Source: Diplonema japonicum
Lineage: Eukaryota; Protista; Euglenozoa: Diplonemea
Assembly: GCA_964019335.1 (NCBI GenBank)
Contig: OZ025677.1
Coordinates: 372,001-436,000 of the forward strand
Reading direction: 5' to 3'
Length of the DNA stretch: 64,000 nucleotides
Shown: in pieces, positions 1 through 64,000 of the stretch
Layout of the letters: each line of letters begins with the position of its first letter
How positions within the stretch are numbered: position 1 is the stretch's first letter
Translations under genes and position numbers: made by a program
The notes under the pieces: generated by a model
Database searches by the model: none
The model's input: only the letters and a program-made list of their open reading frames with translations
What the model was told of the DNA's origin: nothing

Positions 1-938
1 GGGACCGACAATATAAGAAGCCCCGCCCCTGAATCGGCTACATAAAGGTACCCACCTTCCAAGTACAATGCAACCGCCTTCCCGTTGGTGTTGTAGCTTG
101 CGATCACGGCTGAAGGAAATGCCGGATTAATTACGTCATGAACCCCCACCCCAGATGTATCGCCAGCTACATAGAGGTACCTTCCGTCACCGGAGACGAG
201 CACGCCCTCGGCATCCGTACCAGAAGTAGGGATGGTGGCTAACAGCTGCGGAGTGTAGGGGTCGACTACCCTGACGACCTTCACGCCGCCTGCCATGTCA
301 GCAACGTAGACAGTACCCGAGTGGTACCATACATCACGTGCGTTGACGGTGGCTAAGCTGTTGGTGACGATGGGGTTGTAGGGGTCGGACACGTCCATGA
401 TGTACAAGCCAGCGGAAGAAGCAGCGACGTAGATGAAGAAGCCGGAGGAAACGACCTCGAAGGCGGCATCTGCGGTGGGGACTGTTCTGAGGATGGTGGG
501 GCTCGAGGGGGTGCTTACATCCACGATGACGAGGCCAGTGTTGGCGGCAGCAACATAGAGGATGTTCCCCTTCACAGCCATGCCCTTTGCGTAGGGCCCG
601 GGGATGACAAAGGTGGTCAGGACGATGGGGCTGGAGGGTGTTGTGATGTCGAAGATCTTTACGTCACCAGGCCCCTCAGCGCAGAACAAGATGTTCCCAG
701 AGATCTCAACGTCCCTAGCATTGTCAAAGGTGGGGTAGCTCGCTATGTTGAACGGGGCATTACGGTTTGTCACGTCTACAAGCAGCAGGCCACTGTTCCC
801 GTCCGCCACGTAGCAGATATTCCCAAGGCACCTTGTGTCCCGTGCTGTTCCCACCGTGTCTATCTCGCCTACGTAGGTAGGCCACGCCATGGACAGACTG
901 CATAGCAATCCCACAGTTGATACAAATCGTAGAAGCAT
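1..938 (-). CDS. Secreted LVIVD-repeat (beta-propeller) protein, 3'-partial (runs off the window start)
   Basis: Not in the ORF track; translated by hand from the ATG at 938. Signal-peptide-like MLLRFVSTVGLLCSLSMAWP is followed by about 42-aa repeats: CYVADGNSGLLLVDVTN, LYVAAANTGLVIVDVSTPSSP, IYVAASSAGLYIMDVSDPYNP, LYVADSGAGLLILSV. An AG lies at 944-945 just upstream. Confidence 0.88.
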   Translation of the reverse strand, partial: MLLRFVSTVGLLCSLSMAWPTYVGEIDTVGTARDTRCLGNICYVADGNSGLLLVDVTNRNAPFNIASYPTFDNARDVEISGNILFCAEGPGDVKIFDITTPSSPIVLTTFVIPGPYAKGMAVKGNILYVAAANTGLVIVDVSTPSSPTILRTVPTADAAFEVVSSGFFIYVAASSAGLYIMDVSDPYNPIVTNSLATVNARDVWYHSGTVYVADMAGGVKVVRVVDPYTPQLLATIPTSGTDAEGVLVSGDGRYLYVAGDTSGVGVHDVINPAFPSAVIASYNTNGKAVALYLEGGYLYVADSGAGLLILSV

Positions 939-2096
939 ATTGCCTGAGAACGTGAGCAAAAGATAAATAGTTTAAAAATGATATTTGAAAATAATAAATA
1001 ATAATAAAAAGAAAAGGATGGGAGGGCAAGGGGAAGAAGAAAAAAAGAGGGGGGGGGGAAAGGATGGGGGAAAAGATTTTTAAAAATAAAAATAAATAAA
1101 TAAAAAAGGAATGGGGAGGAGCAGGAGGAGGAGGCGAGATTCGTTTACATCGCCACCATTTCCCCCCAAAACCCCACCCCATGCTTTTCTTCTCTTTTCT
1201 TTTTTTCTTGTGTTAATGTGGGGGGGGGGGGTTCTTTATTTTCCTTGCATGCCTCTTAATACTGTCCCGTACAATAGAACTTAAGAGATTTACAATGTTT
1301 CTTTTTTCTTTTTCTTTTGTCCTCTTGAGCTTGTTCGAAGAAAAAGGACAGCAAAGCAAGCCCATATCCTATTTTCTTTTTTTATGATACTAAAAGTTTC
1401 GAATTGAAGACAGAGTTCGGGGGGAGAAAAAAGAAAAGCGTTGACTGTTGCGCACGGAGACATCCCCAAATCTCTTTTTTTTCTCGCCAATAGCATCTTT
1501 TCTTTTTCTTTTCATTTTTGTCCAGACAACAAGAGAAAAGAAAAAAAGGGAATTGGGCAGTTATGTGAACTTCTACAAAGATGCCCGAGTGGATTAAGCA
1601 CCATTTTATTATTCTTGGGGAAAATGCGGTAAAAAGAAAATCTTTTTTTTTTTTGTGTGCGCGTGTGTTTTTCTTTTTCTTCTTTTTCTCTGCTTTCACT
1701 TTCTTTGTTTCTTCTTATTTTCTTTTTCTATTTTTTTTTTTCTAATTTTCCAAAAAAAAAAAAAAAAAGAGAAAAGTACTTATATATTGTACCTTCTTCT
1801 GTACTTAAGAAAGCAGTTTTTTATTTCTTTTATTTTTTATTTTTTTCTTTTTCTTATTGCCATAGGATATAAAAACTAACAAGAAAATTTAACAAGAAAA
1901 AAAAAAAGAGAAAAAAGAAAGGACGATTATGTATATTTTGCCTTTTTCTTTTTTTTTCTTTCTTTTCGTTCTCAATGGAAAACCATTAATTTCTACGAAA
2001 GCTCATTATTGGTTGTGGTTATGGAGTAAAGAGAAAGGGTTGGGTAGAAGCAATAGACACCCTTCGGCTATCCAGAGGATGGGGTAACTGCTTCTG

Positions 2097-4460
2097 TTTT
2101 TTTTTTTTTTTCCCTATAAAAAGGAACAAAACTCGATAAAATTTCAGTGTGCATGGGGGTGCTCACTGTTCAGGTAGAAATTCACACTAATCGGTCACCG
2201 TTCTGCGGTTGCTGTCTGGTGCCTGCGGTGGCTGTTTGTCGCGATGAGATGGACGGCATCTGGGCGAGAAACACTGCTTGGAGTCGTGCTAGGTAGGGGG
2301 GGGTTTGGCTCGAGGAGAAGAGTGGTCTCCTGTCGTAGCCGTGTGCCGTCGGGCCCCCAAGATGTCGAAGGGTATGCACCCTTGATTTGGCGTTGGCGGG
2401 GAAGGCTGACCTTCCACAGCGTGCTGAGCATTTCTGGATGCGACCCAAGATGTATCGCATCCTTGCGGCCTTCTCCGTGAGCAGGTCCTGATCGTCGAGG
2501 GGACCTATGAGTGATCGGCGGGTGGTCTGCTCATAGTCTATGGCGAGTTCCATTGTAGTGACGGAAGTTTTCTTCTTACCATCGTACCATCGTAGGCCTC
2601 TTAGCCACTTGAGGACGTTCTTCAGATGAAAGGTCAGGACCGCGCCTGACGCCCCGTTCGCCTTCAGCAACGCTTCCGTCGGAACATCATGTTGCCTCCC
2701 TGTCGTTACCTCATCCCAAGGGTTGGAGGTGAGCACTCTCTTGCTTTTTTCCGCTGCTCTGGCGTCACGGACCGTCACTACTTTCAGGAGGTATTGTTGC
2801 ACCATCCTGGCACGTTCTTTCCCTGCTTTGTCGGCTCCTCTTGGGACTATCCCGTGAAGGGCTGTGGCAGCTGGGAGGCCTTCTCGCTTCACCTCTGCGT
2901 ATTGCTCGCTTTCCAACACACTCCTTGCCGGCTCGCACTCCCACAGTGCATGCTCCGTCATGCTGGTCGTTGTCTGGGACCGGTGGTCGCAAACGTCACA
3001 CGCTAATGCTGGGTTTTCCACACCAGGGCCATCCAATTTTCTCCCCCACACCCTCGGGTGAGTCGTGAACACTGCACCACTAATGATGCGCCGCAACCTA
3101 AAGGACACCAACGGTCTCCGGGCCTGGAGCTTTTTCCACCAATAGTTCGTGGACGGGCACGCCCCTGCCTCCATCCCCACGAAGGTTGATCTCTTCTCGA
3201 TCAGCCTCTTCGCAACTGCCGGTCTGATGGCTTGCCTCACTTTGTGAGCCACCGCTGTATCTCCGTGCAGGTCGGCCACAAAGGACCATCCCTTCCCCAG
3301 AAAGGGGAGCCATCTGTTCCGCAGGACTCCAATCGGACCCATCACCTCATCGTCATCACGGTCCTGGTATAGACCAATGATCTCACCAACACGCTGCCGC
3401 AAACGCGGAGAGGCCAGGCTCTCCCGGACCAAGCTGTTTATCGTTCCGTAGATGACCTTCGACAGCGGATGTGCCGTATGCCCTGGCAGCAGAACGCTCA
3501 GTACAGACACGGGGTTTCTCATCCCGAACTGGGGGCCCCACAGGGAGACCACTGCCGCTGTACACATCTTCTTCAGCTGGTCGTCCGAGGGTGCCGCATA
3601 CGTTGCTCCGTACAGACACGACGGTAGCACAGTGCTCGTCAACATCGTCGACTTGTTCTCAAACCCTAGTGGCAAAGCTCCGAGACGGGTCAGGCGTCCC
3701 TCCGCTGCGTCCAGCTTGTCCAGCCTGTGATTCCCATCCATGCTCAGGTTCACGCCAAGTGATTTGATCTCCCCAGCTACCTTGAACGAGGAACCGGTGC
3801 ATACTAAACTAGGGCCGATCTCGTTTTTCGTCGAGAATCCCTGCGACTTCTTTCCGTTGAGGCGCATCTCTGTCCGGTCCCCGAACTCGATCACCTTGTT
3901 GGTCGCCCTTGTCAGGACCTCCGCTAAACGCGCCAGGAGGTACACGTCATCCGCGTACGAAAGTGACCAAGCTCCTGGTACTTCCGTCATCACGCACTTC
4001 ACCATCACCGACACCAAGGCGTTCACCATGATTACCGAGATGGGGCACCCTTGCAGGATACCATTCGTCACTCGGAACTCTGAGCCAACACCTGTCGGGA
4101 AACGGAATCGCCGCTTCAGGTTCGCATACATAGCTTTCAAGGGGGTCAGTATCCGCTCGTGCAAACCGAGATCTTGCATCAGGCCAAAAGCTATCTGCTG
4201 TGGGACTCTGTCGAAGCACTTGACAAAATCCAACGCAATGCCGTTGAGAGGGGTGCCTGTCAACAGCGCCTCTTCGAGCTGTGTACTGAGCTCCATCAGA
4301 ATGCTATCCGTGCCTCTCTTCGGTCTGAAACCATGCTGAGAGTCGTCGATCCATTTCTCTTGCCACAGCGTGATGTCACGCAGCCTCGCACATGCCCACA
4401 GCCGATAGACCGCGCTCGTGACTGTGATCGGCCGATGGTTCAGAGGAGTCCTCTCGCCGA
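2097..4460 (-). mobile_element. 5'-truncated non-LTR retrotransposon (LINE-like)
   Basis: GC-rich RT ORF begins abruptly at about 4460, next to low-complexity DNA. A short 3' UTR is followed by an A-run (T-run at 2097-2111 on +). Related 3'-end fragments occur at about 4730 and 16100. Confidence 0.85.
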
Positions 4461-4551
4461 ACAAAAAAAAACTATCAACATCGCCAGAAGAAGGAACACC
4501 ACACCAGAAAGAGGAATAGACCCCCCCCCCACCCATTTTCTTTGTGTTCAT
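2182..4551 (-). CDS. Non-LTR retrotransposon reverse transcriptase with C-terminal CCHC zinc knuckle; true coding part starts at about 4460
   Basis: Motifs HRPITV, QHGFRPKRG, LDFVKCFDRV, GILQGCPIS and YADD, plus CDVC...EHALWEC. The first ~30 aa of the listed ORF are low-complexity flank. Confidence 0.88.
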   Translation of the reverse strand: MNTKKMGGGGVYSSFWCGVPSSGDVDSFFLFGERTPLNHRPITVTSAVYRLWACARLRDITLWQEKWIDDSQHGFRPKRGTDSILMELSTQLEEALLTGTPLNGIALDFVKCFDRVPQQIAFGLMQDLGLHERILTPLKAMYANLKRRFRFPTGVGSEFRVTNGILQGCPISVIMVNALVSVMVKCVMTEVPGAWSLSYADDVYLLARLAEVLTRATNKVIEFGDRTEMRLNGKKSQGFSTKNEIGPSLVCTGSSFKVAGEIKSLGVNLSMDGNHRLDKLDAAEGRLTRLGALPLGFENKSTMLTSTVLPSCLYGATYAAPSDDQLKKMCTAAVVSLWGPQFGMRNPVSVLSVLLPGHTAHPLSKVIYGTINSLVRESLASPRLRQRVGEIIGLYQDRDDDEVMGPIGVLRNRWLPFLGKGWSFVADLHGDTAVAHKVRQAIRPAVAKRLIEKRSTFVGMEAGACPSTNYWWKKLQARRPLVSFRLRRIISGAVFTTHPRVWGRKLDGPGVENPALACDVCDHRSQTTTSMTEHALWECEPARSVLESEQYAEVKREGLPAATALHGIVPRGADKAGKERARMVQQYLLKVVTVRDARAAEKSKRVLTSNPWDEVTTGRQHDVPTEALLKANGASGAVLTFHLKNVLKWLRGLRWYDGKKKTSVTTMELAIDYEQTTRRSLIGPLDDQDLLTEKAARMRYILGRIQKCSARCGRSAFPANAKSRVHTLRHLGGPTAHGYDRRPLFSSSQTPPYLARLQAVFLAQMPSISSRQTATAGTRQQPQNGDRLV

Positions 4552-4729
4552 TATTTCTTTATTTTCTCTTTTCTTTTTTTGAGAAACCTAATTCTTACAG
4601 GTTTTCTCTTAAGCTTTGTGGGGAGCACTAGGGTGGGAAAAAAAAAAACAAAAAAAAAAAAAGAGAAGAATTTTAAAAGAAGGAAACAGACAGAGTGCTT
4701 TCAAGCATAAAAACAGAAGATCGTTACAT

Positions 4730-4835
4730 AATTTCAGTGTGTTCACTGTTCATAAAGAATCATCTGGGCAAGAAGCACGGTAAGGTGCAGCTGTCGCGAG
4801 GACAAGTAGTGGGTGCCTCGTTGCCTGTGTCCTGT
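4730..4835 (-). repeat. Degenerate, internally deleted relic of the LINE 3' end
   Basis: Blocks aatttcagtgtg/tcactgttca, catctgggcaagaagcac and cgaggacaagtagtgg..tcgttgcctgtgtcc match 2140-2172, 2257-2274 and 2311-2347 in colinear order. Confidence 0.6.
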
Positions 4836-5436
4836 TCCTGTGAACAACTCCTTGCTACGCAAGAAATCACCCTAGGGGACGTTCTTCTTTCTTTTCAAAA
4901 CCATGAAAACGGAAAAGGATTTAAAAAAAAAAAAGGTAACGTGATAAAGACTGCAACTACCTGAACGAAGGAAGACAATAAAAAGGGGGGGAGGGCAAAC
5001 AAAAAAAAAGAGAAAAAGAGAAAATAAGGAAGAAAGAAGTATGCTGTTTGCTGTTCAGTAATAAACCGGGGGGGAAAAGAAATTGAAAAAAAGAAAGAAA
5101 AAAAAATAATACAGGAACGGAACAAAAAAAAGGGGGGGGAAGAAAAAAGAAAAAAAAGAAAAAAAAGAAAAATCCACGCACTATCACCGGCAAAGGCGCT
5201 TGCAAGGAAACGAGAGGGAATAAGAAAGAAGGAAGAAAGAAGAAGAAAAAAAAGAATAGAAGGAAAAAGTAACATACATAGATTCAAGAACATGGGTAAG
5301 GCGGTAGCTTAAGGGCACCAACCGAGGCAGGACAACACATTTCTTCTTTTTTTTCTTCTTTTTTTTTTCCGTTTGGAAACAAAAAAATAAAAATAAAAAT
5401 AAAAAAGGTTCAGTCAGGCTATGATGGTAATATAAA

Positions 5437-5470
<34 letters not shown>

Positions 5471-5630
5471 GCAAAACCGCTAGCATTTCATTTCCACGCA
5501 TTTTTGTAGCAACAAGCGCTCTCTCACCACCATAGCAACAAGGGGAAGGGGAGGGGTAACCTACACCAGCGAACCGGAGCAGTTATCTATTTTCTTTTTT
5601 TTTTTTTTTTTTTTTTTTATATTGTATTTA

Positions 5631-5825
5631 CCGTATTTGGACTTGATATGAAACGGAAAAAAAACTCCGATCAGAAATTCTTCGATTTCTTCATCCCGTC
5701 ACCCATCTGACAAACCCGGGTGGAGAAGAGCTAAAGAACCAAAAGTCCCATAACTGTCGCGGTATCGTTCCAAACAAATTTCTGTTCGAAATACGTATTC
5801 GTTCCAATATTAAGTCCAAACGCGG
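5631..5825. mobile_element. pogo/Tc1-mariner-like MITE (195 bp)
   Basis: Imperfect TIR CCGTATTTGGACTTGATAT vs reverse complement CCGCGTTTGGACTTAATAT. TA precedes the left end; the right flank is TG. Confidence 0.65.
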
Positions 5826-5859
5826 TGCCCTTGAATCAAAAAAAAAAAACCCTTTTTAA

Positions 5860-6205
5860 CCTGATGCACACTGCTCCAATTTTGCAATTTTGGTCCTTGG
5901 GTGGAGTAAATACGGGCAGCATGCAAGTATGGACTACAACCAGGAGAACTCATTAAAGGGAATGGAAAAGATAGTACGAGTTCACTCCTTGTCGCATCAA
6001 ACCGTGTCGCAAAAAGCATCACCGAGAAGCTCTTTCGTAAGCCATAAGCCGTTTTGGAAGGGTTGCAGAGGCTATGGGGACTTCTAAAAGCAAGAATATC
6101 TTTTTGTACCTCGCTGAAGAGAGGGGGTGGTAGAGGTTAAAAAGTACTTCAAAAAAACACGAAATCTTTCAAACGACAATTTATTGCACCTTGGTGTGCA
6201 TCAGG
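5860..6205. mobile_element. piggyBac-type MITE (346 bp), second family
   Basis: Perfect 12-bp TIR CCTGATGCACAC (5860-5871 and 6194-6205), flanked by TTAA on both sides (5856-5859 and 6206-6209). Confidence 0.85.
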
Positions 6206-6340
6206 TTAAAATAAAAAACAAGGGGGGGGGTATTATGATGCACTTTTTCCTTTTTCTTCCTTCTATTATTTTCTATTCGTATTTCTTCTTTTTTTGTTTT
6301 CTTTTTCCCATTTTCTTTTTATTTTTTCTTTTTTTAAATT

Positions 6341-7731
6341 TCACTGTTTCAAGGTCTGGAAGAACAGCCTGAAAGTGAGGTACCCAGTGAGGGCCTCGCG
6401 AAGCTCGGAAAGGTTGGTGACAAGCTGGCCGTTCACTTTGAGGATTTTATATCTCTTCTCAAATTGATGGCAAGACCTGAACGCTGGGGTGCCCTTCTTA
6501 ACGCCCAGCAAATGGAGAGAGGGTGATAGGACAAGGCCGGAGTTGCGGAAGTCCTGACCTTCGGCTAAGTGCACATAAACCTCATTGTTGGAATCGAAGG
6601 TGAGGTTCGTGCGAAGGGCGGAGGACAAGTGCTGAAGGAGCGCGGGGAGGGAGGCTACGGGAGTGTCATCGATGTGAGTGAGCGCCATGCCCCGCATGCT
6701 GCGGAGGTGCCGTGTGGTCGCCTTCTTAGGAACGTCCACCAGCACCAAGGCATCGTTGAACTTCAGCCCAAAGGACTCATCAACAGACTCCCTCGTGATG
6801 ACCGCCTCTGAGGGCACTGCCACAGCAGTCTGCGGTGCCGCCAGCCGCGTAGTGTCAAACACCATCGATATCCACCTCTGCCCTGCACACCTCTCGCTGA
6901 CCTCCCTGTCGTCCCCGTCTAGTCCGTGCCCGTTCAGCACGATCAGACGCTTCCCCAAGTGCTCCCCGCACCCTGCCTTCTCCCCTGCGCTCCCCTCCAC
7001 CACGCTCACAAGCATGTTCTCTATAAAACCCAACCCCAACACATCGCTCGCTTCTTTCTTGATGTGCACCATCACAAAGTCCATCCCGGGAACCAGCACC
7101 GAGGGGGTCGTCGGGATGCAGCGTGACTTCACACTGTGCGAGATGTCTGACGTTTGGATCAACCTGTTTTTTTTCTTTTTTTTTTTTCTCTTTTTTTAAA
7201 ATCTTTTTCTGCGGACCTTATAGGGACCTTTGTGAACGCACCCCTCGCATTGTTGACAAAGGACAAAGTCAGCCACTGCTCTTCGTTCATTGGGATGTCT
7301 GGATAGGAGGCTGTCACCACCTCACGGTTGAACTTGTGCGACGGGTGGTGCACCCAGTGCATCCCGGTGGGGCAGTCCTTCAGCTCGAGGTAGAATCGTT
7401 TCCCCTTATCGGCGAAGAAGGCACGGAAGACATCTGAGAGGCAGACGACCTTGCTGATAGTGCCGTCCATGTGCGCAAAGGCAATGAAGTACTCCATGAC
7501 CACTAAGAAGCGCTCCTTCTTTCTCCCTGTCGCTTTGCACACCTTCTGCACGACTTCTATCCAGCATGCGCGCAGCTTCTTCAGCTTGTCTGGCACGCCC
7601 TTCATGTTCTCCAGCACTTTATGCTGCACCCACTTCGGGTGTGGCATGCTTTGGTCACTCTCAGTCGGCCCACGAAACCTTGAGGTGCTCCCACCATGTG
7701 AGCCGCTGCCGAGTGCGACCTTCGGCGGCAT
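6341..7731 (-). CDS. PH-like plus three PDZ-like domain protein; exons 7731-7217 and 7163-6341
   Basis: ATG (MPPKVALG) follows a pyrimidine tract and AG. A 53-nt GT..A-rich..CAG intron (7216-7164) joins the two ORFs in frame. PDZ-like repeats: LGLGF..KRLIVLNG, FGLKF..LTHIDD, SGLVL..KILKVNG. Confidence 0.7.
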
Positions 7732-7886
7732 TCTAAACCTGGTGAAACAATGACAATGGAGAAAAGAAGAAGGGGATAAAACTGACACATAGAAAAAACA
7801 GGCAGGGCAAAAAAAAAAAAAAAAAAAGCAAAACAAAAAAATAACATAGAACAAAAGAAAATGAAAAAAGGAAATAGGTGGGGGGT

Positions 7887-7992
7887 CAGGCTTCGTTGTC
7901 AAGCGTACGCGAACGCAAGAATCTGAAAAAGTGCGTACGGCGTACATTTGAACTACGTGCACGTACGGCCGTACGCCGACAACGTAGCCCTG
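7887..7992. repeat. Short inverted-repeat element with CAGG termini and repeated CGTACG motifs
   Basis: CAGGCTTCGTTGTCAAGCGTACG vs reverse complement CAGGGCTACGTTGTCGGCGTACG; flanked by G-runs. Confidence 0.5.
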
Positions 7993-8086
7993 GGGGGGGG
8001 GCGGAGCTCACAAAAAATAAATTTCTTTCTCTTTTCTATTTGTTTTCCTCTTTTCTTTCTCCTTTTCTCCTTCTTTCCCCATATTA

Positions 8087-8289
8087 TGACTCCGTCCAGC
8101 TAAAAGTGTGGAACGACACAGTCCGGTATTAATTTCTTGTTTCATCGTCACAATATCGCCCGACTCTAAGCTTTCCGGGTGGGACCATTTCGGTGTGTCA
8201 CGGTGTTAAAAAAAAGCTGTCCCATTCTTGACGATTTAAAAATGATAAAAACCGAAAAAAAACCCGCACTTCTAGCTGGGGTGGAGTCA
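8087..8289. mobile_element. TA-flanked MITE, TGACTCC family (copy A, 203 bp)
   Basis: TIR TGACTCCGTCCAGCTAAAAGTGTGG vs reverse complement TGACTCCACCCCAGCTAGAAGTGCGG, with TA on both sides. The same TIR type occurs at 50540-50767. Confidence 0.72.
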
Positions 8290-8581
8290 TATTATAATAT
8301 TCTAAAACCACTGCACGGGACAAAACGAAAAAACCCAGCATAAGGGGAAGGTCTCCGGGCTCAAGGGAAGGCGGGTTCACGTTCTTTCCGCTTGTATGGG
8401 TCACTGCGTGAAGAAAGAAAGCAACGCGTCCCTCCACCACTCCCATGTGGCGTGTGCCGCACAAGCGGCCGCACCCCGAGAGGACTATTCTCTTTGATCT
8501 CTCCCCTTAGCAGCCGTTGCACATACAAAGCGAACGTCCACGTCTTGTGGTACCAGGCAGCGTGGTGTCGGCAAGAACAGA

Positions 8582-8617
<36 letters not shown>

Positions 8618-9796
8618 AGATGTAGTGCCAGTGAACATGATGAATATCCCCCTTGTAAGGTCAGAAAGGTTTATTCGTCCTCTCCCCCTCCCCACCACTG
8701 TTTTTTCTTTCTTTCTTTTCCTTTTCGTTGCCATTATTTATCAGGGAGGGGGTGCTTATACGGGAAGGGGGGAACTGAACTAGTTGTATGTGAATTGAAC
8801 ATCTGTAAGAGAAAAAAAAGTGCAATGGGGGGGGTTCTTTTTTCCTTCCTTTTTCTTATTCTTCCTCTTTCCCCCTTTCTTTTTTTTTCCTTCCCAGGCC
8901 ACGGTGAAAATGCCCTCTCTGCGCTGCAATAGTGTTTGTGCACGTAAGCCCCACAAGCGATCACCTGTGACCCTCAGATCCCATGTGTCTGGCCAAGTGC
9001 TAAATAAATAATCCCTTTGTTCAGCATAGTAAAGAGGCTACAGACCGTGTTACCTAAACTTGTAGAACTTTTACGCTTAAGGAATACTCGCAAAGGGATG
9101 GGGGGGGGGGGGGGGAAGAAATCGACAACGTTTTAGTGTGCCGGGGGAGTGCCCACTGTAAGAAAGCGTTCAGCGTGCTGTTCGTCCTTTTTACTACCAT
9201 TTAACCCATGAGGGTGGACCAGGGTGTTAGCAGCCTTCGGCTGCAAAGTTGCAGCTGATAAAGGACCTAAGCAAAAAGACAAGGGGAGAGGGAGGCTGGA
9301 GGGTTAGAGAGAACCATAATAAATATTTTCCACAAAAAAAAAAACTATTAAAAAATGTGCATGCTTTGATTGCTTTCCTTTTCGGGAACTCTTTTCTTTT
9401 TTGATTTCTTTTGTTTTCTGAATTAAAAGGAGAATAAAAAGAAAAAACCTTTCTTTCTTTTTTTCTTTTCCTTCCGAAAATCTATGCTATTTTATAGGGG
9501 GAACTGCAGAATTGTTGAATTGGGGGAGAAAAAAAGAGGGGGGTGCGAAAGGTAGGGAAGTGATTTTTGTTTTCCTCATTCGACACCCCCTTTTTTTTTC
9601 TTTTTTCATCCTTCTTGTCTCTCTTTAGTTCTCCCTGTGTCTTGTTTTTTTCTTTTTCTTCCTTAATTCATTTTGTTGTTGATTTGTATTTGTTGTTGTT
9701 GCTGGGGAGGGGGGGGATGAAAAAGAAATAACTTTTGACGTGATCTACAGAAAAAAAGAAAATTTGTTTTAATGGTTAATTCTGGTTTTCCCCTTT

Positions 9797-9837
<41 letters not shown>

Positions 9838-10013
9838 CTTTTTCCCCCGGGCAACGAGAAGACAAAAAATGCGAACACAAAAAAAAGAAAAAAAAAAAAA
9901 AAGAAAAATAGCTAGCTGCTGCCAACAAGTACTAATTGTAATGGCTTTACCCCTTCCCCTGGGTGTTGCATATAAAATCGAAAAGGCACCTCGGCGGCAA
10001 TGTAAGTATTTTA

Positions 10014-10292
10014 TTTCACGACACTGAAATTACTTCACCACGTGATGCAAGGGGGTTATAGTGACAAGAAACCTGGTTGATCCTGCCAGTAGTCATATGC
10101 TTGTTTCAAGGATTAAGCCATGCAAGTCTCAGAGTAAATGGGTGACAAGGGTTACATTCAGGACTGTCCTAACATTAAGTCCTACAGCAAGTCCCCTATT
10201 TATTTCAATTCTGAAGTAATGAGATTTCTTTTTTAGATTCAGCGTGAACTAATGAGCCCCAGAGTGCGTCAAAGTAATTTGAGAAAGTGAAA
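10014..10292. mobile_element. TA-flanked MITE, TTTCAC family (copy 1), interrupted by an 18S rRNA fragment
   Basis: Ends TA|TTTCACGACACTGAAATTACTTCAC and GTCAAAGTAATTTGAGAAAGTGAAA|TA. Subterminal blocks (taatgagcccc; caagggg..gtgacaa..ggttaca) are shared with the inverted copy at 50980-51269. Confidence 0.7.
10070..10132 (+). pseudogene. 5'-terminal fragment (~63-70 nt) of 18S SSU rRNA
   Basis: AACCTGGTTGATCCTGCCAGTAGTCATATGCTTGTTTCAAGGATTAAGCCATGCAAGTCTCAG is the universal eukaryotic 18S 5' end. No further rRNA sequence follows. Confidence 0.95.
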
Positions 10293-10955
10293 TAAAAAAA
10301 AAAAAAAAAAAAAAACATCAATGGTATCAATGCCGCAGATGAAAAGTCTGAATTTTACCACAATAGCTCAACTTAACAAAGAAAAAAAACCCTCTTGACA
10401 AGACCTGTGAAGCTGAAAATGGTATGAAAAAAGAAAAAGAAGAAGGGGGGGGGGGGGGGAAAGTACCTGATATAAAGTATAAAGATGTATGGGGGGGTTT
10501 TTAAAAGATTAATTGTTAACAAGATAGAAGAAAGAAAGAAAGTCGTTTTTTCTTTCTTTTATCTAGCAACGTTCCTTTTTGAAGAGAAAAGAAAGAAGAG
10601 AATGCGGGGAGAGGGAAACAAAAGGCTCTTTTTGTCACGCCCCCAAATCATAAAGAGAGAATTTCTGAAAGTGAAGTTTTCAAAGAGTTGGCTGCAAACG
10701 CACTATCTCAATGCCACCCTTACACTCGTGGCCACGTCTCGGAGCCGTCGTTTGCATTTCTATGGGCAATGCCGGCTGTCGGGGTGCCTTTCAAGGCCGA
10801 CACGATAACATAGTCCGATGCCCTGTACAAAGGAGGGCTTAAGCCGTCGAGCCTCTGGTCTCTTTATAGCAGCCGAACCATACCGCTTGCTGAAGGGCGT
10901 CGAGCAGTGCAAGCAACCCTGTCTGATGTTATGTCAAATCCAAATAGAATTACGT

Positions 10956-11089
10956 ATTCATGAATCAAAGTGGACTTTACTCTTTCCCTTGGCTGATAAT
11001 CTGTTCCTCGGAATCCCTCTCGTTTTGCACCCCCTCGGGACAGATTATATCAGCCAGGGGGAAATAAAGTCCACTTCATTTTCATAAAT
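10956..11089. repeat. Foldback element / long hairpin (~50-bp arms)
   Basis: AAGTGGACTTTACTCTTTCCCTTGGCTGATAATCTGTTCC vs reverse complement AAGTGGACTTTATTTCCCCCTGGCTGATATAATCTGTCCC; loop about 30 nt. Confidence 0.8.
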
Positions 11090-12204
11090 CAAATTATTCT
11101 TTTTTCTTCTTCCTCTGAAAGAAGGAAAAGAAGACAGCGAAAGAAGAAAAAGAAAAAGATTATTTTGATCCCATGCAAAAAGACATTGTTTTAAGTGTGA
11201 AAATTTGCGTAGAAGAGATATTCAGGAGGATGAACTGTTAAGCTTTTAGTCTCTAAAATTACCTTCTCTCCCTTTTCCCTATATCCAATATATCATCATC
11301 ACTTCAAATGGTATTCTGTTCAACAACTGGTTAACTAGGCTGCTTTAGAAATAGAAGAAAAAAGAACGGCAACGTTATAAAAACAACAGGGGGGCGGCGG
11401 CGGCTATGCTGGCAAGAAACGGGGAACGTTTCCGTTGTCTTATTTCTTCAGATACTTAAGGAAACGTTTCCTTTTCCGTTCCGTTTCCTTTTCCATTTTC
11501 AAAAAAAAAAAAGCTTGTAATTTTGGATAATTGCTTGAAAGCCTACCCTGTTATGTTTTTCTTAAGCTTCTTTCTTTTTTTTTTTTTTTTTTTGTTTGCA
11601 CTCTTCACATAGAGAATTTAAAAAGAAAAAAGAAAATAGAAGAAGAAAAAAAAAAGGGGGGAAAAAAAAAAAAGAGGGACTGGTTTGCGTGGCCCGGGGA
11701 CAAAAAAACCCTGGTGAAAAAACCTGCCGGAAAACACGTTCGCCAACTCCAAGAAGAATTTAAGAAAAAAAAAATACACTCTTTTTTTTTTTTTTTTTTT
11801 CCTTTTTTCTTTGGTGTTGCTTGCTCGCACATGGAGAAGAGGAAAAGAAAATAATAGTAATAGGAAACAAAAAGAGGTACTGGCAGTTGGTGTGGCCCGT
11901 AGGAGAGCTGGCTACGTGCTTTACGGTTAATAAAATTCAATGGCCCCCCTCATAGTGAGCTGAAGCCGCATATTGTAACTTCTTTCTTTTCTGTTATTTA
12001 CTATTAATTGAACAATTCAACAAGCAAGCCCGGCAGGGGAAAGTGCCACTACATTATTTCATTCTTTGGGGGTTCTTTTTTTCAAACCTTTCCCCAAAAG
12101 GTTTCACCCCGGGAAAACAATCTTTTTATGTGACACTTCTTTTTTATTCTTTTTTTTTTCGATGGGCTCAAAAAATAATACCTATTTATCAGCCAAGGGG
12201 CTTC

Positions 12205-12241
<37 letters not shown>

Positions 12242-12477
12242 TCTAATTTTCTGATTCCTAGCATTTTTTTCTTCTTCTTCTTTTTTTTTTTTCTTCCTAA
12301 ATTAGCAAGCTCAAAATTGGAGGAAATCAAAAAAAGAATTCCTCAATTCCGGCTCGTTGGCACTGCACTATTAGGAGGGGTGTTGATTAGTAGCGGTACA
12401 CCTGGTTTGCCACAAAAAGAGTGCCTCTTTTTTAAGACAGGGTAGGGTATGATAGACAGGGTTATTATTTATTTTAA

Positions 12478-12744
12478 CAATCTACCAACGAGCGTCTATA
12501 TAAATAGAAAAAAAGTCTTTCGCGCAAAGGGCTGTCAATACTGCCCTAATTTTGTGCAAAAAAAAAAAAAAAAAAAGAAAAAAAAGAAAAACTCTTGGAA
12601 GGCGTATATTCTCCCAAATGCTCGTCTTATTCGGGTCATAGCTTCGAAAAATGTGGCAAATGCGGCTAAAAAAGGTCTCCCAGGATCTCGATAGTTTTTG
12701 AAAAATTACCCCCTGGTGGGCAAAAATGGTTCGTTGGTAGATGG
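12478..12744 (+). mobile_element. 267-bp deletion derivative (MITE) of the 1.8-kb piggyBac element
   Basis: TTAA|CAATCTACCAACGAGCGTCTATA...CGTTGGTAGATGG|TTAA. It retains a transposase piece (NVANAAKKG) joined directly to the right end. Confidence 0.9.
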
Positions 12745-12809
12745 TTAAAAAAAAAAAGGAAGAAAAAAAAAAGGGGGGGAAAAAAAGCAGTTTTTTTTCT
12801 TTTTTTAAA

Positions 12810-13195
12810 CGGTAAATGTCAAAATTGTAATAATTCCCTCTAACAGGGAATTGTGGGAATAGTATCCCTACCACCCCTAAATCGCCAAAAGAAATCATTT
12901 TCGCGAACAACAATTCTCCAAAATTCGAGCTATTGTAGCTGTGACCACTATTTGGCCTAAAACTGCCATTTTGCCATAAGAATCATAATCCTGAACCACA
13001 GAAAAGTCGTATATTTATGTTTTCAGTCCTGAATGTGGATTCTCTATCCATTGGTAACATTCTGAAATTTTCTTTTTTTTTTTCTTAGCACTTTTGCACC
13101 CCGGAGGGGACCTTCCTGTATTTCTTTTTTATTTTTCTCCTTCACCTTATATTTTCACCAGAAAACCTCCCACCCGGCACTTGTGACATTTACCG
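12810..13195. mobile_element. pogo-like MITE (386 bp)
   Basis: TIR CGGTAAATGTCAAAATTG vs reverse complement CGGTAAATGTCACAAGTG. TA on the right flank, AA on the left. Confidence 0.6.
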
Positions 13196-13367
13196 TAAAA
13201 CTGCTCGATAAATCTTTTTTCTTTTCTTCTTCTTTTTTCTTTCTTTTTTTAAATTTGAGGTTTGTTTAAAATTAATGTCTCCTTTTTTATTTTTTTATCT
13301 TGTTAACCTTCACAAGAAATGCGTATGGATGTCCACTACTGCAAAGGTACCGCGTCCCAGGTAATAC

Positions 13368-13398
<31 letters not shown>

Positions 13399-13640
13399 AG
13401 AACGAGTTTCAAGTAAAGCTGTGGCACGACACCTGTGGTACAAAGTAAAATTACACGGCCAAACGGTAAATAGCTGTGACTCGTATACTGCACTCAGGCA
13501 GGGGAAAGCAGCGCTCTATATCACCAAAGTTCTTGGATCAATTTCGCCAAATATTTTTTACTTTCTCCATAAATTAATTAAAAAGAATCTTCTTTGTGCA
13601 CTCAAAAAGGAAACCGGTTGTAGCTTGAGCATAAATTGTA

Positions 13641-13763
13641 CAGCACCTTTTCTTTTCTTTTCCTTTCTTCTTCCCCTCATGCTCCACAAATAAACCCGTT
13701 TTTATGAATTCGTGGGATTCTGCCTCATGTTGAGGAAGGTTTCAAAGAAAAGAAAAGGTGCTG
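13641..13763. mobile_element. Small Tc1/pogo-like MITE (123 bp)
   Basis: Perfect 21-bp inverted repeat ACAGCACCTTTTCTTTTCTTT (13640-13660 and 13744-13764), with a TA|CAG left end. Part of the repeat is low complexity. Confidence 0.6.
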
Positions 13764-13792
13764 TTTTTCTTTTCTTCTTCTTTTTATTTTAA

Positions 13793-15592
13793 CCATCTAC
13801 CAACGGACCATTTTTGCCCACCAGGGGGTAAATTTTCAAAACTTCAAAAAAAGCTATTCTAGCGCAACGCCGGGGCTATATGCCCCCGGAAATGCCTCCA
13901 GATGTCCCAATTCTGAGAGAGGGTGCCCACAGCAGGGCCCACCCCCGCAACATTGTCAAAAATATCGTTCCTGAAGTGCCCGAGAGGGGGTACAAAAAAC
14001 AAGTCAAAAAGAATCGACTGTAAAATTCTATAAAAAGCTATTTAAGGCCTTCTTGACGCGGTTCGTACGTGCCCCAGGGCTGGGGGACTTCTTTTTTGAC
14101 CCCGAGAGGGGTTTCTGGGGGTATCCCCGGCAAGGTGGCAGTCTTTGAAGCACGGAGTCACGCAAAGTTGTACCAAGCAGGCTGAACACTGAAATAGGGG
14201 TCTTTTCGACTTGAAATGCTTGCACCGCACGTTGCACTACTTTTTCGGGGAAATGGTCCCAGAAGGTACTGTCACGGCGCATTGGGGTCTCAGAGCACTC
14301 GTTCTGTGTTTCGGGGCATGGTATTGGGCAGCCTGCTCTGTAGTTGACTTTATCTGTTGTTTAGACTGCCTCCCTAGTAGCCCTTCGATGACTGCCTCTT
14401 TGAAAGGCGTCAATACACTGTCGTTCGTACTCAGGGTGTTGGGGGGCAAGGCTTCTTTCCAAACAAGCCAAGCATTCGCCAGAGATTTACCTAACAAGTA
14501 CGAAAATACTTTTAGGGGCCACTTTTAAGTCATAAGGGTGCGTTTATGGCGTTTTGTCACAGCGTCACCCAGCGTCGGTTCCGCCCATTGCGGTGTTGTA
14601 AATATGCACTTGGTGGGGAACAAGATGTCCTTTCCGGCTTTCATTCTCTTTTGGCGGACGGTCAAATTTGACTTCACTGGAACATCCAACGTCGATAGAA
14701 AGCACACAGGCTTGATGTCATGCCACGTTGTGGTGCAAAGGATGCTCGCGTGCTGGTGGAACTGTGTCCCCATGGGATGCGCGTCCTTGGGCTTGCGGCC
14801 TCGCTTCTTTGGGGCATCCATGATCTCCGGAGGCCTTCGCGATAGGTAGAAGTCAGCACGCTTGTTTGTTTCGCTGTGGAAACACAGATTTCCCAGAATA
14901 GTCAAAAAGCGGTCTCTTGACATGACGGTAGCGTACCCAGGTGTAGTTGAGAAACGTGGAGCCAGTGCACCAGTAATCAGAATAATCTGGCTTGATATCC
15001 AAGTCCATCGACAAAAGGACACCTAGGAAGGTACGCAGAGAAGCAGCATCGAGATCCAGGGAGACACCTTTTTTAGCCGCATTTGCCACATTGTTCGAAG
15101 TTATGACCCGAATAAAGTTTGGACGAGCATTTGGGAGAATATATGGAATGGCGTTGAGCCTCTGATGTCAAAACAGGGTCCACAAGAATTCCGATCTTCA
15201 CGAAACCGGATGCCTTCCAACTGCTCCGGCTTTGCCGTCCAATCACCCTGCTGTGACTCGGAATCGGTCGAATTCGTGTCAGAATCACTGTTTGTATCAA
15301 AATTGCATAATAGGGATGAGCCATCAGTGCTGCCATCACTCATAACGTCCTCTTCCGGCCTCTTTCCGGGCGCCTTTTTTTGAAGTGATCTTTAAGGGTA
15401 AATTTGGGCTGGCGTTTTTTTTTTTTTTTCATTTTCTTGTTAAGTTAGGGCAGCATTTAGTTTATATTTTTCATATTTTCCGCGCAGGACTCCGCCGGCA
15501 AGAAAGGGCCGGGCCGTATTGCATTGAAAGCCCTTTGCGTAAAAGATTTTTTTTCAAATCGTCTATATATATAGACGCTCGTTGGTAGATGG
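13793..15592 (-). mobile_element. Non-autonomous piggyBac DNA transposon, copy 1 (1800 bp)
   Basis: Perfect 13-bp TIR CCATCTACCAACG with TTAA at 13789-13792 and 15593-15596. Near-identical inverted copy at 47059-48819. Confidence 0.95.
14042..15343 (-). pseudogene. piggyBac transposase pseudogene (frameshifts, stop, central deletion)
   Basis: Motifs FLGVLLSM..DYW, MSRDRFLTIL, WHDIKPVCFLST, MGGTDLGD, KWPLKVF and the Cys-rich tail CSACLVQLCVTPCFKDCH are spread over several frames. Confidence 0.88.
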
Positions 15593-16097
15593 TTAATTGT
15601 TTTTGATTAGAATTCTTTTAGATTTTTTCGATATTTTACCCCCCCCCCCTCCCCCTTTTTCATAACATTAAAGTTATTTTCATTTTTTTTTTTCAGTCCC
15701 CCTTTTTTTTCGCTACCATTTTTCTGAGTGGTCGGGAATAGAGTTATATATATAGAGCGTTAAAAAAAAAAAAAAAAAAAAAGATGGGCCTTGTAGCAAG
15801 TTACATTTTTCTTTGCAAATAGGAAAATCGCTTCCCCGGGGCAGAAAAAAAAGGGCGATTTTTGAAATTTGTTTGTGTGCAAATGGGTGGGGGAGGGGCT
15901 GCTTGATTTTCTTTTTGCCTTTGTTTACCCCCCCCCCCCCCCCCCCAATAACAGAGTAAAAGTAATCTTTTTACTCGTAACATATCCAAAATAAAAAGGA
16001 AAGAATTGGTTTTTTAAAAAACAAAGTTGGGTGTTCTTCGGGGGGGGTGTTTTTTTTCTTTTTTTTTCTTCTTCTACTCACCCCGTTCCACTTCAGA

Positions 16098-16271
16098 GCT
16101 GCCTGTCGCGATGAGATGGTCGGCATCTGGGCGAGAAACATATCTTGCAAGGTCGTGCTAGGTAGGGGGCGGTTTGGCTCGAGGAAGAAGGGTCTCCTGT
16201 CTTAGCCATGTGGCGTCGGGCCCAGAAAAGAAACTACTTCGGTGTGCTCACCGTAAACCAAAGAAATTCAC
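16098..16271 (-). repeat. Diverged fragment of the LINE 3' end
   Basis: 16098-16225 aligns with 2231-2358 (tgtcgcgatgagatgg..ggcatctgggcgagaaaca..gtcgtgctaggtaggggg..ggtttggctcgagga). 16238-16271 resembles the 3' UTR motif at 2142-2186. Confidence 0.85.
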
Positions 16272-16609
16272 ATGTTGTTTGTTTTGTCGAAAAACAAAAA
16301 AAAAAAAAAAAAAAAACAAAACAAAACAAAAGCTCAAATAATTTTGAGGAAAGCCCTCTTTGTGGCGTGAGTTTCTATAAATGCTCGTTTTCTGGAAAGC
16401 ATGGTCTTGTCATCTTGTCAATAAAAAAAAAAAAGAATCGGTTGATTGTGTTGTTTGTGCCCAGCCGGGATTAACCTGGAAGGATAAGCCCAACATGCTA
16501 CCACTACTCTTTTTAGCAGTAACAATTCATTATCAATATTTTTTGTTTTTTCTTGTTCTTGCAAATAAATAAATAAAAAAATAAAAATAAAAAAAAATAA
16601 AAGAGCAAC

Positions 16610-16863
16610 GTACATGACCAGTTAACTCTTTTCCCCACTCAAGTCTGTAAGCAGAATTTCCACCACTGTTCACGGAAACCCACAACTTCTTTTCCACTCG
16701 AATGGTTTTCTTTTGTAAAACCTTCCACCCTCCATGGTCCACGGTAACCCTCAAACTGCTGCGCCACAGCCACAATCACTCCTCGAAGTGCTGTCCCAGA
16801 TGAAAACTGTGCGGGTCCTCCTTGGCGTTCAGCCTTCAGAGTGGCCACCCATTTTTCAAACAT
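16610..16863 (-). pseudogene. Possible decayed pogo/Tc5 transposase HTH fragment
   Basis: KWVATLKAERQG..GTALRGVIVAVAQQ..GFREQWWKFC, plus RLEW..LTGH in the adjacent frame, loosely resembles the CENP-B-type HTH consensus. Confidence 0.25.
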
Positions 16864-17697
16864 TGCATACTAAAAATGTCGGAGGTTACCGAACTGAAGA
16901 CGACGGTGGAAAAAAGCTTATTTGGTTACCGTGTACGTTGTTCTTCCCAAAAATAATAAAATAAAAAAAAGCTTCATCGGCTGCTTTGCTGTTTTTGTTT
17001 TCTCATTCCTTTTTTTTTTCTCTTTTTTTCGTTCATTCTCTTTTTTTCTTTTCTTTTTTTGTTGCGTTTCTTTTTACTGATATGGAGAGGAGAAGGTTGG
17101 AGGGTGTGAGAAAGAAAAAAAGAAACAAAAAAAAAAAAAAAGAAGAAACTGATATAGACTCATTGATATGTTTCTAAGATTCGTTTACGCAGCACAAAGT
17201 AAAACCCCAACGTTCTACCCAAAGAAAAAAAAAAAAAAAAACTGGGTTTTCAAAATCCCTAGTTTCTGCTTCGATACTGATCGGCAGAGAACCTTCCCCT
17301 TTTTTTTCGTTGCTACTGAAACCTTTCCCGAACCACGCAGACGGTCTATATAAATATTTCTCTTTTTTGATTTCCTCTTTTCTTTATTTCACTCTTTGTT
17401 TTTTCTTCCATAGATCCAGAGGGAAAAAAAGAGTGGGTGTGGGAAAGGAGAAGCTGAAAGAATCTTTTTTTTGGGGGGGGAGACAAGATAAGAAAAGAAA
17501 GAGAAAAATAAAAGAAAAAGAACTGGCACAAAAAAAACAAAGAGAGTAAGAACGCGAAAGTGCGAAAGACAGTGCGCCACTAAAAGACAGTGGCCACTGT
17601 GAGATGTCAGCACTACGGTGGGGGTATAAAACAACAAGTACACAAAGGCATCATGTCACACAGTGTCGTAGCCATCTGGTGACTTACGATAAAGGGC

Positions 17698-20600
17698 CTA
17701 CGAGCCCATGATAAAAGGAGGGAGTCTGGTAAGCGTCATCAAACGGGTGCTCGCGTGATAAGAATCGTCTGCTATCATCGCAACAATCTTCCCGAGCACC
17801 ACATCCTCGGGTGTTGTGGCTGCAAGCGTCTGAAGAGTAGTTAAAGGCGATTCCCGGTTCCCACCCAACACCTCCCGCATGCACGCGCTGAAGGTATGCG
17901 CTGAGGCAGGTGGGTCTGTCGATGCCGTGTCCCACGACTCGAGCACGTTGTTCAGGATGCTGGACATCAGATGGTAGAAGTGCACCTTTATGTTGCTCTC
18001 ATCAGACAGCGTCCACGTGTCCACAGGCCGCACGAAGGACTTCAGCGTGTGGTCGTGTCCCACCAGGTGGTGTGACGAGGCGTCGACGAGCATGCAAAAC
18101 GCGTCCAAGTGCACGGCAAACTCCAACGCCACCTCTGCCGTCTCCAGAGGCAACCCGAACACAGTGTTGAAGCGAGTGGTCCGCGTCCCCACGTTGCCGT
18201 GCATCAGCTTCCCCGTTGCGATCCCAACGTGCATGATGGACGGTCCCACACGGCGCTCCAAGTCCGCCGCGAACCTCAACGCCGACATGACGTGAAGCGT
18301 GCACGCTTTGCTGCAGTTCCAGAGAACAGTCAGCATGTCTCCCGTCACGGATCCCAGCGTTCCTTCTGTCGTGAAGGCCATCTCGGTGGCAGCACGCACC
18401 ATCGTGTTGCATGAGTCGAAGATCTTCTTGTCGTCACACCTGTTCAGCCTGCACACCGCCACTGTTCCCATCGACGTCTGCAGGCTGAGCCCTGTCTTCT
18501 TGTGAGCTGCCAAATGCCCTGACCTTGCGTCCGACGACGAGCTGCCGTGCACAACACCGCCCGATGAGCTCTTTGACCGCATCTCTGTCGACCCGCCTGT
18601 CATGGACGAGGCGTTGGAGGAGTACTTCCGCTCGCTTGCGTAGGACATGTGAGCAGGCTCCACCAAATGCAGCACATAGCCACCCCCGAGCCCCTTGATG
18701 TCGTGGGTGTCGTACGGGGTGATCACGTAGCGTGACGACGTCGGCAGCAGCAGCTTCACGTCTTCTGTGATGCATAGCGTGCCGCCCCGTGCTTTGCCTT
18801 CCACGCGGGATGCCAGGTTCACGGTGTTCCCTCTGTAGTCAATACGCGATGTTAGGGGGTTGTCCTCTGCGAGGACATGTCCCACATGGCACCCAAGACG
18901 TACCTGCAGACCAGCGTCAGGCAGCTCCAGCTCCTTCGGCCATGTTTGAAGAGCAAGTTGCTCGATGATCTCCATGCAGCACAGCACCGCGGGCTCCGCC
19001 TTCTCGAAGGCGATCATGAATGCGTCGCCGATGGTCTTGACCTCGTACCCGCTGTGCATCCTGTATGCCTTGCGGATCACGTTGTTGTGGATCTCCATCA
19101 CTGAGTTCATCGCAGCGCTGTTCTTCTTCCACAACGCTGTGGAGCCCTCTATGTCAGTGAAGACAAGGGTGATGTTGCCTGTTGGTGGTGGTACGTCTTG
19201 GCTGCTGCCACCAAGCACGCTCTCTGGCACGTAGGTACGGTACTCACGGAGATTGGAGATCATCTTCAAGAAGGACGTCTGCATCGAGTGAACTTCGCGT
19301 ATCCTAGACCCTGTCGTCACCTCAAGGCCATTCAGGCGCATCTCTGCAACTTCTGACATTTCCTTCTGGATCTCCCTCAAAGGCCATATGATGATGATGC
19401 TCACCACAAGTGCAACAATCATCATCGCAAGAGCTACCCCAGCAACCATGATGAATGTTATCCTGTTTTTTTTTTTTTTTTTAAACCTATTTCCAAGGTT
19501 TGTTCATACTTCCTGTCGCTTTTGACAGACTCCTCGACAGAGGCATGGTCCTTGGCGATCTGCACACGGACGTTTTGGTGCAGAACCTCAATGGGCCCCA
19601 GCACGTACTCGATGTCGATCGAAGTGATGAGCCACAAGTTCAGGGCGAAACTATCGGTGATGTTCTTAACGATGACGATATGATCGCCTTTCGTTTTGTT
19701 CACCTCAGCGGTTAACGTGACTTGATTGTGCTGTGAAATGTTGTTGTAGCTGCCCATCTCATGAATGTCTATGTGTGTATGTTTGTTGTGACATAAGTCA
19801 TACCCTGCGCCAAGCCTCGCACAAGCTCGTCGTCAGACTCCACGTCCTTGATGGGTGTGAGCGTCGCGTTGACCATCTTGGAGGTCACTCCATGCGAGGC
19901 TGCCACAAGGCAGTCCTGCTGACCAAAAGTTGTGTCAGCCATTACGAGAAAGAGTCTATTAGTGGAGCCGTGGCTCTGAAGCTCTGTTGTTGTTTTACTG
20001 AGATAGTTGCTGAGGTAATCGAGCACGAAGTTGACCCCAATGACAACATCGCCACGTTTGCCTAAGACATCCATGCCCAGCGTGCCAGAGGGGAGTAACT
20101 TGATCCTGCTCCATCTCCACTCAACTGCGTCCCACTTCCCTGAATCAATGTCGTCCCCAATTAGAATTTCGTACAGGCTGCCAACGTTGTTTGTGGCGGT
20201 AGATGCGTTTAAAGTGCCGTTCTCTAAGGAGTCCCCGAAGATGTATGTGTTCGAGTCGATTGACCAGCTCAGAAAAATAACACCCACCCCGACAGCTACC
20301 ACTGACTCGTCGCGAGCCACATGTATGGAAATGGCCTGCAAACCCTTCCCACTTGCGGAGTACAGCTGGAGGTACATTTCCCGCAGAAGGCTTCTCGCAT
20401 AAGCAAAATCGACCGTCGGGTTGTCAAGGTACAGCAGCTTGTCCAACCTCAACGCTTCGATCTCCGCTCGCTCCATGAACAGCGTAACGAATCCCGCAAT
20501 CTCAATAGATGTCTGTTGTAAGAAGTCATTTGCTTCCGTTTTCAGCTGTGCTTCGGAGCGCACAAAGCACAGCTCGGTATTGCTCTCGCCGCTTGCTTCT

Positions 20601-20788
20601 ATTTTATTTATCTGGTTGTCGCACGTCTGAGTCAGGAGGGTCGTGCTTGCTGTCAAGCTGATCGCAATGGGTATCAAAACGACGCAACATATAACAAAGA
20701 ACACAGACATTCCACCCTTCTTCACATCTTCACCTTCGTTAAACTGTTCGAGGAGCACCCTGCTCTTCTTGCTGCTGAGTCCTGACAT
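17698..20788 (-). CDS. Receptor-type adenylate cyclase (TM - extracellular sensor - TM - HAMP-like - cyclase - degenerate cyclase); exons 20788-19804, 19768-19510, 19462-17698
   Basis: Class III motifs FTDIEGST, EVKTIGDAFM and DYRGNTVNLASR, with K and D indicating ATP specificity. GTATG..AG introns of 35 and 47 nt join three ORFs in frame. Confidence 0.9.
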
Positions 20789-21048
20789 GCCGACGGGCTA
20801 TGCAACCCGCTACCTGTGGTACGTCTGACTCGAGATAATAAGCTATAAAAAACTGACGGAAAAAGAAAAAAAGGACAGGAAGCAAAAAAAAGAAAGAAAA
20901 GAAAAGAAAAGAAACGACAAGGGGAACACTAAACTATTCTTCAATACAGTGATGCCCTACATGCTCTCGTTCCGAACTCGTCTTCTCCTGCGCGGTGCTT
21001 GTAGGTTCACAGGCACTGGGAAGAACTGCCAAAAGGAGATTATCCTGC

Positions 21049-24000
21049 TTATCTACCTCTTTCGCCATCTTCGTCTGGGCAACCGAAATCATTGGCCTTT
21101 AGAGGACACCCTGGACTCCACTTGTTCGCTGCTTCGACGTCTACCCACTCTAGCTTGTAATGATCCTCGTCACATTTCATCTCCGGGCGGTACAACTCCA
21201 ATGCCTCAGAGGAGTCGGGGCACATCGCACCCAGCAAGACATCTGCCTTAGGAATCAACACGTTATTGTCAAAGTGTACACCATCTGACGTATAAGCACC
21301 TCCCTGCTTCGTGATCCCTACCGTGTCAAGCAGCCCCACACCCGTACACACCGACACCAGCTCGACCACTTGTCTAAAAATCTGCACTTTATCCGCGACA
21401 AAGCACGTCCTGCACCACAGATCGTGCTCGCACTTCTCGGGGTGAAAATAGTGCAAGCTGAGTAACGCCATCTTCGCTCCCGGCTGTAGAAGCGACTTTA
21501 TGCGCAGCACCTTCTCCTTCAGCCCGTCGTAAAACACTGAAGGGGAGCAGAAGTGGATTCCGAAGTCCCACAACCCGAAACTCATCGTCACGATCAACGC
21601 TTCATTGCGCAGGTACTGCATGTGCTCCTCCTTCAGCGCGGGCACAGGGGCCCTCGTCGAGAAGATGTCCAGTTGGCGGGAATCCGAGTCGTATCGCGAC
21701 AGCAGAGGGTCCGAGCTGTGCAAAGCTGACAGCAGGTATAACTCCAGCTGGTCACCGATTGAGTCGCCGATAGATAGGTATGGTTTCGCTGTGAGGCAGC
21801 GAACGATAGCCTCGTGCCCCCAGTGCTTCAGACGACATTTCTCGGGGATCCACCTCCCGCTCACGAGCTTGCCTGGGTAGATTTCCTTGTTGGTGGTGCA
21901 CACGGGGAGCTTCTCAGTCTCGTCGACCGTTTCAGGGCATCCAAACTCATTACTGTTCGGGCATTTCTCGGCCCGGTTCATCACCTCTGAGTTGGCCTGC
22001 CACTCCGAGAAGTACCGCTGTTCATCGCACTCGATGGGCGGCTCCCAAAGCCCCAGGCTGTCCTTTTCATCACCGCACATTGCGTTCAGGACGACGTCCA
22101 CCTTTGGAGACATGACGTTGTCACCCCAGTGCACACCGTCGCTTGTGTACTTTGTCCCTGCCTCGGTGATAGGCACGTGGTCGATCATCCCCACACCTGT
22201 GCATGCAGCCACAAGTTGAACGGCCTGCCGGAAAACCTTCACCCGCGATTCCTTGTTGCATGTCCTACACCATTCTTCATGATCGCACTTCTCAGGGTGG
22301 AAGGCCTGCAGGTTGAGCAGTGCGACCTTGGCACCTTGCTGTTTCAAGGAGTTGATCTTTAACACCTTTTCCTTCATAGACTCATAGAACACAACTGGGC
22401 TGCAGAAATGGACACCGAAGTCCCACATTCCAAGAGAAATCACGACCATCATCGCTTCCTTTATGAGGTACTTGACATGGTTATCCGTCACCTTCGGCAG
22501 TGGGTATCTTGTGGACATCAGCTCCAGGTGGCGGGCGTTGGAGGTGTACCGCGTAAGGCTTGGGTCAACGGTGTGTATCCTGGCAAGGAGGTAATGCATG
22601 AACTGCTCGCCGATAGAGTCTCCAATAGAGAGGAAGGGCTTGTCGTTCAGGCAGCTTACGATCTTGTCTGCGGTGAAGTGCTGCAGGCGGCAGTTATTCG
22701 GGATCCACGCACCTGCACTGGAAAGCACTCCTGGGTACAGGCTGACGTGTTTCTGGCACTTCGGCTTTGCATTCTGCTGCGCCACGACTTGCTTGCGAGC
22801 CTCGATCTCCGCATGGCGCAGCTCGTACCTCTCAAGAGACTCGCCCTCATCGTTAATGCAGCCGAACTGGTTAGCATCCTCAGGACATCCTTCTCCCGCA
22901 TTGTGTGCGTCAGGCACCCGTGCCCACCTCAGGCCTGCGGCTTTCTCATCACAAACAAGAGCCGGGTACCACAGCCCCAGCCCTTCTCCTTCGCCACACA
23001 TTACATTTAGAACGAGGTTGGCCTTCGGCTCTATCACTTCACTAAAATAATGTGTGCCGTCAAAGGTGTACTTCTCACCTTGCGAAGAGATGCCCATGGG
23101 GTCGATCATCCCTACCCCTGTGCATGCAGAGACCAGCTGCACGGCCTCCCTGAAGACTGCTATCTTTTCCTTACTGTTGCACGCTCTGCACCAGTTTCCG
23201 ATTTCGCACTTCTCGGGGAAGAAATAATGTAAATTGTAGAGTGCTAAGGTGGCACCCCTCTTGAGCAGTGCACGGTATTTAAGAACCTTTTCTTTCAGAG
23301 CTTTGTAGAAGGTCATCGGGCCGCAGAAGTGGATTCCAAAGTCCCATAGCCCTGCAGAGATGACCACCATGCGGGCCTTGTTCATGAGGAACTTGATGTG
23401 CGGGTTGTCAACAGGGAAAGGAAACCTTGTGCTTCTCTCCTGAAGGTGGCGGACAGATGCGTTGTATCTGTTGATGTAGGTGTTGTTCTCCTTCATGATG
23501 TTGAAAAGATGCCAGAAGACCTGCTCGCCGAGCGAATCGCCAATAGAAAGGAAGGGCTTCTCCGTGAGGCATTGTACAACTTCGCTCTTGTTGAATTGCT
23601 TCAAACTACACTCGCTGGGAGACCACTTGCCAGCGGTGGGAAGCAGCTTCCCCGGATAAATACCTGCGTTGGTAGTGCACGGCTCTCTGTTGATGCTCTG
23701 CTTTATTTCGATCTCTGCCTCGACCATCAGCTCTTTTCTGAGCAGGAACCTGTCAGCGGCACGCCCATCATCGTACGGGCAGCCATACTCGTTTTCATAG
23801 TCGGGGCAGCCTTCGGGGAAGGACTTCGAAGCGGCCTCTGCGTTCCATTTGGCGATGTACGATGCTTCGTCGCATTTCATCTGCGGGTGCCACAGCTGCA
23901 TCTTGTTGCACATCGTATTCATCAGAACATCTGTCTTTGGTATCAACACCTCTGGCATGTAGTGCACGCCGTCAGGACTCGCCTTCTTGCCTTGCTTTGT

Positions 24001-24711
24001 GATCGGTGTCATGTCTAGTATTCCGACACCTGTGCATGCCGATGCCTGCTGAATCACTTCACGGTAAATAGAGGCTCGCTCAGGGGTGACGCAGGTCCGG
24101 CACCATGTCCCTTCGTGACAGTTCTCGGGGTGGAAGTGCTGCAGATTGAGAATCGCCAAGGTGGCTGACGGCTTCGCTTTCTTTTTTATGTCCTTGATGT
24201 GGTCCATCAGCCCGTCGAAAAAGGCTTCGGGTCCGCAGAAGTGCACACCAAAGTCCCACAACCCGAAGGACATCATGACGAACTCTGCTTTAGTCGACAG
24301 GTAGCGCATCAAAGGGCTGTCGTTGGGGGGGAGCTTGGCACGCGTACTGACGACTTCGAGGTGTCTAACCGAGCTGTTGTCGTTGGTTAACGTACTGTGG
24401 CGATTCTTCACTGAGGCCATGATGTGCCCTACTATCTGCTTGCCCACTCCGTCCCCTATGGACAGGAGGGGGACAAAGCTTGAGCACCGCAAGATCTCTT
24501 CATCTGTGAAATGCTTCAGAATGCACTTCTTTGGCGCCCAACTGCCGTTATTCAAATGCAACTTGCCAGGGTACAGTTCCAATCGGTTCATACACAGGTC
24601 TGCATATGGGTCTAAAAACTTCTCAATGTGCAAGCTGTCAGACAGGTTGTACACAGCAAACAGAAGCGCCATCCCTAGGATGATCATCCTATTCTGATGA
24701 CTGTCGCCCAT
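21049..24711 (-). CDS. Type II membrane protein with four tandem SGNH/GDSL (TBL/PC-esterase-like) domains; putative O-acyltransferase or esterase
   Basis: Four ~290-aa repeats, each with YPG..W.P..C, SIGD(S/G), GLWDFG.HFC and DG(V/T)H. N-terminal hydrophobic anchor. Likely ATG at 24711 after an ACAG acceptor. Confidence 0.8.
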   Translation of the reverse strand: MGDSHQNRMIILGMALLFAVYNLSDSLHIEKFLDPYADLCMNRLELYPGKLHLNNGSWAPKKCILKHFTDEEILRCSSFVPLLSIGDGVGKQIVGHIMASVKNRHSTLTNDNSSVRHLEVVSTRAKLPPNDSPLMRYLSTKAEFVMMSFGLWDFGVHFCGPEAFFDGLMDHIKDIKKKAKPSATLAILNLQHFHPENCHEGTWCRTCVTPERASIYREVIQQASACTGVGILDMTPITKQGKKASPDGVHYMPEVLIPKTDVLMNTMCNKMQLWHPQMKCDEASYIAKWNAEAASKSFPEGCPDYENEYGCPYDDGRAADRFLLRKELMVEAEIEIKQSINREPCTTNAGIYPGKLLPTAGKWSPSECSLKQFNKSEVVQCLTEKPFLSIGDSLGEQVFWHLFNIMKENNTYINRYNASVRHLQERSTRFPFPVDNPHIKFLMNKARMVVISAGLWDFGIHFCGPMTFYKALKEKVLKYRALLKRGATLALYNLHYFFPEKCEIGNWCRACNSKEKIAVFREAVQLVSACTGVGMIDPMGISSQGEKYTFDGTHYFSEVIEPKANLVLNVMCGEGEGLGLWYPALVCDEKAAGLRWARVPDAHNAGEGCPEDANQFGCINDEGESLERYELRHAEIEARKQVVAQQNAKPKCQKHVSLYPGVLSSAGAWIPNNCRLQHFTADKIVSCLNDKPFLSIGDSIGEQFMHYLLARIHTVDPSLTRYTSNARHLELMSTRYPLPKVTDNHVKYLIKEAMMVVISLGMWDFGVHFCSPVVFYESMKEKVLKINSLKQQGAKVALLNLQAFHPEKCDHEEWCRTCNKESRVKVFRQAVQLVAACTGVGMIDHVPITEAGTKYTSDGVHWGDNVMSPKVDVVLNAMCGDEKDSLGLWEPPIECDEQRYFSEWQANSEVMNRAEKCPNSNEFGCPETVDETEKLPVCTTNKEIYPGKLVSGRWIPEKCRLKHWGHEAIVRCLTAKPYLSIGDSIGDQLELYLLSALHSSDPLLSRYDSDSRQLDIFSTRAPVPALKEEHMQYLRNEALIVTMSFGLWDFGIHFCSPSVFYDGLKEKVLRIKSLLQPGAKMALLSLHYFHPEKCEHDLWCRTCFVADKVQIFRQVVELVSVCTGVGLLDTVGITKQGGAYTSDGVHFDNNVLIPKADVLLGAMCPDSSEALELYRPEMKCDEDHYKLEWVDVEAANKWSPGCPLKANDFGCPDEDGERGR

Positions 24712-25881
24712 CGCTAACCCTTCCCACCTGTTGTGACATGTGTGACGCGTACGGAAGAAAACTGTGCATAACCACTTGAAGAGAAGGGGGCAGAAGATCA
24801 AGATGAGAGGGAAAAAAAAAGATCTCGACATTAGCACAACGGGTGTACGCTACGTAGCTCAAGCCAACTGTCTACTGGAAGAAATGAAAAGGAAGACAAA
24901 GAGGAACCAAGAAAAAAAGAGATGAGATGAAGGAGGTTCCTGTTTTGGAACGTCCCCCTTTACGTCTCCACAAGAAAAAGAAAAAAAGAGAAAACAAAAA
25001 AAAAGTTGTCTCGATTTTAGTGGTGCCATGCAGTATGTGACACAGCGGCCACCCTTGTGAAACTTCGCCCCGAAGCCTCCCAAGTCCCCTGTGGTCCCGT
25101 AGAAAGTAAAAGTGGAGAGGTAAAGAAAGCTTGGAAATTGAAATAGGGAGAGGGGCCACAGAAGCAATTAAACACCAACTGGAGAGTTGTGGGAGGCTTG
25201 CTTCACTGGCACGATGCCGCGGGGAGGCTACTTGCCTGACCTGGTGAAGCCACCTCCTTGTTCGATGTAATGGGATAAGGGACTCTCCGTTGAGGGCGAT
25301 GCTAACTGGCGCCACGCGTAGGGTGGGCTCTCCACCCCCGTCCAGGTTTCCCCACGTGTACGGCTTTAGAACGAGAGTTTCCCTTTCGCTTGTGTTTCTC
25401 CAAACCACAATTACCAGGAACCACCACAGGGAGGTTGGAAACATTGGTCCCCTAAAAAAAGGAACTGACGGGTAAAAACCAGAAGCATATAATCCCGTAA
25501 ACACCTTGTCAGCGTTCCTTTTGTTTAGACAAGTCAAAAGACTCGTTTCTTGCAAAAAAAAAAAAAAAAAAAAAAAAAGAAAACGTGCTTAGAACCTTTT
25601 GCATGAACAAAGCGGAAAGAAATTGCCCACACCTGCGCATGTGACTGTGAGTAACCGTGTTTTCTTTTCTGATTTAATTTCTTCTAGGTTTTGAAACCCC
25701 GCAAACGACGCGTTTCAAAATTTGAAAAATTCTCAAACGTTAATAACCTAGCAGACGTTGCAATGCGGTTTCCTGAAGGTAAAGAAAAGTGGAAAACCAA
25801 CAAGAACACGAAAACACACTGATGCGCACACAGATCTCAAAAGACGCGTCATCCCGAGTAGCCCCATAAACACTGCGCCTC

Positions 25882-28800
25882 TTATTTTCCGAACTTGCCC
25901 CCCTTTCCTCCTTTACCTTTACCTCTACCTTTACCGTTGCCCTTCCCTTTTCCTTTTCCTTTTCCTTTACGGAAACTCTGCGGGTTCTCAAGGATCTCTT
26001 CTGCCTCTTCTACCGATGGCAAAGGTACGTCATCTGTAAGTTTAGTATTTTTTGCATGATGTATAATGCTAGCATACCGTGGTATCCACAGGCGTCTGAC
26101 CGGCTGATCGCATCGCGCAGCCTCTTAGCCATTTCGTTGAAGGCGACCGGGCGTGCACCGATGTTTGCAAGGAACCCCGGCCACTCATCCTTCAAGGCCT
26201 CCTCCACGGACCCGATCTCCTTGATGAGCGCATCTGTCATGTCGCTTGTGGGGAACCCCATGCGGGTGTCGTAGCTAGTCTTCATTGCATCGTACGAACC
26301 GCCGTCGGGCCTTACCAGTTTACAAAAAAAGATCTGAAACATGACCAGCTTGCACGATGTCAGGTTAGCTCTGAAGGACTGCTTCATGAGATCAAAGTCA
26401 TGCCCAGGGGCGTCGGGGACTACTGCCCTCGCAGCGAACAGCTTGCTTTTCTTGAGCGACCACCTGACGTGCCTGCTGAACAGCTCCTGAAGGAAGGCAC
26501 TCTTCAAGTCGGTCCATGTATACTCAGTGCTGACGGATAGGAGACACAGCAGCGTGCCCAAATCAGGGGTGATGCTCTTATGCCGCTCTTGCGTGTGGTC
26601 GATGAACCTCGCTATCGACCTCTCGACATGGAACTGCAGCTCATCGTACGTATCGCAGCAGTAGAGCATCAGCCTGTGGACGGCACAGTAGCCTTGCAAA
26701 GCCTTTACTGATGCGTGCAGCTGCCCCTTCATCACCTCGACCACAAGGTTGTTCATGATCTGCGGCAGTGCAATGAGTATCCCGCTCACCTGATCAGATA
26801 GCGCACTCTGTGCACATAACGTACTGGAGACAACTGGCACAGGGGGGTCAAACCCGCCCTCGATGTCTACAGCGATGGTTGCTTTGTTGAAGGCTATCCC
26901 TGGTGCGAGGGCGTTGGTTCCCTTGTACTTTGGTACTACAAAAGCGACACCCAAGTCTTCACCATTAAGGTAGTAACTGATGGTCCTGTCGGTAGCATTC
27001 CACAAGGTGCCCACCACGTCGCCAGGCTTGATAGGCGGTCCGTATGGTTCGCGCCCGGCATTGTGGACTTTGTGCCCAACAGTGGAGTAGCAGAACCCAC
27101 ATTTATCCACGCCAAGGTTTACATCACCATCGTTAGTGACCCACCCTATCTTCACAGCACCATGCGCGGCCTTGTTCCCCCCCACTTTGAAGCCTTCTAT
27201 CTCGGCGTAGTCCAGTACCTGAACCTGGTAGTAGTGGCACTCCGAGGCATACATCTCGCCGCCCTTGATGCCTACCCACGCTGTCGACTTGAACACATCA
27301 CCGGGAACATCGATCTTCCGGAGAAACTTCTTACCCTGGCCCTCCAGATCCCCACCTCCGATCATCCATTGAACCTTTGCAACTGAAGTTCTAATGTCCT
27401 TAGACAACTCTGCAAACATCGTGTCCATGTGTATCATGGAGCGCTGGGCGTGCAGGTGATTGATGTACAATGGTATCCAGTGTGTGAACTTCTCCTTCCA
27501 CACACCGAGACGGACACCCTCAGTGTAAGCTGTGAAGCTGATAGGGTCAAATTGACACGAGAAAACAGGTCTGTCATTGGCAGCTTTGGCTGAGTTGACA
27601 CCAATGCCCAAAACATCCTCATCCCACGCTGCCTTCGTGGTGAAGCACTTCAGATGCTGCGCTTCCCAAAACTGGGCATTCTGGTACAAAGGTTCCCACT
27701 TCTTGCACACCTGTGCCATGTACCTTCTCTCCCTGTTCCTTGGAAGCCATTCCATAATACGCAGTATGATATCCTCAGGAGCATCTGTGATGAGGGGAGA
27801 GGGCTTGGACCCCGCAGCCATTTTCTCGTCTTTAAGACTGATCATGACACGCTTCACACCTTCCAAGGCGTCCTTGTCACCCTCGGCAGCCTCAAGCAGC
27901 TCTTTATGGAAGTTGTTTAATGCATAGGTGGGCGCATCGTCGCACTCCAACACACTTGGCAGCTCAGGGAACGTGTTCACACCGGCTGAGTGGCCACAGG
28001 AGTCGCATTCGTAGCCTACTCTTCTACGAATGTACCACGTCCGCTTGTCATAACTGGACTGCAGCGTCATGTAGCTGTCTCTGCCATTGTGGCAAACCTC
28101 CTTAAAGCACACATCGACATAAGGGAGTAAATCTACCGAAGGAGTGCACGCGGTCACATGTAGGAGCCCAGGTTCATGTCCCTTGAGCCTTACAGTAAAG
28201 TTGGTCGGCTTGTCACCTATCTCTTCGGCACGTAAGGAGCCCGTTCCTAAGGTTATCGTTTTCGCGTCCTCGATCTCAACCATCAGCACGAACTTGACAG
28301 TTGTCACAGCGTTCTTACCAACACCAAGATCGATGTCCAGCCACTGATCCCAGTGCACTGTGACTTCCGAATCGCCCTCGGCTACGTTCATATGCGATAT
28401 CTTTGTGGTTTCGATACCCCAGGTTGTTTCAACCTGGACAAAAGGTTTGCATTTCTGTTCCTTAGTGTGCCTGTAGGCGATGTGTTCGTATCCCTTCAGC
28501 AGGTCGATTCTGACAGCACTGGACACCAGCACTGTGCACAACTTCTTGCGGCTGGTGAGGTACTTCTTGGCGAAAGCTTGGCGCTTTATTGTAACAGTCT
28601 CGTCATCTGTCAGGCACCCGTCTTCCTTGTAGGCGTTGTAGTACTGTTCCAACTTTGCGCAGTCGGCAAGGTGCATGGATGTCCACTTTGGGTTATATCT
28701 CCCGTAACCATCGCAGTGTGAGGAAGTACACCAGCCAGCTCCTGACGGTGTGTGTTTGCACCTGCTAAAAGGATCCCACTTCCAGTCTCTCCACGTGCTG

Positions 28801-30449
28801 ACGCATCTATGATGGAGCATGACCTCCCAGAAAGGCTCTGAACTCCATTGCTTGATTACGATTTCCAATTTAGGAGAAGGGTCTGCGAACCCGATATATG
28901 TGCTTCCCGACACCATATCGACGGTCATGTTGGTGGGCATCATGCTGTACATCTGGATAGGGTGCTGACGGGTAGCCCTGTCCCACAGAACGTCGCACAC
29001 CTTAGCAGGGTCGGCGGCAGGAATTGTGAATATAGCGCTGCAGTTATAAAGCATGCAATACACCCATGCACCGCGCACGTCGATTCGGTGAACTGCCACT
29101 GTCTTGAAGTCATCAGACACCGGGGTCAGCAGCACGCTCCCCACAGCCACGTCTCTTATATTCGTCACATCATAAATAAGGATTCCTCTGCTCGTTGCTA
29201 CGTACAATCTTGCTACGCCCTGATACGGCATAAAGGCAATATCATTGTAGTGAACAGAAGAGTCGTACGGGTTATACATCTGACACTCGTCAGGCAGCAG
29301 TACGGGACTAGTAGGGTCCTCCAGATCGTACACACCAATACTGTCCTGCATGATGATGTAGAACAGGCCCTGTTGAGGGGAGATAATTATCTTATTTTTC
29401 TCCCAATGGTTGTGCAGGCTGCTCACGATGCCCACCTGGTTTGGCGCGCTTGGATCAGAGATATCATAGATCCTCAGTCCCGTGGGGGAGAAAGCGTACA
29501 GGAACTCTTTGTAAAAACAAATGGTATTCTCGGGGCTCACACCAGACTTCTTCGTCTTTATCTTGATGTTTCCGATCTCTTCAGGTGCCAAGGGGTTCAA
29601 ACAGCTCACGATTTTGATGGTTCTGCCAATGTCAATGTAGACCTCGTTGGCAGACTTGCAGTACACACCAGTCACCTCTCCGCTTTGGAATGAGAAGTAG
29701 GAGATCTCTTTGGGATCCTGGTCGGGCCTGCTAGTGTCGAACAACCGCATTCCATTGTTTTCAACAGTGAATAAAACTCCAGAGTGCAATGCTAGGTGTT
29801 TTATGTGGTTGGGAAGTGCAAAGCTTGTGATGGACTGCTCAGCCATGGGACGGAAGGTAGCTAGGCGCGAGTATGACCTATCTTCCCCCGTGTAGAAGAA
29901 GCTTTGAAGCTGTCGTAGAATTGCCTGGACACCGTACGCAGAGGACCAGCCGGTGAAGGGTGTGAGCATGACCTTGTCGACGTCGCCCTCCTGCAACATG
30001 TCAACACATATGTAGTACTTTTTACCAGCGTAGGGAAAGACATTGGGGTGCTTTACATCAGAACCAAGGATTGTGACAGTTGGTGGGTATGCAGGGTAAG
30101 TAGGGGGGAAGCTCAGCTCCAAGTGCAAGACGCCTTTCCCCGTGACACCACCAGGGGCCGCCACGTTGCAGTGCCAGCAAAGCAAGTTGTCATCGACTAT
30201 GTCTGCTGAAACACCCCACGACGGGTCAGCCTTCACGATCGCAAGCTCTCTCATCAGCCGCCTGGCCGCGGAATGTGTCACGACACCCCTCCCAGCACGC
30301 GCTGCCGCTCTTCGGCTCAATTTGTAATTCTCACTGTTCTCCCAGCGCTTCATACAGGCCCTGGTTTGATGTTCATGTTTGGAGGCGAACCCCCGCATCT
30401 TCTCCTCCTCCTGTTCCACTTCATTTCCCTTATCCCCGTCGCCAGGCAT
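25882..30449 (-). CDS. Giant ubiquitin-conjugating (E2) multidomain protein: UBC, LVIVD repeats, WWE-like, C2, F-box, SPRY and GK-rich tail; exons 30449-26078 and 26033-25882
   Basis: UBC: RRLMREL, FPPTYPAYPP, HPN..YICVDML. F-box: ITDAPEDIILRIMEWL..QVCKKW. SPRY: YGPPIKPGDVVG..ISYYLNGEDLGVAF. A 44-nt GTATG..TACTAAAC..CAG intron leads to a last exon ending KGKGKG..FGK*. Confidence 0.85.
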
Positions 30450-31196
30450 ACCTGTAGAGGTGGTTTGCTTTGAAATTCAAAAAAAGAAAAAAGAAATAAG
30501 AGGGTGGAGCTATAAGCCAAAGATTTAAGTTTTAACTAGAAAAAAAAAAGAAAAAAACAGGCTGGCCACTGTAGGCGAACCATCTTTGGGTATTAATAAA
30601 AGAAGGAAGGCTTTTCAAGGAGTCACACGAACCCCTTTCTTGCTGTTGCCCACCGAACTAAAAGAGAATATAATCTGAAGGCGGTGAAGGACCTGAAAGG
30701 GCACGGGTAAGATACACCACGTTTCTTGAGTCCTTGCCTTGTCGTGCTTTCAAATAGGCAACAACCTATTGCCACCAGTGGCACTATGCCGGGGGGGGGG
30801 CAATAGGTGTAACTGCAAGTTGGGGAATTGCTTTAAATACGCACGCCTACCTTGTTGTCTCAAGGGGATGGGATACAGAAATCTCTGCATTCTCACGACA
30901 CACAATGAATGTGGAGTTTGGACACTAGGTAGCTGTCAAACAGTAAAGATAAAGGCAAGGGAAGAAACAAAAAAAAAAACAAAAAAAGAACCTTTCAGAC
31001 AGGCCACGATAAAACAAATACACGAGCATAACTAACAAAAAAAATCGTTTTCGTTGTGTTGTAAAAATTAAAGAAGAAGAAAAAAACAAAGGAGGCTAAA
31101 AAAAAAAAAGAAAAAAAAAGATGTTACTTCTTTTTATCTCCATGTTATCCCCCACCACATGGCAAATAAAAAAAAAGAAAAAGGTGCAGCAGAATC

Positions 31197-32645
31197 TCAA
31201 ATTCTCCTCTCAGCATGGACCTGCAGACCACCTTCACCAAGCTGGTAGGTGATAGTGATGAGGGGCTTGGGAGTGAAGCCTTTCTTAAGCCTGAAGGAAT
31301 ACTTCTCAGCCAGTGTTAGCAAAGCAACCTTAGCCTCAAGAAGCGCCATGTTCTTCCCAAGGCACAGACGAGGCCCCGCGTTGAAAGTGTTGTACGTATA
31401 GTCGTCGGGCAGGTCTCCTGACATCCACCTCTCGGGCTTGTACGTGTTGGGGTCGGGCCAGTAGTCAGGGTGGCGGTTCGTAACGTAAGGGGACCATGTC
31501 ACGTTGGCACCTTTGGGGACAACTGTACCTGAGGGGAAAACTACATCGTTGACTGTCATCTTCTCGTTCTCAGGGACAGATGGGTGCAACCTCAGTGCCT
31601 CGAGTACAACGGCAGTGCTGTACGGAGACTTCTCATCAATGTCGTCAAAGGTGAGTGCTTCGCTTGACCCGTTGAACACCTGCGCTGCCTCAGCATGGAG
31701 CTTCTCCTGACACTCTTCATTAAGGCTCAGGTAGTACACAGACGAGGTTAGTGCAGATCCCGTTGTATCTCTCCCAGCAAGCATGAAGTTCAGCAGGACA
31801 TCCCTTAGACACACACTGTTCCCCGTCTCCTTCGCATCCTCCATGAACAGCCCCGTCATTGTTGAGTCATTAGCACGTATGCCCCTGTCCTCATAATCCT
31901 GCAGTACGTCTCCAATGTACTTATCGACTATCTTCATGTTTTCACTGATGATCCGCTCACTGCCGATGTTCAGCATTCGTGTCAGCCGCCACCATGGGAG
32001 GAAGAACCTAGTAGGGATCTCCTTTTGGATGTGATCGAAGGCTGCTTGGAATGCAGCGTCTGCAGGGGACTTCTTCCTGTCGAAGGCAACCTCGTTGATG
32101 CAGTCGAAGGTGTATTTATAGAAGTGCTTCTGGATGTCGAAGGGCATATCGGTATCAGCATGCTTCGCGATCTCGTTGCACAAGGCGACAGCATGGACTC
32201 CGAAGACATCGGACATGCGCTCCCTTAGCTTCCTGCGGTTGAACATGTGCGAGGCTGTGACCCGCTGTTGCTTCCACTGTGCGCCATTAGAAACGAAGAT
32301 TCCCGTCCCGAGCAACTCCTCGAATTTGTCAGAAAGGTCCTTCTCGAAGTCGTGGAACCTGTCTAATAACAAGTGCTTGATGTCCTTTGGGTCTACGATG
32401 AATACACCACTGAGCCCACCAAAGTGCGCCCAGGCATACGGTTTCCATCCGTTGTTGTCCAGCTCCCTTACTTCATATTCTCCGCCTGACAGCTCCTTGC
32501 GCCATACAAATTCATAGATCAAGGACCAAGTCGTGCCCACAAACGGCAGGTACACAGAAGTAAGAGGCACCGTCGTTTTCAACGGCACCGCACGCATCCT
32601 GTACAGCAACACAGCCAGCACGCCCACTGCAACTAAGAACCACAT
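31197..32645 (-). CDS. Cytochrome P450 (CYP86/94/704-like, putative fatty-acid hydroxylase)
   Basis: N-terminal anchor MWFLVAVGVLAVLL, LLGTGIFVSNG, NFMLAGRDTT, EALR, PERW and heme motif FNAGPRLCLG. Confidence 0.95.
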   Translation of the reverse strand: MWFLVAVGVLAVLLYRMRAVPLKTTVPLTSVYLPFVGTTWSLIYEFVWRKELSGGEYEVRELDNNGWKPYAWAHFGGLSGVFIVDPKDIKHLLLDRFHDFEKDLSDKFEELLGTGIFVSNGAQWKQQRVTASHMFNRRKLRERMSDVFGVHAVALCNEIAKHADTDMPFDIQKHFYKYTFDCINEVAFDRKKSPADAAFQAAFDHIQKEIPTRFFLPWWRLTRMLNIGSERIISENMKIVDKYIGDVLQDYEDRGIRANDSTMTGLFMEDAKETGNSVCLRDVLLNFMLAGRDTTGSALTSSVYYLSLNEECQEKLHAEAAQVFNGSSEALTFDDIDEKSPYSTAVVLEALRLHPSVPENEKMTVNDVVFPSGTVVPKGANVTWSPYVTNRHPDYWPDPNTYKPERWMSGDLPDDYTYNTFNAGPRLCLGKNMALLEAKVALLTLAEKYSFRLKKGFTPKPLITITYQLGEGGLQVHAERRI

Positions 32646-32984
32646 TTTGTTCTTTTTCTTCAAACCTGAAAAATTATTCAAAGAAGAAAAAGAGAAAAAG
32701 AAACATAAGCCAAAAGAAACAGGGATTTGTTGGTCACACGAACTTGCGTCCTAACCCCTGTTAAGAAAGGCTCTGGCGAGCACTCGGTCTAGTGTGGTAG
32801 CTAGCTCCGGGTGCCACAGAGTGGGCTGTGCCATACGCGAGTTTTCCTTGAACTAGGCTTAAGTTAAGCTAATACGTTAGTTGGAGGGCTTGACATTACA
32901 AGATTAAGGTTTCATTAAAATTGGAGAAAAGACAACAACGATGAACCTAGTGTGTCCATCTTGTTGTTCTTTCCTTTTGGGTGC

Positions 32985-34271
32985 TTACAACTTGGCTCTG
33001 GGGCCCATGGACGAAAAGTCCCACGTTTTGCCGTCTTCGTAAGCCCTGAGGACCAGCCTCCCGACAGTGGTGATGTGGACCTCGTCAGGACCGTCATAGA
33101 ACCTTGCTGCCCTTGCGTTGCGGTACATCTCCCCGAGTGGTGTGTCATCAGTGAGTCCTGCAGCCCCGTGCACCTGCACTGCTCGATCAAGTACGCGGCA
33201 CAGTGCACGGGCACCCCACGCCTTTACTGCAGCCAGTTCGACTCTTGCATATGTGCCACTGTCCATTTTCTCAGCAGCTGCCATGGTCAGCAGCCTCAAA
33301 GCGGAGATGTCGCAGTACGACTCGTAAACATGTTCCTGCATCAGCTGTTTGGTCCCAAGGTTCCTGCCGCGCAGCTTCCTCGTCACCAACCTGCTGCACA
33401 TCAGGTCGAATGCTCTTTGTGCCTGCCCCAGCCACCTCATGCAGTGAAAGATTCTGCCGGGCCCAAGACGCTCCTGGGCAATCAAAAAGCCCAAACCCCT
33501 CTTCCCTATGAGGTTTGTGACAGGCACCCTCACGTTGTCGTAGATCACTTCGCTGTGGTTGCCGCCGTGTGTGCCCAGCACATGTGTCGAGCGTTGGATG
33601 TTGTACCCAGGAGTGCAGGTGGGAACCAGAATGATGGAGAATGCCAAGTGGGGGTCGGACGGCTTCTGTTCAGTGCGTGCCATGACGCACGTATACTCTG
33701 CGAACCCTGCATTGGTGGTCCACCACTTTCTGCCGTTGATGATCCACTCACTGCGGTCTTCAGACAGCACGGCGCTGGTGGAGATCCCTGTGGGGTCGGA
33801 GGACACGACATCGGGCTCCGTCATCGCGAAGCTCGGGTAAATGTCAGCACTCACTAGTCGCTTGAGGTACTTCTCCTTGATTGCGTTAGAGGCATGGTTG
33901 TGGAGCATAAGGGAGTCCTGCAGAGAGTGTGTTCCCAGAGCGCCTTGGGCCAGCTCGGACCTTCCTTGCACCTCATTGACATAGATGTAGTCCCGAAAGG
34001 GCATCCCCTGACCGCCGATTGATTTCGGGTGGCCTAGCGCCCACAAGCCCTCGGCTTTAGCTTTTGCCTGCAGCTTACTAACCTCGACCATTGCCACCTT
34101 TATCGCCTCTGCTTCCCCGTGTACTTTGAACACCTTGTGCAGCCTATCTTCTAAAGGGTAAACATCATTCTCGACAAATTTCAGCACCTTGTCTCGGATA
34201 GGTTTTACATGTGCGGGGACAGTGAACTTTGCGTCCGTAACCTTTGCTTGCAAGTTCCAAGATGTCGCCAT
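32985..34271 (-). CDS. Acyl-CoA dehydrogenase, ACAD10/11-like standalone domain with PTS1
   Basis: FAMTEPDVVSSD, INGRKWW, AQERLGPGRIFHCMR, QVHGAAGL, FYDGPDEVH and C-terminal AKL. Likely ATG at 34271 (MATSW). Confidence 0.93.
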   Translation of the reverse strand: MATSWNLQAKVTDAKFTVPAHVKPIRDKVLKFVENDVYPLEDRLHKVFKVHGEAEAIKVAMVEVSKLQAKAKAEGLWALGHPKSIGGQGMPFRDYIYVNEVQGRSELAQGALGTHSLQDSLMLHNHASNAIKEKYLKRLVSADIYPSFAMTEPDVVSSDPTGISTSAVLSEDRSEWIINGRKWWTTNAGFAEYTCVMARTEQKPSDPHLAFSIILVPTCTPGYNIQRSTHVLGTHGGNHSEVIYDNVRVPVTNLIGKRGLGFLIAQERLGPGRIFHCMRWLGQAQRAFDLMCSRLVTRKLRGRNLGTKQLMQEHVYESYCDISALRLLTMAAAEKMDSGTYARVELAAVKAWGARALCRVLDRAVQVHGAAGLTDDTPLGEMYRNARAARFYDGPDEVHITTVGRLVLRAYEDGKTWDFSSMGPRAKL

Positions 34272-34485
34272 CGTCTTCTGTGTGCGATGAACGGGACAAC
34301 AAAGAGGGTAATAAGATATCTTTATAAAATAGTTGAATAGAATAACAAAGAAGTAAAGAAATAACGTAAACGAACAACTAAAAAAAAAGGCTAACACGCT
34401 TGCCGACGATTCGACAACGGAGGGTGACTAAAGACCTATCGGATGCAAGAACAACGGAGCTAGGAATATGGCTAGAGGTGATAGG

Positions 34486-37400
34486 CTACGTGGCTTCAAC
34501 TAAGCCGTTCCATTTATCTGATTCGACAGGATCCCCGTCCACGGGGCATGGCTGTAGCGTGTACATGCGCTGCAAGGCGTCGGCCTGTGCCTGGACCACA
34601 GCACGGAGACGAGCGTTTTCGTTTTCGAGGATCTCCACACGCGACTGCACAGTCCGGGTAATAGTGCGTGCTCTAGTCCACGTCCTTCGTCGGACAGTGT
34701 CGGTGGACCCTGGAGTGTCCCTCCACGGGCCTTTGAAAGACGTAGCGTATCTGAACCCGTCTTTGCAGCCAGACAGGTCTTTCACCGCCCAGTCACCCTG
34801 CCACGCCCACCCCGGTGGACACGGAAATCCTTCTTTCTTTCTTGACTGCACTCCTGACTCGTCGCTGAAGGCAGGCGGATCACCCAGTGCCATCGTCATG
34901 GACCACCCTATCATCGGAAACCACCTCTGATTCTCCACAACAGTCACACACCAACCCTTGTCGTCGAATGGGAGGTAGTCATAAAAGGCACGCAGTCCTC
35001 TCTCCAGACCCTGTTCTGTTGCGATCTGCGTGCTGAGCTCCTTGGCTTTCTCAGACATCTCTGGTGTAAGAGCCTGCATCATAGCCTTCGCAAGCAGCTT
35101 CCCTGTAATGCTCTTATAACTGACAGGTGCTGGCCCAACGCCTTGCCGCTCACAGCACCTTCCCCAGAAAGGTTGATCGCCAAAGAAGGGGACTACTACA
35201 GTAGGAACACCTGCGTTTAACCCCGCAGCAGTGGTTCCTGCACCGCCGTGATGGACCACTGCGTTGCAGCGAGGGAACAGCCAGTCGTGCGGACACTTAT
35301 CGAGAAGAAAGATGTGGTCAGGAAGACTGCCCTCATACGATGACCCAAGGTTGGCCCAGCCAGGGGTTATAATGACCCGAAGCTGTGGATATATTTCATG
35401 CACTAAGTCAATTGCCGTGAATACTGCCTTCTCCAAGACTGACACCTCCTGAACTACAATAGAGCCGAACCCGATGTACACAAAGTAGCCATCGGAGGCA
35501 AGAAACCTTGCCAGCTCCGGGCTGGGTGTATAGCTTTCCTTTTCGTTTAGGAACCAAAAACCGGAGATAGAGATGTGCTGTTCCCAATCTGAAGGCCTTG
35601 GTACTATAGCCTCGGAGATGCAGTAGATATGAGGAGTATTAAGGGTATGTTGGATGCCTGCACCGTGTCGTAGCTTATGCAGCCCAATGGCCTCCCTGAA
35701 ATTGTTGATTATGTCGCCCATGCCGAGCCACGTCAGCTCCTCGACGATGCCGTACGACTGTTCGTTGCCGAAAACAGAGACCATTGCCAAAGGGTGGCGG
35801 TAGGCCTTCGTGGGACTCCACGGCATGGTGAAGAAGATCTGGAGCGGGATATGCAAAGCTTCTGCGATATGTGCATGAACAAGGACAGGGGGGTTGCTGA
35901 TAAGTACATCCGAAGACCATGTGCTGGCCTCTGTCCAGGCATGCTGGAACACTTGTGTCATCATAGACCTCTTAGCGCGAACTTCCTCGAGATGTATCGT
36001 GAGCATCGAAGGGTGTTCGACCATGAATTTCATAAGCGCTTCTGGGTCGCCCCCGATGGCCCCGAACTCGATGCCCCTGGATGTTACAAAGGTCTCGAAG
36101 CACGGGTGCGTCACAATTTTGACTGTATGCCCGTCTTGCTTCATCCGTCGAGCCATCGCCACGAAAGGCTGCACGTCTCCCCTCGAGCCCACCACCAGCA
36201 TGCACACCCTGAGACTGGGGCCCTTCCCAGAAAGGTACACGTTATCAGTGATTCTCAGGTGCTTGTCCTCAATGGTACGCAAGTATGCATGCTCGAAAGA
36301 GTGTTTGGATATAGTGTATTCATTGACCCCATGTGTGCTCTTCAAAGCCTCCAGCATGTCAATGAGCTTAGCGAGACCCATGCTGCCATGCACTTTGAAT
36401 TCCACATGCTTTTGATAAAACTCCATTTCTGCACACTCAGGGACAGACTCGACAAGGTGGTCACCAAGGGCGGGTGTTTGCTCACTGCAAGAAACCCGTG
36501 CAGTTACGAAGTAACCTGACGCATGTTGTTCTTTGAGGGCTCCCGTAGAGCCTACGGTCGTCAGGTTTCCTTGTACCATGACCCCCACATCTGTGCATGC
36601 GGCGTCTGCTTCTGTAAGGGAGCACGTTGTCAAGATGATGATGGGTGGGTCAGGTCGGCTGCTGACATCGCCTATAAGCCTCCAAGCTACTCTGCGCATG
36701 TAGGGATCCATAGCAGCCGTCGGTTCATCCAGCACGAGGACCTTAGGTGACCCCATCAGGGCAAGGAGCAGGGCCACAAGCCTCTTTAGACCTCCTGACA
36801 AGCTGTCGCACGTTGCACTGGCATATCCTGCAATACCCGCTTCTGCGAGGAGGCAGCGAACCCCATCGACACTGGCACCTTTTATGTTCCTAAGCTTTGC
36901 ATAATCTAGAAGGACGCGCTCCACAGAAAGTTCAGGAGGCAGAGGGTCTGTCTGAGGTAAGTATCCAACAAGCTTGTGCATCTCCTTGAGCTGAAGCGGG
37001 TGGAGATTCGTCAGGCCATTTAGTGTTACCTCGCCCTGTGATGGAGGAAGCAAGCCGGCTATCATGCGCATTGCGGTGGACTTCCCGGCCCCACTCGGAG
37101 AGATTAACCCGAAGCACATCCCAGGTTTCAGCTTGAGATACATCCCAGACACAGCAACAGTACTGCAGTACACCTTGCGGAGCTGGCGTACGAAAAGGGA
37201 CTTCTTGTCAGTGCCGCTGTTGAGTTCCACGTCACGCATCATGTCTGTCACAGACTTATCGGGGTTAAGGCCAAGTTTCACGGCCTCACCCATGTAGTAC
37301 CCATCTGGACGGGGGAAGCATCTCTTGACGATGTTCTTCAGCTTGTAACTGCTCTCTCCTACCATTAGCATCACGGACCAAAAGACAAGCTGATATATCA

Positions 37401-40400
37401 TCCCCAGAATGTTACCCGAGATTGCTTCCATGGGACCTAATCCTATCTTATGCAGCGCATCGTGCTTGCGCCTGTCCCCATACGCCAGGAAGTACATCAC
37501 AGAATCTGCCATCAATGACAGCGGTGACATGTTCTTCAACACATTATCCCTTTCGTTTTCTAGCCCGATATCTCTGATGAACTGGTTGGCAACTACGTAG
37601 TGGTAGAACACAAAGAATAGTGTCGCATGGGAAGGGCTAGTGAACATGAAGCCCACAGCGTAACCTGATGCGATCACAGCAGGGGAGTAGGCAAGGAAGG
37701 CCGCGAGGAGAGCCATGATAATGTTTTTGTCCCAGAACATATTACTGTACAAGCAGATGAACAATAATGTTACGAGGTTAATGACCATCAAGGCAAGCAC
37801 GTCGCTGAGACCCTTCGCAACATAAAAGGTCGTGTCGTGCACGCCACATAACTGCGACAGATGCCTTGCTCCGTTCTTTCTTTGTGCCACCAGCCACCCG
37901 ACAAAGATCCCACTGCAACTTGACAACGCTGTCAGTAGCAAGGCCGCGAACCCATAGTTCACAACCGCAGCGGGCTCCGGCACGCCAGGGAAGACTCCAA
38001 TCGTGCCTTCAATTATGTCGTGGCCTTGTGCCTTCCTCATCAGATTCCCTACGTACTGCACAGCAAAGGGCACCCCGTAGGACACGCTAGCATTGAACCA
38101 GATGTTCACGGACTGATTGTCAACTACTTCAAACGCAAAGGGCGTGGAGTACAGGATGACGTCTTCAAAAGATCCAGAGTACCTCACCGCGTTCAGCAAC
38201 CCACCGAAAGGCAAGGCTTCTATGAGATCCATGTATTCGTTAGCCCCAGGCCCTCCAACGAAGACAGCAGACGGGTCGGTAGCTGTCATGTTCGGCGAGA
38301 GCAGCACTGGAGCAGGGACAGGATCTTCGTTCCGGTAGGGCGATGAGGTGACCGCACAGAGCAGAGTGAACATAGCAATGAATTGATACACGAAGAACCC
38401 CCGTGAACGCAGGGTGGAGGCCGTCTTTTGCCACGCGATGAACAGTACCTGCTTTGGGATTGACAAGAATTGTGCAGGGCTTGTGAGCAAGGCAGCTTGT
38501 ACCCCCACGCGGCCTCCATTGAACATCTCAAGCAGCGGGATGTCGATTTCGTTTTCGGGCAGGCGGTACCCTACAGCAGTTCCCGTCATCTGATGCCCGG
38601 ACAGTAGCAGATCTTCGAAACTTGCTAAACGAATGGAAAAGGACTCTACATCGAGCACCGCGCACTCCGAAGTGTTCTCCAGGATCTTAAACAGGGGACC
38701 GTACCCTTGTAAGCCTTTTTGCGTCTCCGGAAGTGCGATGCTCAGCTGCCTGCCGGTAGCCGTGTAGTCATAATCGAAGGAGTTCGAGAACCTCCCGACA
38801 ACGCTAAGGATAGGCTCGTTGGGTGTGTGCATGTGGTTCTTGACAATGTCCAAACGTTGCCCATGATTGAACGAGTTCTTGATTTCCGCAATAGTGCCCA
38901 CATTCGCAGGAGGCAGGCAGCCTTCGTACATCACTGCCACAGAATCAGCAAGATACGCCTCATCCATCTGGTGCGTTGTGTACAACACAGTGCAATTCTT
39001 TCTGCTGCTGATTAGCGACCACACCTGCCGTCTGGAGTGCGGGTCCAGACCTGCCGTGGGCTCATCTAGGATAAGGATGGGAGGATCCCCGGCTAGAGCA
39101 AAGGCAACACTGAGCTTTCTCTTCTCGCCGGTTCCCAGGTTCTCAGATCTGTGCGTCAAGTACTTCTTCAGCCCTACCTCCTCGGCTGCCTTTTCTGCTC
39201 TTGCTGCAACTTCATTGTATGGCACTCCTTTCAAAGAGCACGCCAGCCCCAAAATCTCAGCAACTGTGAGGTCCGTCAACGGCAAATTCTGCTGAGGAGA
39301 GAACCCAACCAATCCTTGCCCGCACGCATCGGGCACTTGCAAGCCATATAGCGAGGTCTCACCAGAACACGTGATGCACCCGGTCAGTGCCTTCAGCAGT
39401 GTAGTCTTCCCGGCACCGTTGTGACCAAGCAAAGCAAGTCGCTCGCCACGCGCTACTTTGATATTGATACGTTTCAAGATCTCTCTTCCCTTAATCCTGA
39501 AGAACAGGTTGGAGGCAGCGACACCTGGAGACTCACCAGGGGGCTGCTGCTCGGCCTTTATCGGAAACAGCAACGGGTTCGACTTATACAACGCGCCATA
39601 GATCCAGAAGGTGAGGATGCTGTAGAGGACTATGTCGAAGACCAACATCCCTGCTATGGGGGCTAAGCCAGGGTTGCCACCGATCTCTGCGTCAGCAGGG
39701 TAGTACTTCGTTGACTGCTCATATGAGATGGAGAGCGACCCGAGGCACAACGCAGCGGGAGGGAACAGCGCTACGAACTGCCACCCCACGAAGCAATTGG
39801 AGTCGGGGACGATGCTTTGGGGGCCGTAGTTCTCACAGGTTCCCACAAAGATGCCTGCTCCACCTGTGAAATAATAGATTGCAAAAGAAGCAGCGGTTGC
39901 TGCCACAGTTTCCGTCGGCATGAAGAGCGAAAGGAACCCGCAAAATGATGGCAAGGAGAGCATAAAAACGGACAGAAACAACCATATTCGCACAGCACAG
40001 CCGGGCAAAAGAAGTGAGTCGATTCCCAAAGCGAAGAGGGGTAAGCAGACAAGCTTTGGGCCTAACTCATTGATCAGGAAGGTAGTTAGGTATGCTGCTT
40101 CGGACATGCCATTGGCATCGAGAAAGCCCCTTACGTCGTTGAAGAGGTACCGTCCCGTGCTGAAAAGAGTCCGCACGAAAGGGAGAGTAAAGGTGCCCAT
40201 TATTAGGAAACCGGCAAGAGGTTGTACAAGATAAAGCATGACTCGGCACTGAGCGATCTTCTCTATATCGACGTGCCCAGGGGCGGAGTACCGCGTGATG
40301 TTGATAGACGAAGTGTCGAGAAGGGTGGAAGAGTTGCTGAGGGCAGCCTCCAGCACAAGCTGGAAGAGGAGAAGGGAGTTCTGGAAAAAGGGCTTAGAAG

Positions 40401-40977
40401 CCGTGGACACTTCGCAGTAAGCAGGTGCTCTGAAGAGCTCATGACTGCTACCCTTCGTGTATATAGTGTATGAGGTACGAGATGTGATAACGACTGCCGT
40501 GTTAGTTCGATGTGCAGCACGATACCACCTCTGCCATTGATACCAAGAAACATCAGTTGGATTCACGTAAGAGAGCATTTCTTCCGGCGAGTCCCACACC
40601 CGAAAGCCCAACGTATTGTTCTCTACGTCTCGTATGTCCCGTTTCAGCTTGTTTATCACGTCTTCAACGAGTTCAATATCATGCCCAGTCAGCCACATCT
40701 CGTCATCGTTTTCTTGTTCATTATCTGGCGGTAGCACCGACACGCCAACCTTGCTCGCGTTCTGGTACGTCGGCCATCCTGCATAAAGCGGTAGGTCCTT
40801 CTCCCTCTTCTTCGCGTCTTCTCGCAGGACCGGGATCGTGCAGTACCAGAATAAAAGCAACATCGCAGGAAAGAATAACTCACTAAAAACCAAAGCCCTA
40901 CTCAGCTTCGAGGAACCCCATCTGCGGTGCAGGATCCATACATGCGGGACTTGCTTCACGAACGCACGCCAGCCCAT
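34486..40977 (-). CDS. ABCA-family full transporter fused to a UGT51/UGT80-type sterol 3-beta-glucosyltransferase and a DysF domain
   Basis: Two TMD-NBD halves (GHNGAGKT..LDEPTAGLDP; SPSGAGKS..LSGG..LDEPTAAMDP), then VGSRGDVQPF..FTMPW..HHGGAGTT..PFFGDQPFWG, then ENQRW..GW..PPGWAW..W..DGFRYA..VRRRTWTR. Single uninterrupted ORF. Confidence 0.92.
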   Translation of the reverse strand: MGWRAFVKQVPHVWILHRRWGSSKLSRALVFSELFFPAMLLLFWYCTIPVLREDAKKREKDLPLYAGWPTYQNASKVGVSVLPPDNEQENDDEMWLTGHDIELVEDVINKLKRDIRDVENNTLGFRVWDSPEEMLSYVNPTDVSWYQWQRWYRAAHRTNTAVVITSRTSYTIYTKGSSHELFRAPAYCEVSTASKPFFQNSLLLFQLVLEAALSNSSTLLDTSSINITRYSAPGHVDIEKIAQCRVMLYLVQPLAGFLIMGTFTLPFVRTLFSTGRYLFNDVRGFLDANGMSEAAYLTTFLINELGPKLVCLPLFALGIDSLLLPGCAVRIWLFLSVFMLSLPSFCGFLSLFMPTETVAATAASFAIYYFTGGAGIFVGTCENYGPQSIVPDSNCFVGWQFVALFPPAALCLGSLSISYEQSTKYYPADAEIGGNPGLAPIAGMLVFDIVLYSILTFWIYGALYKSNPLLFPIKAEQQPPGESPGVAASNLFFRIKGREILKRINIKVARGERLALLGHNGAGKTTLLKALTGCITCSGETSLYGLQVPDACGQGLVGFSPQQNLPLTDLTVAEILGLACSLKGVPYNEVAARAEKAAEEVGLKKYLTHRSENLGTGEKRKLSVAFALAGDPPILILDEPTAGLDPHSRRQVWSLISSRKNCTVLYTTHQMDEAYLADSVAVMYEGCLPPANVGTIAEIKNSFNHGQRLDIVKNHMHTPNEPILSVVGRFSNSFDYDYTATGRQLSIALPETQKGLQGYGPLFKILENTSECAVLDVESFSIRLASFEDLLLSGHQMTGTAVGYRLPENEIDIPLLEMFNGGRVGVQAALLTSPAQFLSIPKQVLFIAWQKTASTLRSRGFFVYQFIAMFTLLCAVTSSPYRNEDPVPAPVLLSPNMTATDPSAVFVGGPGANEYMDLIEALPFGGLLNAVRYSGSFEDVILYSTPFAFEVVDNQSVNIWFNASVSYGVPFAVQYVGNLMRKAQGHDIIEGTIGVFPGVPEPAAVVNYGFAALLLTALSSCSGIFVGWLVAQRKNGARHLSQLCGVHDTTFYVAKGLSDVLALMVINLVTLLFICLYSNMFWDKNIIMALLAAFLAYSPAVIASGYAVGFMFTSPSHATLFFVFYHYVVANQFIRDIGLENERDNVLKNMSPLSLMADSVMYFLAYGDRRKHDALHKIGLGPMEAISGNILGMIYQLVFWSVMLMVGESSYKLKNIVKRCFPRPDGYYMGEAVKLGLNPDKSVTDMMRDVELNSGTDKKSLFVRQLRKVYCSTVAVSGMYLKLKPGMCFGLISPSGAGKSTAMRMIAGLLPPSQGEVTLNGLTNLHPLQLKEMHKLVGYLPQTDPLPPELSVERVLLDYAKLRNIKGASVDGVRCLLAEAGIAGYASATCDSLSGGLKRLVALLLALMGSPKVLVLDEPTAAMDPYMRRVAWRLIGDVSSRPDPPIIILTTCSLTEADAACTDVGVMVQGNLTTVGSTGALKEQHASGYFVTARVSCSEQTPALGDHLVESVPECAEMEFYQKHVEFKVHGSMGLAKLIDMLEALKSTHGVNEYTISKHSFEHAYLRTIEDKHLRITDNVYLSGKGPSLRVCMLVVGSRGDVQPFVAMARRMKQDGHTVKIVTHPCFETFVTSRGIEFGAIGGDPEALMKFMVEHPSMLTIHLEEVRAKRSMMTQVFQHAWTEASTWSSDVLISNPPVLVHAHIAEALHIPLQIFFTMPWSPTKAYRHPLAMVSVFGNEQSYGIVEELTWLGMGDIINNFREAIGLHKLRHGAGIQHTLNTPHIYCISEAIVPRPSDWEQHISISGFWFLNEKESYTPSPELARFLASDGYFVYIGFGSIVVQEVSVLEKAVFTAIDLVHEIYPQLRVIITPGWANLGSSYEGSLPDHIFLLDKCPHDWLFPRCNAVVHHGGAGTTAAGLNAGVPTVVVPFFGDQPFWGRCCERQGVGPAPVSYKSITGKLLAKAMMQALTPEMSEKAKELSTQIATEQGLERGLRAFYDYLPFDDKGWCVTVVENQRWFPMIGWSMTMALGDPPAFSDESGVQSRKKEGFPCPPGWAWQGDWAVKDLSGCKDGFRYATSFKGPWRDTPGSTDTVRRRTWTRARTITRTVQSRVEILENENARLRAVVQAQADALQRMYTLQPCPVDGDPVESDKWNGLVEAT

Positions 40978-41120
40978 CGAAGCAGTCTGAGGATATGTTC
41001 GGTGAAAAAATACATAAGTTCTGAAAAAGAAATGAAAAAGATACAACAAAAAGAAATCTAATCATCGATGTGAGTCATCGAGTTGTCGAGTCGTTCCACC
41101 TGTACGGTGACAGGATGCTA

Positions 41121-41771
41121 CTACCTGCAGAGATGATTCAAAGGATTCATGCCCACAGGCTTCCCGACAGTGTAAGGCAAGGCAGGTGTCAAGAAGCCTG
41201 AAGGATCCTTGTAAAGATACTCGTCACATGACTGTGGTTGTGGTTGTGGTTGTGGTTGTAATTGTGGTGGTGGCAGTGGTTGAGAACCCGACGGCTCGCT
41301 TCGCCTCCTGCCCCGCGCAGGGTGCGGAGTGTCTATGCGTACTCGGTAGGTAGGTGCTTGAAACTTCTCCTTCGAAGCAACAGGATGAGGTACCTTCGGT
41401 GCCGCCCTTTGAGGTGAATGTGCCCTAGGCCCCCTTCCCGTCTCCATCTTTGCCGGGACCGAAGTAGGCCTCTCACACGTGATGCACTTATCTGTCCTAC
41501 ATATGTGGCATATCCATCTATGCCCCTGTTTCTCCGCTCTGCACCAATCACACCGCCACCCTCTCCTGTACTCACCTTGGTCATAACTTGTCACTTCCAT
41601 CGTGTGCCCATTCAAACAAACCACACCAGCAGGTGTTTTAACCGGCAGCGTTGCAGGCTTCTTCGGAGTTCCCCTCGCCACACTCGAAGATTGCCTCCTC
41701 GGGCTTCGAGGAACCTGCACCACCTTGGGCTTCGTGGGCAACGGTTCCTTTTTACTCCCGCACGTGCCCAT
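41121..41771 (-). CDS. Putatively myristoylated/palmitoylated ZZ-like zinc-finger protein
   Basis: N-terminus MGTCGSK. CLNGH..WRCDWC..RWICHICRTDKCITC. Pro/Gln-rich tail. Confidence 0.75.
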   Translation of the reverse strand: MGTCGSKKEPLPTKPKVVQVPRSPRRQSSSVARGTPKKPATLPVKTPAGVVCLNGHTMEVTSYDQGEYRRGWRCDWCRAEKQGHRWICHICRTDKCITCERPTSVPAKMETGRGPRAHSPQRAAPKVPHPVASKEKFQAPTYRVRIDTPHPARGRRRSEPSGSQPLPPPQLQPQPQPQPQSCDEYLYKDPSGFLTPALPYTVGKPVGMNPLNHLCR

Positions 41772-41884
41772 GTACCCGCTACCCGTCGGGTGGCTTCACT
41801 GTGATGAGCTTCGTAAAAACTGACTAAAAGTACTACTAAAAAAGTAGTAAGGAAATAAGAAATGAATCCGGATCCGGGTATGGT

Positions 41885-42961
41885 TTAGTTTCCGGATTTG
41901 GTGTTCTTTTTCTTCTTTAACAATCGTTCTCGGTATCCATCGGACGCCCTGCCGTTGTCGTTAGGGCAGCCGAACTGGTTGAGCGTGGTGCTGCAGTTCG
42001 GGAACGGGGTGTTGGCGTCGATGTTGGCTCGCCATTTTGCCTTGTAGGCATCCTCTTCACACTTCAAGGGTGAGGGCATTGGGAGGATGCGGGGGCCGTC
42101 TGGTGGACCGCACACGACGTTGGCAACTAGGTTAACCTTTGCCGCTGTGACAATGTGGTTGTAATGCACACCGTCGTTGGTCTTCATCGGGTCGGCACGT
42201 GTCATGGGTGTCGCGTTGATGAGCGTTGTGTTCGTGCACGCGGCAACCTGCTGCACGATCTCACGGAACACACCTGCCTTCTGGGCACTCTGGCAGTTGC
42301 AAAACCATTTGTTTGTGCATCTCTCAGGAGCTATCCAATGCAAATCCCACAGCGACAAGCCGTACTCCGTCTGCTGCATCATTGCTTTGTATCTCATCAC
42401 TTTTTCCTTCATCCCGTTGTAAAAAGCATCTGTCCCGCAGTGGTGCACTCCCTGGTCCCACATGGCCATCGTCACGGTCAGGTACACAGCGTCACCCACG
42501 ATGAAGTCGATGTAGTCGACCTTGCGATCCTTGCTCATCGTGAAGTAAGTGTACGCAGCAGAAGGGTTCCAGATGTGCCTGGCATTTACGCTTCGGTTGT
42601 AGATTTTTAACAGTTCCATGTTCTGCTCGCCGAGGGAGTCGCCTACAGACAAGTACGGCCTTGTCTCAAAGCACTCTACTACACTGGCCTTGCTAAACTG
42701 GTACATCTTGCAATTATCGGGAGACCATTTCTCACCCACCCATCTACCTGGGTACAAATCGGAGTTTGTCCTGCACCACGAGTTGGGATCCCGCACCGGT
42801 TCAGTCCTTGCCTGGGCGTCTTCCTGCGCTGCTAACTGTATGACATGCTTCTCTCTTTGTGAACGGAAGTAACTCGTCATGCTATTTGTTTGCATCTCCT
42901 TTAAAATCCACATCAAGGCCACCGCAAGTACCCCAAGCACGTACACTCTGAACTGTGCCAT
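41885..42961 (-). CDS. Single-domain SGNH/TBL-like membrane-anchored protein (paralogue of 21049-24711)
   Basis: Signal anchor, YPGRW..WSPDNC, SVGDSLGEQ, MWDQGVHHCG, DGVHY and NQFGCP. Confidence 0.82.
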   Translation of the reverse strand: MAQFRVYVLGVLAVALMWILKEMQTNSMTSYFRSQREKHVIQLAAQEDAQARTEPVRDPNSWCRTNSDLYPGRWVGEKWSPDNCKMYQFSKASVVECFETRPYLSVGDSLGEQNMELLKIYNRSVNARHIWNPSAAYTYFTMSKDRKVDYIDFIVGDAVYLTVTMAMWDQGVHHCGTDAFYNGMKEKVMRYKAMMQQTEYGLSLWDLHWIAPERCTNKWFCNCQSAQKAGVFREIVQQVAACTNTTLINATPMTRADPMKTNDGVHYNHIVTAAKVNLVANVVCGPPDGPRILPMPSPLKCEEDAYKAKWRANIDANTPFPNCSTTLNQFGCPNDNGRASDGYRERLLKKKKNTKSGN

Positions 42962-43146
42962 GTTCCTTGTCCTGATGGCGGTCGGTATGCAAGAAAAGCA
43001 AGTAAGGCTATGTTATCTAAGCGCCAAACGAATAACAGACAGAGACTGTAGCCTGAGAATTACGACGCATCGGAGGTGTCAAGGGTGAAGCTGCTGTGGT
43101 AATGACGGATCTCTTCAACGAGGAGCCCTGCGGTGTGTGTTTCGAG

Positions 43147-44525
43147 TCAGGGAAGCATACCAGTAGCTGCCTGCAGTTTCTGTTCGTCAGTGGAGCTGTC
43201 TGCGGCACTCGAAACAATTGCAGGGAAGGGTTTCACGTCACTGAAGTCGTCTTCCAACTCAAGCTCACACTCAATAGCCCACTCTTTATAGCCATCGAAG
43301 AAGGGGTGGTCCATGCATTGTTGCACGTTATATCTCGTAGTAGGGGTGAACCGCAGCATCTGTGATGTAAAATAACATAGTGTGCACATACGTTTGCCAG
43401 CAGGTCAGCTGCTTGGGGGTCACTGTGGAGAGTTGCAGGCTCTTGTTGTGGAACGTACTCCATGATGTGCTTCTTCACCTCCGTCATTTCTTCACCGCAG
43501 ATCTCTGTCAACTCTTCTTCAGAAGGCAGACCCAGCATGTCAAGGATGAGTCGGAGCTGGTGCACGGCAGATTTCCCTTCCAGCAGCACATTGTTGTTGG
43601 GGTGGAAAAGCTCTGCAAGTATACACCCCAAGGACCACACATCCACTTTGTGGTCGTAGTTCTTGTATTCCACGATGAGCTCAGGTGCTCTGTACCACCT
43701 GGTCTCCACGTAGCATGTCAGTGTCTCACCTTCCATCTCTCGTGCAAGGCCGAAGTCACACAGCTTTACATTGCAGTATGTGTCGATGAGTACGTTATGC
43801 GGTTTTAGGTCACGGTGCATTGTGTTTGCTGCGTGCACAGAACCTACTGCACACAGAAGCTGGTACATGATGTGCAGCTTGTGGAGGTCCTCGAGGTCGT
43901 TCTTCTTAGGCTCGAAGCGGATTGTGGTAGGCCGCCCGGTGCCTGCGGTCCGCCGTACCAGCTCGTCATGGGAACCGATTTTCTTGCCGTCGATAGAGTG
44001 CACTTTACGGCCTGCCATGTCCTCCATGCCGCTCTGGCTTCCAACAGATCCTGCCAAGATGTCGCCGAGCGTGTGGTCATCTCCCCACGTGAGGCCATAT
44101 GCAGCGCCCTCCGGGACAGATGGGAGGTGGATTGAATCTTCCTCCTTCTGAGGTGGGTGGAGGAAGGACCACAAATCCATGCCCATAAGGTCCATGACAA
44201 GGTACAGCTCCGTGATTTCCTTTGTGCCCTTCGGGCGGATGATGTCAGACAGCTTTACGATGTTCTCGTGATTGAAGTGTCTCATCATCCGTACCTCGCG
44301 GAGCACGCGCAGCAACGCCTGCCGCTTCTGGGCCGCTGTCTCGAAGTACTCGTTGAAGGTGATCTTTTTGATTGCTACATCACGATCGTTCTTAATGTCA
44401 CGTGCCTGGCACACAAGCCCATAGGCACCCTTTCCCAACCACTGCACCACTTCGTATTCTGTTGCCTTCAGCAACATCGATGACTCCCCACACCAGTAGC
44501 AGGTGTACCCTTCCTCATCCGACAT
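43147..44525 (-). CDS. MAP kinase (TCY activation motif) with inserted PDZ-like domain; exons 44525-43392 and 43359-43147
   Basis: GKGAYG, VAIKK, HRDLKP, DFG and TCYVETRWYRAPE. A 32-nt GTATG..CACAG intron restores the MLRFTP..R..HPFF end of the kinase domain. Confidence 0.92.
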
Positions 44526-44874
44526 ATTCTGGCCTCCTGACGTTTGGTGTGAAGAATGCAGCTATGCGTAAGTAATTGAAGAAATAAAAGTACTACAATC
44601 ATTCATACGACATATGCGAAAGGAAAACGATGCAGATCTTGCTTTCCTATTTTCAATATGTGAAGGAAAACAACGTAGCAGGAAAGTAGAGAGGGGGGGT
44701 GAGGGGTGTCAAGTTGAATTAAGACTCAAGGCGGAGCGGCTATGCTATGGACATTTTGCATGAACCTCATGAACCACAGTCCACGCCTTTTCTACTTCTA
44801 CGGTGATAGGATACGAAACGTTGGTGGCGTCCGACGGTGTGCCGTGAACTGTGCATTTGTTGCATTATGCTACT

Positions 44875-45375
44875 TTAGTTGCACCCAGCGGGTGCCCAGC
44901 CGGAGGGCTGTCCGAGACACTTCCCTGTAATCTCGAAGTTGTAGATTTCATAAGGTGACTCCCCGATGACTTTGAACTCAGGTACCTCCTTCGTGGGGTC
45001 GACCTTGAAGGTGACCCACGTAGCCCTCCAGTTCATCCCATTGGGGTACAGGATTTTCCATTGTACGTTCTGCCCCATCTGCTCGAGGAACCACACGCTC
45101 TGGTTCACGTTCCCACACGACCTAGGGAAGTCGGCAGCCTGGCAGATGGCAACTTCCCTGTTCGTCGAGTCCCCCGAACAGGCGATCGGCTCGCATGGGC
45201 TGAAGGTGTACTCGTACTTGTCCATCCCCTTGACAGGATAGTTGAACACCTTGCTGATGTCGAACACGGTGCCGTTCCCGTATGCCTTGCAAGGGTTCAT
45301 GGGGTCGGTCCTGAGCTGCATCCCGTTGGCTGCGTAACTGCAGGCAAGGAGCAACACGAAAGTCGATTTCATCAT
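44875..45375 (-). CDS. Small secreted MRH (mannose-6-phosphate receptor homology) domain protein
   Basis: Signal peptide, then C..GTVFDIS..YEYTFSPC..ICQ..SCG..LYPNG..WRAT..GESPYEIYNFEI, containing the Q/R/E/Y sugar-binding signature. No TM segment. Confidence 0.7.
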   Translation of the reverse strand: MMKSTFVLLLACSYAANGMQLRTDPMNPCKAYGNGTVFDISKVFNYPVKGMDKYEYTFSPCEPIACSGDSTNREVAICQAADFPRSCGNVNQSVWFLEQMGQNVQWKILYPNGMNWRATWVTFKVDPTKEVPEFKVIGESPYEIYNFEITGKCLGQPSGWAPAGCN

Positions 45376-45447
45376 TTCTGGTTAAATAAAAAGTCCTATG
45401 AGGCTCAATTGCAGACAAGCTAAGATGCATTGAATAGAATGCCAAGG

Positions 45448-46965
45448 CTACCGGTCCTTTTCGAACCTAATGAGGTGGTAAATGAACGCACGTGAACACT
45501 GCCGAAGACGGCCACCAGCTAAGTGCTGCAGCACGACAGACCGGTCCATGTGATGCACCACAAGCATCCTCATGATGTCTTTGTTCATACTGAAAACTGC
45601 ATTTGTGAGGCCAAGCCCTACGACTGCCCCTCGAGACAGCAGTGCTTGAAGGGAAGTAATATGGTGCTTCTTGCAGCAGCTGTCAAGTGCAGTGTCACCT
45701 ATGTGATTCTTCGTGTTGAGAAAGCTTGCGAACCACTCGTACGGAAGCACGTTGGCCGCGTGCTGCAAAACAACGCCCATAGTAAACTGAGCCGATCTGT
45801 GTCCAACAGCTGCGTGCAGCAAGGTTTCCCCGTTCCTGTCTTCTTCACGGTACATATTGCCGTTGGCGCTGTAGAAGGCCTTCAGATTGTACTCAATGCC
45901 TCTCTCCTCCGGCCCATACCGCAAAAGGTAGAATAAGGCAGTTCTGCCACCGGAATCTTGTCTCGCTGCAAACTGCAGGAGGCAGTCAGGCACCGCCATG
46001 ACGCTCCCATGGTGCTTTATTACAAAGTGGTGCAGCACTGTTCTCTGCCGGAAGTCCACAACGGTCATGTCCACACCATAGCCGGGCATGCTCTCCAAAC
46101 TCTCATAGTTTGACCCGATAGCTGCGTAGTGCAATGCTGTCAGCCCCTTGCAACACCGCACCGATAGGTCAGCCCACCCGTTCTTGAGTATGTCGCCGAG
46201 TATCGCTGTGTGTATCTTTCCGAACCCAAGTAACCCCATCAATATGGTAAGGCCCGCGTTGTGCGGCACTGTCCTTGGCAGGTACCACTTCTGCTGCACC
46301 TTGCTATTAATGTCCAAGCCGTTCTCAAGAAGCAAGGCAACGATGGGGGCCGCTTCCGCTTGGCTGAACCTTACATTTTCCAAAAACGCTATCTGGGACG
46401 GAGCAAACGGCCCGAAATACCGAACAAGGTGCTGTAGGAACGGCAGGCTGACGGTGGGGGACCTTCCTAAATCAGATGAGGCGAGGTAAGAATGGATGCG
46501 TGGGTGGCGGGCTAGAAGAGGGAGCACAGCATCCTCCAGTTGGTTGCTGATGGCAACTTGTACCATCTCAGTGATGGCACACTTCAAGTCCGATTCAGCA
46601 GCGGGACAGTTCTCGAATAAGAAGAGGACATGTTCCAAGACTGTCAAATCCCTTATTTGGCTCCTCGTGATTGCTGCATAATTGCTGGGTACGAATGGCA
46701 CCTGTGTGGCCTTCTCAACCATGCGCAGGGCTACCTGGTACCTGTTTGGTACGACGTCTATGACAGCATCCTGTACGAGGCCTAGGCTGTCCATCACCTC
46801 AGCGTCGTTAAGGATGTTATCCTCGTAGCTTAACGCGATCTGTTCCTCTTGCACACGGGATGCTTTTGCAGTTTTCCTTTTCACTTCACCCACTGTCTCG
46901 CTTGCGGCGACTTCAACATCGATCAAGTCACCTGTTGCGAGCTTGAGGAACACCGTCATCGACAT
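45448..46965 (-). CDS. Ubiquitin-like domain plus ankyrin-repeat protein
   Basis: N-terminal UBL (VFLKLATGDLIDVEV..ETVGEVK..L.D..LGL). Ankyrin motifs GLTALHYAA, RTVLHH, GRTALFY, GETLLHAA and GDTALD. Confidence 0.85.
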   Translation of the reverse strand: MSMTVFLKLATGDLIDVEVAASETVGEVKRKTAKASRVQEEQIALSYEDNILNDAEVMDSLGLVQDAVIDVVPNRYQVALRMVEKATQVPFVPSNYAAITRSQIRDLTVLEHVLFLFENCPAAESDLKCAITEMVQVAISNQLEDAVLPLLARHPRIHSYLASSDLGRSPTVSLPFLQHLVRYFGPFAPSQIAFLENVRFSQAEAAPIVALLLENGLDINSKVQQKWYLPRTVPHNAGLTILMGLLGFGKIHTAILGDILKNGWADLSVRCCKGLTALHYAAIGSNYESLESMPGYGVDMTVVDFRQRTVLHHFVIKHHGSVMAVPDCLLQFAARQDSGGRTALFYLLRYGPEERGIEYNLKAFYSANGNMYREEDRNGETLLHAAVGHRSAQFTMGVVLQHAANVLPYEWFASFLNTKNHIGDTALDSCCKKHHITSLQALLSRGAVVGLGLTNAVFSMNKDIMRMLVVHHMDRSVVLQHLAGGRLRQCSRAFIYHLIRFEKDR

Positions 46966-47058
46966 CTCGGTACCCCTTACTTTTTTGTTTTCTTCTCTTT
47001 TCCACCTTTCTTGCTCTCCTTGAACAAAATCGTAAATGAATTGTTATAATCTTATTAA

Positions 47059-48819
47059 CCATCTATCAACGAGCGTCTATATATAGACGATTTGAAAAAA
47101 AATCTTTTACGCAAAGGGCTTTCAATGCAATACGGCCCGGCCCTTTCTTGCCGGCGGGGTCCTGCGCGGAAAATATGAAAAATATAAACTAAATGCTGCC
47201 CTAACTTAACAAGAAAATGAAAAAATAAAAAAAAACGCCAGCCCAAATTTACCCTTAAAAATCACTTAAAAAAAGGCGCCCGGAAAGAGGCCGGAAGAGG
47301 ACGTCATGAGTGATGGCAGCACTGATGGCTCATCCCTATTATGCAATTTTGATACAAACAGTGATTCTGACACGAATTCGACCGATTCCGAGTCACAGCA
47401 GGGTGATTCAAAGCCGGAGCAGTTGGAAGGCATCCGGTTTCGTGAAAATCGGAATCCTTGTGGACCCTGTTTTGACATCAAAGGCTCAACGCCATACCAT
47501 ATATTCTCCCAAATGCTCGTCCCAAACTTTATTCGGGTCATAACTTCGAACAATGTGGCAAATGCGGCTAAAAAAGGTGTCTCCCTGGATCTCGATGCTG
47601 CTTCTCTGCGTACCTTCCTAGGTGTCCTTTTGTCGATGGACTTGGATATCAAGCCAGATTATTCTGATTACTGGTGCACTGGCTCCACGTTTCTCAACTA
47701 CACCCCTGGGTACGCCACCGTCATGTCAAGAGACCGCTTTTTGACTATTCTGGGAAATCTGTGTTTCCACAGCGAAACAAACAAGCGTGCTGATGCCCCA
47801 AAGAAGCGAGGCCGCAAGCCCAAGGACGCGCATCCCATGGGGACACAGTTCCACCAGCACGCGAGCATCCTTTGCACCACAACGTGGCATGACATCAAGC
47901 CTGTGTGCTTTCTATCGACGTTGGATGTTCCAGTGAAGTCAAATTTGACCGTCCGCCAAAAGAGAATGAAAGCCGGAAAGGACATCTTGTTCCCACCAAG
48001 TGCATATTTACAACACCGCAATGGGCGGAACCGACCTGGGTGACGCTGTGACAAAACGCCATAAACGCACCCTTATGACTTAAAAGTGGCCCCTAAAAGT
48101 ATTTTCGTACTTGTTAGGTAAATCTCTGGCGAATGCTTGGCTTGTTTGGAAAGAAGCCTTGCCCCCCAACACCCTGAGTACGAACGACAGTGTATTGACG
48201 CCTTTCAGAGAGGCAGTCATCGAAGGGCTACTAGGGGAGGCAGTCTAAACAACAGATAAAGTCAACTACAGAGCAGGCTGCCCCAATACCATGCCCCGAA
48301 ACACAGAACGAGTGCTCTGAGACCCCAATGCGCCGTGACAGTACCTTCTGGGGCCATTTCCCCGAAAAAGTAGTGCAACGTGCGGTGCAAGCATTTCAAG
48401 TCGAAAAGACCCCTATTTCAGTGTTCAGCCTGCTTGGTACAACTTTGCGTGACTCCGTGCTTCAAAGACTGCCACCTTGCCGGGGATACCCCCAGAAACC
48501 CCTCCCGGGGTCAAAAAAGAAGTCCCCCAGCCCTGGGGCACGTACGAACCGCGTCAAGAAGGCCTTAAATAGCTTTTTATAGAATTTTACAGTCGATTCT
48601 TTTTGACTTGTTTTTTGTACCCCCTCTCGGGCACTTCAGGAACGATATTTTTGACAATGTTGTGGGGGTGGGCCCTGCTGTGGGCACCCTCTCTCTAGAA
48701 TTGGGACATCTGGAGGCATTTCCGGGGGCATATAGCCCCGGCGTTGCGCTAGAATAGCTTTTTTTTGAAGTTTTGAAAATTTACCCCCTGGTGGGCAAAA
48801 ATGGTCCGTTGGTAGATGG
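47059..48819 (+). mobile_element. Non-autonomous piggyBac DNA transposon, copy 2 (1761 bp)
   Basis: TTAA|CCATCTATCAACG ... CGTTGGTAGATGG|TTAA (TSDs 47055-47058 and 48820-48823). Near-identical to 13793-15592. Confidence 0.95.
47306..48568 (+). pseudogene. piggyBac transposase pseudogene
   Basis: Same motifs as copy 1. A 245-aa ORF is followed by frameshifts and an in-frame TAA before KWPLKVF; Cys-rich C-terminus. Confidence 0.88.
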
Positions 48820-49368
48820 TTAAAAAAAAAGTGGAGATGACCGTTTGACGATCCTGCCGACACGGCTGAGGCCCGAAGGACGGCTGTGTTCTATCGAGCG
48901 ACAAGGATCACGTCGACGGGGCGGATCTGGATATGCCCTCCCTGTTTATGGGTAGTGCAAATAAACAATGAGGACTGAACGTTTTGGGGACCTTGAAAAT
49001 CGCAGTGCAAGCTGACTAGGTTGCGGAGACCTTAGACCTCGTAGACGTCATACTGACTTTTCAACTACAAACTACTAACTCTTCTTTTTCTGTTCAAAAA
49101 CGTTAATAACTATTCACTCAAAAGAAATAATGGGGGGGGGTGTGAGAAGAGTCTGTGGGGTGGAGGGTGGATAAAAAAAACTTTCATTTGTGGGAAAAAA
49201 AAAAGTGATAGGGAGGGGGGCGAGAAGTGTTAGCAACGACCCCCCCCCCCCCCCCCCCCCCCTCCCATCAAGAAAAAGAAGGAGGGGCAACAAAAAAAAA
49301 CCTCTATTTGATCTAAGAAAAAGGGGGGGAAAAAAAAAGAACCAGCATCTAAAGATACTACCAACAAA

Positions 49369-50319
49369 CTACTTCCATCGTCTAGGAGACGAGGAGCGAG
49401 TGTGAACAAAGGGGCGAGGGGCAGGTGGTGGCGGCGTGTAGCGATGACGCCTATAGGTAGACGACCCTGCCGAGGAGTAGGAGTGAGTGCTACGGACGCT
49501 GCTACAACGCGAAGCAGACCTAGTGGACGAAGCTACGGATGCCCTACCCCTGCTGCCCGTGCTGTGCCGACCAGCACTGCCCTTGCTGTCCCTGCTTCCT
49601 CTGCTTGTGATGGAGGAAGATCGTGATGTCGGCCGGCCCGACATCACCCGGCTTGACACCCTGTTGCTTGCCCCATGCTGTTTTGTCCTCCTTGCGTTTA
49701 GCAGCTCACGATGAACCTCTGCAAGCTCTTCCTTCAACGAAATAAGCTGCCGTTTCATTTTTCTCTCCCTTGTCTCGTAGCCTTCTATAAGGTCGCTGTC
49801 CTTCTTTGCTCGATTGTACAAGCTTCTGTTGAGCTTTCGGAGCTCAGCAACTTCCTTCATAAGCTTTTCAGATTGAGGGTCCCTCTTAGGTTTTGTACTC
49901 GCAGTTGGGCGAGTAGTGCGCTCTACTGTGCGTTCCGCCGTGGGCGGGCTGTCTCTGTTGAGGATAATGGTGTACAGGGCGCGGCCGTAAGAGACGTTGT
50001 AGTCTATCAGGACGTACAGTTTTTTCTTGTACTTTGCTGGGATTTCGCGCGGGACTTGTGACCCGTTCCTGTCTAGGAGGCCTTCGTAGTCGCACACGTC
50101 AACCGCTACAGTGTGGGTGCCCCCTTCGATGCCGCATGCTATCAGGTCGCTGAATTCTTGCAGGCCCCTCTCGTATCCTGCTTCCTCTGTTATTTTCTTC
50201 ACTGCGGTCGCGTCCAATGCCACCTTCCATTTTTTAGATCCCAAGACCACCTCCAATGTAATGTTTTTTGTGCTGCTCTCTACCGTGATGCAGTACCCTT
50301 CTTCCTCGTTTTGCGACAT
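49369..50319 (-). CDS. CCDC61: CCDC61/VFL3-like centriolar protein (SAS-6/XRCC4-like head, coiled coil, basic Ser/Arg tail)
   Basis: W..ALDATAVKKITEEAG..F..L....V.VD..Y and KLYVLIDYNVSYGRALYTIIL match the CCDC61 head pattern (WRGEFD..IEDLTHKTGNFK..KRYLILIYSVEFDRIHYPLPL). Confidence 0.72.
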   Translation of the reverse strand: MSQNEEEGYCITVESSTKNITLEVVLGSKKWKVALDATAVKKITEEAGYERGLQEFSDLIACGIEGGTHTVAVDVCDYEGLLDRNGSQVPREIPAKYKKKLYVLIDYNVSYGRALYTIILNRDSPPTAERTVERTTRPTASTKPKRDPQSEKLMKEVAELRKLNRSLYNRAKKDSDLIEGYETRERKMKRQLISLKEELAEVHRELLNARRTKQHGASNRVSSRVMSGRPTSRSSSITSRGSRDSKGSAGRHSTGSRGRASVASSTRSASRCSSVRSTHSYSSAGSSTYRRHRYTPPPPAPRPFVHTRSSSPRRWK

Positions 50320-50539
50320 TTCTTTTTTATTTACTTTCTGTGAGTATTTCTTTTTTTCTTTTCATTTTTTTTTTTTTTTTTTTTCTATTCACCAAAAATA
50401 AGAATGGTAAAAGTCAAGATAAATAATAGTTATTTTTTCTTTTTTTTTTTTTTTTAAAAAAAGGATAGCAAGAGATAGCGAAAGAAAAAACAAAGAAGAA
50501 AAAGTAAATATAAAAGTGGTTTCATCTTCTCATATTATA

Positions 50540-50767
50540 TGACTCGTCCGTCCAGCTAAAAACCTTTCGATTCTTACTCAGTCGCCAAAAGAAATTCCAC
50601 CAAAATTAATAACAATGTGGAAAGTTGTAAATTGCCCGCAAAAAACCTCAGATATCGACTGTCTGGAGTCACTAGATATACAACCAAAAAGTAGTCGTTT
50701 TTGGTGTTCTTGCCTGTTTGTATGACAAAAAAAATGAAAAGTTTTTGGTTTAGGCGGGACGGAGTCA
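50540..50767. mobile_element. TA-flanked MITE, TGACTCC family (copy B, 228 bp)
   Basis: TA|TGACTCGTCCGTCCAGCTAAAA ... TTTAGGCGGGACGGAGTCA|TA. Confidence 0.68.
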
Positions 50768-50979
50768 TATCCATATTTTTTTTTTTTTGAACATGGTCTT
50801 TTTTCTTTTTTTTTTTTTTGCTTCAAGTCGCTGGTCCATCGTGAATATTCCTATTCGGAACAAAGAGAGAAAAAGATAAAAAGGGAAGAAAAAAGAGAAG
50901 AAAAAAAAAAAAGAAAGTGAAATGAACAAAATAACAAGACCGTCTTCAGGAGTTATATAGTTTTCTTTTTTTTTTTTTA

Positions 50980-51269
50980 TTTCACTCTTCTGAAATTACT
51001 TCACGCTCTCGGGGCTCATTACGCTAGTAATAGGGGTTTCCGGTAAATAATATGCCTAGTTGCCAGAAAGACTTCAAAATGCCGAAGCAGCAGAAAGTGA
51101 GGAGTGACTGGCCGCGCCAGGTATGAGAGCCTGATCAGGGGTGACAGTGGCGGTGCCAGCGACAGCGGCAGCACTTAGGTGCAGTGTATCCCTTTGTAAC
51201 CTTTCTCTTGTTGTACCCATTGTCACTTCTTTTGCCCCTTGTAGTCAAGTAATTCAGAAAATCGTGAAA
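50980..51269. mobile_element. TA-flanked MITE, TTTCAC family (copy 2, 290 bp)
   Basis: TA|TTTCACTCTTCTGAAATTACTTCAC ... GTCAAGTAATTCAGAAAATCGTGAAA|TA. Inverted homologue of 10014-10292. Confidence 0.7.
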
Positions 51270-51284
51270 TAAAACCACTTACCC

Positions 51285-51366
51285 AGTAATGACTTTACCG
51301 CCTCTCGGTTCCGCATTTTACCGGCACTGGTGAGCGGAACCTCGAGGCAACGGTAAAGTCATTACT
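51285..51366. repeat. Near-perfect 82-nt hairpin
   Basis: Perfect 16-bp AGTAATGACTTTACCG/CGGTAAAGTCATTACT, then CCTC/GAGG, GGTTCCGC/GCGGAACC and TTACC/GGTGA. Confidence 0.85.
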
Positions 51367-52649
51367 TCTTGGGGTAGTGAATGGCTATTTCTTCTTCTTT
51401 TTTTTTTTTTTTTTTCTCGTGGTTGTGGGAGACTTGATCACATGCTCTGTGTTACGTGCGACCGAACGGAAAAAAAACAAAAATGGAGTAAGCAGAAATC
51501 AAAAGGATCATTAAAGCTGATCGGGCTGCGAAAGAAAAGAAGGGGAAAAAAAAAAAAAGAAAAGACGTAAAGTTCCCACATGAGGGCAGCCTCTTGTGGG
51601 GTGAATTTTCACACGGCATTTTTGCTCTTACAAGATCCTGAGCATTACTAAAAAAAAAATACAAAACAAAAAAAAAGGGGGGGGGAGAGATCAACCCGAC
51701 ATGCCCACGTATAGGATAGGGACGAAAAAATGGGGGGGGAAGGAGAAAGAGCGGCTTGCTTGTCAGGAAAAAAGTGAATGAAAAGAACACTAAAGAAATA
51801 AATAAAAAAAAAGAAAAGAACAATCATAAAAAAAGAAGAATGGCGGGTTATCTTCTTTGTTTGTGAGCAACGGGTTACAAGACTTTTTTTTTTTTTTAAA
51901 CCTAATAAAAAGATTATTTGTAATATTTGTAACGCATAGTGCTTCTCTTTTTCTTTTCTTTTTCTTTTTTTTTTTTTTTTTTTTTTTTTTTGCAACATAT
52001 TTCACGATTACCTACAATAGCTGCGTTCATCATAAAGATAAAGGGGGAAAAAAAAAAACAAAAACAAAAAGTTAGTTTGGAATTGGACAAAAAAGAATCT
52101 TTTTTTTAATTACACCCATCGTCATTACGTTCACTCATAATGAATTCGGTTCAAGAGGGGAGTTGCCCGTAAAATGCCTTTTTTTCAACTATCTGCTACT
52201 TGGGAGATCTTTATCTCAATAGACAACTCTGTTGAGATGCACCCAAGCAACTGCGATTCTGGAAAAACTGGTGGAAAATAGCCAGTCGGCGTTTAAATAA
52301 AAGACCTCGGCAATCTGAGTGGTTAGCAACATGGTGGCGTGCCTACCTTGTGAAACGAAAAGAAAAAGATCGTTTTTGGTTTTCCTTGGGAAAATCCACC
52401 CAAGGGGTGACAGCCTCTGGAAGAAATCTCCTTTTAACATTTTTAATAAATTACTTTTCTTAATTGCTTCAAACTTCTTAAAACACGGCGATAGCAACAT
52501 GTAACCAAATAGCGCAGTGAGCGACTCAATGACGAAAGGGTAAATCAAAAAAAAAAAAAGAAATAAAATGAATAACTTACCGCCACAATTCAACTCTCGT
52601 TGGCTTATCTTTCGTAGACAATAAAAAGAAAATGGGCTTTTCTCATTGT

Positions 52650-55600
52650 TTAAATCTCATCGTCGGCTGCCTGAACAAAAGCTACAGGTGCGTCCCCAGG
52701 TGCACCATCAAACTTATTCTCATGGCTTTCTTCTTTCACCTCATCCTCTTCTTGATCTTCCATCTCTAAGTGACTGGCCTCATCTTCATTCGCCGGGAAA
52801 GGCTCAGGACAGAGAATGTCATCGTCACCAACGAGGCCGTTCTTGAACCTCTGGAGCAAGGTGTTCAAGGTCGATATGTCTTGTACAGAATCTACAATCC
52901 TGGCGTTGCTGGCGGTGGGAGGCGATGCGTCACACCCACACCCCCAGAAGAACTGTGTTGTGTCAAAAAGAAATAAAGCGCATAGTGTTATACCTCATAA
53001 AAGTACCACGAATCCCGCAACCTGTAGTAGAAGTCGCGCCTTACATCGTCGTCATCCACCAACTGCCACATGTCTTTGTACCACTCGAACCTCTGTGTTA
53101 AAAAGACCGGGTGCATGTGTGACAGCTTCGTGTGGTGCTCCAGCTGCATAACGCACAGTGCAAGCTTCGACGCTCTTGTGTTGCCCGACACCATTGCCTC
53201 CCATTGTCCATGGGATAGCCCTCTTGCTAGCGAACCTTTGCTGACCATAAGGCCGTGCAAGGAATGGAGGTCCTGCTGGACCTGCTCCGGTGTGACCTCC
53301 AGTCCAATGACTGCCTCGTGATACATGTTGTACATCTTCCAGATGAACACGGCAGCAATGCCAGCCAGCAGCACGGCGAAGATGACGAACGTCACGATGC
53401 TGCTGCTGTCCTTGTTCACGCGCAGGGCTATGATGGAGGCAGCCGCCATTGAATAGCACGCCGTTCGCCACATGGTGTACATTCTCACCGAGCACACGTG
53501 GTCCACGTTGAAGACATACGGGTAGCACAGCGTCCACCCGATGCACCACAGCATCCCCCCGATCGTCACGCCTACTGTTGCATCGATGCTGTCACGTGTC
53601 GCGACTGCCAGAACCCCCATGACTACGATCCCGAACCTTATAAGTGCTTCGTACAGTTCGACGAAGATGATGTCCAGCATGGTGCTGTGAGATGTGGTGT
53701 ACTCCGGGATCTTCATCACCGTCGTCAGCGAGTAGAAGCTGAACCCCAGCGTGCTGAAGGCAGCCAGCGTGATGTGCTTCGTGTCGTAGTAGCAATGAAT
53801 GGTGTCGCTGAACGGCGTCAACACACCCCCCTCGAACCCGTCTCTGGAGTCGCAGAACAACAGTTGGGTGAGGTTGAAGGTGATGAGCAGCTGCATGCCT
53901 TGCGACAGCAGTCCCATGCAGAAAACCCATGAGTTGTGCTTGTAGATTGTCGTCTCCGAGGACAAGGCCATGACGATGATGGGGAGGGCCACAAGGATGT
54001 AGTATGCCCCCATGGCGCCCATGGTGACGTACACCCCGAGAGGGTAGCCGTCGGAGGCATCGATGTCCAGCAGCACCGCACGGAAAAAGCTGTACAGATC
54101 CGAAGAAGGGAACAACCTCCCAACAAGTGCGACAGCCCATAGTGCTTCTATGGCTGCGTAGAGCATTTGCAAACCGTTGAACCAGTTCAGTCGCAAGAAG
54201 CGGGAGTGGGTCAGCCGCACGGACTCCTTTATCTCCGACGATGATAACGCGGACACCAACAGGAATACCAGTAGCACCCCTCCCAGCACACCGTAATACA
54301 AACCAAACGAAAGCGCAGTTTTTCCGTCAGGAAGAAGGCTTCCTACAATGGCTCCCGACCATCCATATAGCCAGCCTGACACGATGACCACAATGAGTCC
54401 CGAGAAGCATCCAGCTGAGTCGGAGCCGAAAATAAGGTGTTCCACAAGAACACCCGGAGTAAAGAAGCCTACAGCAATGCCACCAACAACCCACTTGAGT
54501 GACTCACACGAGAATATCCTGAACAGCAGCGACAAGATGTCCCCGACAGCCATGTTGAAGAAGTAGTCGACCACCTTGCGGGCTGCTTCGTACGTACGTT
54601 CCTGCAATGTGTACTCCAAGACACAGGCGGGGAAGCTGAACATGTTTCTGATGCACAATATAATTATAATGGATTTCAGCAAGTACAAGAAGTCGTAGGG
54701 GATCTCAAGGGCGTTGCTGAAGGCCGTTCTGTGGAAAGAGTACGTCTTGCGCATGGTGCGCCACAGTACCGGGATCCTGTACAGCGTGAGAACCACGAAC
54801 AGCACACAAAAAACAGCCGCCACATCAACAGCGAACTCCTTCACAGCTACAAACACAGCTTTTTTAGATGGTTTCACTTTGCACGAAAGTCCGGGAAGTT
54901 CCGCCGCGAGTCTGGTGGTTATATCCGTCAATGCGCTCCTACTGTTTTCCCTGGCCTTCACTTCATGAGCTTTAACCCGCTGGCTCTCAGCATAGGCTTG
55001 CTGGACTGACAGTTGAGATGCTGGAGCTCTGTCTTTGGCTTGTGTGCCTGCTGGGTCTTGGAACGACGTCACCCCGAGCTGATTCCGTAAGGAGATTACC
55101 CATTCGCCAGCACCGTCGAAGGTGTAGTTGGTCATGTAGTATTTGACGTTCGTTTTGACGATGGGATCGAAGCTCATCATGAACCTGGCCTGCTCCCTGC
55201 ACGCTTGTATGTGAACATAGTGTGAAGTCAAGGCCGACAAGGCATACTGCCTGAGCTCCTTAGCGGCGTCAGCGGACCCGAGCTTTTCGAGCTTCATGAC
55301 GGTGTCGATGATGCCCTGCACGAAGCTTACAAACCACTTGTGGTCTTCACACATGTTGTCCCCATATGTGTACGTGTTGTACCAGTAGAAGACACGGTAT
55401 GTGTGGAACATGCCGGACTTCACCTTTGTGTCGATCATCTGGTACGATTTCTCGATCTCCTTCTCCGTGGCATCTAGCGTCTTGCGCAGCTTCTTGACCT
55501 CTTTCGCAGCAAGGAACAGCTGGAGCTGCTCCTTCGAGAGCGACATTGAGCGGTACATGGTGTACGCCCTCCATGGCACAAGGTGGATCAACAGGAACAG

Positions 55601-57166
55601 GATCAGCGCCAAGATGTCGGACAGGAAGTACGCGAATTCAATGAAGGCAGGTACCGCCATCGTGTCGCAAAAGAGCTCACCAGGAATGGGCTTCGCATCT
55701 CGCAGGATCTCTGCCGAAGTTGTGTCCGTTACGTCATAGTCGTCGTTTACCTCAAACAGGTCAAGCTCGGTGCCAGGGTTCTCGTCGTTCGCCGCTTCCG
55801 CGAGTGAACCCAAACGGAACTTCATCGACATGAGTGTGCCCTCATGCTTCCCGAACTCGACGTCGACCTTGGTCTCTACCATACCGCCTATCTTGTTAAT
55901 ACCATTCACGATGCCTTTCTTCCCCGCCTTGATGTCGAAGTGTACCGTCGTGCTGAATTCTGTCTTACCCTCTTCAAAGTCCTTGTCGTCGACCGCTACC
56001 TTGAACGGCAGGAAGCCCTTCCCGATGGTCGCCACGGCGCTCCCCATTTTGTCTTCAACAATTTTCCACAGTGCAGGATCTCTTGCAAAGATCTTTGTGT
56101 TAGAAAAGGAGCACAGGTCGGGGGTCTTGGTCCCTGTGATGTGCAGCTTGAAGCCTTTGTTGAGAAACTCGGGGACAACGGCCGTAACGTGGCAATGTGG
56201 CCGGGGGTCCGCTTGCTTGGCGCATCTTTCTAGTGCTTTTGAGAGCGCGAGGTAGAATCGGTAGATGAACGGGAGCATGATGACGTAACATAACAAGGCA
56301 AAGAGCTCACGGAACGCGAACATGAAATTAGTTCTGCAGATCGTCCAGAAAGCAGATGATTCACAAGGCATGTTCTTCAAAGCCTTGTAAATGGCGGGGA
56401 GGCGAATAACAAGCAGACACGCAACTATAAGAAGAAGGAGATGGAAGAAGTCACAAACAACAAGCCCGCCTTGTACAAGCACTACCAGCCTCCGGTAAAG
56501 AAAACGGCGCAGCTCGTCACCAAAGTCGTCCGCCTGAAAACGGGTGTCATCGTCCACATCTTTCACCTTTTGGATGGTTTCACGTACTCTGTACCCAGTC
56601 AGAAGGACAAGTAGACCCACAGGGATGAGGAAAATATCAGCAATCCCAATCATGGTGTCGACGAATATCTGCTCCCTCCTCTTGTCTCCAGACACTCCTT
56701 TCTTCCAACCGCTGATTAAGTGGTCGTAGAAGAAAGGAGCCCTCCAAATCATAGCGGTCGACAGCAGGATCATGATAAAGAAGGGAATGTCCCTGATGAA
56801 GCTGAAGAACTGTCCCCACACCGCGAGGCGCGTCTTATAGTTGTAGTGCAAACTCAAGTCGCTGATGCACGTGTTCTTCCACTTCTTCCTTATTTTTCTC
56901 ACCATCCTTACGTTCCTCCACGTGAACAGTGTGAGCACGAAAACAATCAGCGAGAATATCTCGAAGATAGTAAACATGAAGAGCCCCCACATGCATATGA
57001 TCCACTCGTTGAGGTCGTGGTTCTCAGAGTCCGCCATCGTCAAGATCCCAGGAACGATCCTCCATGGGACTATGAAGCTCGCCAGCCCAACAATCGTGGA
57101 CAGCAGCGCGAAGAAGATCCTTAAGATAAGGAACACCCCCTTGGCGATCTCCACAAGCACGTTCAT
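52650..57166 (-). CDS. Large polytopic membrane protein of unknown function; exons 57166-52994 and 52952-52650
   Basis: About 1490 aa with many hydrophobic segments and repeated D..F....L...WR/YR hairpin units. A 41-nt GTAT..CACAG intron adds an acidic C-terminal exon in frame. Confidence 0.85.
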
Positions 57167-57233
57167 CGTCACCCCCCCCTCCCTTGGTATATGACCATGT
57201 TAACATTGTGGGATAAAAAAAACTTTTTTTCTT

Positions 57234-57725
57234 CTACTCTATTCCTAAGACAGTGATGCCAACGGAGGCTTTGCCTACTGCTTTGCGTCCTGTATACTCC
57301 ATTGGGACGGCGCCTTTGACCTTTGTGCGAGCGTCTGGTCTCGTTGTCATTTCTCGGTATGAGTGTTTCCTCCAGAAAGGAACAGCGGTAGGCTGTGCGT
57401 GAGCTATTGTATCGTGGTAGTGGCGCTTCACATGGCCGAGGAGCAGTGTCATGAGGCCTTTTCCCCTGTAGGGCTCGACAGTTGTGGCAAACATGATGTG
57501 GAACACCAAGTCGTCGGGCTTCATCCGTTCTTCTATCCCTATCACGCACGACACCAGTGATCCCTCTGTCACAGGGCGCCCTGTTGTGCATTCGAAGAAT
57601 GCGAACAGCCTCGCGTCGCTGTTTGTCATGACCCTCCGCACGCTGCACGTGAAGGTTCCCCCGACAGTTTCTCGAACCTGGCTTTGCTCGCGCGTAGTGT
57701 CACACCTGCTCAACCGCACGATCAT
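57234..57725 (-). CDS. Standalone GCN5-like GNAT acetyltransferase
   Basis: HIMFATTVEPYRGKGLMTLLL (motif A), AHAQPTAVPFWRKHSY (motif B) and GAVPMEY. Confidence 0.78.
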   Translation of the reverse strand: MIVRLSRCDTTREQSQVRETVGGTFTCSVRRVMTNSDARLFAFFECTTGRPVTEGSLVSCVIGIEERMKPDDLVFHIMFATTVEPYRGKGLMTLLLGHVKRHYHDTIAHAQPTAVPFWRKHSYREMTTRPDARTKVKGAVPMEYTGRKAVGKASVGITVLGIE

Positions 57726-57842
57726 TCCATGCTTCTTCTAGTTCTATTTTTTCTTTTTTTTTCTTTTCTTTTTTCTTTTTTTTTTTTTCTTGCAAAATTG
57801 GAAGAGAGAGGGGAAAAAAAAGGAGTGGGTGTGGGTAGGACG

Positions 57843-57873
<31 letters not shown>

Positions 57874-58000
57874 AATAAGAACAAAAAAAAAAAAATAAGA
57901 ATTTTGCATCTGTTTTTGCGCACACACACCCATTTCAAGAAACTGAACAGTTTGTTAAATACATAAAAAAAATAAAAATAAAAAAGGAAAACACCAGAAA

Positions 58001-58751
58001 CTAATCAAAAATTACAACCAGAGCGAATACCACACTAGCGAACAACAGCGACAGCGCGGGGTAAAGAGACGACCCGACGTTGTAGCAATTGTCAGGGTGG
58101 TCCCTTGCATAGGAACAGAAGGCTTCTTTCGACGGATATTCATTTGGGTCGATGACTGGCTCCCCGCTGAGCATGTTAGTTGAGTGACACTGCTTGTAAA
58201 TGTACCCACATGCTTCTTCACAAATATTGACGGAGAGGCAGTCAGGGTTAGGTGCGTACCGTAAGTACCTGTCCACGTTGTACACGGTGTACCTCTGGGA
58301 CTCGGGGGAGCATTTCCCGCATTCTTGGAAATGCGCAATCGTTATAAAACAACTCCAGTCGCTGCTCCCTGAAACATTTATCGTTTTCAGCAAAGTAACT
58401 TCATCTGCTTTCTCACAGCACGTGTGCTCACGAAACGGGCACCATCTGCATTCGTAACACTGTTTTTTTTTTTTTTTTTTTTTTTTTTTCTTCTTTTTTT
58501 TTTTAAAAACAATACCCATCGTGTGTCCGCCGTGCCGTTCTCCTTCCACGTTGCAAACGGGCATTGTAAATTATCCAAACTGAGCATTTTTTTTTCTTTT
58601 TTTTTTTCCTCCGAACCGAAAAAAAAAAAAAAAAAAAAGCAGCATACTTCGGAGCTGTACCGCCGCAACTCTGCGCGCCACACGGTACAAAGCACCATAT
58701 TATCATCACCAACACATAAATAGCTATGGTGCATGATGGCGCCCCGAGCAT
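58001..58751 (-). CDS. Folate-receptor-like Cys-rich, probably GPI-anchored surface protein; exons 58751-58648, 58579-58516, 58459-58001
   Basis: Signal peptide; Cys pattern WC....TCC..C..ECGKCSP..ICEEAC..IYKQC..FC; hydrophobic C-terminus. GT-AG introns of 68 and 56 nt keep the frame exactly. Confidence 0.78.
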
Positions 58752-59367
58752 CTTCTCTGTAGAAGTCTGTGTATTGATTTCGAGAGGAATAAAAAAAAAA
58801 ATAAGGATTAAAAAAAAAAAAAGAAAAACATGCTCGGGCATTATTTGAAAACGGAATCTTCAAAAAAAAAAAATGCGGAGAAAAAAAAAAACACGAAAAC
58901 CTTTTTTCTGGGGGGGAGAAGGCAGAATTTGAAAAACAAAAAAAATTGGGTTTCGAAAAAAAAAAAAAAAAAAGGAAGCGCAAAGAAGATGAATGGCCTG
59001 AAAAAAGAAAAAAAAAGTTGTATTTTTTACTTGCTTGTGCGCTTTATAGGCACTTTAGGTGACATGGATCTAAATGGGGGAGGGTATTTCTTTTTTTTTT
59101 TTTAATTTGTCAGCACAGCTGACTAGTTGAAAAAGAACTCCGCTGCCTAAGGTACCCTCAGTACTATATACGTAAATGGAACATGGCACTCTTGAGGTAT
59201 AAAAAATAAAGGGGGAGAATAAAAAAAAAAAAAGAAAAAAAAGAGGGGATGGGAACACACTAGAGAAAACAAAGGAAAGGGGGTAGCAGAAGAAGAAAGA
59301 AAAAGCAGGGGTAAGAAACAGAACTAAGATATAAAAAAAAAGGGGGGGGGGGAAATGATTTCTCGCG

Positions 59368-59398
<31 letters not shown>

Positions 59399-59644
59399 GG
59401 GCAAAACGTATCTGCCTCGCATTTCTATTCCACGCACTAGTGAAGAAAAAAAATACCACAACAGAAAAAGATTTACTTTTTTTTTTAGCGGGGGGTATTC
59501 CCATCGACTTATCAAAAGCGAGACAAAATCAGTTCTAAGAACAAAACAAAAACAAAAAAAAAGAGGAAGAAGGCACACTGATCTCCCCCTCCCCCTCTCC
59601 CATTTCTTTCCCTCTTTCCTTCCTCCTCTTCTATTAACAAACTA

Positions 59645-61111
59645 CTAAATATGAGCATCAGAGTCGAAGCTGTACCTCCAGTTCCGTATGTGCTCATCGT
59701 CATCATTGCTGTCTTCTGGTGCCATATCCGTCCCGACATCGTCTTCCTCTTCGTCTCCCTCTTCTGATCTTCCTTGCAAACCGAGTAACGCGAAAACATC
59801 CTTTCTGCACAGCGGGCAGGATCTGTTATATGTTACCCATGGGTCAATACATAACTTGTGGTAGTAGTGCTTACAAGGCAAAACCCGTACATCTGTGCCT
59901 GGTTCATATGGTCCTTGGCACACAGTGCAGACTTCTGTCCCAAGAGGCTCGGCTGTGGATGGGGTCAGTGTAACCAATTTTGTCGAAGTATGAAGACCAG
60001 GGCCCTGCGCTTGGTGTGTAGAAGACAATTGTACAAGGAAGTTGAACGCTTGCTCGGTGCTCATTGACGACAACTGCGACTCCAGCGACTGCAGGTCGTA
60101 GTCCAGACCGTTCTGCTGCAGCGAGCTTGCAGCAGTGGCCACTGCCGTTCGCAAACGTTCCGACTCCTCATCATCCCTCCCCACACGCTGCTCTTCGAAC
60201 GCAAATGTCAGCAAAAACGCCGGTGGGTAGATAGCAGGACACAGCACACCTTTCTGTCTGTAGTACCATGTGAACAATCCACCAAACAGCCACGAAAAAC
60301 ACCCGGCACTGTACACCACATCACCGAACACCACGAAGGGGACTAGATGGATAGCACGCACATTAAGGTGATGCCGCACCTTGGCAAGGGGCGTCAGGAC
60401 TAAGAGCGAGGCCAGCCACAGCAACATGGCGGAGTTCTTGCTCAAGAAGGAGCTTTGAACGGACCGCGTCAGCTTGCCGAACCACATCTTGAAGCTGAGG
60501 TTTATATAAGAGGACATCATTCTGACGATTGCAGGGAAAACCTCGATGACGAGGAGGTCTTGCCAGCAGCAGGTCCGCTCAAGGTGAAGGACCTCCGGTT
60601 GGGAGAGAGAGCCTCTCGGTGGGCAGGTGATGAAGGTACGGAAGATGGGAGGCACGCAAGATGTCATGATGAACTTCACACGGTGGTGGGCGATACCCGC
60701 GGAGCTGTCATAGACCTGGTAGAAGCTGGTGAAGCGCGTTCCAGGGACCCACCGGATCACTCCAAGCAGCTCAAGTACCTTGGCGAGGGTAAGGGAGATG
60801 AAGAGTTGCAAGCAGTCGCCTGCCACGTTGCCGATCACACGCATGGGCAGCCCCTCAGCCATGTCCCGTATCTCTTTCCACCCCTTTGGATACAGCCGCT
60901 GGAGTGTCGTTGGTATTTTCCCACCATCGTACAGCTCCAGCCCCAGCAAGCTCAGCCGCACCAGGCCCGCGCCGCCGAGCGCCCATCCTACCCACACCAA
61001 CGTTTTCGAATTGAAGATCTCCCTCACCACACCCTCTACAACCATATGGTCCCGCGGTGACCACCATTTACTGAATGCTGCTATCGCAGACGAAAGCTGC
61101 ACAGCCGCCAT
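59645..61111 (-). CDS. Membrane-associated RING-H2 E3 ubiquitin ligase
   Basis: CTVCQ..RVLPCKHYYHKLCIDPW....SCPLCR, with a hydrophobic N-terminal region. Likely ATG at 61111 (MAAVQ). Confidence 0.88.
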   Translation of the reverse strand: MAAVQLSSAIAAFSKWWSPRDHMVVEGVVREIFNSKTLVWVGWALGGAGLVRLSLLGLELYDGGKIPTTLQRLYPKGWKEIRDMAEGLPMRVIGNVAGDCLQLFISLTLAKVLELLGVIRWVPGTRFTSFYQVYDSSAGIAHHRVKFIMTSCVPPIFRTFITCPPRGSLSQPEVLHLERTCCWQDLLVIEVFPAIVRMMSSYINLSFKMWFGKLTRSVQSSFLSKNSAMLLWLASLLVLTPLAKVRHHLNVRAIHLVPFVVFGDVVYSAGCFSWLFGGLFTWYYRQKGVLCPAIYPPAFLLTFAFEEQRVGRDDEESERLRTAVATAASSLQQNGLDYDLQSLESQLSSMSTEQAFNFLVQLSSTHQAQGPGLHTSTKLVTLTPSTAEPLGTEVCTVCQGPYEPGTDVRVLPCKHYYHKLCIDPWVTYNRSCPLCRKDVFALLGLQGRSEEGDEEEDDVGTDMAPEDSNDDDEHIRNWRYSFDSDAHI

Positions 61112-61285
61112 GGGGAAAAAAGAGAAAAAAAGGCAAGGAACTCCTCCTTTCCCCCCCACGCGCCTACCCTACCCCCTCCCTGATGGCCTTGAAGGGTTGA
61201 GTTTGAATAAAAGCTGAAACACAAACTAATAAAAAAGACAGAATAAAAATCAAAAAAAAAAGAAACTGGGTCGGGTTAAAATACA

Positions 61286-64000
61286 CTACAGCCTGTCGAT
61301 GACGTGCAGCAGGAACTTTGTGCTGTTGACGACGTAGTGCGACGCTGCAGACTTGAAGTGGTTGGTGATGGTGTTCTGGAACTCAGAAGCGGACCAGGGG
61401 AGCATGGCCAGAAGGTCGAAAGGTTCACTAGATGGAGGCATCGGGGTGACAGATATTTTACCACAGGATACACCAATCGGGCCTGGTGTGAGCCCTGCTG
61501 ATATGAGGTACAGAACACCAGAAAGCACATCGCGAACCTGCTTTGCTGCAACGAGAGGCGGCAGTGGGTCGCTCGGCAGCGTGAATAAAGAGTTGTCAGA
61601 GGTGCTGAAGACAGGAAGCACATTAGGGTGCCGCAGCTGCTCAAGACTCTGAAGGTCTTCCTTTGCAAAGCCCTCCTCTGAAAACGGGATGACTTCGACG
61701 TCACCAGGGCTGATCCACACCTTGCCGTCCCTTCGTACCACGTTTCTGTCTGGTTTGTCATTGCTCTGCTTGCTCACAATACCCACACAGCACCCCTCTT
61801 GGAAGAATGTTACCGCAAACCTGTACGTGTTCCTCACAGTGAATTGCGAGCTCACCACAGTCCCGTTCACCAAAATGCTGATGCCGCCCTTCGCATCGAT
61901 CGCCACCGTCACGATGCAGCCTGCGTCAATCCGCGGACACTGCAAGCATGCAGCCTCACCGCCGTGCAGCAGCCTGGATCCCTCTGGCGTGATGAGCAGC
62001 CCAAGAGTTCCTTTCATCTCCACACACCCCAATGGGTGCGTCTGGTACCCAACAGGCGTGTCATCAGTGATGCCGAACGCCATGCTGCATCCTGGAGACA
62101 ACGCCTTCACAAGGAAGTTGCATGAAGCAGGCTCGCCGTCCTGTACATCGATGACCTCTTTCGTGAGCAGCGTGAAGGGTTCGTTCGACCTGGAGGTGGC
62201 CGTCTTGCAGTCGTCGGAAAGCTCCACCGTGTGCAGAGGGATAAAGTGCAGCCCTACTATTGGATCGTATGCTTTACGGGATATCTTGAGCGGCGAATCG
62301 TGACGTCGTGCGGGAGACTTACTTGAGGGCCGGTCGACAGGATGGGTGCCCCCGTCAAAAGCAGGCATCACATCCATCCAAACACTGCCACGGTACTGGT
62401 TGCTTCCGCCCTTGTCCCACCGCACTGTGTACACGCTCTCTGTGGCTTCGGTGATGACGCCTTCTTCACCTGCACCCCCGTCTTGTTCACCCCACTTCCA
62501 CGTTGGGCCACGAATAACTCTCATCCCTGGTTGCATACTAATCACAACACCGTTGCAGTACGGGCATAGCAGGTACTGATGTGCGGAGCAGCTCATGACT
62601 ACCGACCCCAATGGCAAGTCTACGCCGCACCCACCGCACACCGTGCTATCGTTCACCACGACAATTCTCTTCAAACAGCACCCTTTCCAGCACCTCCTTC
62701 GGTACTCAACTGGGATAACATACATTGCGTACAGAAGCTCCAGTCCATCCACACGCACAGTCACGCCACCCTCTGTCACGCTTGATATGACCCCCGCCTG
62801 CTCGGTGATCTTCAGACACTCTTCTTCATAGCACTCCATGGCTTCAATAAGAGGTACGCTGCTCTTGGGAAGTACTATTGAGATATCTTTGCACACGCTG
62901 GACACAAAGGACTGATTGGGCAATGGAAGGGGCACCTTAGGTACGAAAGCGGGGTCGCACACAATCTCCACTTTGTCGTTCTCGGAGAGCAGCGACACAC
63001 CGAACCTGAAAAGATCCTTGACAGTGAACTGAGAGTTGACAACACGCCCGTTTACACTTATGCAGAGCACTGTCGAGGGTAGCACAGCAAGCCCAATGAC
63101 ATCACCTTCTTGCAACTTGGGGCACGCTGGCAATTGCACAGAGTTCCGTGCGTGGTCGATGGAGCAGCCGTCAATAGTGCTCTTGAAGCCGAGGGTATCC
63201 CCAACATGTCCGAGATCTGCAGTCAAGAACCCTACGGGTGTCTCATCTGTGATTCCCATAACGATGCCACCAGATGCAGCGATATTGACAATCTTGATAT
63301 AGCACGCGACCCTATCCTCCGAAGCTTCCGAGACCTGGTCAGTGACTGCTGTCCCGCATGGCCTACCACCGGCAGTGAGAAGTTTCCCACAGCAAGACAC
63401 CTCTACAGTGGTATTGAGCTTCGAAAAGGTGAATCCTTGTTCCCCTGGTGGGTCTACAGGGAGGTCGTAGGTAGTGATGTCTTCTTGGGGTATGGGACAC
63501 CGTCGAAGGGTGGCTATCTGCTCGTTGTAAATGCAGCCCATGTGAGCGGGCCACACATCCGCGTAAGGGTACGTCCTGTACGTGCGTACGTTTTCATTGC
63601 CTTCCCATCTCACATGCACGTGACTGTCAGTACACTGCACCACCTTCCCTTTGTTGAAAGGGAGGATGTCCTCTTCCTGGTGTCTCCATGTTGGGCCGCG
63701 CACTACCTCGCACCCTACCTCGATTGCTTCGGGAGTACCATTGCAGTATTGACACAAGTCGAAGTTGTGGACAACGCACAAGTGCACCGTCGAGCCTACC
63801 GGAAGCTGTGTGTAGCATGCCCCACAGTAGTGCGTCTGGGATGTGACCTCTGATGTAGTTAATGGGCAATCCGCGTAGCAGTACCGCTTGACGCCTTGTG
63901 GGAACACGTTGTAGTCGAAGACGTAAGTCTGCAACCCGAAATTCAACTTGACCATGTCTTTGTAGCAGCCCGCGACGAGGGCTATCTTTCCAAGCACCCC
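61286..64000 (-). CDS. MIB/HERC2 + ZZ-like Zn finger + NHR/SPRY-like tandem-module protein with degenerate kinase tail; 5'-partial
   Basis: VVRGPTW and RVIRGPTWKWGEQDGG..VRWD..NQYR. Two copies of CxxC..C..H..LC..C. Two NHR-like domains with GITD.TPVG. C-terminal LRHPNVL. Frame is open to the window end. Confidence 0.85.
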   Translation of the reverse strand, partial: GVLGKIALVAGCYKDMVKLNFGLQTYVFDYNVFPQGVKRYCYADCPLTTSEVTSQTHYCGACYTQLPVGSTVHLCVVHNFDLCQYCNGTPEAIEVGCEVVRGPTWRHQEEDILPFNKGKVVQCTDSHVHVRWEGNENVRTYRTYPYADVWPAHMGCIYNEQIATLRRCPIPQEDITTYDLPVDPPGEQGFTFSKLNTTVEVSCCGKLLTAGGRPCGTAVTDQVSEASEDRVACYIKIVNIAASGGIVMGITDETPVGFLTADLGHVGDTLGFKSTIDGCSIDHARNSVQLPACPKLQEGDVIGLAVLPSTVLCISVNGRVVNSQFTVKDLFRFGVSLLSENDKVEIVCDPAFVPKVPLPLPNQSFVSSVCKDISIVLPKSSVPLIEAMECYEEECLKITEQAGVISSVTEGGVTVRVDGLELLYAMYVIPVEYRRRCWKGCCLKRIVVVNDSTVCGGCGVDLPLGSVVMSCSAHQYLLCPYCNGVVISMQPGMRVIRGPTWKWGEQDGGAGEEGVITEATESVYTVRWDKGGSNQYRGSVWMDVMPAFDGGTHPVDRPSSKSPARRHDSPLKISRKAYDPIVGLHFIPLHTVELSDDCKTATSRSNEPFTLLTKEVIDVQDGEPASCNFLVKALSPGCSMAFGITDDTPVGYQTHPLGCVEMKGTLGLLITPEGSRLLHGGEAACLQCPRIDAGCIVTVAIDAKGGISILVNGTVVSSQFTVRNTYRFAVTFFQEGCCVGIVSKQSNDKPDRNVVRRDGKVWISPGDVEVIPFSEEGFAKEDLQSLEQLRHPNVLPVFSTSDNSLFTLPSDPLPPLVAAKQVRDVLSGVLYLISAGLTPGPIGVSCGKISVTPMPPSSEPFDLLAMLPWSASEFQNTITNHFKSAASHYVVNSTKFLLHVIDRL

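Follow-up and report, generated by a model that had tools for sequence, protein, structure and literature searches.

The window analysed here, a stretch of 64,000 nucleotides from the marine protist Diplonema japonicum, carries on its minus strand an authentic, expressed gene for a single membrane protein of 2163 aa, in which a full-size ABCA-type (type V) transporter at the N-terminus is joined to a UGT51/UGT80-type glucosyltransferase (GT) and a DysF domain. The preferred reading, held with a probability of roughly 60%, is that of an authentic single-chain fusion in which the GT glucosylates a membrane lipid, the ABCA part translocates the product and the DysF domain anchors the enzyme, and which originated by fusion of a GT-DysF(-C2) gene with an ABCA gene.

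Gene structure, transcript and assembly

The open reading frame (34486..41049, minus strand) has no internal stop, encodes 2163 aa from its first ATG at 40977 and ends in a TAG codon at 34486-34488 (minus strand); the gene is without introns. The preliminary description had claimed one stop-free frame of about 2160 aa, composed of a complete ABCA, a join of about 20 aa, an intact-looking UGT51-type GT with the motifs GSRGDVQP, HHGGAGT and PFFGDQ, and a DysF domain. This composition was borne out by Pfam and PDB sequence matches, all three motifs were found in the GT part, and the coordinates given for the frame and the domain borders were correct within a few codons. The domain order is TMD1-NBD1-R1-TMD2-NBD2-R2, the linker, GT1, DysF and a terminal helix, with Pfam matches to ABC2_membrane_3, ABC_tran (two stretches), Glyco_transf_28 (1592-1726), EryCIII-like_C (1883-1984) and UDPGT. 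The features are as follows.

34489..40977, minus strand: complete ABCA-GT-DysF coding sequence, 2163 aa (ORF, Pfam, identical EukProt protein)
39538..40977, minus strand: TMD1 and extracellular domain 1, residues 1-480 (hydropathy, ABCA homology)
38878..39522, minus strand: NBD1, residues 486-700 (Pfam, motif alignment)
38578..38877, minus strand: R1 regulatory-type region, residues about 701-800 (position, alignment with the fusion family)
37333..38460, minus strand: TMD2 and extracellular domain 2, residues about 840-1215 (Pfam ABC2_membrane_3 at 951-1127, hydropathy)
36523..37215, minus strand: NBD2, residues 1255-1485 (Pfam, motif alignment)
36280..36522, minus strand: R2 regulatory-type domain, residues 1486-1566, ending ...FEHAYLRTIE (alignment of nine fusion proteins)
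36220..36279, minus strand: linker of about 20 aa from the ABCA part to the GT (alignment of nine fusion proteins)
34966..36219, minus strand: UGT51/UGT80-type GT1 (GT-B) domain, residues 1587-2004 (PDB sequence match, AlphaFold2 (AF2)/Foldseek, active-site columns)
34660..34956, minus strand: DysF domain, residues 2008-2106 (TECPR1/ferlin matches, Pfam Pex24p, AF2)
34558..34641, minus strand: C-terminal amphipathic helix, possibly a coiled coil, residues 2113-2140 (AF2 helix at 554-581 in a model of 604 aa)
34332..41009, minus strand: mature mRNA, approximate extent (one RNA-derived contig of 6678 nt; 5' end extrapolated)
34278..34279, minus strand: spliced-leader acceptor (AG) of the next downstream gene, outside the fusion (20-nt loose end of an RNA contig)

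EukProt, where the named diplonemid entries are ORFs of Trinity transcriptomes, contains an identical protein of 2163 aa. The 6678-nt RNA contig was aligned on 34332-39300 and extends 1709 nt further, about to the ATG, giving a 3' UTR of about 154 nt and a 5' end extrapolated to lie no more than about 45 nt from the ATG; AGs that may serve as spliced-leader acceptors are located behind a pyrimidine tract at 41022-41021 and 40988-40987. Positions 36200-36300, singled out in the preliminary description as the place where RNA should cover the junction, are crossed by this contig without a break, joint or loose end, and no spliced-leader or end signal between the ABC and GT parts is seen in it. 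The same data do show the leader on the neighbouring gene, which is represented by a separate RNA contig ending at 34278 and carrying a 20-nt spliced-leader remnant (reverse complement TACAGTTTCTGTACTTTATT). The genome contains this 20-mer 217 times, and in the four copies that were aligned it is part of a conserved 39-nt unit. The transcription unit of the fusion is bounded on its 3' side by the acceptor at 34278..34279.

That the frame results from a mis-joined assembly, or from adjacent genes of a polycistronic array that happen to read through, is hardly credible. Read-through ORFs are conceivable, as the neighbouring genes all share one strand and are separated by short spacers; however, the RNA contig ends at the fusion gene's own borders, and the whole stretch of the gene, junction included, is spanned with zero differences by one DNA contig of 15.9 kb and another of 21.5 kb (the stretch is present in runs of two studies, and the difference-free contigs come from two runs belonging to one of these studies). 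Together with the same join in three paralogues and many orthologues, these contigs led to rejection of the artefact, including the mis-join that had been raised as a concern at the outset.

Domains of the fusion protein

By hydropathy, TMD1 comprises TM1 (about 28-46), a loop (about 47-245) and TM2-6 (about 246-460), and TMD2 comprises TM7 (about 860-878), a loop (about 879-1010) and TM8-12 (about 1012-1206). After residue 1206 hydropathy gave no transmembrane-like segment, the sole later hydrophobic window being the Walker B strand of NBD2, which places GT-DysF together with NBD2 on the cytosolic side. In NBD1 the Walker A (GHNGAGKTT), Walker B (ILILDEPTAGLD) and H-loop His are all canonical and the signature is degenerate (LGTGE); NBD2 has a canonical LSGG signature and a canonical Walker B (VLVLDEPTAAMD), its Walker A reads SPSGAGKST and Cys stands instead of the H-loop His. 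Judged by these motifs, the ABCA part has one consensus ATP site and a degenerate second one. No Pfam match was obtained in the R1 region of the window copy; Pfam R1_ABCA1 (PF23321) matches the R2-equivalent stretch in one paralogue (C62) and is recorded for several orthologues.

In each of the nine fusion proteins aligned, the reading frame stays open through the linker, whose length is conserved and which was modelled by AF2 as a low-confidence helix (pLDDT 48-67). That GT-DysF is freed from the ABCA part by internal trans-splicing, internal initiation or linker proteolysis, giving two proteins from one ORF, is very unlikely. The low model confidence of the linker and an in-frame Met at the GT start (VCMLVVG) are consistent with it, and the RNA evidence consists of assembled contigs, which lose rare isoforms, so that minor isoforms may have escaped and a single mRNA molecule is not provable from the RNA contig. 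Against it, the RNA run that reveals the neighbour's leader has no loose end or joint inside the fusion gene, the linker frame is open across deep divergence in 11 of 11 fusion sequences placed by alignment or BLAST, linker length is conserved, and the ORFs are continuous in the transcriptomes of seven named species.

The GT part matched yeast UGT51 (5gl5) with an E value of 1e-79 in a PDB sequence search. An AF2 model of 604 aa (mean pLDDT 89.8, pTM 0.85; about 95 pLDDT in the GT domain) had 5gl5 as its best Foldseek match (E 2e-37, TM 0.85). The active-site residues G751, D752, S847, S998, H1069, T1074, D1093 and Q1094 of UGT51 (PMC10381798) correspond to G41, D42, N136, S280, H351, T356, D375 and Q376 of the window GT, and each of the eight columns is either invariant among 50 homologues or conserved to at least 90%. 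The resulting profile, G-D-N-S-H-T-D-Q, is that of the fungal CrUGT8-10 tabulated in PMC10381798. Judged from these residues, the active site and the set of UDP-sugar motifs are intact.

The DysF part matched the TECPR1 DysF (8p5p) with an E value of 5.7e-10 over 15-111 of 116 residues, as well as those of dysferlin and myoferlin; the Pfam Pex24p/DysF match at 2007-2102 (23.3 bits) falls under the cut-off of 26.8. It contains the Trp/Arg stacking motif (ENQRW...GWAWQGDW...RRRTWTR) and was modelled as beta-rich (pLDDT 84-97) and tightly apposed to the GT, with a short low-confidence tail after the C-terminal helix. The Trp/Arg-stacked core is common to the DysF domains of TECPR1, the ferlins and the Pex30 family, which are membrane- and lipid-associated, and the equivalent of R76-W77 is conserved. 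The residues K152, K153 and W154, which confer sphingomyelin specificity on TECPR1 (PMC10476172), are not conserved in the alignment with the fusion DysF.

Paralogues, orthologues and origin

Three fusion copies of like architecture are present in the D. japonicum genome: the window copy (C30), C31 and C62. The C31 copy (2242 aa, Pfam order unchanged) is 100% identical to the Trinity ORF EP01064_Diplonema_japonicum_P000624 and shares 42% overall identity with the window copy; conservation along the protein is highest in GT-DysF, at 61% versus about 37% identity between the two. The C62 copy is intact when two GT-AG introns (48 and 44 nt) are assumed, its exons then adding up to 8214 nt (2738 codons). 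Of the two Diplonema paralogues in group A, the window copy evolves faster (end branch 0.53 vs 0.14).

Orthologues in other diplonemids, proposed as a check in the preliminary description, were found: the family is diplonemid-wide and forms two old paralogue groups, with the fusion carried, as an uninterrupted transcriptome ORF, by seven named species and present in further ENA assemblies. ABC, GT and DysF were found together in D. ambulator, Rhynchopus humris, Lacrimia lanifica, Flectonema neradi, Artemidia motanka and Namystynia karyoxenos. Outside diplonemids the fusion was not found. A junction-spanning search covered both sides only in diplonemid fusions, with scores falling from 339 to 253 bits at the shift to ABCA-only or GT-only proteins, and in a homology search the ABCA part, too, had only the diplonemid fusions as its closest relatives.

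Stand-alone GT-DysF(-C2) proteins of the euglenids Rhabdomonas costata, Entosiphon sulcatum and Ploeotia vitrea (730-817 aa) contain the same module, 38-43% identical across both domains, without a transporter and with a C2 added in some. In a quick tree they group with the fusions in a single clade (SH-aLRT 98), and they are likely the ancestral form. The fusion of a pre-existing euglenozoan GT-DysF(-C2) protein with an ABCA gene would predate the Diplonemidae/Hemistasiidae split, and a later duplication of the fused gene would have given the two paralogue groups.

Predicted function and known systems

Based on the domain content, the fusion most likely glucosylates a membrane lipid, probably a sterol, at the cytosolic face and couples this step to ABCA-driven translocation. 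The GT would act on a lipid of the cytosolic leaflet beside the transporter's lateral entry, the ABCA part, with ATP, would flop the glycolipid to the opposite leaflet or extrude it from the membrane, and the DysF domain may keep the enzyme on the bilayer, as PH and GRAM domains do in fungal UGT51/Atg26. A sterol is the most likely acceptor because the GT is homologous to UGT51; UGT51-like enzymes show promiscuity, accepting triterpenoids and other alcohols, so acceptor specificity is not fixed by this homology.

The sterol 3-beta-glucosyltransferases yeast UGT51/Atg26 and plant UGT80 (GT1; 5gl5, 5xvm) share with the fusion GT a GT-B fold (about 37% identity in structural alignment), the catalytic Asp in GSRGDVQP, the HHGGxGT and FGDQ donor motifs and action from the cytosolic side of membranes. 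Fungal UGT51 makes its membrane contact through the N-terminal PH and GRAM domains and plant UGT80 has neither, whereas the fusion GT is C-terminal to a 12-TM ABC transporter, is followed by DysF and belongs to a separate GT-DysF clade in the tree. The TMD-NBD-R-TMD-NBD-R order, the ABC2_membrane_3 fold and the extracellular domains after TM1 and TM7 are common to ABCA1, ABCA3, ABCA4, ABCA5/8-like and ABCA12. Unlike the fusion, described ABCAs are not known to have an attached enzyme domain; the fusion's two extracellular domains, of about 200 and 130 aa, are short, one of its ATP sites is degenerate, and ABCAs from outside the diplonemids match it at only about 25-35% identity, over parts of its length.

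The direction of ABCA transport is not readable from sequence, since ABCA4 imports and ABCA1 exports. It is possible, with clearly lower probability, that a real fusion follows a reverse or spatial logic, in which the ABCA part delivers an acceptor lipid to the GT (e.g. a sterol from the outer leaflet or lumen) or fixes the GT at the membrane, and the glucosylated product is then not cargo. The greater conservation of GT-DysF and the euglenid relatives, which function with no transporter and are targeted through DysF and C2, favour this, as does the import known for ABCA4. DysF, however, has been kept although the protein is already membrane-embedded. All group A proteins have a canonical Walker A, Walker B and H-loop in NBD1 and a canonical LSGG signature in NBD2, each aligned member retaining one complete consensus ATP site, and the transporter has thus not decayed to a mere anchor; in group B the NBD2 Walker A, Walker B and H-loop are canonical too, which is weaker evidence because the partner signature is degenerate.

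A role in detoxification, in which lipophilic xenobiotics or prey triterpenoids/sterols would be glucosylated and the conjugates expelled (phase II and III joined), is improbable. Diplonemids are voracious heterotrophs, the ABCA family is expanded in this genome (at least 20 loci) and fungal UGT51-like enzymes use non-sterol acceptors (PMC10381798). The GT-DysF module is nevertheless old, being conserved in euglenids and also in some opisthokont protists, so that a housekeeping lipid role fits better; moreover, known conjugate exporters are ABCC or ABCG proteins, and ABCAs handle membrane lipids.

For glucosylation followed by translocation, a functional parallel is provided by ABCA12, which moves a glucosylated lipid, glucosylceramide. 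The same logic, by analogy only, is found in bacterial MprF, a lysyl-phosphatidylglycerol synthase and flippase in which a cytosolic lipid-modifying enzyme is covalently linked to a domain translocating the modified lipid (bioRxiv 10.1101/2022.03.11.483950); the folds are unrelated, and MprF is bacterial and has no ATPase. As stated at the outset, the ABCA-GT-DysF architecture is not known among characterised proteins, with no earlier description in the literature searched. The fusion suggests a built-in machine that would make the glycolipid and then move it.

The fusion gene and its transcript

The minus strand of the window carries a stop-free ORF at 34486..41049, in which the first ATG, at 40977, opens a reading frame for 2163 aa. 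This frame encodes a single polypeptide in which an ABCA transporter continues at its cytosolic end, through a tether of about 20 residues, into a glycosyltransferase (GT) that is accompanied by a DysF domain. The ABCA part was matched in Pfam by ABC2_membrane_3 and by two ABC_tran stretches (NBD2 at residues 1278-1421), and the matches in the last 604 residues, referred to here as the GT-DysF part, were as follows.

Pfam matches in the GT-DysF part, numbered along the window protein
1592-1726, Glyco_transf_28
1883-1984, EryCIII-like_C (UDPGT was also matched)
2007-2102, Pex24p (DysF), 23.3 bits, slightly below the 26.8-bit cut-off

The preliminary description had read the same domain order from the sequence, and its ORF, domains, motifs, and coordinates were all borne out by ORF scan, Pfam, and structure matches, with every quoted motif found. 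The window corresponds to C30:372001-436000 of the assembly, and every large ORF in it occurs on the minus strand. Of the 20 ORFs of at least 250 aa (1-64000), sixteen are on that strand, and the four others, on the plus strand, overlap minus-strand ORFs; the window thus fits one long unidirectional gene cluster.

Four public sequencing runs were compared with positions 33400-39300 of the window, a stretch that leaves the 5' end of the fusion gene outside. DNA contigs of 15.9 and 21.5 kb from two runs, one of which may be the source of the assembly, span the whole stretch with zero differences, and the stretch was present in runs of two studies. A third run, X8, behaves as RNA. It contains a contig of 6678 nt that follows the fusion gene over 34332-39300 and continues for 1709 nt more; it therefore reaches approximately 41009, about 30 nt past the ATG, and begins and ends at the borders of the ORF. 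This contig stays clear of both neighbouring genes (the ORF upstream has its end at 41121), and it has neither joints nor loose ends where the ABCA and GT parts meet; being an assembled contig, it cannot by itself prove a single molecule, and rare isoforms are dropped in assembly. The fourth run, X1, from a strain that is 1-2% divergent, gave fragmentary contigs from 34420 to 37152 with pieces on both sides of the ABCA-GT junction; these break at several places, including 36189-36264, and no loose end was seen there. The two events that the preliminary description had named as fatal to the fusion, a spliced-leader or polyadenylation site between the ABC and GT parts and a mis-join in the reads, were looked for in these contigs; the X8 contig contained neither loose end nor joint, and the DNA contigs of the two runs agreed throughout. 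The window protein is also present letter for letter in EukProt. Mis-assembly and read-through are ruled out by the concordant DNA and RNA contigs and by the retention of the join in paralogues and orthologues, and an artefact as the source of the fusion is effectively excluded.

A separate X8 contig ends at 34278 with 20 unmatched letters, the reverse complement of which is TACAGTTTCTGTACTTTATT. This 20-mer occurs 217 times genome-wide (0 for the control), and in each of four aligned copies (L015:1485-1523 and one each in the genome stretches L016, L017, and L018) it is embedded in a conserved unit of 39 nt, ACCAACGATTCTAAAGCTACAGTTTCTGTACTTTATTG, which we take to be the diplonemid spliced leader. 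The contig corresponds to the mRNA of the neighbouring downstream gene. The fusion RNA contig stops at 34332 and the downstream gene has its spliced-leader acceptor at 34279/34278; the spacer between the two mRNAs is thus at most about 54 nt and falls within a T-rich tract. The 217 copies of the 20-mer, which forms the 3' part of the leader, are dispersed over most contigs, often close to the end of a contig. Alignment of four copies showed conservation only over the unit of approximately 39 nt, with unrelated flanks and, in one copy, a poly(A) run ahead of it. The copies look unlike a classical tandem SL-RNA gene array; they could be scattered SL genes, or else 5' ends of mRNAs that have been retroposed.

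Paralogues, distribution, and origin

A six-frame search of the 62.5-Mb assembly with the GT-DysF part identified two further fusion copies, one each on contigs C31 and C62.

Features of the two paralogous loci
L013:800-7525 (contig C31), uninterrupted ORF of 2242 aa with the Pfam order of the window copy
393374-393421 of contig C62 (L014:1875-1922), minus strand, predicted intron of 48 nt, GTATGT...ACAG, a multiple of three that carries a TAA
393146-393189 of contig C62 (L014:1647-1690), minus strand, predicted intron of 44 nt, GTGCGC...CCAG, inside the GT domain

Full-length identity of the C31 protein to the window protein is 42%, with about 37% for the ABCA part, 57% for the junction region, and 61% for the GT-DysF part, and its sequence agrees at all 2242 aa with EukProt entry EP01064_Diplonema_japonicum_P000624. 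This agreement, with the exact window protein in EukProt, assigns the genome to Diplonema japonicum or a nearly identical strain. In tblastn the C62 copy showed one in-frame TAA and a frame change, both inside the GT domain, which give it the appearance of a pseudogene in six-frame searches. That status was ruled out, since both lesions fall within short canonical GT...AG inserts. The two inserts are rich in A/T homopolymers and coincide exactly with gaps in the alignment of homologues; on their removal the three exons sum to 8214 nt, or exactly 2738 codons, and over 2434 aligned residues the locus shares 61% identity with a continuous transcriptome ORF of 2692 aa from D. ambulator. On this sequence evidence the C62 copy is judged intact, with two predicted tiny introns in the GT domain and none at the junction.

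ABCA genes without a GT are present at no fewer than 20 loci of the genome, with open frames of about 1450-2070 aa. The family is expanded (C37:29855-45746, C28, C52, C82, C43, C70, C115, C31:70665-73922, and others), and several loci form tandem arrays, such as the three copies on C37. A fourth GT1 gene encodes a stand-alone protein of 473 aa (C35:71845-73263, plus strand; L008:622-2040). It is far more distant (E 1e-27 to yeast UGT51), lacks a DysF domain, and is possibly a second lipid or small-molecule glycosyltransferase.

Four database searches were performed, using the GT-DysF part in its full-length context, the ABCA part, the junction region, and, in an exhaustive HMMER search, the 604-aa part. 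All four returned one small set of proteins that combine the ABC, GT, and, in most cases, DysF families, so that orthologues, which the preliminary description had proposed to seek in other diplonemids, were found in Diplonema ambulator, Rhynchopus, Lacrimia, Flectonema, Artemidia, and Namystynia.

Fusion proteins by source
Diplonema japonicum, three copies
Diplonema ambulator
Rhynchopus humris
Lacrimia lanifica
Flectonema neradi
Artemidia motanka
Namystynia karyoxenos
ENA assemblies, four proteins (P0006, P0008, P0121, and P0380)

In the junction search only fusion proteins covered 99-100% of the query. The next matches reached no more than 60% coverage if ABCA only, or 40% if GT only, with a drop from 339 to 253 bits, and the kinetoplastid ABCAs among them were ABCA-only proteins, none with a GT. 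No fusion outside the diplonemids was found in the junction-spanning, ABCA-part, or exhaustive GT-DysF searches; large oomycete matches (3636-3711 aa) had other domains and were without an ABC domain. BLAST and tree comparisons divided the fusion proteins into two paralogue groups.

Paralogue groups of diplonemid fusion proteins
Group A, about 2160-2570 aa: window copy, C31 paralogue, Namystynia, Rhynchopus, two ENA proteins
Group B, about 2690-2960 aa: C62 paralogue, D. ambulator, Flectonema, Artemidia, Lacrimia

Since both Diplonemidae and Hemistasiidae are represented in each group, the fusion and the duplication predate the split of these families. Alignment of nine fusion proteins showed an R2 domain ending in (S/A)(F/L)E(H/Q/E)(A/V)(Y/F)(L/R), then a linker of approximately 15-25 residues, and then the first GT strand with G(S/T)RGDVQP. 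The reading frame through the linker is open in all nine, which speaks against a very unlikely rival explanation, the release of two proteins from one ORF.

The exhaustive search also returned proteins of 690-1040 aa with similarity to the GT part as well as the DysF part.

Proteins with GT and DysF parts
Rhabdomonas costata, two proteins, one with an added C2 domain
Entosiphon sulcatum
Ploeotia vitrea
A Paramoeba transcriptome
Chromosphaera perkinsii
Salpingoeca punica

A quick maximum-likelihood tree separated the GT-DysF proteins, as one clade, from the UGT51/80-type sequences of fungi, oomycetes, and others (SH-aLRT 98), and within this clade the diplonemid fusions nest with the euglenid GT-DysF proteins (support about 90, not starred). 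In the simplest history, a fusion in the diplonemid stem would have appended a stand-alone euglenozoan GT-DysF protein to the 3' end of an ABCA gene; because the tree came from a short search and is unrooted, this order of events is one that we infer. A protein of 1305 aa from the Hemistasia phaeocysticola transcriptome (P0268) has a UGT51-type GT and no ABC domain, so that some diplonemid lineages may keep a conventional long sterol glucosyltransferase too.

Domain analysis of the fusion protein

The ABCA part has two TMD-NBD halves in one chain, with type V membrane domains (ABC2_membrane_3), and its closest non-diplonemid matches in the ABCA-part and junction searches were all ABCAs. The best NCBIfam model for the window protein was the ABCA4-type 'rim_protein', at 297 bits, far below the equivalog cut-off. 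Hydropathy analysis gave a 1+5 and 1+5 transmembrane pattern, with non-hydrophobic stretches of about 200 aa (TM1-TM2) and about 130 aa (TM7-TM8) at the places expected for the ABCA extracellular domains. Nothing membrane-like follows residue 1206, which puts the GT-DysF tail on the NBD (cytosolic) side. The Pfam R1_ABCA1 model (PF23321) matched the C62 paralogue and several orthologues; the window copy scored below threshold, and the equivalent block is conserved in the alignment.

Two canonical ATP sites, as expected of an ABCA, were not found in the window protein, whose NBD motifs fall within positions 36600-39430. Site 1 (Walker A, Walker B, and H-loop of NBD1 with the LSGG signature of NBD2) is canonical in all group A proteins. 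In site 2 of the window copy the NBD1 signature reads LGTGE, the NBD2 H-loop residue is Cys, and the NBD2 Walker A starts with Ser; elsewhere in group A the H-loop position is Cys, Asn, or Gly in several proteins, His is kept in two, and in some members the Glu of Walker B or the Lys of Walker A is lost. The window protein is thus an asymmetric ABCA. In the two group B proteins aligned it is the NBD1 Walker A and the NBD2 signature that are degenerate, and the Walker A, Walker B, and H-loop of NBD2 are canonical. As site 2 is degenerate in group A and site 1 in group B, the asymmetry may have arisen separately in each group.

The GT domain is nearest to yeast UGT51 (5gl5, 5xvm), one of the UGT51/UGT80 sterol 3-beta-glucosyltransferases (GT1, EC 2.4.1.173). 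The last 604 residues matched its whole catalytic domain (phmmer, E 1e-79 to 5gl5), and an AF2 model of this part (mean pLDDT 89.8, pTM 0.85) has a GT-B fold, with pLDDT of about 95 over the GT, for which the top Foldseek match was again 5gl5 (E 2e-37, TMt 0.85). Active-site residues of UGT51 are G751, D752 (the catalytic Asp), S847, S998, H1069, T1074, D1093, and Q1094 (PMC10381798). Their equivalents, in the numbering of the 604-aa part, are G41, D42, N136, S280, H351, T356, D375, and Q376, and among 50 homologues each of the eight columns is either invariant or conserved to at least 90%. The resulting G-D-N-S-H-T-D-Q profile, with Asn for S847, is shared with the UGT51-like fungal enzymes CrUGT8-10, for which the same state is tabulated (PMC10381798). 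Fungal UGT51 differs in having N-terminal GRAM and PH domains, neither of which was matched by Pfam in the window protein, where the ABCA lies upstream and the DysF domain downstream, and in its place in the tree, apart from the distinct GT-DysF clade of the window GT.

By homology, sterol would be the first candidate acceptor, and sterol-like acceptors are plausible because a squalene/oxidosqualene cyclase-type gene was found in the genome. Glucose is suggested as the donor sugar by the Gln in FGDQ, in analogy to the PSPG motif of plants. An unlikely rival explanation is that the protein is a conjugate-and-export detoxification unit.

The last 164 residues matched the DysF domain of TECPR1 (8p5p) with E 5.7e-10 over 15-111 of 116 positions, and the dysferlin and myoferlin DysF domains too; the 604-aa part also matched 8p5p in the structure-database search. 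The Pfam DysF score of 23.3 bits in the window copy compares with 32.1 in the C62 paralogue and up to 49 in a euglenid homologue. In the AF2 model a beta-rich DysF unit begins about 7 residues after the GT and is followed by a long terminal helix. The DysF fold is defined by a Trp/Arg stack, and K152, K153, and W154 give TECPR1 its sphingomyelin specificity (PMC10476172). The window protein has the stacking residues, in WxW..DW and RRRxW, along its whole-domain match, and keeps the equivalent of R76-W77 of TECPR1, whereas G-S-T occupies the positions of K152, K153, and W154. A TECPR1-like sphingomyelin specificity is therefore unsupported by the alignment.

Proposed mechanism and significance

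The fusion is real and conserved, and the mechanism inferred from it is testable. The GT looks like an active UDP-sugar lipid glycosyltransferase, and the ABCA is predicted to keep one working ATP site. We propose that the GT would glucosylate a lipid of the cytosolic leaflet, that the ABCA would then translocate or extrude the glucosylated product, and that the DysF domain would hold the catalytic cleft at the bilayer. MprF, in which a synthase is fused to a flippase, is a parallel to this make-then-move logic, and ABCA12, which handles glucosylceramide, is a parallel to the proposed role. Under a less likely rival explanation the transporter feeds or merely positions the enzyme.

A bolder version of the make-then-move proposal, which we regard as improbable at roughly one chance in four, is substrate channelling. 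The GT product would pass straight into the ABCA lateral gate, hydrolysis at the single consensus ATP site would be coupled to glucosylation, and the fusion would be a 'Rosetta stone' for a general partnership of ABCAs with UGT80/UGT51 enzymes that moves steryl glucosides, or another glycolipid, across eukaryotic membranes. If true, channelling would provide a defined cargo for an ABCA and a tractable model of lipid-cargo entry into these transporters.

Each domain comes from a known family, and the combination is absent from any characterised protein. Within the collections searched, it is confined to diplonemid sequence predictions that carry no functional name. The preliminary description had left room for an architecture that is widespread or already described, and in the material covered it was neither: it was restricted to diplonemids in those collections, and a literature search of open-access texts found no published description. 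The Paradiplonema subcellular proteome paper likewise contained no matching term in the text or supplements covered.

ABCA transporters are medically important (ABCA1, A3, A4, A7, and A12), and the selection and loading of their lipid cargo are debated. We know of no established route that takes steryl glucosides from synthesis on the cytosolic face to other leaflets or compartments. The natural occurrence of a conserved covalent link between a UGT51-type enzyme and an ABCA is a strong guilt-by-association hint at cargo, and it opens synthesis and transport to joint study in a single polypeptide. The euglenid GT-DysF(-C2) proteins suggest that DysF can act as a predicted membrane-targeting module of lipid glycosyltransferases, a use that to our knowledge has no precedent in studied organisms. 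Diplonemids belong to the marine heterotrophic protist groups of greatest abundance and diversity. The fusion is a lineage-specific invention of theirs, and the retention of two ancient paralogue groups implies an important role in their membrane biology.
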